The translations under genes were made by a program, and so were the position numbers. From the NCBI GenBank assembly GCA_001179505.1, contig CDMY01000291.1:62001-126000 (forward strand): 64,000 nt of DNA. The letters are read 5' to 3'. The notes below the pieces were generated by a model. That model was not told the DNA's origin and did not search any database. It saw only the letters and a program-made list of their open reading frames with translations. Positions 1 to 64,000 of the stretch are shown here, one piece after another; the stretch's first letter is position 1; every line of letters starts with the position of its first letter. This DNA comes from Vitrella brassicaformis CCMP3155 (lineage: Eukaryota; Protista; Chromerida).

Positions 1-213
1 CCGGACTGTGGAGGTCGGGGGCGACGACAACATGGATGCCGACATGGGCCAGAGGGATGGCGAGAAGCAAGACGGCGGCGACCCACGAGCTGTCGATGCA
101 CCGTCCAGCCCGGCTGCGGGCGGCTCGCCGTGTGGTGGCGCGCCCGGTCAGGCTGCAAAAAAAGGTACAGCAGCGGCAAATGCACGCACACACTCTCAAT
201 GTCTCTGTATGTC

Positions 214-1588
214 CAGGTCCCGAAGATGGGCATGCTAGCGGCGGCATGAGTGTCTGTGGAGGGGAAAAAGCGAATCCTGCGAACCCAATGGATGGAGCAG
301 AGACAAGTGGCGACGAAGGTGGGGCAGAGGCGCCATTCGATTTGAACAGCCAGGAGGACAGCGACCCAATGGGCGAGGGCCAGGGAAACACGCCACAGTG
401 GGTCGAGTACTTCGTACGTCCTGGCTTCCGCCGCTACTATTATAACGTGCAGACGGGGCAGAAACAGGTCAGAGAGAGGGAGAGAGAGAGCGGGAGAGAG
501 AGCTCACACTGTCCTCTATATATGTCTCGCCATTAGTCGGAGCGCCCGGCGGGACTCTGTCCATTCCACAGAGCCGTCCCCGACGTATTTGATGACGTTG
601 AGGACGACCACTACGACCGCCATGGCTTTTGTTCGATCAGGCCGGACTACGCACAAGACTGGGCCTATCCATGGGCCATCCGCGAATTCAGCAAGTGGGC
701 GGCCCAAGTCAAGTGTGAGCTCGAATGGCGGCCTTTTGAGGGGCAGCTCATCATCGACTGCAGCAGCGACGCTGCAAATGCCCGCACTGCGCCAGACGGC
801 CTATACGGAGACATCGCCACGCAGCTCGCCGCTAGAGCCGAAAGGGTGAGGAAAGGGCAAAATCGATGTCCATGTAACACACAGATTTGTCTCTCATCCA
901 GGTCACCTTAAAACTCGGAGGGACGCCGCTGCATGAGAGCTGGGGTGACAAACTGGTCTTTAACAATGCCAAGACACTCGAATTTCATCCCAAGGAGGGT
1001 GCGAACACCTTGGAAGTGGAGCAGAGCATCCCTGAGTGGCTGACCGGCAGGGGGGGCGAGAAGGGTGTCCCCTTCCCAGCTGTCACGAGGCTGGACGCCG
1101 ACATTCGCTCGTTCTCCCTCACTGAGTGCAGCAAGCTCAGTAGTCTCATGCGGGGGCTGACAACACTCAAGGAAGTCCGTTTTCCTAATCGTTTGCCTAG
1201 CTTCGCTGTAGGGTGTGAGCTGCTCTTCTGCATCTCTGTCGAGCTGGAGATGGTCTGGTTCGATTTTCCCTTCCATAACCATGACCCTCCCGCCCCTGGC
1301 GGCTGCCCGCCATGCATAGAGGTAGTGCACTCGTGCCGTTTGAGAAGCAAGGCAGATGTGCAGCAGCTCACTCAGCTGGTGTTGCTAAAACGGCCAGCGA
1401 GTGTAGACTTGACTATAAATGTGCCTTGGACTGAGTTTGAGAGTCGGGATGACAAGGGTCGAAGTGCTGAAGCCCGCTCGTGGTTCAAGCCACTCGATGC
1501 ATACTATACTGCGAGAGACAACAGCGGGGTCAGGTGTTATTTTGGGTATGTAGAAATCGTCGTCAGCTTTCAGCTTTCGACTGCTTGA
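214..1588 (+). CDS. Multi-exon hypothetical protein with a degenerate WW domain followed by a lineage-specific domain; 5' end uncertain, may begin before the window
   Basis: Exon encodes QWVEYFVRPGFRRYYYNVQTGQKQ, then a GT-AG intron (~469-535), then SERP...; frame continues through ~536-846 and ~902-1588 (VTLKLGG...FPAVTRL...) to TGA. Confidence 0.55.
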
Positions 1589-2849
1589 ATATGAGCCTGA
1601 AAGCTGAATGATTGGTACGTCAGGCAAGGCAATTAGCCCACGGGGGGGCACGTAAAGGCGACGGGGGGAAGGAGGATCGGGGCAATGGCAGGCAGCGGTT
1701 GGCTGGCTGAATGTCATGTCTCCATCAAAGGACGGCTGCTTTCTTCTTTGAGTGCTCGACATTGGCTGTCTTCTTTGTGCGTACGCATGCATGGAGCCTT
1801 TTGAGGCAGTCAGGGAGTCACATGAAGCATGTTTGTCAGCGGTTTTGCTTTTGATCATGTAGGGTGTGATGGCATCCAGGCTCCATGTCTGAACGGGAAG
1901 AGGGGACAGACAGACAGACAGACAGACAGACAGCGAGGGAGGGAGGGAGGGAGGGAAAGGGAAGGAAGGAGGGAAGGAGAAGACGGCCGACAGACAGATA
2001 GGTGATCTAAAGGTCACTCGGTCCGTGCCTCTGTAAGGTCGATCATGTGTGATGCGCTGTGTGTGTTTGAGGATGATAAGGACAGTGGTGGGGCTCATAG
2101 CTTGTCGTTAACTGACCATGTCGTCTCAGCTGTGCGTTGTCTTTGACTGTATCAACCGTCACCATGGTAACACATGTTTCTGTGCTGGCGCGAGACACTG
2201 ACGAGGGGGAAGTGAGTGCGATCAAAGAATGACATCCGACAGACGCTGTTGCTGATGCGCTGATTGTGGATGAACCGATGTATCCATCCATGGTGGCATG
2301 CACCTTCACAGAAGAAGACGCCCGTCAGAGCTCACGGCATCCCGGATGTCATTCATCCATGCACCCGCACACACCTGTCTGACGTGTGCATTTGATCAAT
2401 GTACACGCACACATTCACACAACTGACTATTCAACACATACACGCCGACATGGGACGAACGAGCGACCGGCCATCTACCGACCAGCATGTATCAATTACT
2501 CGACCCCTTGTCAGTCAGTCTGTTTGGTACTAGCTGAGTGGCCCTCTGGCGTCACATCATTTATCTTTTAAGCTGTGTGTCTGACTGAGTAGCAGGCCAG
2601 GTGCGCGAGAGCTGCACCGATCCGCTGAAGTCGATTGTGAAATTTCCTATCGTCTTGTCGGGGCATCTGGTGCGCAGCACACGTCGGGAGGTTCCCACGG
2701 GCTCGAACACTTCCAGCCTAGATACATGCACATGAAGCCATTAAACATGGGCGCGGCGCGTCGTGTATCCCATTTATGACTCCCACTCACTCTCTCACCT
2801 GGTTAGGCCTCGTAGCTTGAGGAGCTGCTGGATGAAGGCATAGAAGTAG

Positions 2850-5043
2850 TCATCCTCCGACGGCACACCCTCCGGCACTGCAATCAACCAACAGACACTC
2901 ATCCACAAAGGCCATGATGAAGGCCGTCCGTGTGTGCGTGCATCCGGCTGACGGACCTTTCAGGTAGAGCTGTATCTCGCTAATGGTGGGCAGTGCATCT
3001 GGCCTGTCCCCCCAGTCGACCGGCCCGCTCTCGTCCCCCTCTACACGCAGCCTCAGCAACGGCACCCGCGCTGCCCTCCCCAACTCGGCCAGATACGCAC
3101 TCCAGGCCTCGGCCGACAGCGGCACGCTCCCCGCGTCCACCTGCAGCCTATCCGCACCAATGATCCGCACCAATGGCGCCACGGCGTGACTCCCCAACGT
3201 TGTCGTCACACTCAAGGATGTCGCCACCGGGAACGCGCTGTTGGCAAGGTGCTCGAGTGCGCGGGGTCGGGGGATCAATAGAGGTGGCTGCCAGTTTCGT
3301 CTGGTGTGGATGGCGACGCTCTCCGCCTTGTCGAATGAGATGGTGGCCGCGACCTCCTTGACGGCGTCGTTGGGTGTCTCGAGGGGCTGCAGGTCGGTCG
3401 TGTCACGAGGGGTGATCTTCCACTCGACCGTCAGCGCGGCCGCGGCCAGGCGGATGATGGATTGTTTGATGAAGGAGGTGGCGTCCGCTGGGAGGCGAAA
3501 CAGGTTGCTCAGGTCGAAGGTCGCAATGCATGTGGGGGCCGAGCCGCCAGTGACCCGCACTTTCTGCGTACGTCGCACCAACTCGTTAAAACGCTCCAAC
3601 GCTACAAGCATCTATACACGTGGGAATGGGCAACGAGCAAGGCGAGAAATGAGTCGTCGTCTGTGGCATGTATGTCGTGTTTGTTGTTGCTGACTGACCT
3701 CTAAGGCGTCCATGTCGGCCTTCATGCGATCGATGAGGTCCACTCGAAGTGATGTTAGCCCACGGCCCTGTACGCCGTCGCAACCCCGCGCAATCAGGAC
3801 ACTCTGAAGACAGACAGACAGACAGACAGCGTCGAGCGGTCGGTCGCCGGTTGTTCCACTGGTCGCCCTCCTTGCCTGCAGTTCATTGATGTCTTGGATG
3901 AAATGCCGATCGGAGCTACACTGCACCAAACAAACACGCACAGAGGTCAGTCAATACCTCCACTGACTGCACCGTGATGTGCGTGTCATTTAGTCACCTC
4001 TAGCGTGCCGATATCCTCCAGGTTGGCCAGGGGCCTGACCGTTTCACTCTGTCCGGCAGCCCCCTCCCCTCGCCCCGCACGGTCCAGCACCATGGCCTTG
4101 TGACGCGGAGGGGAGCACACGTCCAGTCGCCGCAGGGCCGTTGACGTTGACACCCAGGTGGCGAGTCGCAGGGGGTCCGGCGGCTGGTTGGCCGGCGGCG
4201 GCTCCCTCTCGACTCTCGCATCGATGATATCCTTCAACGCTGGCATTGTCCACCTCCCCGCCACCACGGCGTGACCGATGCGGAGGCCGGTGACCGTCTC
4301 GAGGGAGGGGAGGACCCGTCGACTGCATGATGGATTGGGAATGGCCGGCTCGGTCCTTTGCAGTAGGGGCAGCTCCTGCAGCTCCGCCTGGCTCATGTCA
4401 GTCCTGTCCGCCTGCTCGAATGAGATGGTCGTCAGCGTGCCCGCTGCTATCCGCCCTCTCTCCACCATCTCCGCTCGTCCTTCCGCATGCCCGTCAACCA
4501 CACCGGCAAACGCAGTCATGGCGTAGTTGCCTGGAAGGACAACGCATTCACAAACACATGAAGAGAATACTCGCCATGTATCCACACAGGCATGTGTACC
4601 CACCTGTGGTGAGCCCGAGTGGGTATCTGACGATGACAGCGATGAGATGGGCAAGTCTGACACCCCACCGGTGAGCCTCTACATAAGGCATGCGGCGCCA
4701 GAAGGTCCGATCTGGCTCGAACCGACCGTCGATGACCAGACGCGTTACGCTGGGCGCCAGGGCAGCCCACGTGGTGCGGGGGAGACCAATGAGCTGGCGG
4801 AAAGGCAGGCATGGGAACAACGAGCTCCGAAGGATGGGCTGAATGGAAACACAGGACGACGGAACACGTCATGTGCTTCCTTTGCAGCTGTGTGCATTCG
4901 CGTGCAAGGGATGAGGGCAGGACTGCACTGCTGACCAGAGGGATGGATGTGAAGAGGGCATGGAGGTCGATTGCCTCGTCACCAGACTCGTCCTCATCTG
5001 AGGCCGTACGGCGGCCACCGGCTCTGGGCGTGAACCGCGGCAC
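2850..5043 (-). CDS. Multi-exon hypothetical protein of an apparently lineage-expanded family (possible F-box/LRR-like features); start uncertain
   Basis: Long coding-like minus-strand exons at 2850-3611, 3700-3810, 3986-4525 (LPSLETVTGL, WTMPALKDI) and 4600-4820, separated by microsatellite-rich GT-AG introns; family identity is inference. Confidence 0.5.
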
Positions 5044-5201
5044 CGACAGGCGTCAATGTTTTCCCTCATCCATCATAGCTCCCATTCTCCTCCATCATCC
5101 ATCGCCGCCGCATCCTGAAGCCATCCCCCCTCAAAACTTAGCCCAAAACTCCAGCTTGCATCATGTAAATCTGCACTTCCGCGTAGTAAACCGGCAGCGC
5201 C

Positions 5202-8112
5202 ATGGAGCGGCCAGATCAGGTAGAGCTCAGCAGCCTCACCCGTCGGTCGGACGTCACCATCTTGGACGTGCCGGTGCACCTTCCTTACTCTCTCGGCGAG
5301 GATCTTGCGGAGATCCGGCGGCTGGAGAGATACGGCGTGCGGATCCTCACGGCAGATCCATCCGATGGTCGTGGTGGCTTGCAATTGGTGAAGCAGGAGG
5401 AGGGGATCAGAGGCGATGACGGGGCGGCGGATGGCGGGGAGGGTCGGATGGATGACGACAGGGAGAGAGAGATCTTCTCGGTGGGTGGCGACCTGAAGAT
5501 GGAAGGCAAGACATCCCTCCTCATCTTTGGACCGAAGTGAGCATTCGGGGACGGATTGATGGACAGCTGGGGGAGAGGGAGGGTGCAGGGAGCTGCTGGG
5601 TTGTTGGCTCTTGCAGGCGGGAGCGGCACATCGTGTCCCTCCTCCTCATGTAGGGCCGGCTGGCTGGCTGACCACCAACACGACACACCACTCAGAACAC
5701 TCATGGATGGTTGTGCTGTGCCTTGACTGGCTGGCTGCCGACAGGTACAACGTGGGGACGGCTGTGGTTGACTTCTACCCCATCCTCAAGTCGCCCGGCC
5801 ACACGCCGTCCTACTTGTCAAAGGATGTCAACACCCAGAAGCGCAGCGCCCCGTCACATCACATCGACAGCATCGTCAAGGATCAAGAGGTATGAGACGA
5901 CGCGTGCGCATGGTTTTGATGGCCATGGTTGGTTACCAATTCCACATGGTGATCTGCACAGGCAGTGTTGGAGGACGTCACAGGTGCGTCCATTCACTGG
6001 GTACAGAAACAGCGAGCCGACTGCTACTTCATCACCGGTGCGCATGACGAGAGATGAGATCGGATGAACGAATGGGTGGATGGATGCACAGAGCCCTGTA
6101 TGTATGTATGTATGTATGCGTGTGTATGTGTGTCAGGTACTGGTGCGGAGCGTTTGATGGCCCAGCGGCTGATCGATGTGTTGATAGCGCAGGCGGGCCG
6201 CAGTCCCGAACGACCCTGCCTGCTTCTTCGACAGAGACCTAGTGCTCGAATGGTCTGCATCAAGCGATAAAGGCATGCATGGCGGTCGATGTTTGTGCTG
6301 TTCGCGTCTTGTGCAGTGAGCATCTTGTCAAGGAGGTGGAGCTGCCCAGCGGGTCGTGCGCCAGGCTCCTGCCATTCAGACCTGAAGCCGACCCTTACAT
6401 CGTCGACGAGAGCGCCATCATCGTTCGCGTGCACAACAGGTCAAACGACGCGCACACACAAGAGAAACGTCCGGCATTCACATTCATTCCCTCTCTCTGT
6501 GTTTCATGGTCTGTGCAGGCCGGGTGTGTGTGGTCGTGACGTGGAGACGGTTGCGGTGTTTGCCGTGCGTGGGTCGCGGCGCAAGAAGATAGCCAAGTAC
6601 GTGCACGACCGATTCATACACACATCATCTCGATCCACGTACAAACAAACAACACACACACACACACACACAAATCTCGTGAAGGCCTGCATTTGCGCCC
6701 CTTGTATGCATGTGAGCAGCTTTGGCGGGCGCCCTTATGGGTTTCACGATCCTGCTCGTCGCATGAAGGGCCAGAGAGGCCGTCAGTCGCCCTCCACCCC
6801 ACACAGGAGCCAGTCACGCTCACGCTCACGGTCACCCCCTCGGTACACATCCAGGTGCAACACCAAAGTGGAGGTAAGGTGAGATACAAGGGACGGAAGG
6901 CCCCCACATATGTGCCCGCTGCATGTTGCTGGTGGCGTCAGGGCACTGGCAGTGGAGGTGTTGGTGAGCATTCGAAGAGACACGATGGAGGCAGCGACTC
7001 GAGCCCACTGCGAAAGGTGAGGCGGGATGGCAACGACCTGTGAGAAAGTACCTGTCTGGCTACGCGGTTGTTGTGCTTGCAGCGGCCCCACACAGCCGCC
7101 AGCAAGGACCGCCACCGCCGCTCAGGCTCACCCATATCATCCGGGGTCAGTCAGTCAAACACTCAAATTCGCACCCTCATTGTGGGCGTCGGCAATTAAT
7201 GCGACACATATGCCTCCCTGTACATGTTTGTGTGTGCAGGATGGCAGCCCCCGTCAGCCTCTCAGTGAGCGGCAGGAGGGCAAGGCCACCACACAGGAGA
7301 AGCAGGTGATGAGATGGGGGACGAGATGGATTGAGGAAAGCCCCTGTGTCCTTTTTATTCGTAGCCTCCTGTTCGCGTGTCGTTCTTCGACCTGTCGCAC
7401 GAGCAGCTGTGTGCCATCTTCACTCACCCACACGCTCCGTCGCCGCTCAAAACACTCGCAAACGACTTCCAACAGGTATGCAGGGCTACACACATCCATC
7501 CATTGATTGCATTCGGTTGATGTGTCTGTCTGTCTGTCTGTCTCTCAGGGTTTGGACGGCCATATGGCGTCCCTGCTGCTGGAGAGGGCCTCCAAGGGCA
7601 TGCTCGCCGACGTGCATACCTGCCCCCTGGGCACCCTGCTCCTCCTTTGTCGTGTGCGTGAGATGATGGGCCAGCAGGGTGGCTGGCCGCCATGTGCCAC
7701 CTCCAACCAGATCCAGCTCTTCCTCGACAAAGCCTTCCCCGGCGACGGCGGGCCGCGCAGCATCCTGAACAAGACGCCCGAGGACATCGCAGGAATGCTG
7801 CAGGAGGAGACATACACGTCCGCAGATCTGGCCGAGAAAGTCATCGAGGTGAGACGGAAGACGATGAATGGATGGATATGTTGTCTCTGTTAATGTGTTT
7901 GGTCACCCGTGCAGCATCAGCTGTCGGGTCGTGCGTTGAGTCTGCTGAAGAGGTATGTGGGTGAGCAGGAGGCCATCGACCGTGATGCGGTGCTCAAGGA
8001 GGGCGTGTCGTGGCTGCGGCCCTTCGGGGACACTGTGGCCGAGAGGGTGGGTGCGGAGGTCAGGCTGTCCGACCGCATAGACAAGCCACAGGTCTACAGA
8101 CACATGGCATAG
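5202..8112 (+). CDS. Multi-exon protein with degenerate KH-like region, RS-rich linker and SAM-like C-terminus (paralogue A)
   Basis: ATG 5202; spliced LLIFGPK|RERHIVSLLLM; SRSRSRSPPR near 6820; C-terminal GTLLLL...KVIE|HQLSGRALSLL; stop 8112; motifs and intron positions shared with the 8756-12502 gene. Confidence 0.55.
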
Positions 8113-8755
8113 AGGGGGTCAGGGTACGGAGCAAGAGAAGGGCCTGCAGGTGCGTAGCCTTTGAGTCCTCTCTGCATGGGAGTGTGCAGCTGTTGCGATG
8201 GATGTGTGTGGTGTGGACCTGTCTGTTTGCCTCTCGGACTTGCCCATTCTCTGGTCTATCTGGATGGAACAAATTTATTGACTGATGTCCATGTGCAAAC
8301 AAATAAAGATCACACGTATACACAAACACATACATACACACATATGGACGTATGTACGCAGTATGATGATAGGAGAAAGAGCAAAGCGACAGGGAAACAG
8401 ACAGACAGACAGGCAGACAGCCTATAAATACACCGACATTTCTTCGACAGATGAGTCAGTCACTCAGTCAGTCGGTGAGTCAGTCAGTCCACGGAGACCT
8501 CCCTCACTCAACACACCGACCCACCGACCGATTTGCCGATTTGCCAAACACCTTTTCCCCTCCCCTCCCGCTAACAAATGAATATACACCGTTTATGTAT
8601 GTATGTGAGCCATACCATACCCGCCCTGACGCACCCACACACGCAGTTTTCGCCACACATACAACACACACATTCATCATGCATTGAGTCAGTCACCGAC
8701 GTGTGCACACCTGTTCATGCAGCATCGATCCAAGTCCGTAGGTAGATAAGACAAG

Positions 8756-11700
8756 TCAGCCAGCACCCGTCTTGGATCTGACGACTTCGCTGAGCCACAA
8801 GTGGACCTGTGTGCGTGTGGTGGGCGACTCCCACACGTTGCGGAGCCACGCGTCCCTCTCGCCCGCGGGGAGCGAATGCAACACACCCAACGCCATGCCG
8901 TCCAAATGGTGCTGAATGAATGAATGAATGCAAGCCGAGAACATATAAGGGGATTGGTCACTCTCCCCGAGTGGTGTGCGTTGTTTTGTACCTTCTCGAT
9001 GTGCAGTAAGCCATCCATTGTGCCGTTGGTCTGCTTGTCCACCGCGTCTTTGACCTCGGCAGCCGTCATGCGGTCGATGTCCGTCTTGATGGGGAAGGTC
9101 GACCGCAGCAGCGCCCTGCGACCCTCGTGTGTCATGTCCTCATCACGCAGTCCACCCCGTGAGTCGATCGCGTCCTTGAGGGCAGCCAACAGCAACAGCG
9201 AACCTGTCGGAATCAAGATACAGGCAGACGAGTAGTGTGGTGTCCGATGAATTGTTTCTCTTTCCTCTCTCTCGGTATTGTCCACTGACCGAGGCATCTG
9301 CCGGATCGGCAGCCGTCCCCCTGATGCGCAGACTGCACGAAGAAGGTCGCCATCCAGCCCTCGACCGCCTGACCCAAGGACAGACAACAGACATGCTACA
9401 TGTCTATCACACATACATCTGCCACCTTACCTGGTAGCACTGTGCGGCCAGGTGTTTGAGTGGAGAGGGCGCCTCCTCGTGCGACAGCAGACCACACATG
9501 TCCTCCCTGGACAGCTTCCCGAAGCCCACCAAACCGCCGCCCGTCCCCTCCCCCTCTCCGCCTGTGTCAGGCTTCTCCTTGACCGCCACGATGCGGACCA
9601 TCTTGGCCTTGTTGGCGGGAGCCTGGTCTCCTCTGTCGCACGATCGCCGCTTGCGGCTGGTCTGGGGGGTGGTGTCCTCCTTCTTGACGACGACCGGCAT
9701 GGCGACGGAGTCCACGGGGCTGACGTTGAGGGAGTTGGCCACCTGAGCACCACTGAGCGATCCGGCCCCACGGCCCTGATGCGGAACAAACAGCATAGAG
9801 ATACAAATCCATTTACCCGTTGGCTGTTGCCTGTTGACTGTTCTCCTGGCCCTTTGTCGCTCACCTTGCGTTTGGTTGCAGTTGGATGAGCCATGTCCGT
9901 GCTGCCCTTGATAGCTACGCCCACCTACGTACGCGAGACATCCACACCACACGCACAGTACCACACCATGCGTCAAGAAAGCGTCCATCCGTCTGCTTGT
10001 CGGTCCGTGCGTGTGTGTGTACCTTCTTGTGTGTCGCCTCGCTCTTGATGGGTGGCTCATCTTTGACTATGGCGTCGAACGAGTTCTTCACCCGCACCCG
10101 CACCTTGCCCGCCCCCTCCCCCTCCCCACTGCCCCTCTTCGCCGCCTCGTCGCCACCATCCGACAGACCCATGACCTCATCCTCCCTGTCCTCCTCCTTG
10201 CCGCCCCCACCCCCAGCCCCCTCCTCCACCCCTCTGGTCGGCATCCATCTCTCGTCATGGATGCAGGACGCGTCCCACCACGGCGGGCACAGCGTCTCCT
10301 TGTCCGACTTCCACAGCGGATTGATGTGCGGGCCACGCTTGCGCCCACCACCAGACTTCTTGCCGCTGCCCCTCGGTGTGGTGGCCGGCTTGTGGCGGGC
10401 GGCAGCGGGCTTGGGAGGGGGTTTGGTTTTGGCCTGCTCGGTCGATGGCTTTTTGGTGTCGGTGGTTGGTGCTTTGGGAGATGCGGGAGGTGCGAGGCCG
10501 GGGGGAGGGCCGATGGACGATATGTCGATGGGATGCGGGAGGATTCTCGGGCTACTGCTCCAACACACACACACAGCGAGAGAGAGAGAGCACGACTGGG
10601 TGTTGATGGGTCCGTCCGAGTTTGTGAATGCGTGGGTGTTGGTTGTCTGTCGTACGTGGGTGGTTTGACGGGGGGTGCCAGTGCCGGGAACTTCATACAT
10701 ATCTGACGCTCAATGTCCTCCCGCGCCTGGCGGGTCGACGCAAACAACACTACAGACCTGTCCACGACAAACACACAACAAAGGCGGATAGGAATCCATG
10801 TGTGCCGTGTTGTTCCGCGCATGGTGCTCTTACGGTCTCTCGTGTAGTTTGATGAGCATGGCATCGTCACTGAATTTCTCGACAAAGTCGAACGCATTCT
10901 TGAGATGGGCGGGGTCGAGCGGCAGACAGCACATCAGGTTCGGACTCACCGTCAACCTAAGATACACATACACACAAGTAGAGAGGGAGAATGACACATC
11001 TGCGACGAATCTGTGCATGGCTGCCGAACTCCCTGCCCACATGCATACTTGTTTTCGAGTTCTCCGGGCATGATGGATGCGCACGAGAGCAGTTTGCCCG
11101 GGTCGGCGGTTTTGTCGCGCCAGGAGTTCATGTGGCACATGATGCGCACCAGCAGCTTGGCCCTCTCGCGCTCTTCGACCGTACCAACCTGACGACACAA
11201 CCACAACCAACACATAGACAGAGAGGTCGATGTTTTCGTGTGGTGTGTGGGTGTGGGTGTGGGTATCTGCTGGTTTACCTACCAGGAAGATGCAGTTGCC
11301 CGAGGGGCCGATCCAGTGCATTCGGGCGTCGCTGTGCAACTCGATCACCTTGCGCTGGCAGCCAGAGAGACAACAACACCACACCCCATCTCATTGGTGC
11401 AGATTGGTGCAAACACAGGCCTGCACTGCACGGCTTGTTTTCCGCACCTTTTTGCAGAGTATGCCGAAGTACTTGACGGACCGAGAGTCCATGAGTATCT
11501 TATCCTAACACACAGACAGCCAGCACATTGCATGCGAAGGTGTCCAGCGCAATACCCATCCATACGTCCATACGTCTAATTCTATATGGCTGGTGCTTGC
11601 TTACGGTGTATACGGCGTCGGGTTGTTTGTTGGGGAGATCGAGCAACTTGTCCGACACACTGAGGGGGTACCGCTGCTGGAGAATGCACCACTTGGACAC

Positions 11701-12502
11701 AAAATCCATCAGCAGCAACGCAACCGAGTGACGGTCGCGCCTACAAGCATCCATCCCCCATCACCACACAAAACGGCACACCCACCCACAGACGGACATA
11801 CATGCGCCATGCTATTCCCTCCACCTCCCCCCTTGTGTGTCCCTCCCGCCGTGCTGTTCTCACTTTTTGCCGATGATGAGGACCTCCTTGATTCGCACCC
11901 TAACGGGCGTGGCGAAGAGCAGCTGCTCCATCTCAGAGTCGCTCTCATCGTGGTGCGCCCCACGCCCCTCCCGCCCCTCGCCACCTGCACCTCCAGGCCG
12001 CCCGCTCTGCGCCAGGAAGCAGAACACCGGAAAATCCTTCTCCAGGTGGACGAAGGGCGGCTGGCTGGGCCAGCAGGACGGCAGGTGCAGGATGGTCGAG
12101 TCGTCCCGTCCGCGGTGTGCTGTGAATGAGATGCGCTGGTACGGCAGATGGTGGGCCTCGGACCATCTGGCGTCGCTCTCGCGCTCCATGAGTAGGTCGA
12201 GGTACTCCTTGGCCCGCTGCCGCTCGGTTTTGCTGCCCTCGCAGCGGATGACCTCGGTTGCCCCGTTGAGCGACGAACCTGTCAAGGTGTCGAACTTGAC
12301 AGTGGCGATGGTCTCCACACGACGCTACAGCCAGCAACCGCAGACAGACAAGAGATATGCACCCACCAAATTTGCAAACCAAGGTGACTGCTCTCTGCGT
12401 GAGGGTGCGGGTGGTTATCATTACCAGGATGGAAGCTCCGTTTTTGTTCTCTTTGATGAACTCGCAGTACTTTCTGCCGAATATCTCAGATGAGCTGCCC
12501 AT
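8756..12502 (-). CDS. Multi-exon protein with degenerate KH-like repeats, Lys/Pro-rich middle and SAM-like C-terminus (paralogue B)
   Basis: MGSSSEIFG...GASIL|RRVETIATVKF...EVIRCEGSKTERQRAKEYL (KH-like pattern); VLIIGKK|RDRHSVALLLM; C-terminal GSLLLL...HIEK|HHLDGMALGVL; stop at 8756. Confidence 0.55.
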
Positions 12503-13018
12503 CGTTGGTCGCGAACACCACCAGCCAGCTACTGACGAGGTCGCTGCAAGGGAGGCGGAACGCCGCTACACCTCAGCTACCTGCAACACACACAGACACA
12601 CAACGCAACGCACACCACTGGTCGGTCCCCTCTCGTGCAGTCAGCAAACAGGCAGGCAGTGGCACCACCATCGCCTCCTTCACCAGCCACAAGCGCAAGC
12701 ACCTGCATTTTGCCATTCCTTTCGGCCCCTTGTGGTGTGTCGAGGTCGGGCAGCTGTCTGCGCGCACCTGAGAGGCCGCGAGAGGCGGCGTGCGCACCGC
12801 GCCGATGAGTCGGTCAACCGCAGTTGTGAAGGTACAGCCACGTGACGGCCGTTAGGAAAGGGCGTCGAAAAAAGAGAATAAGACCATCAAAGGCCTCGCC
12901 AGTCAATCTACGTAATCTCGTCAAATTCAGCTGGTACCGGCAGACGAAAGATCGCGAGCTTGCCCGCAGTGTTGTTGACCGTTCGAGATCTGGCACAGAG
13001 AAGCTTAGGCCTGCACCG

Positions 13019-14373
13019 ATGGGCAGTACCAAGAAGCCTGGCATGACTGCAGAGCTGCAGGTGCACGAAAGAAGGAGCATTAAACACGATGCTGTGACTG
13101 TGTTGCTGTGTGGTGCGTGCAGTCGCTGTACGATGACATCAAGGCAGCGATGCCGCAGCAGCGGCAAAACTACGACAAGTGGCTACTGACGCTGCCCGAC
13201 GACTTGAAGAAGTCGCTGGTGGGTGACCTCGAGGCCATCGGCCTCTCACTCGACGTGGCCTCGGGCCGCGTGAGCTACATGCCTTCGTTTGAGCCCGTCA
13301 AGCTGCCCTACGAGCTGTGCTACATCAGACACGGCAAGACCGAAGGCAACACGGAGCCGCGCATCTACCAGGTGAGAGGGCAGACAAGCACGCTGCCCCT
13401 TGAGTGAGATGCATCTTTGTCTGTTTGTTTATGGTTGGTTGCAGGGACAGGTGGACTATCCTGAGAACCAAATCAACGAGATCGGCATCCAACAGGTCAC
13501 CCTCACGCATTTCACACGCTAATTTTACTGCATGCATGAGCCATGAACCCTGCTGCTGTGCTCTGTTCTGTGTGCTGATGTAGGCCGAGGAGGCAGCTGA
13601 CAAGATGGAGGCCGAGTACCAGAAGGGGTGGAAGCCCGACCTCATCGTATACAGCCCACTCGGACGGGCTAAGGTCACTCACACAACAATCGCCAACCTT
13701 TGTACACCCACACACCCACTCCGGCCTAATGTTGTGGCTGTGGTTGTCTCCTCCCTCAGCACACGGGCGAGGCGTTTGCCAAGCGGCACCCGGACATCCC
13801 CACTGTCGTCGTCGACGCCACCAAAGAGATGGCATTCGGCGAGTGGGACAACCTCATGGTACCCACACACCACACCACACACACCATGAGCACAGTCATC
13901 CATCTGTGTCGCGTGACGTCACTCCCCCAGGTGAAGGATTTGTGCAAGACGAGCATCGGGCACCTGTTTTACCTGGAGCAGAACGCCATGGTCAAGCCCG
14001 ACGTGCCGCACAGCAGCCCCTCGGGACCCATACCGGCCGAGAACTTCTGCCAAGTGCTCATCCGACTCAGGCAGGCACTCACCGACATCGGCAAGATGCC
14101 GCATCTGCAGGGAAAGCAACACGCCAAGGTGACAAGACACACACACACGCACGAGAAACATTCTCTCTCACATCTCTCTCTGTGTTAGTGCGTTTGTTTG
14201 TGTAGGTGTTGATGTACGGGCATTCGATGGCGGGTGCGGCAGTGCAGATGCTGTTGGGTCACGGGATGGGCGACGAGAAGGGCTTGGGGTTCGACGGAAG
14301 GTACATCATGCCCAACGCCACGCCCTACATGCTGCCAGCCAAGAAACCTGACACCATCAACAAGGGCGGCTAG
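13019..14373 (+). CDS. Histidine phosphatase (phosphoglycerate mutase-like superfamily) protein
   Basis: Spliced protein has LCYIRHGKTEGN (RHG motif), YSPLGRAK, EMAFGEWD and VLMYGHS; ATG 13019, TAG 14371-14373. Confidence 0.85.
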
Positions 14374-16499
14374 GGTAGGGGAGGTGTGGGTGTACTGCTG
14401 CTAGTAGGGCAGAGCGGGGCGGGACGGAGTGAGGTAGGGGTATTTTGTGGTGCGTGGGGATTGGTGGCCCGGGTGGTGTCTGTCTGTCTATGGATGGATG
14501 GATGTGCTCCCCTTGCTCACAGTTTTGGCAGTTTTCCGTGGTTTCTTGATGTGTTCGTGCGGTGGTGCAGTTTCTTGCGTGTCGATACCTACCTACCCGA
14601 CGGACATGTCCACTTGTGTTCCACGCGATGATTGATGACCTGTGGACGCTGCCTTCACGTAACACCTCTCCCCTCTCCTCCCTCCCCTGGATCCCTCGGG
14701 TAACCCAACCACTCACATGCATACACGCTCACAAAATGGACGCAAACAAGGTCGCAAGTCGACTTTTACACCACCACGACACGCAACGCTGCTGGCTGGC
14801 TGTCACGGGCAGACACACACACGACCAGTTAGTTGTCCATTCCCCCCCTCCCTGAGACACACACACTCTCACACACACACACACACACACGCACACACAC
14901 TGCAGTCGGTCGAGGCATGCATCCATCCCAACTGCACTGCAAGTCAGCAAATCGGTCTGTGGACGAATTAGGTACGTACGGTATGTGTGAAGCTGGCTAC
15001 CGGTCAGTCAGTCAGTCAGTCAGGTCACTCACGCCCGTCGACGAAGCCACTCACCGACTAAAACTGCCTAACTGGTTGTTTGGTTGTTTGTTCGAAACGG
15101 ACCCCAAAAAGGCAAAACGACCCGCCCGCACCCCCACCAACCAGCCAGTCGGCCACTCCACTCCCCTCTCTCTGAAACGCAGCTTTCACCTGCCCTGGAT
15201 CGGTCGGTCGTTGGGTCCACCAGTCATGCAGCCAGCATGCACACGCGGAAGGCACCACACCACACCAGGCAAACAACGAGTCTTGAAAACGTCGTCTCGT
15301 CCAGTCCAAAGGAAACGACCGCACCGCACACGGCAACTAGAAAAGGGCGCGTTGACAACCAAACCAAGCGTCCCCACGTCTCTCCGTGTGTCCAGGCAGG
15401 TTTTAAGAAGGTGGCGTGACATACGTCTGTGTGTGTATGTGATCGATCATGCATCATCATACACCTTGCTACGCACCGACCTGCCTGTCTCTGCCGGATT
15501 CTCTCTCCCCCCTCCCTGCCCCCCTCCCTCTCTCTCTGCCCCAACTAGCGTGCCGAAGCATGTCGTGAATTAAGCTGGTGAGTCGCTCGCGTGTGTGTGC
15601 ATCCCGGATGATCCCAGCCATATATGGCGGCGTGTGTGGTGTGTGTGGTGTGTAAATCGACTGAGTGACTGATTCGATACGTACCAAAACTGTCCCTCCC
15701 CGCACCTTACTTACCGTAGGGAGGGAGGTTATGTATGTACAACACGACAGACTGACAGCGCTCACACTCACGCACACGCACTTACCAGCGAGCATGACAG
15801 CCTGCAGCCAATGCAGTCAGCCACACCAAGCCAAGCCAGCCACGACACCAAAATGTGGGCAAGGTATCCCATCCCTCCACTCTCCCCTCCTCACATCCAG
15901 CCACATCACATCCATCACATGAGCGCTATCCACAAGAAACAGAGAGAGAGAGAGACATACGGGCATTCATCCAGTCTGCAAAAAGACAGAAATAAGCCAG
16001 CCAGGCACACAGAGCTGTCTGCCAGTGTCTGTCTGTTGTGCGGCCGTTGGTAATGGAATGGGATTGTATCGTCCCTCTGTTCAAAACGAGCGGAGGGAGG
16101 GTGGGACCTGTCAGTCTGTCTGCCTGTCTGCTATGGTGTACTGCCTACCTCCGCATGAACACCCCGTGCGTCCACGCCTCGTTCACGAGGCCTCTCAATT
16201 CCGGTCAGTCAGTCAGTCAGCCAGCCATTCGCGTATGTATGTACGTACGCATCAAAAAGACAGCCAGTGTGTCCACACACACGTGTGTGAGGTAGGCACA
16301 CAGCCAGACAGACAGACAGACAGCAAAAAAGCAATGGCGGACCGTACCCTACAGCCATTCCACTCATCCAGCCATTCCACTCATCCAGCCATCCACTCAT
16401 CCATCCATCCAGCCATGCAACATTCACGCACGTGAGTGTATTGCATTCCATGTGTTGGATGTGGTGTGTGTGGGTGAGTTAGTCTGTGTGTCTGTCAGT

Positions 16500-19400
16500 C
16501 TACTCGGCCCCGATTTCGTAGTTTCGGATGTTGCCGTAGTAGGCGTCGGTGAGAATCATCTTCAACTCGCGGACCAACGGGTAACGGGGATTCGTGCCAG
16601 TGCACTGACAGACAGACACCATATATATAGCCACACACAAATGTGTCTATCTGTGTATGTGTGTGTATGTGTGTGGGTGAGAATGATTACCCACCTGGTC
16701 GTCGAATGCCCTGAGTGCCATGTCGTCGACGGCGGCCATGTAGTCGTCCTCTTTGACGCCGTACTCCTGGATGGACTTGGGGATCCGCAACTGCTCCTTC
16801 AGCTTCTCCATCGCAGCAACCAACGCATCCACCTGCACACAACACACAACACAGCACCATCATGCTCTCTCTGTGGCCATGATCAGGGTCTGTCTGTCTG
16901 TTCGGTCTCTTCGCGCTGGTTACTTACTTTCTCAGCGTCCGTCATGGATTTGTCCTTTGGTACGATGGCGATGTGCTCGGCCACCTCGGCGTACTGGCGC
17001 TGTGCCTTGGGGAAGGAGTACTGGGGGAAGGTCCCCAACTTGGTCGGCGCCTCGCTAGCATTGAACTTGACCACCTACCGAGCCGCACACAGACACACAG
17101 ACAGACAGACAGACAGACAGAGATGCAGACAATGGAGAGGGGATGGAGGTGTGTGTGTGTGTGTCCACTCCACCTGTGTGAGGACGAGTGCGTTTGCGAG
17201 TCCGTGTGGGATGGAGAACGCGCCACCCAACTGATGAGCTATCGAACTGACAACCACACAGCACAACACAAATGCCTACAGTCAGTCCATGGCTGGATGT
17301 GTCGTGTCGTGTGGTGTAGCTGACTGGCAGATGCCGAGGAATGCGTTAGCGAATGCGAGTCCGGCGATGGAGGAGGCATTGTGCATGTTCTCGCGGGCGG
17401 TGGCGTCGGCCTCGAGCACCGACTTGGGCAGGTTGTCGAATATCAACTTGATCGCACGCAGACTCAAGGCCTGGGTGTAGTCCTGGCAACACACACACAC
17501 ACACACACGTGAGCCACACACCAGACAAAACAAAACGCCCGACAGATGCGATCGATGGAGGGATGCCGTACGTACCGTCGAGAGCATGGACACGTAGGCC
17601 TCCAACGCATGAGTGTAGGCGTCGTAGCCCGTGAACGCTGCCAGACCCTAGACACACAACACACACAGACAGACATTCACACCAATTTCTTTCCTCCCTC
17701 TCCGTGGGGTGTGTGTGTGTGTGTCATTAGGTCATTCTGTGGACTCTCTCACTCACTCACTGACCTTTGGCATGGTCTGGACGAAGTCGCCGTCCATGAT
17801 GGCCATGTCGGGTGTCAGGCGGTAGGAGGCGATGGGGTACTTGGTGTGTGTCTTGCTGTCCGTGATGACCGCAAACGGGGTCATCTCGGCACCAGTGCCC
17901 GACGTCGTGGGGATCATCACCAATTTCTTCACCTTGCTGCCCAGATTCGGAAACCTGCACACACAAACACATACCCAACACAAACCGCATAAAGAATGGG
18001 TGCTGGCTCTCTCCCTCCCTCCCTCGGTGTGTCCGTCCGTGTCTCACTTGATGATGCGCTTGCGGATGTCGAGGAAGCGCGTGTAGAGCTCAGGGACGGT
18101 GACCTCGGGGTGCTCGTACACCAGGCGCATGATCTTGGAGGCGTCCATGGGGGAGCCGCCGCCGAATGCGATCATGCAGTCGGGCTTGTACTGCTTCATA
18201 CGCTCCACACCCGCCATCACCGTCAGGTCGTCGGGGTCGGGCTTGACGTCGGCAAACACCTACACACGCGTAGGCACACACACGGAGAGAGAGAGAGAGA
18301 GAGAGAGGAATCCATGCGACACACAGATGGATGGCATGCAAGGAGGGTTCTGATTTCTGTTTTGCTCACGTCATAGTCAATGCCACGTCGCTCCAGGGCG
18401 GTCGTGAGCAGCGAAACGTATCCCAGCGACTTCATGGCCTGACCAACGGAACCAACGAACGACATGGGCGGTGCCGTGCAGTCGAGTTACATTTGTGAGT
18501 GCTGACCTGGTCGGTGACGATGAATGCCTTCGTGAGTCCGTATCCCTGCAGGTCCTCCATCGCCTCGTGCAGGATGCCGCGGTTGAAGTAGATGGCCGGC
18601 GGCACCTTGAACCACAACATGTGCTCGCGACGCTCAGACACCTGCACACACACACACAGAGATAAAGGGAGCCGTATATTGGTGCGTAGGCGGATCGAGG
18701 CACACACATCTGATGCATCAATGGAAAAACGGGGGGCTACCTAACTGACTCTCTCTCTGTCTGTCTGTCATGCAAGTCGTCCATCCATACCCTTTCTGCT
18801 CTGTCTTGTGGCCAGAGTGTGGCCGGGTCAACGACAACAACACTGTCGCCGCCTCCCTACACCCATCCATTTCATCCAGCCCCCCACATGCATCACACCA
18901 ACCAGCCTCCCTCCCACCCTCCCTAACTCATTCACTCACTGCCCCCACACATCCTTGTTCAGTTGACCCACCTGTTTGTAGTTGAGGAGGTGTTTGACCG
19001 ACAGCCCCTCGGCCGTGGCGTTCATGCCCCACGAGCCGCACCCGAGGGACAGCGATGGGCTGGTGCGGAAGTTGTAGAGGTCTCCGATGGCGCCCTGGCT
19101 GGTGGGCATGTCGACGAGCACACGGCCGGTGGGCATGCGGCTCTCGAACTTGGCCAGCCGGTCCTTGAAGACCTTGGAGTTCTGGTCGCTGTACAGACAC
19201 GACGTGTGGCCCATACCGCCGTAACGCACACACACGTACGCCATCTCCACCGCCGCGTCGAAATCCGGAACCCTGCACCAAACCAAACAGAGAGGAGAGG
19301 GAGGGAATATTAACACGTTACGTGGTGTGTTGTGTTGTGTTGTGGGTGGATGGGATGGCGTGTGTTGTGTACGTGATGAAGGAGAGGCATGGGCAGAGCT

Positions 19401-21008
19401 TTTCGTGTGAGAGTTTCTCCGAAGGCCCGATCTCCTTGATCTTGCCGAGGCAGAGGCGGACGCCCTTGGGAGCGCCCTCGATGTTGGCCATCTGGCAGAG
19501 CTTCTCGGCCGTCTGCCCAACCGCCTTGGGATTCAGACGGTCGCCGTCCAGCAATATGAAGTCGCCCATCTGATCAGTGTACAGGACAGCAAAGCACTGT
19601 GTGCGGCGTGGCGTGTGTGGCATGTGTGGGGGGGATGGGTACCTACCTTGTGTTTCTCCTCCTCGGTCAGGAAGTAAGCGCCTCGCTTCGTGAACTCCTC
19701 CTCCACCCGCTTGGCCACAGACTCGACAGCTACCACGCACTGATCACACACACACGACACACAATGGACCGACCGCTCCTCCATCCATGTGTATTCGTTG
19801 TCGGGTGTGTCGCGTCACCTGTTCGCTGGCGCAGATCATGCCGCAGTCGAATGTCTTGCTGAGGAGGATGGAGTTGACGGCCAGCGGGATGTCGGCCGTC
19901 TCGTCGATGACCGCCGGGGTGTTGCCCGCGCCACCGCCCATCGCTGGCTTGCCTGACGAGTACGCCGCCTTGACCAACCCTCCAGCACCTACACACAAAC
20001 ACATAAGGAGTGTGTCTGCTTAGGACGAATGTGTGCACTCTCGTGTGTGTGTGTGTGTGTGTGTTTGTGATGATGAGGGGCAGGTACCTACCAGTGGCGA
20101 CGACCATGGAGGCCCTCTTGTGCTGCATGAGCGTGTTGCACATCTCGACAGTGGGGATGTCGATCCAACCGATGCAGTTCTCAGGCGCGCCAGCATCAAC
20201 GGCCGCATCCCTAACACACAACACAACACAACACAACAAGACGATAACAAAGATGCGTTCTGTGTGTCTGTGGCCTCACGAGTGCCCCCCTCCCCCCGCA
20301 CACGCACCTGACGATCTTTGCGGTGGCGATGGTGCACCGTGCGGTGCGTGGGTGCGGCGAGAAGACGATGCAGTTGCGGGTCTTGAGCGCCAGGAGTGAC
20401 TTGAAGATGGTCGTCGATGTGGGGTTGGTGCAGGGCACGATGCCCGCCAGCACACCGATGGGCTCCGCCACTACCTCGAAGCCGCCGGCCTCATCACGGT
20501 CAACCACACCACAGGTCTTGGTGTCCTTGTACCTGCAGGTATGTACCACACCACACACAAGACACACCACATCACCCACACCGAACATGACGCGGCCCGG
20601 TGCGTGTGCGTGTGTGATGCATGCCATGCCATGGGTCACCCACTTGCTGTGGACGTATTCGGAGGCGAAGTGGTTCTTGATGGTTTTGTCCTCCAGGATG
20701 CCCATGCCGCCCTCCTCGACGGCCATCTTGGCGAGCGGCACACGGTGCTGGGCGGCAGCAGTGGCGGCACGGTGGAAGATCTTGTCCACCTGCTCCTGGT
20801 TCAACAAACGCATCTTGTCCTGCGCAACGTACACCTGAACAACAGTCACAGACAACACAACGACACGATAAGAGAACGGACACGTGGGGCTTTTGGTGTC
20901 TGTTGTGCGTGTGTGCTATGTGCAGCTGACCTCTTCCATGAGGAGGTCGAGGTCTGCGGGCGTCCTGACGACGCCCACACTCTGAGAGGGCTGCACCTCT
21001 TGGGCCAT
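16500..21008 (-). CDS. adhE: Bifunctional acetaldehyde-CoA/alcohol dehydrogenase (AdhE)
   Basis: ALDH half: [37 protein letters not shown]. Linker: SLGCGSWG...KHLLNYK. Fe-ADH half: [59 protein letters not shown] 21008, TAG 16500. Confidence 0.96.
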
Positions 21009-21252
21009 GCTGTGCTGTCACTCAATCTCGATGATGTACAACACTACTAAGCTACTCGGATGGGCTCTCAAACTCAAACAAGGTCAACAGCCTCTGAACA
21101 GCTGCTGCGATGCGTTCCGTGACGCCTTCCCAATGCGAGCTTAGTAGACCTGTGACCCAATTCATTGTGACTCGAGACAAGCGCGGAGAGCGTTGAGAGA
21201 TTTGCATCGTGATTGTTGAAGTGCGATAGAAGTTGTCGTGTCAATTGCAGCG
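21009..21252. promoter_or_regulatory. Putative bidirectional promoter shared by adhE and PFL
   Basis: 244 bp between two divergent ATGs, without the microsatellite runs seen in introns; function inferred from geometry only. Confidence 0.55.
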
Positions 21253-24200
21253 ATGCCGGCCCCTGTGATAGACGTGGAGGCGTACATCTCCCAGCAGCTG
21301 CCCACCCTGCTCTACGATGGCGACGGCAACTTCCTGGCGGGGCCAACCGACCGAACCAAAAAGGTACGCACCTACCGATGGATGGGATGGAAACCACACA
21401 CACAACAGACAGTGGAAGCAGCCATCCTTTGTGGTGTGTGGGTGTGTGGTTCAGGTGTGGACTAGGTGCACGGAGTTGCTGAAGGAGGAGCTGGCCAAGG
21501 GTGGCACACTCGACGTCGACAACAAAACCATCTCATACGTACGTACCAACACGCAAGCAATACACAGACGCACACAGAGAGGGAGGGAGGGAGGTGTGTG
21601 CGCATTGGGTGTCTGTGTGTCTGTGTGTCTGTCTGTGTGTTGTGTCAGGTGAATGCGTTTGGCGCCGGGTACATCGATAGGGAGAACGAGTTGATCGTCG
21701 GTCTGCAGGCTGACGCGCCCCTCAAACGCACCTGCAAGCCACACGGCGGCATCCGCATGGTCCAGGCGTCCCTCGAGTCCGTCGGATCTAAGCTAGACCC
21801 GCTCATGGAGGAGGTCAAACAACACAGCACAACACAACAGGGGATCTGATCTGTGTGTGTGTGTGTGTGTCTGTGCAGATCTTCACCAAGCACCGCAAGA
21901 CGCACAACCAGGGCGTGTTCGACGTGTACGATGACGAGGTAACCACCCAAACCACATCAAACACCCACATGGCATGCAACACAAGACCCTCATGTGTGTT
22001 GTGTCTGGGTGCATTGCCTCCCATCTGTCATTCATTCATGTGTTGTTGTGTTTGTCTGTCCTGCAGATGCGCGCGTGTCGTTCGGCTCACATCCTGACGG
22101 GTCTGCCGGACTCGTACGGCCGCGGCCGCATCATCGGGGACTACCGCCGCGTGGCCCTCTACGGCATCGACCTGCTCATCGAGGCCAAAAAGGCAGACAA
22201 GAAACTCATCGGACCAGAGATGTACACAACCAAAACCAATACATCGACCATCCCTCCGTCCATCCACCTGTGCCTGTGTGTGTGTGCGTGTGTGTGTGTG
22301 TGTCAGGAATGAGGACAATTTGCGTCTGCGTGAGGAGATCAGCGAGCAGATTTTGGCGTTCAACCAGCTCAAGGAGATGGGTATGGCGTACGGCATCGAC
22401 ATGTCCAAGCCGGCCCAGAACGCGCAGGAGGCCATCCAGTTCACCTACTTCGCATACCTTGGGGCCATCAAGGAGCAGGACGGCGCCGCCATGTCCCTCG
22501 GACGCATGGACTCCTTCTTCGAGACATACATCAGCAAGGACCTCGAGAAGGGATCCATCACGGAGGAGCGAGCACAGGTCGGTGGCGGTGGGGGCTGGGC
22601 GGCACTGACTTCATGTACGTACGTACGTACGTACGTCTGTGTGTGTGGTTGTGTTGTGTGCAGGAGTTGATAGACGATTTTGTGATCAAGCTGCGTTTGG
22701 TGCGCCACCTTCGCACGCCCGCATTCGAGGACCTCTTCTCAGGTCGGTTGGTGACGCATCGCATCGATACAGACATGGCAACATACATACATACATACAG
22801 CACAGCGCATTGCATCGATGTGTCTGCCTGGGTGCATATGTGTGTGTGTGGGTGGGTGGGTGGGTGGGTGTGCATCTGTCAGGGAATCCGACGTGGGTGA
22901 CGGCGGTGATTGGCGGCATCGATGACAAGGGCACCCACCAGGTCACCAAGACCTCATTCAGGTAAGCTACACACTCACTGACAGCAATACAAACACACTG
23001 CATACGACGCACACAGCACATGCCTCTCTCTCTCTCTCTCTGTGGTGGGTGTGGTGTGTGTTGGTTGTGTTGTATGTGAAGGATTTTGAACACGCTGTAC
23101 AACCTGGGCCCGGCTCCCGAGCCCAACATGACCGTCCTATGGAGCCAGACACTCCCAAAGGTAGGCACGCGCCGTACCATACGCCTCACACCACCCTCCC
23201 ACAGACACATACACGACACATGGCGTGGCATGGATGTCGTGTCTGTGTGTGCAGGGTTTCAAGGAGTACTGTGCCAAGGTTTCCATCGACACGTCATCCA
23301 TCCAATACGAAAACGATGGTGGGGCGGACGGAGGGGATGCGTGGACTGGACACAAATGTGATGTGCCTGCCTCGGTGCGGTGCGGTGCGTGTGTATGTGT
23401 GTTTGTTTTCGCATTCAGACGTCATGCGTCCGGTGTACGGGGCCGACTACGCCATAGCCTGCTGTGTGAGCGGAATGACCATCGGAAAGCAGATGCAGGT
23501 AAGGTACACACACACACACACACACACACATGACAGACAGACAGACATGTATGTGCCTTACCCCTGGCTGCTTGTGTGTGTCTTTAGTTCTTCGGTGCGC
23601 GTTGCAACCTCCCCAAGCTGCTCCTCTACACACTCAACGAAGGACGGGACGAAATCTCAGGTAGCTACATCCGCACCGACCGCAGCCACCTCCCTCCCTC
23701 CCTCCCTCCCTCCCTACGCACACTCAGCCATATGTTGTGGGTGTGGCGTGCGCATTTGATTTGTGCAGGCAAGCAGGTGGGTCCGAAGTTCAAGAAGTTC
23801 AAGGACGGTCCCTTGGACTTCGCCGAGGTGCAAGCTGAGTTCGAGAAGGCCCTCGACTGGCTCATGCGGGTGTACGCCAACACCATGAACTGCATCCACT
23901 ACATGCACGACAAATACTTCTACGAACGGCTCGAGATGGCCCTCCACGACAGCAATGTCCACCGCTTCATGGCCTACGGCATCGCTGGTACGTCGACCGA
24001 CCAGCAGCATAGCGTCGTGTGGATGTGTGTGTGTGTGGATCAGGCATATCTGTGATGGCTGACTCGTTGAGTGCGATCAGAGATGCCAAGGTGACGCCTG
24101 TGCGCGACGAGCGGGGCATCACGACGGACTTCAAGATAGAGGGCGAGTTCCCCAAGTACGGCAACGATGACGACAGAGTCGACGAACTCGCCAAATGGGT

Positions 24201-25000
24201 CACGAAAGGTACACTCACCCAGACGCCACGCACGGCACCAAAATGTGTTCTCGTCTGTCCACGCTCATCTGTATGTGTTGTGTATGCTATGTGTGTTAGC
24301 TGTGATCACCCGTCTGCGTCAGCACAAGACGTACCGCAACTCTGAGCCCACCCTGTCGGTCCTCACCATCACCTCCAACGTCGTCTACGGCAAGGCCACC
24401 GGATCCACACCCGACGGACGCAAGAAGGGAGAACCGTTCGCACCGGGCGCCAACCCAAGTAGCCCAACAACACAACACAACCACACACATGGCATGGCGA
24501 GGAACCAACCATTCCATTCCATGCCTGTCGGGTGTTGTGTGGTTTAGTGCATGGCCGTGATGCGAGTGGCGCGTTGGCATCGCTCAACTCGGTGGCCAAG
24601 TTGGACTACTCCGACTGCCGTGACGGCATCAGCAACACCTTCTCGCTCGTGCCCACGGCCATCGGCAAGGACGAGACGGCCCGCAAGGAGAACCTCACGG
24701 CACTCCTCGACGGATACTTCGGGCAGATGGCACACCACCTCAACGTCAATGTCCTCAACAGAGACACGCTGCTCGATGCCGTCGAGCACCCAGAGGTGCG
24801 CCTGGGTGCATGTGGCAACCGAGGGCAGCAACACCGCTGGATTCCTCCTCTCGTATCTCTCGTATGTGTCCGTTTCTCTGTGTGTGCAGAAGTACCCGCA
24901 GCTGACGGTGCGTGTGTCGGGTTACGCCGTGCACTTCAACCGGCTGACGCGCGACCAGCAGATGGAGGTCATCGGACGCACCTTCCACACAACCATCTGA
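21253..25000 (+). CDS. pflB: Pyruvate formate-lyase (formate C-acetyltransferase, glycyl radical enzyme)
   Basis: [48 protein letters not shown] (adjacent catalytic Cys pair), [39 protein letters not shown] (glycyl radical motif); ATG 21253, TGA 24998-25000. Confidence 0.97.
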
Positions 25001-27239
25001 CATACCACACACACTACAGACACACCGATAGACAGACAGATACCACACCACACGCACCTGCGCCCCGCCCGTGGATGAGTGAGTGAGTGTAACGAATTCG
25101 ACCCCTGTTGATTGTCGTGGGGAACGGATTCGTTCTTTTTCCTCAAGTACGTACCCAAATGGATGAGATGGATGGATGGATGGACGCACCCACGTGTGAT
25201 GTGTCGTGGTGGTGTGGGGTGTTGGCTTTTTCTTTTCGTCTGGCCGGCGAGTGGTAGCGAGTGCGAGTCAGTGCACTGGATGCAGCCTTTTACACAGCAC
25301 GCACAGGCAGTGTGCACCCACGTAACACACTGCCCGTACCCCTGATAAACCACGCGCAGCCCGTTTGTCTGTCTGCCTGCGCGTCCTCTCACCCAAATTT
25401 CTCGTGCCTGACTGTCTGTCTGTCTGGCTGGCTGTCCATGGGCTTATCTCTCTGTGATGTGAATACACACATACATACATACCGACCGCAATTCTCCCTT
25501 CGCATCGTGCCGTGGTGTGTGTGAGTGCCATTCATTGGTTTGTGCAGGTTTAAGTGATGGCATCCGTACACATACACACACATGGATGGAGTGAGTGACG
25601 GTCGTGCGATGGACGTGCGGTGCAGAAAGGACATACGCTCGGACATTTATTCGCCTGACTGACTGACTGCCTGGCTGCCCGGCTGCCTGGCTGGCTGGCT
25701 GGCTGGCTGGCTGAGAGTCCAATCTTGACATCTTGTGTGACCAACTGACTTTGCGAGGTAAAGAGAAGGATACCGAGAGCGAGTGGATACATGCACACCT
25801 CCCCGCTCCCGAGTGAGTGACCAGTTTTGCCATCTTGATGCATTCTGCATGTACTCACGAAGACCGACCCGCCTGGCTGGCTGGCTGGCTGCCTGTATGC
25901 CCGTCCGTGATCGCTTGTCGTCCGGTTGATTGACCTTTTGTTGCGTCTGCGTGGAGGGATGAGAAGAGTAGTGGATGGCGAGCCCCCCAGCCGCAGCCTC
26001 AACTCGCCCGTTAGCTGCATGACATGGTGGTGGTGTTTTCAATGCCGGCCCTGTTGTGTGTGCGTGTGCGCCGCCACGACCCCTCGCCCCTCGCTCTCTC
26101 TCCCTTGGCTTGACGACCACCCCCGAGGCACGACTAGCTGGCGAATGAGCGGCGGGGACAGTGCTGGTGGGCGGCTCGGGGAGGGGAAGAGAGAGGGGGG
26201 ATGAGAGGAGGACTGACTGGGCATCTTGTTAACGCTCATGGATGGCGTCCATGCATGCATTCATACATGCGCCTGCATCCCTCCCTCCCTCCCTGTCTGT
26301 CTGCCTGCCTGTGTGACTGTCTGGATCTCGAATTAGAGTAGAGAGAGAGCCAGCCAGGTGGCAGGGAGCGAGGGAGGGAGGGAGGGAGTTGGCATTGCTG
26401 TGTGGGTGTTTGCTCCCCTCGACACACACGACTCGGAGAGAGGAGCTGCACCAGCAAGCAACGTCACTCACTCCAGGCAGGCAGGCCACAGGCCAGGCCG
26501 GCGGGCGTGGTATGCTGTGCCTTTTTAGTAGTAGCCAAAGAAACAAGAGACAGACACCAACGAGCTAGTTCTCACGTGGTTCTGTGTGTCGGACTCAAAG
26601 AGCATCAGGGTCAAACTCAAAAGGTATCACACACGCATCGTTGGTGCTGCTGTCCCGTCCGCATTTCACCCGACACACCCAATGGCCATCTGGCATTTCA
26701 CTTCCAAGGCGCAAAAATGATTTACTTGCGTTGGTGCCGTCACAGACCAATGACCCACACCATGGGTAGAGTTTTGCAAAGAGTTGTGGTTGAGTGTAAC
26801 AAATCCATTGTTGTCTCACCTCACCCGAGTGTCTCCCTCCCTCCCTCCCTCCCACCCACCATCGCCATCTCTCATCAACACCGACACAGCACAAGCATCT
26901 GTCTGCTCGAGGAGCGCACAGCAGGTCAAAATCTGGCCGAGCCCCCACTACTGGCCCACACGCAATCATATGTCCATTCGGCTCCTTCCTCGCCGCGGGC
27001 ACAAAAACTTACCCAAGGCGAGAAAGAAAGAAACGCACGTCGCAACCGTCACAATATCATCGAGTCTCTACGTGTGTACGTCAGTGGCGCAAGTCACTCA
27101 CACTTCTGTCTGTGTCACACCTCTTGCATGACACGAATACAGACCGTGCGAAGGCTGGATAAACGCAATAAGTCATCTATTGTCTCACTTCCTTCCCTCC
27201 ATGACATGACAACCACGAGCGGCACTCACTGTCTGCCCC

Positions 27240-28210
27240 TAATGTGCATAAAAAGCAGCACACCAACAGAAAATCACCTCACCTTGAAGAAAACAACATA
27301 TACAGGATACACCTGCTTCCTGCATGGAGACACAATACGCGAATGGCAAGACCGCTCCTGTCTTCGAACTTGGTGTACTGTACGCACCTGTCAAAGACGA
27401 TGAACTCCTGGTGTTTCTGTTGCGCTGTCGAGCCAACAGCCACCACCGACTAAAATTCAATGTGGCTGCCGGGCTTGGTCGGCGGCTTGTGCCCATTGCA
27501 ACTCCCAGTAACATAATGAGGGTCACCGATAAGCCCGCGGCACAGAAGGATGCATTTGCTGTCCCTTCCGTAATGGGCTGCCTTGCAGGATGCACCTCAG
27601 TCACGATGTGGTAGCCACCTGGATGGACGATCGATCTGTAGATGGGATAGTCGCCTTCCTCACAGGGAAGAAGAGCTGCTGCTCACGATCCTCCTCAGCT
27701 TCCTGGCCGTGGAGGGGCCTGGTGATGCGATGCTAGAACTCCATGCCGTTGTGGTAACGCTTGTGTTCGAGCTCTGTCGGACTGCCCATGCGCTGGTTGG
27801 CGTGCTGTTCGGGCTGCCCACACCGGCACCCCGCTGAGCTGGCGGACGACATGTTCACACAGCCACACACATGGCGTGTCCTTGGTGCGCGTGTACTCTT
27901 TGCTTCACGCACCTGCAAACGAGACCTGAATGCGATCCCTGCCCGACAAGCCCCTCCGGTCGAACTGGTTGAAGTCGAGTTCAAGCTCGTAGCCCTCTGC
28001 GCTCCTCCCTTGCACCGCTGAAATCACATCGCTGAACCCGCTGTCCAGGTGCTCGGCCACGGCGCGTCGAAGATCGGCTTCCGTGCGCACGCCGGCGAGT
28101 TGCTGCGGGTCCAAGGCGAAAGGGAACTGCGTTGCCCGCGTAGGGCCGGCGAGGAAGAAGAAGTGGATCTGATGGCGTGGAGTGCTCCAAAAGAACGAAA
28201 ACATCCCTTC
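27240..28210 (-). pseudogene. Degraded coding-like remnant of unknown origin
   Basis: Protein-like segments (QIHFFFLAGPTRATQFPF..., KEYTRTKDTPCVWLCEH..., CEEGDYPIYRSIVHPGGYHIVTEV) broken by stops, in a microsatellite-poor block. Confidence 0.25.
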
Positions 28211-28619
28211 CCAAAAATTTGCGAGCTCACGCGAAGAACACAGACATTGAGCTTGCAAGTGTGCGTCTGATTTTCACTTCACAGAAAGGCGTTCCTCGCC
28301 TCGAACTATCGCACTACCCATTCCGGTGCCCCACTCGCTCTCAGCTGTTGACCGACACCTGTGGAGCTGTAGAAGACCCAAGCGGACGAGGGGAGCGTCA
28401 GAGAGGACAACAGTGGCCCGCCTTTGTTTGTCGAATGGTCTGAGGGTTCCCTGTCTTTCCTGAAGACCCACTGGTAAGCGCCAGAGCACTCCGCATGCGT
28501 GCAGCCACCAATGTGAAGCGAGTGGTGATATTGACAGGGATACAACGAGTCTTCGTTTCCCTGTCTGTGTTGCCATCAGGTGAATTGCTGATAGACCTCT
28601 TCGTGTATTCGTTGTCGCG

Positions 28620-31140
28620 ATGGACATGCCCAACGGGACCTCAGGCCACCACCACACCGACGTAGACCCTGCCAAAAGCCAAGAAGTCACCCTGACGGAC
28701 GAGAAGTCACCCGACCGGCCGAAGGATGCCGTCAGTGCTCCCTCGTCGACCGAGACCCCTCTCACCCGGCCCCAGTCCAACAACGGCCACGGAGAGGGCG
28801 AGCATCCTCCTGCCCTCGATGTCACAGCCGTCCAGCCACACGTCACATCTGACACAACGGCTGGGTTCTCCGCTGCACCCCCAGCGGCACTTACGCAGGG
28901 GTTCTCGCCCCCAGTGTCCAACTTTTCCCCGCCGCCTGTGACGGGCGGCTTCTCCGACCGGCCACCCACCCACACGGGCTTCAGCGATGCCCCTCCGGCG
29001 GGGTATGCGGGTGCGGGTGGTGTGCAGTCGGGGTTTCCGGATGCGCCGGGGGCGGGGGCGCTGGCGAGTATTGTGACGGGCGGCAAGGACTTCCGGCGAG
29101 AGCTCAACGATAGGAACGTCTTCGTCTTCCATCTCCCGCTGGAATGGAAGGAACACGACCTGCAGAGGGTCAGTTGCGGGTGGTGGGTGGGGACACGACC
29201 GAACCCAACACGACATACATATGGAGTGGTCGGCTTCTTGTGTGATGGATGGTTGTTGTCAGGAGTTTGGTGTGTATGGAAACGTGATCAGCACCAAGAT
29301 CGTGTGCCGCCCCGACGGCGCGTCTCGTGGGTACGGCTTCGTGTGCTATGACAACCCGATCTCGGCGCAGCGAGCCATCAATGCCATGGACGGGCAGCCT
29401 GCGGGCCTGCAGGGGCGCAAGCTCAAGGTGTCGCTCAAGAAATCGCCCGAGGAATCAATCCAGCAGGCGGTGGGACAGACGATTCACATGGTCTCAGTGC
29501 GCGAGGGTACGCAACTCTGGTGCTATGTTGGTTGTTGTTTGCAGATGCAGGTTGGCGAGAATCGTCAGTGCAGTTTGTTTGTGTTCCACATACCGACAGA
29601 ATGGACAGAGAGTGATCTAGCAACGGTAAGCAGACCCAACGAACACATGGGACAAACAATGCTTCCATCGCTCGTCTCATCTCTTTGTGTTCAATTGGTT
29701 CATGCAGCAATTCACCCCCTACGGCCACGTGACTAGCGTCCGTGTGATGACGACCCCTGAGGGCGTGAGTCGCGGTTTTGGGTTCGTCAACTACGACAAC
29801 CCCGACGCGGCGCAGCGGGCCATTCAGGGCATGAATGGACACCTCGTCTCCAACGGCAAACGACTCAAGGTAGGTCGCAGCCTCACACCATGCCACTGAC
29901 ATTCACGGCTCTCTTGTGTGTTTCTGTTAGGTGTCGTTGAAGACGCAGTCGTCCGCCGTGGGTGGTGGTGGTGGTGGTTCGGTGAATGGTGGGTCGGCGA
30001 GTTCGGTTTCATCTGGTGTGATGAGTCAGTATGGCGGCGGCATGCCCATGCCCATGTACCCGCCGGCGGCCTCATCGCCCAGTCCTCAGGTGACCACGAG
30101 TCCACCCGGCTGCACCATCTTCATCTTCTACATCCCATCTGAGTGGGACGACAACACACTCAAACAAGTACGAACCCAACCAGCACGTCAGCAATGCACT
30201 CGTTGTGCCGATTCCATCCGTCCATCCATTTGTATGTGTCCGTGCGTTCGCGCTCTCTCTTTTGTCAGCATTTTTCGCACTTCGGTCGCATTGTGTCGGC
30301 GACGATTCAGAAGGACGAGGACGGGCGAGGTCGTGGGTTCGGGTTCGTGGGGTTCGACAACCCCATGAGTGCAGTGAGCGCCATACAGGGCATGAATGGA
30401 TTCGCCGTCGGGGGCAACAAACGACTCAAAGTCTCAATCAAGAAAGGAGAGGAAAGGTGCGGAAATACACGCGGGCTCACAGTACGTATGCGAGACATGT
30501 CTTGTGTCTGGATGGGTGTGGTGATGGTGTTCAGGTATGCAGGGCAGCTGCCAACGGTGACGGCCAGTGGCGCCAACGCGTCTCCTCTGGGCGGATTCTC
30601 GCAGGTGCGGCCCAACAGCCTCCTTTGTGTATGCATGAATGTCCAACCTTCCATCGACATGTACGCGTGTTTTCTGTGTTCTGTGTGAATCAGGCGTACG
30701 GTCCCAACCCCTACGCCGCTGCTGCTGCTGCCTACGGGACGCCTGGCCAAGTAAGCATACCCCCACGTCTGCACACATACGACCCCTACACGTCTGCCTC
30801 TCTGCTGTTGCCCACTGCTGCACAGGCACCAGTGGCTGGTCAGGGAGCGGCGGGGACAGCGGCATACGCCCCCTACACCCAGTTGGCGACCGCGGCTCAG
30901 CAGCAGCAGCTCATGACGCAGGTGCCCCCAGCGGCCTTCGGGGCGCCAGATCAGTATAGCTACTCGGCTGCCCAGCTGGCACAGATGCAGCAGTATGGGC
31001 TGGGTGGGTTCCCGCAGATGGCCATGACGAACCCAGCGGCCGCACAGCAGCACGGCTATGCTCCGGCCAACTACGCGTCAGGAGGCACCCCGACAGCAGC
31101 CACAGGTCGCGCGGCCACATACCGGTATGCTCCATACTGA
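28620..31140 (+). CDS. RNA-binding protein with three RRMs (CELF/ELAV-like)
   Basis: Three RNP2/RNP1 pairs: NVFVFHLP...SRGYGFVCYDN, SLFVFHIP...SRGFGFVNYDN, TIFIFYIP...GRGFGFVGFDN; Ala/Gln/Tyr-rich tail ending RYAPY*. Confidence 0.88.
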
Positions 31141-32769
31141 CTCTGAGTGATTAGTTAGTGTATGAGTATGCATTGCATTGCATGGATGGAAGCACAGACA
31201 GGAAGGGCGGCTGGGTGCTTTGGCTGGATGTCTGTCTGTGTGGCTGGCGCTTCATCTTTTGAATGAACACGTATGTATGTATGTACACATGAATTGGGCG
31301 GGCGTGGCGTACGTATGAGGGGATCCGTGTACGTATACAGTACGATACAAACGGTGTATTATCCGTAACCGTACTTACCGTACTTCAACAAGCACAAGAC
31401 GGTATTATCAGTACTCGCTAAGTCAATACTCGATAAGTAACATATGAACACAGGTACAGGCAGGACCTCCCCGTACCCGTACGAGCAAGTCTTCCGTAAA
31501 CATACGAGCCAGTATTCCATGCCTCCATACCCCGAGATGCGTCGAGACAATCAATTGGATGTCCTTACATACCTGTCTAGCTCCACGATGCATCACGACA
31601 CGCCCGTGCTGTCCGAAGAACACATTTGTGTCTCTATCTGTGTCCTCCTTGTGTGTGTGCAGGCCCAACCCGACCCCTCCCCGCGTGCAGCCGGCATCCA
31701 TCCCAACCTACCCCGACCACCCGGCATACAGCCGGCCCCCTGCCCACCATCTCCACCACCACAGCTACCCGCCACCAGAGACCATCGGCATGCACTGAAA
31801 ACTGATGGTACGTACCGGCAGGAAATACACTTCGGCGCGTGTGCCTTCCTCATGTGTTGTTGCCTTGTGTTGTGTGTGTGGTTGTGTGTGCGATGGATGC
31901 AGCGTGTCGTTGCGTCACGATGTTGTTTGTCCTCGGGTGGAAAAGCACCGAGGGTTGAATAGAGGCATGTCGCTGAGGGAGTGAATATGTGTGTGCATAT
32001 GAGTGAGTGAATATGGCAGTGAGATCCGCCGCCCCTGCTGCTGCGCTGCTGCTGCTGATGCTGCTGCTGATGCTGCTGATGGCGGTGGTGTGTCGGTGCA
32101 TGGTTGGTACTTGTACTAGCCTAGACTCTCTATCTCTATCTAGCTGCCTAGCTGTAGCTAATTGGTTGGACTGCTGGCCAAAGCGCTCCTCCTCGCCCTT
32201 GACCCCCTGGCTGCCTGTGAGTGCGTGAGTGTCGGCTGACTGCACTGTCTAATCGATCGCACTCCCAGTGCGATCCTGGCTGACAATTGCGTGCGTTCAT
32301 GGAAGATGATGATGGGACATAGATGACGATGACCATCCGTGGACGGTTCAACCGATCCCTACGTACCTGCCTGGCCTCAGTTTCTCGTCGTGCGTGTTGT
32401 GTGCTTGTGTGAGTGAATTGCGTGAGGGCCTGCATACCCGAGTAATGACTGAGTGAGCGAGTGAGTGATCCAGCCAGGGATCCAGCGAGTGAGCGAGCGA
32501 CAGACAGACAAACAGACATACATACATACAGACAGACAGCTGGTTCGGCGTGTCAAGCCAAGTCTCTTTCTTCAACTTGTGCGTGTCGGTTCGTTTTGTC
32601 TGCGTTTTCTTCATCTTCGCTTTTCTTTTAATTCAGCGACACCTGTAAGTAAGACACTCAGACACAGACTGATGAATGAGCAACATGTACACACATGTAC
32701 GCACACAAACACACCCACACAATCAAGCACGAGTTAGTCACCCGATTGGCCGCACTCACAGCACACACC

Positions 32770-34154
32770 ATGCCGAGCTATGGTTCCTTGCTCATCGTGC
32801 TTGGCTGCCTGCTCGCCACTCACACGGCAGGCCAGAGGTACGCAACATGACGGACACCCACCCACCCATCCAGACTGTCCCTGTGCAGTGAGGCGGAGAC
32901 ACTGAACGACGAGCGGCTGATTGAGGACGCGTCCCATCCCTTCTCTGTGGACGTCAACAACAGTGGCGCGGGATCGCTGCTCATCGAGCGCGACAACAGC
33001 CACACCAAGCGACACTACCAAAACGCGTTTGTCAAGATGACTGGCGGCGATGTGGAGGTGAAACACATGAATGAAGGAGAGAGAAACAGAAGCTCGGATC
33101 TCTTCTTGTGTGCGTGTGTCTGTCGCGTCAGGACAACCTCATCCGTGACGCCATCTGCTCTGGCGAGAAGTACTCGAACCGATGGTTCTACTCCACACAA
33201 GACGGCAGGTGTGTGTGCAAAGCGCCGCTGCGCATGCATGGTTTGACGGATGGCTGTATGGCTGGATCTGGTCTTTGTATGTGTGACATCCATGGCTGCA
33301 GGTGCGACAAGTACTCTCACTTCACATACCGTGACATGATGCGCGGGAGGACCAAATCCCGAGGCGAGGGCGTCGACGACAGAGACATGGAACGGTTCAG
33401 CAGACGGGAGAGGCCCATTCTGATTCCTGGCCAGCCCATGGGCGGCCTCGATGAGGTCTGCAGGAAACTAAGGGGCAGGTGCGAAAAGACACACAGAGAC
33501 AGCATGTGAATGAATGGGCCACGTGTCTTGTCTGTTGGTATGTATGTGTCTTGTCTGTCCAAACAGGCGCTCGTATTTCGACCCCAACTTGGGTTTCTGC
33601 TCGATCCGAGATGAGATTCTCCCTCTCCAAATTTGTCAGACAGCGGTGAGGCCTCGCCGCCCTGTCACTTTCCTACCGTACTGAATGCGCCTGTGCGTTT
33701 GCATGTGTGTGTTCAGCTGTTGGAGAACACTCGCGAAGCGCTCCGCAATGAGCTGGGCTTCGAACGCACATCCACACAGCGAATCGGAGGTCGGCATGTC
33801 TCTCCACACACATGCATACGGCACATCAACCAAAGACACGGCTCTTGCGTGTCCTGTCTCTGTGTGCAGATCGTTACTGTGAGGTGTTCAGGTGGCCGTA
33901 TCCGACAGACTCGCGCAAGGCCATGTTGCTGATGGGTATCGAGTCGTTGCTGTCGAGTCAGGCCGAGCAATACCACATCCAACAGGACACACAGGGTGAG
34001 ATGACCAACACGAACAAAGCTAGCCAGAGAGACGTGTGATGTGTGGCCTGTGTTTGCTGTGTGTGTGTCAGTTTCGAAGCTGGCCGCCTCGCTGCGCAAC
34101 AAGGCAAAGAGGGAGCAGTCAGGCATTCTGGCCAGGATGAGAGGCATCGCGTGA
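32770..34154 (+). CDS. Secreted hypothetical protein, 8 exons (left copy of inverted duplication)
   Basis: MPSYGSLLIVLGCLLATHTAGQ signal-like start; frame stays open across seven GT-AG introns to ...ILARMRGIA*. Confidence 0.7.
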
Positions 34155-34250
34155 GAGAACAATGTGGCAGCAGTCTCATGATGATTGTGGATGCACAAGT
34201 GACGCACGAGTGACGTACACTCATGTACTGTCGTCATCCATTACATCGAG
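32783..34250. repeat. Left arm of ~1.5 kb inverted duplication (partner ~39070-40545)
   Basis: Exons and introns match the reverse complement of ~39070-40545; the ORF track gives near-identical peptides on opposite strands. Confidence 0.9.
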
Positions 34251-34694
34251 ACCATGAGAAGGGAGAAGTCACATGCAACTCCAATTAGCTGTTGTACTCA
34301 GTCTGTCATCCTGCCTCCGACCTCTATGCTTTTGAACCTCACCCGGAGAGAAAGTCGACGAAAAATACCTTTTCTCCTTCCCCTCCCCTCCTCACGAGCT
34401 CAGCTCGCAGACCGACAAGTGTGAATTTTGGCGAAGAGGAGCAGAAAGGTCTGTGCTGCGTAGAACAGCGCTGCCTCTGCATGCCTTTGCTGAAAATCGG
34501 CCTCATTTGATTCCCTCTGCCAACTCGCCTCAGTCGAGTGTGATCCCCGCGTGTCCAGCTGCCTGAAGAGAAGGGGAGTGATTGTTTCAGCGCGAGAGTG
34601 AGTGTGCGTAGGCGGCAAGATCTCGGTCCTGTTCCTTGCCTAGAATCGGTGTCCTGTCGCGCGACTAGCAGCGCACCTTTGTGGGGAGACCGTG

Positions 34695-36342
34695 ATGGGT
34701 GCGAGGCCGAGTAGCGAGGTCAAGGTGGCTCACAGCGGAGCAGCGGCAAGCAATGTGGCGGCTCCCGCTGCGAGTGCGAGGCGTCCGGAGTACCCCCCTG
34801 GCACAAGCATGATGGACATCCCGCATGACGTAAGCACAAGACGTACGGGATGGAGGAGGACGATGCTGACGTTTGTATGTCCTCTGTGGGTGTTGTTGTT
34901 TGTCTCTGCAGGTTGAGTGTCCGATTTGTCTCGAGGTGTTTGAGCGACCGGCCACGCTCTCATGCGGTCATACGTTCTGCTTGTCATGCGTTGCTGGCAT
35001 GCCCGCCTGCCCCGTGTGCAGGCAAAGCATCGACAACAAGCCTAAGGTGGGATGAGGGAAAACGGCGCACACACGGAGGGGAGTGTTGAAGGTGGGCTCT
35101 TCTCGCGTGTTGGTCGTGTTGCAGGAGGATGTGTGTTTCACGCGGCGCCTCACGTCTGAGTCTCGTAAGCGACATCTGAACAGCTACTACACACAAAATC
35201 GCTTCACCGGCAGCATTTCATCCTGGTTGTGTCATGGTTGGTTGGTTGGTTTTGCTGTCAGTGTGGTGCCGTTGCGGTGCGAAGGTCCCTCTGGCGGAAG
35301 CAAATGCGCATGCCAGCAAGTGCCCCGACTGCATTGAGTCCAGATGCTCCACCGAAAAAGCCAAATACGTCCCGCGTACGCAGCCCAGCCACATCAAGCG
35401 CGACATGCATCGAGATTGGACATGCCACCGGTTGTTCTGGTTGATTTGTTTGTCCCTTTGTCAGCGTCGACTCGTTCGGGTGCGTCGTCGTCTGGTGGTG
35501 CGTTAGGCTACTACCCCACGGCCACGTCGACCTACGACTGCCCTTTGTGTCCGATGGGGCCCTTCACCGTGCAGCAGCTCATCCGACACTGCGAGCAACA
35601 CCACTCGTCCGGCAACCGAGCCGCTGTGTAAGTATCCACACACAGACACGTATGCACGGACACACATGACGGTCGTGGTGTCGTGGGTCTGTGTGATTGC
35701 AGGTGTCCAATATGCGCGTCGCTTCCGTGGGGCGATCCACATTATTGGAGCCGCAACTTCGTGGTGAGGAGACTGCGTCAAAGGTGGCGATGTGGTGTAG
35801 ATCTGCGGCCTGAATTCTCTCTGTCAGGCGCATCTGAGGCAGCGACATCGGTACCACGGCGACTACGGACACAGTGCATCCACCAGCAGCTCGGCCGCAG
35901 CGAGCGCTGCATCGGTGAGACAGGGAGGGATTGAGGGAAGGAAGACGCCAGCTGATACCACACCTCTCTGCTGGTTGCTTGTTGATGTCAGGGTGTGTTG
36001 TATGAGTCTGCCCAGTCGTCCGCTGCCCTGATGGAGTCGGAGGACGTCGTGCTGCAGCGCGTCCTGCTCGAGTCCCTCACCACAGCCAGCCACCCGCCCC
36101 CTCCCCCTCCTTCATCGCACCACACCGACGTCAATGCATCCTCGCCTGCAGCTGTCTACGCCGCCCTGTCTGCCTGCACCAACAGCAGCACCACCATCGG
36201 CAGCTCCACCACTCAGTCGGGCAGCAGCAGCAGCAGCAGCAGCAGTGAGGGGGGCACCACGAACGACTCGCCGGCGCCATCGCCCGGTTCCTCGCCTGTC
36301 ATGTCGACACCCCCGCAGCCACGCACTGTCGAGAGCGACTGA
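34695..36342 (+). CDS. RING E3 ubiquitin ligase of RNF114/RNF125/RNF138/RNF166 type (RING, C2HC, Di19-type zinc fingers, UIM)
   Basis: [24 protein letters not shown]...CPVC; [18 protein letters not shown]; CPLC...HCEQHH; [20 protein letters not shown]|AHLRQRH; UIM-like [15 protein letters not shown]. Confidence 0.85.
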
Positions 36343-39069
36343 CTGGTGTGGTGGGTGGGGGTGGGAGGATTATTTAAGGGGGGCGGGGGTTGCTGTTGGT
36401 GTGAGTGGAGTGGGTGGGTGGGTGGGTGGGCGGCGTTGCATTTGGCATTTTCTTTGTGCCTTTTTTTACTACTTGTGATGGGTTGGATCATTGGGCTATG
36501 GCGTGGCGGTAATTCGTGTCCATCGGTTGTGAGAAGGGATGCGCACTGGCGGGGATGGAATGCTACAATGTTGCTGGCTTGCCTCATTCTGCGCGTCGCA
36601 GTTCCGAGTCTCTTTGCTTGCTGCTTGGTAACGCCCTTGACTGTTGCTGTCATCTGTAGCAGCCGAGAGCGTCATCACGCGGCCTTACAAGAGACTCGGA
36701 ACACCATGCGCATGGAGAGAAAGGCAGAGGCAAGGGAGCAGATCAGCATTCAGCACGCAGTTGCGTCTGTGTGGGTGGGTGTGAGTGCCGTCCCCTGTAC
36801 CATAAGGCGGGACGACGTGACGTGGGCGTCACCTCTTACTCGTCTCCCGTCATCTTATCTACATATCGCACGGGCACATGCGCACCCGCGACTCGCTCAC
36901 TATCCATAGTGCGCCACTCCCCTCTTTTTATTCTTCCTTTCTCCCGTGTTGACCACCTAGATGAAACAACATCCAGACAAGGCGTTACTTTTTTTCGCTT
37001 CTCGTCCGTCAAAGCGCAACTGATGGTGTGTAGTTTTTTTCTTGAGGAGTGTGTTTGCTAGTCGGGAGCAGAGCAGCCCGCCACCCTACCTACACCGGAC
37101 TCACCAGAGTGCCCGGATGTACAGTCTACATCACACGGTGTATCGCAGTCACTGCATTGCTCGGCGCTCTGGTCTGCTGCCGGTCGTGTCAGCACACGCA
37201 CACACACGTATATATACTCCACACACACATGACGGGAGAGGGAGGGTGTAAGGTCGCGTGCCGTGTGTCTTGTTTGTGTCGTTCCATTGTAGCATAGTGA
37301 TTGTCTGTCTGTCTGTCTGGTCGTCGTGCATACAAACTTGCGTCCATGGAAACACGGGTGAAGATGAGTGGATGGGGAGGGGGGGTCGGGCCGTTATGAT
37401 ATCCATGCCGTGTTGTGTTGTTGTGTGTATTTGTCCATGTCCATTCGCGTCGTCTGTATGATGAAGGACGCCTCTCGCAAGGGCGAGAGGCGTTGGCTCC
37501 CACGCACCCGTCCGGCACACGATGAGACAGGTCGCTAGGTGGGCAGTATGCATATTATACATCACGTGTGTCGGTACGGAGGCGCAGTTGTATGGTCGCT
37601 GTTCACACCGTTCACACATACACCCAGGCGGTCACTTTTCTTCTTCGGGCACATATCGATGGGCGTATCGTATATATGAGTATTCATATGAATGCGTGTT
37701 GCATGGAAGGTGGTCTCACTGAATGGTGATGATGAATGACATCATGGCATTGCATTGTACACTAGCTACGGTAACTGGGCGTGCGTACCTGTGTGTGTCT
37801 CACTGACTACACTGCCTGCCTTGCATACTGCCTGTTGAAGTGCGGGCGGCTGCTGCCTTGCTCCCAGCCAAGCCCAGCATGCCACTCTCCCTCCCTCCCC
37901 CATTCATGCGCTGCATACGTACATACGTACATGTTGGTGTCGTTTAGTCGATCATACATACATACGTATACACATGACACGCATACGTAACACACGCGCC
38001 CGCCACACCACATGCATGACACAACAACAACACACATCACATCGGACTCATTTTTACCCGCGGTGCCGTGTTGTGTGTGGTTTTGACGGACAGCGAGAGG
38101 ACGGGCGAACAGACACACAGGAACAGACAGACAGACAGACAGTGACAACCGTGGCTGTGGTTGCCATGCGGTCGGTCGCCATGCCTCCGCATTGATGAGT
38201 GATGGCGGCTCGTGGCTCTCGACATACGGCCTTCATGTTATGTGTGTGTGCGTGGTTCGTGTCTTTTTCGTGACCACCCCGACCCCTCCTCGTATCGCTT
38301 TGACGATGTCTGTCCGTGTTGTGCTGTGAGTGTGTGGGTGGGTTGATTTTGGTGGGCTGACTAGGTGGCTGGCTGGCTGGCTGGGCGGTTTGGCGGTCTT
38401 ATTCGCTGGAATGTATCTCAATCTCAATATGATGACTCCATCTACCTCCTTTTGTATTTTTGGTTGAACGTAGTCGTCAAACGACACCGGAAAAGACGAC
38501 AGAGGACACACAGCACCCTTCGTTTGTCTTCGTCTTGCTGCTGCGTGCCTCGTGGATCTCTATGTCGCTTATACCCGTCGATTCGAGCGCACTTCTTTTT
38601 AATTCACGCAGCTGCTGGACAGAGAGGGAAGGTGCTCTGGGTGTGGTGGTACTAGTTATGCCTCACCGCCTTGCCAGTCATTCTAGCTAGCGGACATACC
38701 CATCCGTTGTGCATGTGCTGTCTGTGACCGACTGACTGTTTGTCTGACTGACTTGCTCCGCTACTCCATGCATGATGTTTGCGTGCCTTTCCGTCTTGGT
38801 GTGTACTCGATTTATGAGTGTATCTCTCCCCTCTAACACTGTCAACCGAGCTGCACGCATCGTGGCCACTTTAGCGGCTGTCCCACGCCACCGGGAGTCC
38901 GGCGCAGAGGATCCCCGAGCTAACAGACCTGGAGTTACCGCCATCTCGTTGCCATCGTGCGAGGCCCACTTCCCTCCAAGCAGAGATGATAAAGTCCCAC
39001 CTGAGAACACCGTGTTTTCTTGTCCCCCGCCCGTGTGTTCAGGCTGGCCCTCGCTTAAGCGATTTGTCC

Positions 39070-40545
39070 CGATGTAATGGATGAGGACAGATATGAATAC
39101 ATGTGTGTACGTCCTCCATTACATCACTTGTGCATCCACAATCATCATGAGACTGCTGCTGTCACATTGTTCTCTCACGCGATGCCTCTCATCCTGGCCA
39201 GAATGCCTGACTGCTCCGCCTTTCTGTTGTTGCGCAGCGAAGCGGCCAGCTTCGAAACTGACACACACACAGCCATCACACGTCTCTCTGGCTAGCTTTG
39301 TTCGTGTTCGTCATCTCACCCTGTGTGTCCTGTTGGATGTGGTACTGCTCGGCCTGACTCGACAGCAACGACTCGATACCCATCAGCAACATGGCCTTGC
39401 GCGGGTCTGTCGGATACGGCCACCTGAACACCTCACAGTAACGATCTGCACACAGAGACAGGACACGAAGGAGCCGTGTCTCTTGTTGTTGATGTGCCTT
39501 ATGCATGTGTGTGGAGAGAGATGCCGACCTCCGATTCGCTGTGTGGATGTGCGTTCGAAGCCCAGCTCGTTGCGGAGCGCTTCGCGAGTGTTCTCCAACA
39601 GCTGAACACACACATGCAAACGCACAGGCGCATTCAGTACGGTAGGAAAGTGACAGGGCGGAGAGGCCTCACCGCTGTCTGACTGATTTGGAGAGGGAGA
39701 ATCTCATCTCGGATCGAGCAGAAACCCAAGTTGGGGTCGAAATACGAGCGCCTGTTTGGACAGACAAGACACATACATACCAACAGACAAGACACGTGGC
39801 CCACTCATTCACATGCTGTCTCTGTGTGTCTTTTCGCACCTGCCCCTTAGTTTCCTGCAGACCTCATCGAGGCCGCCCATGGGCTGGCCAGGAATCAGAA
39901 TGGGCCTCTCCCGTCTGCTGAACAGTTCCATGTCTCTGTCATCGACGCCCTCGCCTCGGGATTTGGTCCTCCCGCGCATCATGTCACGGTATGTGAAGTG
40001 AGAGTACTTGTCGCACCTGCAGCCATGGATGTCACACATACGAAGACCAGATCCAGCCATCCGTCAAACCATGCATGCGCAGCGGCGCTTTGCACACACA
40101 CCTGCCGTCTTGTGTGGAGTAGAACCATCGGTTGCTGTACTGTCCACCAGAGCAGATGGCGTCGCGGATGAGGTTGTCCTGACACGCACACACAAAGAGA
40201 TCCGTGCGTCTCGTCCCTCTCCTTCACTCATGTTGTCCACCTCCACATCGCCGCCAGTCATCCTGACAAAGACGTTCTGGTAGTGTCGCTTGGCGTGGCT
40301 GCTGTCGCGCTGGATGAGCAGCGATCCCGCGCCACTGTTGTTGACGTCCACAGAGAAGGGATGAGACGCGTCCTCAATCAGCCGCTCGTCGTTCATTGTC
40401 TCCACCTCACTGCACAGAGACAAGATGGATGGATGGATGGATGGATGGATGGATGGGTGGGTGTCTCTCTGTCCCTCTGTGCGTGTCCGTCATGTTGTGC
40501 ACCTCTGGCTGGAGACGGGCAGCACGATGAGCAAGGAACCCCCAC
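39070..40545. repeat. Right arm of ~1.5 kb inverted duplication (partner ~32783-34250)
   Basis: Reverse-complement match to the left arm, including introns and 3' flank. Confidence 0.9.
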
Positions 40546-40564
40546 ATTCAGTACGGAACCGCAT
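39175..40564 (-). CDS. Paralogous copy of the 32770-34154 gene with a shortened leader
   Basis: Same exon series (NDERLIEDASHPFSVDVNN..., CDKYSHFTYRDMMRGR..., DRYCEVFRWPYPTDP...) ending ILARMRGIA*; leader MRFRTECGGSLLIVLPVSSQ. Confidence 0.65.
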
Positions 40565-42409
40565 GAATCCCTCCCAACCACATCGACAAGAGGGAGGGAG
40601 AAAGAGAGAGGATCGTAGTGTACGTGTGCCGGTGGGAACACACGGGGAGACGCAATCACTCACAGAGATATACGCGAGAACAGGTTCGGTACGGACATCC
40701 GTGCAATCAGTCCACATACGAATGAACCATGCATGGCAGAGTGTCTGACAACACGGCGTGTGGAAGGCATAAATGACCATACGCAAATCGGCCGATGCAC
40801 ACGCATCGCGCTAGAACGCAGCAGATGTGCTATCGACATGCACAGGTAGACTATCGACAGATTTCCCGTCACTCGCAGTCACGACACCAACACAGAGAGA
40901 GGCCAACAAACACATCTCACATGCACCACACAAATCTCTGGGCCGCCGTTTGTTCTCTTGTGTCTCGCGTCCTTGCTGCGACTGTCGTCCCTTCGGCGGC
41001 TGGTGGCCCAACGTTGACAGGCGCTCAATGGTCCTCTTGAGTCTCTCGTGGAAGTGGTTGGTCAGCCTAATCGTTGGTCCAAGCGGGCGGGTGTCCTCAT
41101 TCTGTCTTGAGTGCTGGCTTCTGTCACGTCTGTCTTGCTGTCCCCACGGTCAGGACGATACCAGCAGTCCGAGGAAAAGTGGCCGCTGTCGCGATTGTGG
41201 CAGTGCTTGCAGTAATGGCGAGTATGATCCTCCGTACAGCCACGAACACGACACTGGCGGCGACCCTGTGCAACAGAAGGGCACAGGGGGAAAGAAAGGA
41301 GAGGTCACTCGTGTGTTTGGCTGTACGTGCGGCGAGGCTTACTCGGCGAGAGGCAGAGCCGGTGTTGTTTCTGGGAGCCACGGGAGCGAAAGGCATGGTG
41401 ACACTCACGGACACAGGAGAAAAGCGGAATGTTCAGGAAAGGAAAGAACGGAAGGAAGAAAAGCGAACGGAAGTTGACTGGGCCCAACGGCCAACGGCGC
41501 AAATCGGTTTCACGATCATTCGCAACCCGTCTACCTGATTCACAATGAGTGAGGGGATGACGAGATCTTGACAGATCTTTGCCGTCGGATGTCGCGAGAA
41601 GGTGAGAGCGAGAGAGCGCGTCTTCTTACACGCCATCCGACCAACACGCACACCTCTCACCCTCTGTGTGTGTGTGTGTGTGTGTGTTCAGGCGTGAGGT
41701 CTACGAGGACCTGCTCGTTCTGGCGACAGGTTCGTATTCAAACGGAACGTAGCTGGTTCTGGCAAGTTGGTCGATTCTTTGTTTGCTTGTCTGCAGGGGC
41801 ATTGTAGGAACGGCGAAAGTTGCGATTGGCCTCACGCAGGAATCCCCCAACTCTGTCAGAGGGGGAGCACTTGCAATTTACGTGAGGAAGAGGACTGGTG
41901 ACCACCTTCATGTTAAGTTTTCACGGTTGCTTGTGTTCTCCAGGGTCCTGGTATGGGTGGACCTGTCCATACGCACACTCTCAAGAGGAAGTGGAGCTCT
42001 TCAGTCGGTCCCGGAATGACCCACGACAAGCACAAGCGCCACTGCCGCATGCTCACTCCGCACCACCACCTCCTCGGGCACCTCCTCAACCACAACAAAA
42101 CGATGAAGGCTATGGTACGAGTTTTCCTGATGCAGAAAAGGCGGGAATGAATCTAGCGGCAGCGGAGGGCAGCGGTGCGACGGAAGAAACCAATACAAGG
42201 TAGGAACAAGCAGAGAAACAAAGCGATGTGTCATCATCAGCCGTTATTTCTCTTCATTAGTTGTCCTTAGCGTTCTCGTTGAGAGACCTTCTTCATCGTC
42301 TTCAGCCCAGCAGCCTGACCCTGCCCCCTCCTCTTTTCCTTGCGAGGACACTCCCTCGGGGACGGACAACGGACACACGATCGGGGCTCCCCGCTCAAAT
42401 TCCAGCCCG

Positions 42410-45009
42410 ATGCCGCCTCTCCCTGCTGCATCCCGGGATGACCAGGAGGCGCGTGGTCATGATACAGATGCCACCTCTTCCGTTGAGGGACTTTCTTCGC
42501 CGAACTCTTCTTCGGCACAGCACCCTGCCCCTCTTCCTTCCTCTCCCTCTTCCCTTCGCAGGCTCCCCTCTTCAACGGCTACCGAGATTTACGTTGGGCC
42601 TGAGAGCAAAGCAGCTCCATCGGTGTCCCACCTGCCACAACCTCCTTGCGCTGAATGCACTGAGGACGAGGAATCGCGTGGACATGGTCCCAATGGAACA
42701 GACGTGAGTGCAGCTGACGAAGTGGAACACCACCCAGCGAGGTATGCAGAACCTAAGATACCCAGACTCCTGTGTGTGTTTTGTCTGTGCAGTTGGTGGA
42801 AAGGGCGGCCCGGCGTGAGGCAATTCTGCGGCGGCCGGTCTTCACAGGGCCTGACGCCCCGGGCACGCCACAGAGTGAGAGGGATGAGGAGGCCGGGCTG
42901 TGGGTCCCGGACCCAAGGGAGATGGGCGCGGTCGGCCGGCTTCTGCAGCTGGCCGACCGCATGGATCTCATCTACAATCCCCGGCGCTCCACCATGGGGA
43001 CGGGGCCCATGTTTGTGGAGGAAATCCCTATTAGACGTAAGACAAAGGCAACAGAATGACTTGCAAATGACCTGCCTACCATCCTTTTCACTGCATCTTT
43101 TGTGTGTCTCGTTCTGCAGACATAGAGTGGGACGACCGGCTAGAGCTGGGGGCGGGAGCATTTGGCGTGGTAAGTGGATTGGCTGAGTCATCTGTGACGT
43201 GCGATGGTCTGCATTTGTCATTTTGCCGCTGTCAGGTGGAGAGCGGCACGCTGCGGAGGACACAGCGGGTGGCAATGAAATCGGTGTTTCTCTCAAGGCT
43301 GAGAGGTGATGGGAGGACTCATCATCATTGTGCGTGTCTCTCTTGTCTGCCTGCCTGCCTGCCTACCTGCAGACCCCCCTGAAGAGCCGGAAATTGAGGA
43401 GATAGACAACTTTCAGAGAGAAGTAGAAACATACAGGTATCCACCAATGCAATCTCTCTCTACAGCAGCGACACATAAACTGTCTCTTTGGTTATTGTGA
43501 CAGCTACATGGACCACATCAACGTTTTGAAGATCATAGGAGTAGTTCGGCACCAGGGGATGTGACTTTGCACGCCCCCCGCACGTGCATTGTGGTGGATT
43601 TCATTGACGGCCGTAAGGGAAATAATGCATGCGATACACACGTTGACGTTGATGACATGCATGGCGTGTCTCTCTATGTGCTCTCTGACAGACACGCTCA
43701 GCACCCGCCTCAGACCGCCCCCTCCCCCGCCACCACCAACGCCTTACATCCCATCCCATCCCCTGCCCCCTGCCCCCGCCACCCCCGACGCGCCAACAAC
43801 GGCTCAGTTGGGCCCAGCAGATGGTATGGGAATTATTTTGTCTTCGTTCTTGTCGGATTGAGTGTGTGTCTCTTGATCTTTGTTTGATGTCTGCAGGCGC
43901 GGGGCATCCACTACATCCATCAACGGGGATTTGTGCATCGTGACATCAAGCCTGACGTGAGCTATCACGCCATTCAATACGCACACGCGTTCGTGGAAAC
44001 CGTCGTGGCTCGTGTCCTGACTGTGCGTCGCTCAGAATGCACTGATTCGGAAGGCGGACGGGCTGCTCAAGATAGCCGACTTCGGGATGGCAGAGCGGAT
44101 TCAGGTATGTCAGGAATGAGAACCAGATACAACGTACACACAAACGTACACCACAGCAGAGGACAGAAGCGAATCCCGTGTCTCTGCGTTCGTTGCCTTT
44201 GTTGGCGTGGTGTGTGTGTGTGTGTGTGTAGAATGGGAGGGTGTATCCCCCGGACCCAAGGGGCGGCACCCTCAACTACATGGCACCGGAGATTTAGCAG
44301 CGGCGAATCCTCACCCCAAAAGTGGACATTTGGGCATTTGGTGAGCCCAGCGCTATTCACCTTGAAGATGGTCTATGAACGAGGCCGCTTGGGTGCGCTT
44401 TTCTCGCTGCGTGCAGGCTGCTGTCTTATTGAGATATCCGGGGGGGGCATTCCTTGGCGGGAGTTTCTGAATTGCGAGGGCTGGGATAGGCATGGCGTCA
44501 TCAATGCCGTAACCCTGCAGCGGCGCCACCCTCGGGTGCCCGCCGGGTGGCCACAGGTCGTCCGAGACATTGTGCCTAGCGTAAGTATACCATACGACAC
44601 ACGAACACAGACGAATACCGTCACTTGCAAACAGTGGCGGATACTCTGGTCGGTGCGTGTACTTGTCTGGCTGCAGTGCCTAGAGTATCGGCCGCATGAT
44701 CGCCCCCCAGCGCCGGAGAGGTTCTGCATCGTGTGGAGCACCTGACGCTTGCCGCAATCACTTCCACCCCCAGTGCCTCAAGCGGCTCTTGCCTGGATAC
44801 CTGCACCCCCTGAATGGCCCCTCGCCCGTCACAACTTCCCTCCCTACACGGTCGACCTTGACACCGACGACGATGCGCTGCCCACCTGCGAGGAGTCGCC
44901 GCTCATCTACAAGAAAGGCGACGTGGTGCTCATGCTGCCGATCGCGGTGGCCGAGGATGTACCGGAGGAGCCTCGGCGACCGCCGAAGCAGCGTGTCGAT
45001 CAACGTTGA
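42410..45009 (+). pseudogene. TKL-type protein kinase, intron-containing pseudogene; upstream exons probably extend to ~41100
   Basis: LGAGAFGV, VAMK, HRDIKPD, LKIADFG, GTLNYMAPE, VDIWAF; in-frame TAG at 44295-44297, a frameshift at ~43556 followed by TGA, and a further frame switch in the poly-C tract near 43720-43790. Confidence 0.8.
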
Positions 45010-46217
45010 CCTCTACTTTTCGACTGCCGCTAGCATGGTGGGCCTGAAGACGGCCGAAGGGGTAAGGCATTGTGTGGCGCCTGTGAGCGATGCCGCCGCC
45101 GATCCGTCGAGCGTCGTTGGCGTGTTCGCCCGGGCGGCCGACATGAGCCAACGGTCTGATGTGCTGTGGAAGGTGAGAAAAGCGGGGGAGATGGACAGAC
45201 AGACAGACAGACGGACAGACGGACGGACGGACGGACGAACAGAGTGACGGATGGATGGGTCTCTGGGTGGTGTGTGGTGCAGGTATAAGGACACCGCTGC
45301 CTACATTTTATATCTCATGGGGACTGTACTCATTGCACCGCACACCCCAAGGAGACGTAGGCGAACCAATGAGCAGCACGGGCAAGGAAAACGTGTAGGA
45401 CAGACATGTGCAAACAGAGTGAGACGAGAAAGGCGACGCAGACAACGAGCAGCAGCCAAGATGAGACGCAGAGACAGCGTACCTGCACGCCATGGACGAC
45501 GAGCATCGGCCCTGCCCACCTGCGACAAATAAGTCAATCGCCTGACCGAATGGTGGAGGTACACTGTAGACATCGGCCTAAGGCATTCCGGCACGAGCAT
45601 GTATTCATATTCATATGGTGCTTAAGTGAGCTGATTGATATCACGTTGAAGCAACATACGCAATGACAGTTTTTTTTTCACGCACAGGGTCCAGATCGTA
45701 TACGTGGGATTGGAAGTGAGCTGACCTTTACATGCAGCAGCTCCAAGCCGACGGTACAGCCAATGACGGAGACACAAATGGATTCATGGCAGCTGGCGCA
45801 TTCACTGACTCGCGTGGCCAGACAGTGCCAGATAAGAGACGGTGGAACGGTAGATACACACTTATACCATCGAGGAGCTTCCCTCCCACGCAGTCAGATG
45901 ACATACACACTCACACACACTCCAGGTATCTGAAACATGCCTCTCGGGCACAGAAAGCTCTCTCTTCCGCACCCACCACAACATTTACATACACACACGC
46001 ACACACACATACAAACATACAGACATACACCCAGGCACCCCAAAGGCAGGCACCCTAGTAGACTTGCAGGCTGCATGCGTCCCGAAGGATCTCTATCCCA
46101 CATTTCCAAGCCTCCCTACCCATCACGCCTCCGCGCGCCTCACCAAGGCTCAGCCCCATACACGTGCATCTCTCTACCGCAGCTCTCTGTCACACGAAGG
46201 AACAGCCAGAAGTCAAG

Positions 46218-47044
46218 TCAGCTGTCTGGCTGTGTGAGATTATTCTCCTCCTTGTAGATCCTGGCTGCCTCGGCGGGCGCCATGTTGGGCTTCACAATGT
46301 CAGCACCCATCAGACCAGACGACTGGAACACCTGCACAACAAGCAACCAACCAGCAAGCACCGCACTGCAGTGACAGGCAATTGGGTCAACGCACCCTCT
46401 CCCTCCCTCCCTCCCTCCCTCCCTGTCTGTCTTGTTCTGCTCACCACGACAAACTCCTTGTGCGGGTCGTAGCTGTCCAGCCGCCTCCTAACTTGAGCCA
46501 AATGGCTCTCCTCCTCCCGGCTGCCGGCCTTCTTCGAGAACTTCTCAGCCGGCGCGTACATGGTCGGCGCCACATCCATCTTGGTGGCCTTTGTCGCTGT
46601 GGCCGCTCCGTCCCCTCCCTCTCCCTCTCCCTCCTGCTTGAGCTCATGATAGACCATCACGGCGCCCCTGCCCATCTTCTCATAGCCCATCCACGCCTGT
46701 GCGCACCACGAGAAGCCGCTGGCCCTGACGTTTTCCTGATAGCTCTTCTCCCACAGCTGCTGTTGCTCCATTGGCGTCAGTTGAGAGCCGCCGTAGCTGA
46801 ACTGGAACCGAGGCCTCCGCTCTGTTTTCGGCCCAAAGCCCTCACCGGCGGCGCGCAATGATGATCCGTGGCGGCTGAAGCGCCTCCTTGGTGAGAGATC
46901 AGCGACTGGGATGAATGCCCCTGCGGAATGCCAGCCACAGGAGATCTCTCGGCGCCGTTCCGATGGAGATGAACTGAAGGCGTCAGCAAGGCATGCCGAG
47001 AGAAGCGCCAGCAGCAGCGCCATAACCGAGATGACCGCGTTCAT
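46218..47044 (-). CDS. Hypothetical protein with bipartite (signal plus transit-like) leader, probably plastid-targeted
   Basis: MNAVISVMALLLALLSACLADA|FSSSPSERRR... then S/R-rich leader; core AWMGYEKMGRGAVMV...LDSYDPHKEFVVV|FQ; one intron; TGA at 46218. Confidence 0.7.
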
Positions 47045-47328
47045 TTGGTCCTCACTTCTGAGCTCGCAGATTGCGAGCTGGGGGGTGCTCTCTGTGCATG
47101 TGGAGCGTGCGTGGGTGATTCCTGTTGCGTGTCGTCGTTTGACTGTGCGTGAAAGACATGGGACTTGGCCGCCTGGCCGCTTAGGACATTCTGTGAAATC
47201 GCTCCCCCCGCGAGCTGGGGGGTAGGGTGAGAGGGGAGGTGCCATCGCGAGGGAGGCACCGAGAAGCGAAGCGTACCGATACCCATCGAAGCCGACCCTC
47301 TGAAGAGGGGATCTTCACCTGAGCAAAC

Positions 47329-47716
47329 ATGGTGAGCCACCAACGCGCTAGGGAGGCAGATGGTGCCGTTCTGCAGCAGTGCCGCTGCCGCGCCACACAG
47401 AGAGAACGGGCCGATAGGGGAGTGGGAAGCACGCTGCAGCGAGGGCAGGCAGGCGTCTGGGCAGTCCGTGCGGTGATGTCTCTGTTGCGTATGTTGTGTG
47501 TGTTGCGTGTGCTGTGTGGTTCAGGCTGACGATGAGGTTCATGACTTTGAGGGTGGTGGTGGCGAGTCTGGCGCCTCCCACACCTTCCCCATGCAAGCCG
47601 GCAACTTGAAGAAGAACGGATTCGCCATGCTCAAGGACAAGCCCTGCAAGGTGGGTGAGGAGGGCGAGGGAGGGAGGGAAACCCCCACCCACCACACACG
47701 ATGAGCGTCGATTGTG

Positions 47717-47755
<39 letters not shown>

Positions 47756-48311
47756 ATGGAGATAACGACGAGCAAGACGGGGAAGCACGGTCACGCCAAG
47801 GCGCACATTGTGGGTCTGGACATCTTCACCGGCAAGAAGTACGAGGACCTGTGCCCCACCTCACACAACATGAGCGTCCCCGTCGTCAACCGAGCCGAGT
47901 TTCAGGTAGGTAGCTCATCACTGGCCGGGCCGCCCCGCCCACACACACTATCCTTACACCCAGCTCAGCTCAGCTCAGCCCATTGTACTCCTGTGTGGGT
48001 GTGCAGCTGATGGACGTGAACGAGGAGGGGTTTTGCACCCTCCTGCTTGAGTCCGGCGACACCAAGGAAGACCTCAAGCTACCCCAGGGCACCGATGAGG
48101 ACGGAAAACTCGCCGAGACGGTGCGCACACAACTCTTCACACACACCGACCAGGCCGACCACCGGGAACCACTCTCTGGGTGTGGTGGGCTTGTGTCTGG
48201 CTGCAGATCCGCGACAAGGTGAAGGAGGGCAAGGAGGTGTTAGTGACGGTGCTGTCGGCCGTGGGGCAGGAGAAGATCGTCGGCTACAAGGAGATGACGG
48301 GATCTGGATAG
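47329..48311 (+). CDS. eIF5A: Eukaryotic translation initiation factor 5A
   Basis: Hypusine motif [30 protein letters not shown]; ATG alone ends the first coding exon (47329-47331); TAG 48309-48311. Confidence 0.97.
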
Positions 48312-49388
48312 ACAGACAGCGCGACGGATGGCGGGTCGGGCCGGGCAGCGGCGCGGAGGCAGGCAGGCACATACATACTACGCATGACCACCGATCGATG
48401 TATGTATTGCTGCTAGGCCCTTCCTCTCTGCCTGCCTCGCTGGGTCCGGTCCGCCCGGCGCTGCCTGGCCTGGCTGTGTCGTCTGTCTGTGTCTGTCTGT
48501 CTGTCCGCCTACCTCTCCTGTCTGGCTATCAATCTCTTCTCCCTGCTTGCCTGTGGCCCCCCAGCTGGCTATATCTATCTTAGTCACCGTTGCCGATGCT
48601 TTCTTTTCTTCCCTCTCCTGCTTCCTGCGTCCTTTTCGTTTCGCCTCGCCTCGCCTCGCCTCGGACAGCCATCCTGTCAATGACACTTCCGTCGATCTGT
48701 GTGTGCATCATCCACCGAATTGCAATGGCGGCGAGGGCGGGAAGGGTCGAGTGCGTGGCTGGGTTACATTGGAGGGCGTGGCGGGGTGCGTGTGGATGTG
48801 ATGTATGGGCGTGGCGTGGCGTGGCGTGGTGTGTGTGGGGGTGGGGGTGTGTGTGTGAATGACACCGATCCGGTCGCGTGGTCCCTTCCTGCTTCCTTCC
48901 GTGTTGCTTTCTTCTTGCCCTTTTGGACCGTGTTCGTCGCAATGTAGGCGGCGGGGCGAGCAAGGGAATGAATCCATGAGGATCGATCGCATGCAATGAC
49001 ATGTGGATTGGATGCATCCAGGGGCCTTTCTGATGGATGGACCATTGAATCATTCAATGGAGGGCTGCCTGTGCTGTGTGTGGACCAAGCAGCGAGCAAG
49101 CACACTGGGATGCGGCCCGGCTGAATTCACTCACACACCGTATGAGGACATGTGCGTGTGGTGTTGGTGTGGATGTCTGGTGGACGGACGACGGATGCTA
49201 ACGCCTATACATAAGATAAGGGACTACGAATGGATGGATGGGCTCAATGTTTTCAATTTTGGGGCAGACAGAAGTCAGAGGCATCCTGTATGCACCATCT
49301 AAGACACATATTGTAGCCCACAACTCCACAAAGCGAGACACATCCAATGGACACACAGACCGACCGGTGCCTGGTCAGCATTGTCTCC

Positions 49389-50468
49389 CTAGCCCGTTTC
49401 ATACTGGCTGCCCTCGCGCCACGACCTCTCGCTTGCCTGGTCTACACTGCTTACATCCTCGTCCGTGAACGACTCGTTCTGACTGTCCAGCGCCTCACCC
49501 GACTCTTCCTCGTGATCATTCACCCGCCCCGGCCCCCCTGGCTGCCCCTGCCCCTGCTGCTGCTGTTGCAGCTCTTTCTCCAGCCTCTTTATCTTCTCAT
49601 CCTGATCCTTACACGGCTGCCCTTCCTTCTCTGTGGTGGATGTCTCTTCTTCATCTTCCTCTTGCTCTTCTTCTCGTTCCTCCTCTTGTTCCTCCTCTCC
49701 CTGGTCTTCTTGTTGCTCGGGGGAGGGGGAGGGCGAGGGCGATGGGTAAGCCAGCTGCGGAATGTCATGTGTTCTCCTTGCCGGCTGCTGCAGTGTCTCA
49801 CACCGATACCCAACGTAGCCGTCCTTGCACTTGCAGCCGCCCAGCATCTGTATGTGACGGAGACAGACACACGAGTGAGCAAGGTACGCAGGGCAACATG
49901 TGATATTTTGCTGTAACATACTGGGTCACATGTCTTTGGCTGACATCCTTGTGAGCAGGCGAGACAATCAGGCCCCCATTGCGACTCAGGACAGCAGAAT
50001 GGCCCGTATGTCCTGTCAAACCCTGACCGTGGAAAGCGATGGCATTGCTGTGCTTTCGATTCAGCCCTTTGTTTGTGCGTGCCTCTTCTGTTCTGTTCCT
50101 CACCCACATTTTTCGCAATAGGCGTGAGCGTTGATGGTGATGAAGCACTCCTTGCACAGGCGTTGTAGGCGTTCAGGGCACTCGACATGACGATGAGGGT
50201 CTAGTGGTGGATCCTCTTCCTTGGTGAAGGGCTGGCCGTCTTCTGCCCGGACAAAGAAGCCTCGACTGTTCATCACTCCCATGACTTGCACCCGATCACC
50301 ACTGCCACTCTCGAGTAAGCTGGCCGGAGGACCCCCGTGGAGCAGCGGTTGTCGCCTTCTCCTGCTCGATGTGACTTTCGCCCTGTACCGTGCAGATCTC
50401 CTCTCCGTGTGGGCTGCGGCCATCTATGTGGCGGCCAAGAGAGTCACTGCAAAGGCCAGCCGCATCAT
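49389..50468 (-). CDS. EGF-like (laminin/MEGF-type) domain protein with acidic tail; signal-like leader interrupted by TAG, possibly a pseudogene
   Basis: Spliced CCPESQWGPDCLACSQGCQPKTCDP|MLGGCKCKDGYVGYRC; E/Q-rich C-terminus; MMRLAFAVTLLAAT*MAAAH at the 5' end. Confidence 0.55.
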
Positions 50469-50620
50469 TCATGTGATGGGTCGGCGATCGATCTGGGGGC
50501 GGTGGGGGCGGATGTGCCGATCTACCAGTCCAGCCTGAGGCCAAATTCAGCAGATGCATGCAGATGGGGGCGAGACTGGGGGTGCTTCGTCTGGCAGTCG
50601 AGTCCGCGTGAGTCAGGTCA

Positions 50621-52941
50621 ATGGCGTTCCTGCTGCTGTTTGCTCTGGCCGTCTCCGGCTTGCAGTGCACCGGCGCAGCGGTCGTTGGCCGCCACGCCAA
50701 TCTCAATGTGACAATGCGCTCGACAATGCGCGCGGCGGCGCCGGCACCTGCTGTGCCGCCGTCTCCCCCTCCCGCAGTGTCCCTCCAGCTCAAACGGAAG
50801 GGCGGGGAGGGGGACAAGTCGCCCTCGCCCAAGAAGCCCAGGTTCGGGGGTGATGGGCCGTTTGCGAAGCAGCAGGCGGGGCTCGTCTACAAAGGATTCT
50901 ACGAGGTGGCGTCAGGCGAGAGGGATCCGGCCAACCGCCGGGAGGAGGGCTTCAAGAAGCTCATCGACAAGGCCAAGAATGCTGGAGGGGGCCTGGTGGA
51001 GGGCGCCCCTGACCCCAACAAACCTGTCTTCTTCGATCAATGCCACGGTGATCGCAAAACGCACAGCGCACATGCAGACCATACATAGATCGTCCGGCCC
51101 TTCACATGTCTCATGTATGTCTCGTCTTTGGTGATACATAGTCAACAGGTGGCTGTCGGGCAAGGCCCCCGGGTACGTCAGTGAGAGTGTGGAGGGACAC
51201 ATGCGAGAGTACAGGCATGCACAAGAGAGTGTCTCTCTCTGTCTGCCCTGGTGTATTGCAGCTACTGTGACCCAGCGCTGGAGTACTCAGGGTCGTTAGA
51301 CAGCCACGTGCTCGAGGGCGGAAAGAAGGCCGTCGATATCGTGACCGGGGAGAGTCCTGATCCGAATCTCAACAACCAGCTCCGTCACACCTTCACACCC
51401 ACAGACCCAAAGGAGCCCATCCTCAGGTACGTACAAATCACATCCACCACGAGTCTCACGGGTCCCGTGTGTCACTCAGCCCGTGCACAGCGTTGTATGG
51501 AGCGACAAACACAGGCCTGATGGAAGGCGATATCATGGGCGCCCATCCTCTCGCGATCCCCCGCATCAAGAGCCTGGTGAAGAATCTCCACGCGAAGACG
51601 TGGCTGCTCCCCGAGAACATCCACCTCACCAGCAGGCACAGCATACAAGGGTTCCCACTCGATATGCCAGTAAACCCGCGGCATTGCACCGGTGTCCTCG
51701 GGAGAGGCGGCCTTGGCAAGTGGGGGCCAAACAATGCCGCAGATTCGATGCTTCGCTCGTCAGAAAAAACTGACACAAATTCAGCCCCATCAATCACTTG
51801 TCTGCATGCATCTCTTCTTGTCTGTGTGCTTCAGTTGTTCCGCAAGGTACCTACCGCACCTCAGATCTTGACTCTTCCTTTACTTGGCCTGTCACCTTGT
51901 TCCGCAAGAATCCCACGACTAAGAAGCTTGAAGTCCTGCTCATCAAGCGCTCCGATAGCGGCGACTGGGCGTTCGCTGGCGGCATGGTCGACGACCAGGT
52001 GCGTGGGGAGAGACCAGAGGGACACACATATCTGTCTGTACTCAAAAACGTCAATCTGCCCTACGCATGCATGTCTTGATTGTACAGGAGTACATGACCC
52101 CCGTCACAACTGCCGCACGGTGGGGCGTAAGCGTGAGGCTAGCTTGCGCTCGTGTCTTTCCCGATCGATCATGCCTGCAGGGAGCTGATTGAGGAGACCC
52201 TCACAGGCAAAGACGCAAAATCCATCTGCGACAACTGGAGCACCATCAAGAAAAAGAAGAGCCTTAAGGTCATGATGACCACAATGGGCCTGGACGTGGG
52301 CAAGGGAGACATCAAATTCGCCTGCAAGGGCGGCGAGGACAAGTGCAAGGAAGTCGACTGCGAGGCGGCGGTCTCCGAGGAAGGTGTCCAGAAGCTGCTG
52401 AGCTCGGCTGCACTGGTGTACGCAGGATACGGTACGTACGTACATCGAGAGATACGTACAGGAAAGGATACCAACGTTGGTACAAATGTACTGATTCCCT
52501 GAGTGGATCGATGGCTCACCATTTACTCCTGCGTTCGTTCAGTTGACGATCCCCGCAACACCGACAACGCCTGGATGGAGTCGTTCGCTTTGGCATGGAT
52601 GGTCCCTGACGACCTCGCTGACCGGGTCACCGACCTGCCTGGAGGGTCCGACTCCACCGAAGGTCGGTGACAGTGACACGCCCATGCATACGTGCAAACC
52701 GACGACTTCTCGTCTGCATCTGCATGTAATGTTGATGGATACAGTTGCCTGGTGGCCCATCCACAAATCGATCCCCAAGGGCAGCGGGGAGGAGGCCCCG
52801 ATGCTCAAGGACGGGACGCTATTCGCCAGCCACTCGTTCTTTCTGCGCGCCGGCACCCACGCCCTCCTTGAGCTCCCCAAGGTGCGAGGCACCATTACCA
52901 ACTACGCTGCTATCCAGAAGGCGTTGGCGAAAGGTGAGTGA
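50621..52941 (+). CDS. NUDT9-like Nudix hydrolase (ADP-ribose pyrophosphatase family) with N-terminal signal peptide; 3' end may continue towards the gap
   Basis: PVNPRHCTGVLGRGGLGKWGPNNAAD, LEVLLIKRSDSGDWAFAGGMVD, RELIEETL, YAGY|VDDPRNTDNAWMES, LFASH; hydrophobic MAFLLLFALAVSGLQCTGA. Confidence 0.88.
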
Positions 52942-53056
52942 GTGGGGGGAGGGGGCTGGTTCTTGATTCGATGGTTTGTGCATGCTTGCAGCCGAGAAGC
53001 AAAGCCCCTACAATCTCTACTTGAAGTGAGTACACGTCGATTCATCCATGTCGCAT

Positions 53057-53356
53057 NNNNNNNNNNNNNNNNNNNNNNNNNNNNNNNNNNNNNNNNNNNN
53101 NNNNNNNNNNNNNNNNNNNNNNNNNNNNNNNNNNNNNNNNNNNNNNNNNNNNNNNNNNNNNNNNNNNNNNNNNNNNNNNNNNNNNNNNNNNNNNNNNNNN
53201 NNNNNNNNNNNNNNNNNNNNNNNNNNNNNNNNNNNNNNNNNNNNNNNNNNNNNNNNNNNNNNNNNNNNNNNNNNNNNNNNNNNNNNNNNNNNNNNNNNNN
53301 NNNNNNNNNNNNNNNNNNNNNNNNNNNNNNNNNNNNNNNNNNNNNNNNNNNNNNNN
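53057..53356. other. Assembly gap (300 N)
   Basis: Run of n characters. Confidence 1.
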
Positions 53357-53612
53357 GTATTCGTGGCCATGGATGGATGTACTCGTGGAGACGCCAGGCC
53401 AAGAGACACAGACATCTGACTGACTGAATTAGAGACCATCACATGGGGCACTCACACTGACATCGAGCGATCGACGTCCAATAGACAAATTTAAACACAT
53501 GCATATGTGTGACGTCTTGGGTCCACTGATTGACTGACTGACTGTTTGTCTCTTCTCTCTTCGCTCGACCGATTCATCCGTCTGGCCATCCGGCTGTCGG
53601 TCACACCCCACC

Positions 53613-54580
53613 ATGCCGCAAGGGTGGAGGCAAAGGCGGCAAGGGCCTCTCGTTCGACGAGAAGAAGCGCAGACTCACCGACGCCATGCACAAGAGCAAG
53701 TCATTCTTCACCATGAAGGAACTCGAGAAGCTCGGTAAGTGATCACACGCCGCTGCCTATGGTTGATTGTGTCTCACTCTGTCTGTGTGCAGCTACTGGT
53801 GTCGGGATTGTGCTTCAGTCGGTCAAGGACGTGGTGAATGAGCTCGTGGGAGACGGCATCATACTCACAGACAAAGTTGGCGCATCCAACATCTACTGGT
53901 CAGCCAACTCCATCCATCAGGCGAAACGCGTGCATGCATGTGTCCGTTGTTTGTGTGTCTGTGTGTGGGCTGGTCGCGCAGGGCGTTGCCATCTGAGCAG
54001 AAGAAGGCTCAGGAAAGGCTGCTCACCTCGTTGCGGTGAGGCGGGCGACCTTCGTGTCTCTGTGCATGAGTGTGTGTCATCGAGTTGTTGTGTGTCAGTG
54101 AGGAGGAGGCTCGTCTGCGTGATGAGCTCGAGTCGATGTCGGTCAAGCTGGACGAGGCCCGCAAGAGTGCCGGTGACGCGACATACAAGGCCAACCTCGA
54201 CAAAATGCTCACACTGCAACAGGAGACGGAGGTCACTCACACGCACAAGAGAGAAAGACAAGGAGAGACATGGTGTTGTGCTGTGTGGCAGGAGTTGGAC
54301 AAGTCGCTGGCTGCGTTCCGTTCCAACGACCCCCGTGCCATCCAGCAGAAGCGACAGGAAATCGACATGGCCAAACATGCGGCAGAGAGATGGTCAGACA
54401 TGCACTGATTTGTCGAGCGACAGGCACGAGCTCCCTATCTCTCTGTGCGTCCTGTGTGTGTGTGTGGGTAGGACCGACAACATCATCACGGCCCGTCGAT
54501 GGATGTCCCGTGAGCAGGGCGCGCCGCTGGAGGAAATCAACAGGCACTTCGAAATCCCACCAGAGCTTGACGAAGAATGA
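53613..54580 (+). CDS. MND1: Meiotic nuclear division protein 1; first ATG out of frame with the conserved N-terminus
   Basis: KGLSFDEKK...FFTMKELEKL, VLQSVKDVVNELVGDG...DKVGASNIY|WALPS, NDP, AAER|WTDNI; TGA 54578-54580. Confidence 0.9.
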
Positions 54581-54974
54581 ACAAACGAACAAAGAAATAC
54601 ACGCATCTGTGACTGGCGGAGAGACACAGAATGTCTGCGTGCGTACGTCTGGTGTGTGAGGACTGATGACGTCGACGTACGTGTGAATGCGCTTCATCGC
54701 AATGTTCGCGTTCCTTTCCAGTCCGTGTGTCACATGAACTAACATCTAACCACACCCCCGAGCAAACACACACGTCCGTCAGCAAACGGAACCCACTAGC
54801 TAGTGCAGATCGAAGACAGACCCCGATGCACCTTTCAATCAGATGTCAGTTAGCCGCATATTGCTGGACAGTACGTCAACCGACTCCGTCTGCCTTGCCC
54901 CAGCAAGATGTACACTACTTTGTTGATCAGATAAATGCAAATCAATCCAATGCCCCCGTCCCCAATATGGTTGA

Positions 54975-57385
54975 TCACACGCCGTAGTCTCTCAACATGT
55001 CGCGTAGGGCCCACCATGCGGGCTTCTTGTTGTAGTTCTCATCGTAGAGGAGGGGGCGGGAGTTCGTGAGCCACGTGTGCCTGTCGGTGAATCCCCACAT
55101 GACGTACGCGGTGCAGTTGGGCTCTAGATTACAGACAGACCAGAGACATGGAGGGAATGGTGCTCGCAGGTGTCTCTCGGTGTGTCGTGAGTGCGTACCA
55201 TCCAGGCACACCGCCATCAAAGCAGAATACACACTAGCCTGATCGATGACAGACAGACGGACAGACGACAGACAGACGGAAAGACGACATGAAATGCGCA
55301 TCCTTGGGGCATGTCTCTTTCTTTCTATTTCCAAAATTCCCTACCTGACGGCTGGCTTGTGCATCCCCCCAGTCGGCGCATGGGACCCACCTGTCGCCGC
55401 CCACCATTTCGCCAGTGGGGGCGCGCCACTCGCCGCAGCCCACGTCCAGCTCGGTGAACTGGACTTCCAAGCCGAGCTCGCCGTATCGCTGGATGTTCTT
55501 GCGCACGCCGTCGACCAGGTCGTAGTAGGTGTTGATGTGCAGCTGGAAGCCCACACCGTCGATGACGCCGTCCCTTTGCAGGCCCCTGACCATGTTGTAC
55601 ATGGCATTGGACTTGCCGCGCGACCAACCATCCTGGGCAGACGCAAAGACGCTGTCCACGTGTGTCTCGCGTGTGTACGTGAGTTCGTACCATCGACGCG
55701 ACGCCGTAATCGTTATAGTAGAGCTTGAATGGCTTGTTTTTCGCGGACAGGGCCCTGCTCGCGACGTGGAAGGTGTGCGACACCCAGTCGGGAATGGCGG
55801 GGTACAGGGCACCGTCACTGCGGTATCTCGGCGTCTGGCCACCGTCAGGCTGGTTATCGTCCATAGCTGAGTCGCCACGCAAGAACGTCAAGAAGACCTT
55901 TCTTCGATGTGCGTACGTCAAGAAGCCGCCTCCCTGTCTCACCTTCGTTGGCAACGTCCCACCAGAGTACTCTGTCGACGTAGTGGTCGATCACCCTCTC
56001 AGTAAATGACGTGAGGGCGTTCCTCTTGTCATTGGGGTTGAGTCCCTTGAACCATCCCGGGAGCGAGAAGTACCAGGCCAGGGCGTGGTAGCGGAACCCC
56101 ATGCCGTTGTCCTGGCAGAAATCAGCTATCCTATTGAGACACGAATGGATTGATTGTCCACTCCTCGGCCATCCTACTTGCTGCGTACCTGTCGCATAGG
56201 TTCCAGTTGATGGTGTTGGCGTTTGGTGCTATCGCCGTGTGTTTGCACTCCCACTCGGCGACGGCCATGTTGTACTGCTCAGCGAGGATGCTGGTGTATT
56301 GGCCATTGTTCATGTGGGCCGTGTTGATGGCCGAGCCGATGTACAGCTTCCGATTGTCAGCCAACGCGCGAAGAGTGCCTGAACACGCACAGTTGGGCAT
56401 GTATGGAAAGACACATACAAACATACCTGCTTCAGAGTCGCCGGGTTTGATGAACGACTCCTTAGTGGTGGTGAGCTGGAACTGTGTGATGCCGCCTTGC
56501 GGTGAGCCAGAGAGGGGGATGAGGACCCCGGGCACTTCGGGCAGAGGAGGAGCTGACCACCCACAGGGGCTCATGCACCAGTGACACGAGTCCCCACACA
56601 CGTGCAGGCACGCACGGCAGAGCCACAGGATCGGCCTGGTAACGGATGCGCCCTCTGATCCCTCGACAGCACTCTCTGCCTCATCCATAACTCCCGGGCA
56701 TTTTTCGGGGCCCGAGATCGCCAGGGCTCCTCCAGTCTGCTCGGACTTGGGAAACTCCGAGGCATGTAGTTTGCATTGTGTCTGCTCCGGTACGAACGTG
56801 AAGGCCTTGCAGTCGCTGCGCTTCGCACAGAGATGCTGGCACGCTTCGGTCGTCAGCACGTCCAGGACCCTGAGCACAATGCGGCTGTCGTACGTCACGC
56901 CCTCCTCATAACAATCTGCCGACCAACAGACACAGACGAGAAGAAAATGTCTCTCAAAGACCCATTGGCCTCTCTGGCGATTTGCGTACCGGGGAAGCAT
57001 GTCTTTGGCCCAGTGAGGGCCCCCGAGTCGTCCACGGACGCGGTGGCGAGTGCCGCAGCTGACTTGAGCCAGCACTGCTTCTCGTTGTCGCGGTAGTTGA
57101 AGACAGCACACTCGGGGAGTGCCTGGCACTTGGACTGGCAGTGGTCGACGGAGCTCGTGTCCCTCCACGCTTGCACATCGAAACCTATGTAGTCCTTGCC
57201 CGGCGTGAAGCAATCTGGTCGGAAACAGGGAAGTAGTCTTGTCGGAAATTGCGATGCAGTGGGTTTCCGCACTTCTTACCCTTCGGCACTTTGAGGCTTC
57301 TCCTGGCAGCTCCTTGGTCATCTACGGCATTGTCGGCGTAGGCTCCCGCAAGAAAGGTGACCAGCAAGAAGAAAAGAGCAGCCAT
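54975..57385 (-). CDS. Secreted glycoside hydrolase family 10 (endo-xylanase-like) with two N-terminal PAN/Apple domains
   Basis: Signal MAALFFLLVTFLAGAYA; two CF/CY...HCQ..C....C..F.....C.L...SGP.C modules; GH10 motifs RYHALAW, WDVANE|A, LYYNDY, IDGVGFQLH, VQFTELDV, WGFTDRHTW, PLLYDENYNKKPAW. Confidence 0.93.
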
Positions 57386-57629
57386 TTTCGTCTTCGAAAA
57401 TCGCGACTTTCCGGGCCCCAAGTTGGGGGCGAATTCCGAGATCGGATCGATGAGAACGTGGATCGTTCACAGAAGTGTCACGGAACATAGACACATCGAG
57501 CCATACGCAACCCACATCAATGACATGTATTGCATGGATGCCTCCCTTCCGTCCGTCGACGTCTGCCGGCACATCTTGTCTCAAATAATATGTGTGTCTG
57601 TGTGTTCGTGTCCTTTTCTCTTTCCGACG

Positions 57630-58100
57630 TGTCGCTTCCGTGCTTCAAGTGCCGAGCAGCTTCTGCAGACACGTGTTGTAGAGGTTCTCGCACTTGTCTG
57701 ACGTATAGTCAATGCAATGCATCCACACACACACGCAGTCCCACACGCATTCAATACAGCGATGAATGAGTGTACGCACCTTTGTAGTTGTTGCTGAGTG
57801 TGGGGCAGAATGTGAGCAGTGCGCGGCTGCGGGACAGCCACTTCTCGGCGAAGCTGAGGTTTTGCAGGCGGAAGTAGTACACGCCGTTGTTCCACGCAGT
57901 CGCAGCAAACCACTCCAGCTGCACACGCAGATACACAGATGGACAGACAGACAGACAGACGAACAGACAGACAGACATGCGAAGCTGTTCGTTAGTCCCA
58001 TGGACCTCGTCGTTGGGCCATCCCTTAGCGCCTGTGGCGCTGATGCGGTCGTGCAGCTCGTTGTAGATGGGCAACGTCTGGTTACGAGACGAACGGGACT
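57630..58100 (-). CDS. Possible small hypothetical gene (exon fragments only)
   Basis: Coding-like segments TLPIYNELHDRISATGAKGWPNDEVHG and LEWFAATAWNNGVYYFRLQNLSFAEKWL between microsatellite introns; no confident start. Confidence 0.3.
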
Positions 58101-58439
58101 CTGCACACATACACACTTTCAGCTCTGTCGTACCTGTGTGTATTTATGCGAACCTTCGATTTCGACGAGCGATCGGTATGCCATGGCTACCTTGGCGAGG
58201 TCGGGGCCGGAGGAGCTGGCAAACGACGACACCAGGTACTGCATCGTAAACACCGATTCGCCGTGTTCTGTCGTGTGATGGTGATGATTGCAGTGTCGAG
58301 TCGACTGAAGGACAGCAAGGCGTCTTGTGACGGTAGTGTTGCTGAGTGGACGGCGGACAGTGACGTACAGCCGACAGACAGGTACAAGGCCGTTGTGGAG
58401 CGGCCAATATGACCCTTCGGTGCTCTCTCTCTCTCTCTG

Positions 58440-59400
58440 TCAGTTGTCAGTATTCTGTGGTGTCGCCGGGCATAGCTCTGCATGACCTCCAGGCCAACCT
58501 CGCCTATGTGGTGGACGAGCTCGTCACGAGAGAACAGCTGCACCAGGCGGCACTGCAAAAGGCCGGAGACACTGACCTGGAGAAGGCCGACACTGAGGTG
58601 TCGCAGCGGCATCACACTGGCGGCTGGAAGGCCCTCTACGAGGCATTCAAGAAGGCCAAACGGACACTCATCAAAGCCGGCAGCCCGCCGGTCAGCGGAC
58701 GAGAGCAGTCGATGTCCCTCTGTCTGTCGATGAGCATAAACCCACCTCTGTTGCGTTGAATGCAGGGGGCCATCCCGGAGGTCCTCGCGAGCCTCGTGCC
58801 GATGGTAGTGGATACGCCAGCCGCCACAGAGGACGTCCCGATGAGCGGCATATCGTCACCCGCCAGCTCAACCCGGTCAAAGCAGAGCGATTGCCAGGAG
58901 GCCCTCACGCCCCCCTCTCACCTCGTGTGGGTCGATTGGCATCGGCTCAGCAGCCAAGACAAGGACAGCGCAGCCCTGTCGATGTCAGTGGAGGCCGTCT
59001 ACGATGCCGTGGCGGCGATGGACGGCACCGCGGCCAGCAAGAATGACGACGACAAGTAGGTCTGTCAAGGCAGCGGCGACCCATGTGAGGGAATGTCAGC
59101 CGAGGCGATGGGACAGTTGTGCGCAGACGGGACGATTAAATTTATCGTTATACATATGCTGTGGAATGAGGGCTCGTGTGTATGCTTGTTTGTTGCGTTG
59201 TGTTTTCTGATGGTTTTCATCGAAACTCAAGACGTATACACGTGTAATCGACACGTGTCTGCAGGTGAGAGAGGAGTGCGTGGGACGAGTGCATGTGGGC
59301 ACGCACCCTTTCTTTGGCTCTGCTCTTTACATGGCCGTTGGTAGTTGGTGGTTTTATGTTGGTTTTTATGCATCTCAGCGTCCTTTTGTGGCCCATTTTG
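58440..59400. repeat. Left outer arm of inverted duplication (partner ~63040 to window end)
   Basis: Reverse-complement match including intron and 3' flank. Confidence 0.9.
58443..59059 (+). CDS. Hypothetical protein, 3' exons (left copy of inverted duplication); start uncertain, about 58180
   Basis: VVSPGIALHDLQANLAYVV...TGGWKALYEAFKKAK...|GAIPEVLASL...LVWVDWHRL...NDDDK*; conserved reading frame in the second copy. Confidence 0.55.
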
Positions 59401-60252
59401 ATCGATAATGCGCGAGTGGCAGACAGAGCATAGGTCCACATCTTACGTGTACATGCATGATAGGTCTGATTCCATACATGTAGGAAATTCATGCTGTTGT
59501 CACCAAAACGAACGCAGTCGCCTGACATGCTCAGTCTCGTTCAGAGAGTGTGGGAAGGGATCACATCACTGACGCTTCTGAATGAGGACATTCAGTCATA
59601 CAATCGAGCCACATCCGATCCCCAACCCGTACGTCAGATGCACACGCATGCCAGCCCTCACTGCAGCTGGAAAAAATCACAACCGCACCGCCCACATGCA
59701 GCCAACAAACATGTATGTATAAGCCACCTGATTGTGGCTGTACCACACGCCACCACACACATCGCAATCAGAGAGCAGCAGCAGCAGCAGAAAAGGATAT
59801 GTGCACACGGATAAAAGTGGCCCACATTCCGGCATCCACGTGCACACACGATGTCCCTCCCCCCGCTCCCCACCACATAGAAAGAGCGAGAGAGAGAGCA
59901 TTGGCAGCAGCATAGCATTACTCGCTCACCACATCAAGCCACTTCACAAACAAACGCGCATCAGCAAGCGACTCTCTTTGGCAAATCCGTACCTACAGAC
60001 ATGACTGTACTAACTGACTAACTAATTGACCAACTAACTAGCTGACTAACCAAGCAAGTCGTCCACAGAGCAGCCAAGACAGACAGACAGCCACACACAG
60101 ACAGACAGGTTGAGCCGTAGGTGGACATCCATTGATGCACATCCCTCCCCCACGCACTCTCTCGTGCCATCTGGGATTGGCCTTCCCTCCAGGTTTCGGA
60201 GGCAGCCATTCATGTGTGGCATCGCACTGAACAAGAGGAACGCCGATGGGCT

Positions 60253-60963
60253 TCATTGATCACCAGTATCTTCCCCAGGTCCGTCGCTGTCGAAGGAGTC
60301 ATCAGCCTCGTCGCGCCGGTTGTCGCGCCGGTTGTCGCGCCGGTCGTCCCGGTCGTTGTCCCGATCGTTGCGCCGGTCGTTGCCATCATCCCCAGTATCC
60401 TCCCCAGGTCCGTCGTCGTCGAAGGAGTTATCAGCCTCGTCCCCAGTATCTTCCCCAGGTCCGTTGGGATTGAGAGAACTATCGGCCCTGCATGCATCAC
60501 ACATTGCAGCGAATCAGGAGTTCCTGCATGCATGCTTACGAGTCTGGTCGTCGCAGCGCCCCGCTGCCGGAGCTGCTGCTGTCACTGCCAAGAGAGCTCC
60601 ATCTATTGAGCCCGGAGTAGCTCTGAGATTGCGCTGGAGGGGAGATTGAGTCAGGGGCGTTGTTGGAATCCGCGTTGCCTCGAACATGTTGGTGAGGGCC
60701 TCGATTTCCTCTGCCGACAGCACGGACTGCAGTTCTCTCCGCTGATCCATCGCCTCATTTCGGTCCTCCTGCACTGCGCGAAGACGGCGACGCTGATGCA
60801 AAACAGACAGAACACAGAATCACGAAGACGATGCGTGAGTGACTGTCTGCCTTGAGTGCAGCTGACTGACCTGACCGACGTCAGAACTTCCGGTTCCTTG
60901 GCAGGGGGTGGCGGAGAGCATCGTAGCCGCCAGGCTGCACAGAAAGACCGCTGATGTCATCAT
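60253..60963 (-). CDS. Small secreted Asp/Arg/Gly-rich repetitive protein (paralogue 1)
   Basis: MMTSAVFLCSLAATMLSATPCQG signal; HQRRRLRAVQE...DQRRELQSVLSAEEIEALTNMF; tail with GPGEDTGD three times. Confidence 0.65.
60270..60475. repeat. Coding tandem repeats (GPGEDTGD-containing units and RRDN-like 12-mers)
   Basis: Three copies of (c/t)ccccaggtccgt.. with ccccagtatc, plus repeated gtcgcgccggtt. Confidence 0.75.
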
Positions 60964-61295
60964 GGCTTGAGCGTGTCACACTCAAAGATCTGGTTGAGAA
61001 TGTGTGCTGTGCTCTGTGCTTTGGGGGAGGAGACAGGGAGAGCACAATATCTCTACACAATATCTCTCTTCTCTCGCTCGGCACCGGCTTCCTCTCCTCT
61101 CCCGTTCCATGGAAGACCCTACCACATCCATGGCTTTAGGGTAACAAGGTATTCTGTGAAACTGCTCGCATAAGGGACGGTGTGATGAGAGAGGAGAGGA
61201 GAGTACCTGTCTTACCTGTCTTCCCCCCGGCACGATTAAGCGCAAAGCACGCGACCAGATCTTTGCGTGTGTCGGAGAAACCCCAAATCAAGCTG

Positions 61296-62345
61296 ATGGC
61301 ATCAGCGCGGCTCGCTGCGGTCCTTTTGACAGCGTGCTGCACAACTGCCACGGTGCTCTCCGCCACTCCCTGCCACGTCGAACAGGTAAGTCGCACTCAA
61401 GGCAGGCGCCAAGACAGTCACTCACGCACCTCTGCGTCTGCTCTGTTCTGTCTGCTTGGACCAGCGCCGTCGTCTCCGCGCAGTGCAGGAGGAGCGATTG
61501 ACCGATGGCGGCCGAGGTGCCGTGATGAATCAAGGAGACGGGGATCAGCGGCGAAAGCTGCAGTCCGTGCTGACGGACGAGGAAATGGATCGGTTGACTG
61601 GCATATTCAACGGCACCGACAGTTCAAGCTCAGCCTCGACTCCAGCCTACTCGACGGGCTTGGGTTACAGTCGATGGGACTCGGGTGAGCAAAATGACAA
61701 GAGAACGATAGCATGCGTCGCCGAAGCGGTCGTGTGTTTCTTTCAGGGGTTAGCAGCAGCACCGCCGGCAGCGCAAGCAGCAGTTCCGGCAGTCCTGGGA
61801 CGACAGGCGGGAACACAGGAGGGTCGGGAGCAGGAGACAGCGTCATCCCGCAGACACCCGAGCAAGGGATAGGCCAAGGGGGCGACGAAAGCTTGGCGCC
61901 ACGATCTGAGCCCGATCCGTAGGCGATCACTTCGTGCTCATGACCCAGCCATAGTGAGAATGTTGATCTGACCTCCCTTGGTCAGGCACGATCCCCCACC
62001 TCCACAGTTGGACCGCCCTGTTGTGTAAGCATACACCTCCTGCTGACGACCCACGCATCGTGTGAATGTTGGTCTGACTTCTGTGGTCTCAGGGACGATT
62101 TTCCTGGTATTGACAACGGGAACGATGACGGGCGGGGTGGTGGCGGCGTGAACGGTATTGGCGACGGAGGCAACAATGGACGTGGTACCGGCTTGGAAGA
62201 CAACAATGACAGAGGGGGTGGTCTCGGTAATGACAGAGATAACGGAGCAGGTGGTGTCGGTGGCGGTGGAAGTGACAGCGGCTCCGATGGTGGGAACAGT
62301 GGGGATTCTGGAAGTGACGGAGGTGGCGGCGGTGGCGATGAGTGA
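61296..62345 (+). CDS. Small secreted Gly/Asp/Asn/Ser-rich protein (paralogue 2)
   Basis: MASARLAAVLLTACCTTATVLSATPCHVEQ|RRRLRAVQE...DQRRKLQSVLTDEEMDRLTGIF; low-complexity G/D/N tail to TGA 62345; middle exons uncertain. Confidence 0.6.
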
Positions 62346-63039
62346 CGGCATCGCCGGTCGTTCCTTCCTTCTTGACTACTGTAATGCCATGGCTGCCTCC
62401 GAAATCCTGGAGGGAAGGCCAATCCCAGATGGCAGGACAAGAGTGCGTGCAGGGAGGGGTATGCATGCATGCGTGGCGTCGTTGTGCCTGTCCACGTACG
62501 TTTCATGTCTGTCTGTATCTGTCTGTCTGTGTCTGTCTGTCTGTCTGTCGTTCTTTCTGTCTTGGCCACTCAATGCATGACCAATCAAGCCAGTACCGTC
62601 ATGTGTAGGAAGGGTTTCGCCAACCAATCTGTGCACGTGTGTCTTTGTAATGCTAATACATTGTCCCATTTCTCTCTCTCTCTCTCTCTCTGAGTGTGTG
62701 TGTGTGTGTGTGTGTGCAGGGGTGTTTAAGCCCCGCAGGCATTTTATCAGAACGGTCTGGTGCTCTTTGCATCACGATTTACCTGGTAGAGTCCCTAGCG
62801 AGTCTGCTGCGTGTGTGCGGCAGTGTCTGTTCGCCGGCTGAGTGACGGCTGGCATGCGTGTGCGTCGGACACATGCATTTAGCAAGGATGGGCGGGAAGC
62901 GAACAGTGCAGATGGGGGTGATGACTGTCTACGCGGGTTTCCCATATGAATGCGAACAGACCAATCGCTTGTGCAGATTTACTTAATGCAAGTCTTCCTA
63001 TGGCTATACAAAACACACCAGCAAAATGGCTCACGCACG

Positions 63040-64000
63040 CAGCATTGTCAAAATGGGCCTAACACCGAGATAAAACCAAAAGACGTACCGCACCCACGGT
63101 ATGGCCCAGCCGGCCATGTAAGAGCAGAGTCAAAGAAAAGGGTGCGTGCCTACATGCACTCGTCCCACGCACTCCTCTCTCACCTGCAGACACGTGTCGA
63201 TTACACGTGTATACGTCTTGAGTTTCGATAAAAACAGTCAGAAAATACAACGCAACAAACAAGCATACACACACACGCCCCTCATTCCACAGCATAAACA
63301 CATATACAACGATAAATTTGATCGTCTCGTCCCCGTATGCCAGTCCCATCGCCTCGGCTGACATGCGCTCACATGAGCCGCCGCTGCCTTGACAGAGCTA
63401 CTTGTCGTCGTCATTCTCGTTGGCTGCGGTGCCATCCATCGCCGCCACGGCATCGCAGACGGCCTCGGCTGACATCGACAGGGCTGCGCTGTCCTGGTCA
63501 TCGCTGCTGAGCCGATGCCAATCGACCCACACGAGGTGAGAGGGGGGCGTGAGGGCCTCCTGGCAATCGCTCTGCTGCGACCGGGTTGAGCTGGCGGGTG
63601 ACGACATGCCGCTCATCGGGACGTCCTCCGTGGCGGCTGGCGTCTCCAGTGCCATCGGCACGAGGCTCGCGAGGACCTCCGGGATGGCCCCCTGCATTCA
63701 ACGCAATCGTCATCGACAGACAGAGATGGACATCGGTAGCTCTCGTCCGCTGACCGGCGGGCTGCCCGCTTTGATGAGTGTCCGTTTGGCCTTCTTGAAT
63801 GCCTCGTAGAGGGCCTTCCAGCCGCCAGTGTGATGCCGCTGCAACACCTCAGTGTCGGCCTTCTCCAGGTCAGTGCCGTCAGCCTTTTGCAGTGCCGCCT
63901 GGTGCAGCTGTTCTCTCGTGACGAGCTCGTTCACCACATAGGCGAGGTTGGCCTGGAGGTCATGCAGAGCTATGCCCGGCGACACCACAGAATACTGACA
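63040..64000. repeat. Right outer arm of inverted duplication (partner ~58440-59400), runs off the window
   Basis: Reverse-complement match to 58440-59400. Confidence 0.9.
63398..64000 (-). CDS. Hypothetical protein, second copy of the 58443-59059 gene, 5'-partial
   Basis: Near-identical peptides VVSPGIALHDLQANLAYVVNELV... and GAIPEVLASL...NENDDDK*. Confidence 0.55.

Follow-up and report, generated by a model that had tools for sequence, protein, structure and literature searches.

PFL (pyruvate formate-lyase, formate C-acetyltransferase, EC 2.3.1.54) and AdhE of the chromerid alga Vitrella brassicaformis CCMP3155 are encoded head to head within the window, i.e., the whole stretch of 64,000 nucleotides of contig CDMY01000291.1 that was analysed, and the evidence considered here makes it likely that the two genes constitute an expressed, divergent nuclear pair that shares a promoter region and results from the secondary, lineage-specific juxtaposition of two old genes. 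PFL converts pyruvate to formate and acetyl-CoA, while AdhE converts acetyl-CoA to ethanol with regeneration of NAD+; the proposal of the first-pass annotation that these are consecutive steps of one pathway is borne out, PFL acting before AdhE and both genes being intact.

In the gene models (Table 1) all introns of the two genes (33/33) have GT–AG borders, neither frame contains internal stops, and the translations are identical at every residue to database proteins of the same strain (P0292 for PFL and P0174 for AdhE). Both genes had been annotated beforehand, as divergent neighbours, in assembly GCA_001179505.1 (CDMY01000291.1), and every intron is reproduced by spliced transcript contigs of five data sets (ERR558152, SRR646408, two JGI transcriptome assemblies and runs X10–X13), L170–L173 being the contigs used to check the AdhE introns and L170 covering all those of PFL. 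Models, public proteins and transcripts agree with the earlier description of an intact AdhE on the minus strand and an intact PFL on the plus strand with ATGs 244 bp apart. Furthermore, runs of six studies yield one and the same sequence for the locus, its GC content and intron style resemble those of the rest of the scaffold, and one RNA-derived contig (L170, from ERR558152) crosses the inferred promoter core unbroken and is spliced in both genes. These properties, together with the number of spliceosomal introns, reduce to a practically negligible level the probability that an assembly artefact or bacterial contamination united the two genes, a premise in favour of which nothing was found. 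The bridging contig itself could stem from divergent transcripts that overlap, or from genomic DNA present in traces. On the AdhE side, some contigs extend further than the 3′ UTR given in Table 1, to 14872 and 14204, where they fuse with the convergent neighbour.

Table 1. Coordinates (positions of the window) of the features of the PFL/AdhE locus
Feature	Position	Strand	Details
AdhE gene, CDS start to stop	16500-21008	-	18 exons, 890 aa; spliced protein-to-DNA alignment vs E. coli AdhE
AdhE exons 1-9	21008-20931, 20834-20644, 20532-20308, 20210-20092, 19988-19819, 19739-19647, 19569-19373, 19272-18972, 18641-18507	-	
AdhE exons 10-18	18438-18370, 18259-18048, 17954-17765, 17647-17576, 17482-17325, 17246-17174, 17074-16928, 16832-16695, 16604-16500	-	
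AdhE 3′ UTR	15836-16499	-	at least 664 nt; contigs L173, L170, L171, L172
AdhE 5′ UTR	21009-21134	-	contig 5′ ends 21094, 21123, 21134 (L173, L172, L171; X11, X12)
Spacer between start codons	21009-21252	.	244 bp; shared promoter region and the two 5′ UTRs
Inverted repeat, left arm	21044-21053	.	CTACTAAGCT; perfect, 10 nt
Inferred bidirectional promoter core	21095-21165	.	stretch between and around the outermost contig 5′ ends
Inverted repeat, right arm	21138-21147	.	AGCTTAGTAG; between the outermost AdhE (21134) and PFL (21150) 5′ ends
PFL 5′ UTR	21150-21252	+	contig 5′ ends 21150, 21166 (X11 record 3, X12 record 5)
PFL gene (formate C-acetyltransferase), CDS	21253-25000	+	17 exons, 733 aa; spliced protein-to-DNA alignment vs E. 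coli PflB
PFL exons 1-9	21253-21363, 21455-21538, 21649-21813, 21879-21938, 22067-22221, 22307-22577, 22664-22742, 22883-22961, 23082-23160	+	
PFL exons 10-17	23255-23318, 23419-23498, 23588-23660, 23769-23987, 24044-24208, 24300-24458, 24548-24795, 24890-25000	+	
PFL 3′ UTR	25001-25710	+	at least 710 nt; L170 maps unbroken 24888-25710

The PFL product displays Pfam domains PF02901 and PF01228 on its 733 aa and aligns with residues 37–756 of E. coli PflB; the catalytic residues C397 and C398 (in IACCVSG) and the radical glycine G708 (in RVSGYAV) are kept, the conserved Arg and Trp residues are likewise present, and the identity of 63–75% with named formate C-acetyltransferases qualifies the protein as a true PFL rather than another glycyl radical enzyme. 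In AdhE, PF00171 and PF00465/PF25137 are fused in one polypeptide that aligns with residues 3–870 of E. coli AdhE; the ALDH nucleophile C257 and the iron ligands D669, H673, H737 and H751 are retained, as is GGGSPMD at residue 559, and on the basis of its domains and residues the protein is a bifunctional acetaldehyde-CoA dehydrogenase/Fe-alcohol dehydrogenase. Neither pflA nor focA was found within the window; PFLA is scored as present in Vitrella in a review table (PMC8003979), and PflA, the activating enzyme required by PFL, would be encoded elsewhere in the genome.

The spacer has a GC content of 0.50, compared to ~0.57 in its surroundings. Contig 5′ ends, which only approximate transcription start sites and belong to contigs carrying no readable RNA strand, place the beginnings of the AdhE and PFL mRNAs ~15–70 bp apart. 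In the AdhE 5′ UTR in-frame stops are located 5′ of the ATG, in that of PFL an in-frame stop occurs at 21217, and both are devoid of upstream ATGs; the PFL 5′ UTR is continuous with exon 1, so that an upstream exon is lacking. Since both mRNAs begin within a ~70-bp stretch of the spacer, one short promoter region drives both directions; indeed, as in bidirectional promoters, the genes are divergent and their starts, for which contig ends serve as a proxy, lie <1 kb apart. The arms of the perfect inverted repeat are 84 nt apart, and by our own estimate ~0.03 such pairs would be expected by chance in 261 bp.

From this layout the first-pass annotation had derived a shared bidirectional promoter forming an operon-like module. 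The first part stands, in that a single, very short region lies between two divergent genes with closely spaced 5′ ends, and some co-expression from this shared region is probable; the term “operon-like module” is an overstatement, because in Vitrella a divergent arrangement across a tiny spacer is the norm, and in other organisms it usually goes along with only modest co-expression. A selected module of this type, with a bidirectional promoter induced specifically by hypoxia or darkness and both enzymes rising and falling together, is in our opinion unlikely, even though the consecutive reactions catalysed, the proximity of the 5′ ends and the inverted repeat flanking the promoter core are what it would predict, and even though pathway partners are also found paired in other organisms, as in the head-to-head PFL/activase genes of Polychytrium and the cyanobacterial pflB-pflA-adhE tandem. 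The same can be said of the contig depths of AdhE/PFL, which lie close to each other in three runs (63/51, 93/118 and 27/30), these being few independent runs with a narrow range; in a fourth run the two genes are merged in one contig. On the other hand, both mRNAs were assembled from ordinary culture transcriptomes, and PFL and ADHE are expressed at ambient O2 in algae, Chromera among them (Gould et al. 2019). Furthermore, the layout is generic in Vitrella, the activase PflA lies outside the locus and the linkage is missing at the other eukaryotic loci compared (see below).

The architecture of the pair must be regarded as ordinary, because Vitrella combines a median intergenic distance of 92 bp with an excess of pairs arranged head to head (Woo et al. 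2015, PMC4501334); outside Vitrella such pairs usually display only modest co-expression (PMC4501334). Other adjacent divergent pairs on the same scaffold look alike, their coding sequences being 416 and 541 bp apart. These data, along with the lack of conservation at the loci compared, lend some credit to a pure chance adjacency in which the shared spacer has no regulatory effect beyond that of any neighbouring pair. How rare such an event would be depends on the set of genes considered: by our own estimates, the probability is ~2/22,817 = 9e-5 for one named gene pair (gene count from PMC4501334), a value (~1e-4) that speaks for a selected module, and ~0.004 for any pair among ~10 anaerobic-metabolism genes, whereas ~0.1–0.3 chance adjacencies are expected over all pathway-neighbour pairs of ~22,800 genes, and the occurrence of one such adjacency genome-wide is not very surprising. 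Chance alone is a conceivable, if doubtful, explanation, in light of the low expectation within the anaerobic-metabolism set, of the similar depths in three runs and of the fact that 5′ ends so close to each other can hardly avoid having chromatin and promoter context in common.

Linkage conserved in relatives, the property by which a metabolic gene cluster is recognised and for which a synteny search had been proposed, was absent from all five other eukaryote loci compared, namely those of the relative L175 and of four distant eukaryotes (L085, Barthelona, Polychytrium and Gonium). In L175, PFL was not found within 9 kb upstream of AdhE. No paper was found that describes a PFL-AdhE linkage in Vitrella. 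Among bacteria, pflB-pflA-adhE tandems occur in 7/80 genome loci, all seven being cyanobacterial, and in metagenome loci adhE is near pfl in 3/80.

The phylogenies of the two proteins gave different placements. Vitrella PFL is joined, with a support of 100, by the PFLs of Alphamonas edax (75% identical) and Platyproteum (69% identical), and this group lies within a eukaryote PFL clade (support 96) that includes chlorophytes, Pygsuia, Stygiella and a chytrid. Vitrella AdhE groups with its gregarine counterparts from Lankesteria (66% identity) and Ancora (57%), also with a support of 100, in a clade that contains only members of the apicomplexan lineage, the AdhE of Barthelona being placed elsewhere. 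As they belong to different clades, the two proteins have different histories. Furthermore, one AdhE intron is common, in both position and phase, to Vitrella and L175, an indication of long residence in nuclear genomes. The association of PFL with Alphamonas and Platyproteum, and that of AdhE with gregarines together with the common intron, therefore identify both genes as old residents of the apicomplexan/chrompodellid lineage.

A jointly transferred bacterial operon was considered and rejected as the source of the pair, the two proteins tracing to separate clades rather than to one donor. The joint lateral acquisition suggested earlier as a possibility is not supported, nor is the common donor for which the two trees were to test. 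Acquisition of one bacterial pfl-adhE operon, subsequently rearranged head to head and supplied with introns, is highly improbable: the bacterial linkage does exist, and the tree does not settle the bacterial sister of the AdhE clade, a sister-to-cyanobacteria constraint not being rejected (p-AU 0.20), but a tree in which PFL is made to group with the PFLs of the cyanobacterial clusters is worse by 241 log-likelihood units (p-AU 6e-94). Moreover, no bacterial lineage was found that has the two genes adjacent and is near Vitrella in both trees, and the intron common with the relative, the absence of pflA from the locus and the unlinked genes of L175 all speak against such a transfer. In keeping with the juxtaposition favoured here, the adjacency would represent a secondary, lineage-specific joining of genes that both had a long previous history in the apicomplexan/chrompodellid lineage, and it may have arisen in a genome whose default is the head-to-head pair with a tiny spacer.

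Neither an N-terminal targeting extension nor a hydrophobic N-terminus was found in PFL and AdhE; judged solely from this lack of an extension, Vitrella most likely runs its formate/ethanol branch in the cytosol. Chlamydomonas reinhardtii (PFL1/ADH1) is likewise an oxygenic alga with PFL and ADHE formate/ethanol fermentation (Stairs et al. 2011; reviewed in PMC8003979), and its two enzymes, as well as the chlorophyte PFLs, are organellar (PMC8003979). The PFLs of volvocine and other chlorophytes belong to the same eukaryote clade as that of Vitrella but, unlike the latter, have N-terminal extensions of 70–115 residues. A cytosolic as opposed to an organellar branch would bear on the compartments of anaerobic metabolism in the ancestors of apicomplexans.

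Both genes and their presence in chromerids were already known and their architecture is the genomic default, so that to this extent the locus is a tidy annotation note that holds no surprise. It would acquire a broader meaning should it prove to be a selectively maintained two-gene module with an oxygen- or light-sensing bidirectional promoter, serving a cytosolic branch and with a pairing common to chrompodellids such as Alphamonas or Chromera, a rather unlikely combination; such a maintained, chrompodellid-wide module would be an example, rare in eukaryotes, of a mini-cluster for anaerobic energy metabolism. Tight co-regulation, in turn, would make the pair a compact natural case of pathway partners governed by a common bidirectional promoter in an alga related to the apicomplexan parasites, and would also offer a two-way promoter convenient for genetic work in chromerids.

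Compared to known systems, PflB (b0903) and AdhE (b1241) of E. coli K-12 belong to the same enzyme families and perform the same chemistry as the Vitrella pair: AdhE is 53% identical over 875 residues, PFL ~55–60% over the aligned segments, and all catalytic residues are in common. Unlike the nuclear, intron-rich and head-to-head genes of Vitrella, pflB and adhE occupy separate loci in E. coli, pflB alongside focA and pflA. In the cyanobacterial pflB-pflA-adhE clusters (Pseudanabaena, Microcoleus and Phormidium; L113, L120, L131, L132, L136, L139, L140) PFL and AdhE are physically linked, as in Vitrella, but in a single-strand tandem with the activase in between, and the cluster PFLs are phylogenetically distant from that of Vitrella. 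In Polychytrium aggregatum (L178) PFL is also head to head with a functional partner, which is a radical-SAM activase rather than AdhE, across a spacer of ~1 kb, whereas in Gonium two PFL genes are arranged tail to tail and AdhE does not adjoin them. The PFL and ADH genes of Chlamydomonas are not known to be linked. The same alga is reported to possess, in HYDEF-HYDG, a divergent head-to-head pair of anaerobic-metabolism genes that are induced together; the layout corresponds to that of the Vitrella pair, the genes being different (hydrogenase maturases). Finally, the generic head-to-head pairs of Vitrella are likewise divergent, their members being separated by tens to hundreds of bp and sharing a promoter region; PFL/AdhE differs from them in that its partners catalyse successive steps of the same pathway, something that does not hold for such pairs in general.

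The window is GC-rich (about 0.57 in the composition profile) and its reading frames appear as short coding blocks interrupted by TG/CA-rich segments; tblastn with the E. coli AdhE and PflB sequences (L001 and L002) outlined one chain of such blocks on the minus strand at 16.5–20.8 kb and another on the plus strand at 21.6–25.0 kb. A dip in GC at 53–54 kb is an assembly gap (300 Ns at 53057–53356) and not a compositional island. Complete models of the genes for pyruvate formate-lyase (PFL) and the bifunctional acetaldehyde-CoA/alcohol dehydrogenase AdhE were obtained with a purpose-written protein-to-genome spliced aligner. The introns of both genes are all short (56–330 nt, n = 33) and conform to GT-AG in 33 of 33 cases; throughout 16500–25000 the CAG/TAG acceptor is preceded by a G/T-rich tract that is TG-rich instead of pyrimidine-rich, and the CA/TG repeats within the introns explain why ORF translations contain runs of "THTHTH" and "CVCVCV". 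The first-pass annotation, which had described an intact minus-strand AdhE and an intact plus-strand PFL with start codons 244 bp apart, is borne out by the spliced models in every detail.

Features of the PFL/AdhE locus (window positions)
Feature	Position	Strand	Basis or remark
PFL	21253-25000	+	17 exons, 733 aa; spliced alignment
AdhE	21008-16500	-	18 exons, 890 aa; spliced alignment
Spacer (ATG to ATG)	21009-21252		244 bp
AdhE contig 5' ends	21094 (SRR646408 and public run X11), 21123, 21134 (two JGI transcriptome assemblies)	-	mapped contigs
PFL contig 5' ends	21150 (X11), 21166 (public run X12)	+	mapped contigs
Inverted repeat arms	21044-21053 and 21138-21147		CTACTAAGCT / AGCTTAGTAG
Unspliced stretch beyond AdhE stop	14204-16499		2.3 kb
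Convergent neighbour of AdhE	exons at 12859-14131		His_Phos_1 gene

The database proteins of Vitrella brassicaformis CCMP3155 are identical to the models. The AdhE protein (P0174, 890 aa) was reached by a search seeded with the ALDH half of P0001, the transcript-derived protein of a relative, and the PFL protein (P0292, 733 aa) with the spliced RNA contig L170 as full-length reference. The genes as such are not new, since the public annotation of scaffold CDMY01000291.1 (GCA_001179505.1) already records PFL and AdhE as divergent neighbours.

The stretch is present in 16 public runs belonging to six studies, and the four runs placed on 18150–24149 yielded spliced contigs whose joints equal the modelled introns. 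Five contigs (L169–L173) were obtained by protein look-up and then mapped back; the four transcript contigs among them (L170–L173) reproduce 17 of the 17 introns of AdhE, and every one of the 16 in PFL is found in L170. The 5' ends of AdhE and PFL are separated by 15 bp if the outermost and by about 70 bp if the innermost are compared and, with contig ends that only approximate transcription starts and do not reveal the RNA strand, this leaves no room in the spacer for two separate promoters. One contig (ERR558152, 7457 nt) runs unbroken through the spacer and is spliced in both genes. In the only three runs with independent contigs the AdhE/PFL depths were 63/51, 93/118 and 27/30, values compatible with co-expression though far too few to show it.

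A 10-nt inverted repeat without mismatches flanks the region of both mRNA starts. The chance expectation for the stretch is about 0.03 such pairs, and the repeat may be a regulatory site common to both genes or simply coincidental. At the other end of AdhE, the transcript contigs continue unspliced past the stop codon until they merge with the convergent neighbour, which is spliced; this segment is either a very long AdhE 3' UTR, or an overlap of convergent 3' ends, or an unannotated transcript, and its opposite strand carries a called ORF of 218 aa. The other neighbours of the PFL/AdhE pair are this His_Phos_1 gene and a gene of 156 aa.

How unusual is such an arrangement? The median distance between Vitrella genes is 92 bp, and among closely spaced genes head-to-head pairs occur above chance (Woo et al. 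2015, PMC4501334); earlier work, as cited there, found head-to-head pairs to be mostly modestly co-expressed. In the divergent pairs flanking PFL/AdhE on the scaffold, the coding sequences lie 416 and 541 bp apart. In light of this spacing, of the head-to-head excess and of the flanking gaps, the architecture of the locus is ordinary: the shared bidirectional promoter suggested in the first-pass annotation finds support in the short distance between the 5' ends, while the "operon-like" layout attributed to it is that of the Vitrella genome in general. Only the functional relation of the two partners stands out. The chance adjacency of one named gene pair is about 9e-5, the expected number of chance adjacencies among roughly 10 anaerobic-metabolism genes is about 0.004 and that for all pathway-neighbour pairs genome-wide is estimated to be of the order of 0.1–0.3.

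The closest relatives of Vitrella PFL are those of Alphamonas edax (75% identity), one transcriptome protein (73%), Platyproteum vivax (69%) and Pygsuia (67%), followed by Stygiella, chlorophytes and a chytrid (64–66%) and by Firmicutes (63–65%); a metagenome scan with a PFL exon query returned bacterial PFLs only (52–64% identity) and no chromerid relative. In the trees the Vitrella/Alphamonas/Platyproteum group is fully supported and nests in a clade with all eukaryotes (support 96), in agreement with the single eukaryote PFL clade reported by Stairs et al. (2011). As to AdhE, identity is 66% and 57% with the gregarines Lankesteria and Ancora, 57–63% with four further eukaryote sequences and at most 57% with bacteria. 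Seven members, including Vitrella and the gregarines, form a fully supported clade (a reduced tree retained six of them), whose long stem arises among bacterial sequences with no resolved branching order; the Barthelona AdhE falls outside it. The AdhE of a eukaryotic genomic contig (L175:9132-11976, Logan SRR31860988, GC 0.45), 63% identical to that of Vitrella, has one intron only, equal in codon and phase to Vitrella intron 2. The search with a fragment of AdhE exon 3 had no hits other than frameshifted bacterial genes (L083, L084). In P0001 (L168, Logan SRR25454953) the ALDH half is near Vitrella AdhE (91% over exon 5) and the ADH half is diverged, without GGGSPMD and without an Fe-ADH Pfam match; the protein may be an AdhE deprived of alcohol dehydrogenase function.

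The tree placements and the intron common to L175 show both genes to be long established in the apicomplexan/chrompodellid lineage; that they contain introns calls for no special explanation. The earlier suggestion that they were acquired jointly from a common bacterial donor is not supported by the phylogenies and approximately unbiased (AU) tests. Tandem pflB-pflA-adhE does occur in 7 of 80 genome loci, all cyanobacterial, and adhE lies near PFL in 3 of 80 metagenome PFL loci; moreover, a cyanobacterial sister of the AdhE clade is not rejected (p-AU 0.20, with L071, which nests inside cyanobacteria, counted for that reason with the constrained group). However, cyanobacterial PFLs are far from Vitrella PFL in the trees, and a tree that forces Vitrella PFL to group with them loses 241 log-likelihood units and is rejected (p-AU 6e-94, the cyanobacterial group having been named post hoc with the tree already seen); no bacterial lineage combines adjacent pfl/adhE with a position near Vitrella in both trees.

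Nor was the linkage found in the other eukaryotes compared: PFL is absent from 9 kb upstream and 2 kb downstream of AdhE in L175 and is not a neighbour of AdhE at L085 or in Barthelona (L087), the upstream sequence of a further AdhE locus, L086, being too short to judge; AdhE is likewise absent beside PFL in the Polychytrium and Gonium loci. Other PFL neighbourhoods are a likely PFL activase (radical-SAM) gene head to head with PFL in the chytrid Polychytrium aggregatum (L178:7188-13451), two tail-to-tail PFL genes in Gonium pectorale (L179:10001-23966) and the conserved pflB-pflA-adhE tandem cluster of the filamentous cyanobacteria Pseudanabaena, Microcoleus and Phormidium (L113, L120, L131, L132, L136, L139, L140). 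Full-text literature searches returned no PFL-ADHE head-to-head pair for any eukaryote; no Chromera or Vitrella gene identifiers were found in PMC6668581, PMC4501334, PMC6732389, PMC6920818 or a 2026 preprint. The novelty is the adjacency alone. The favoured reading is that the pairing is secondary, having arisen in a compact genome between two genes each long resident in the lineage, and that one short bidirectional promoter region drives both, with products that are probably cytosolic; specific control by hypoxia or darkness is possible, as is selection for the linkage.

Both proteins carry their catalytic residues. In PFL these are the radical glycine of the RVSGY motif, the Cys-Cys pair and conserved Arg and Trp; in AdhE the GGGSPMD motif is present together with the cysteine of the ALDH domain and all four ligands of iron. 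Both ATGs are preceded by in-frame stops, without an upstream ATG. From the lack of any N-terminal extension or hydrophobic stretch in either N-terminus, and from the start point shared with the nearest PFL relatives, the pathway is predicted to be cytosolic. Relaxed tblastn and spliced alignment on both strands of the 64-kb window gave only noise for pflA and focA; according to a review table (PMC8003979), the Vitrella genome includes PFLA. Vitrella and Chromera are known to match Chlamydomonas in the completeness of their anaerobic enzyme set, and in Chromera both PFL and ADHE are expressed in air (Gould et al. 2019). Transfection has been described for Chromera (PMC12407925). Compared with Vitrella PFL, chlorophyte PFLs have 70–115 additional residues at the N-terminus.
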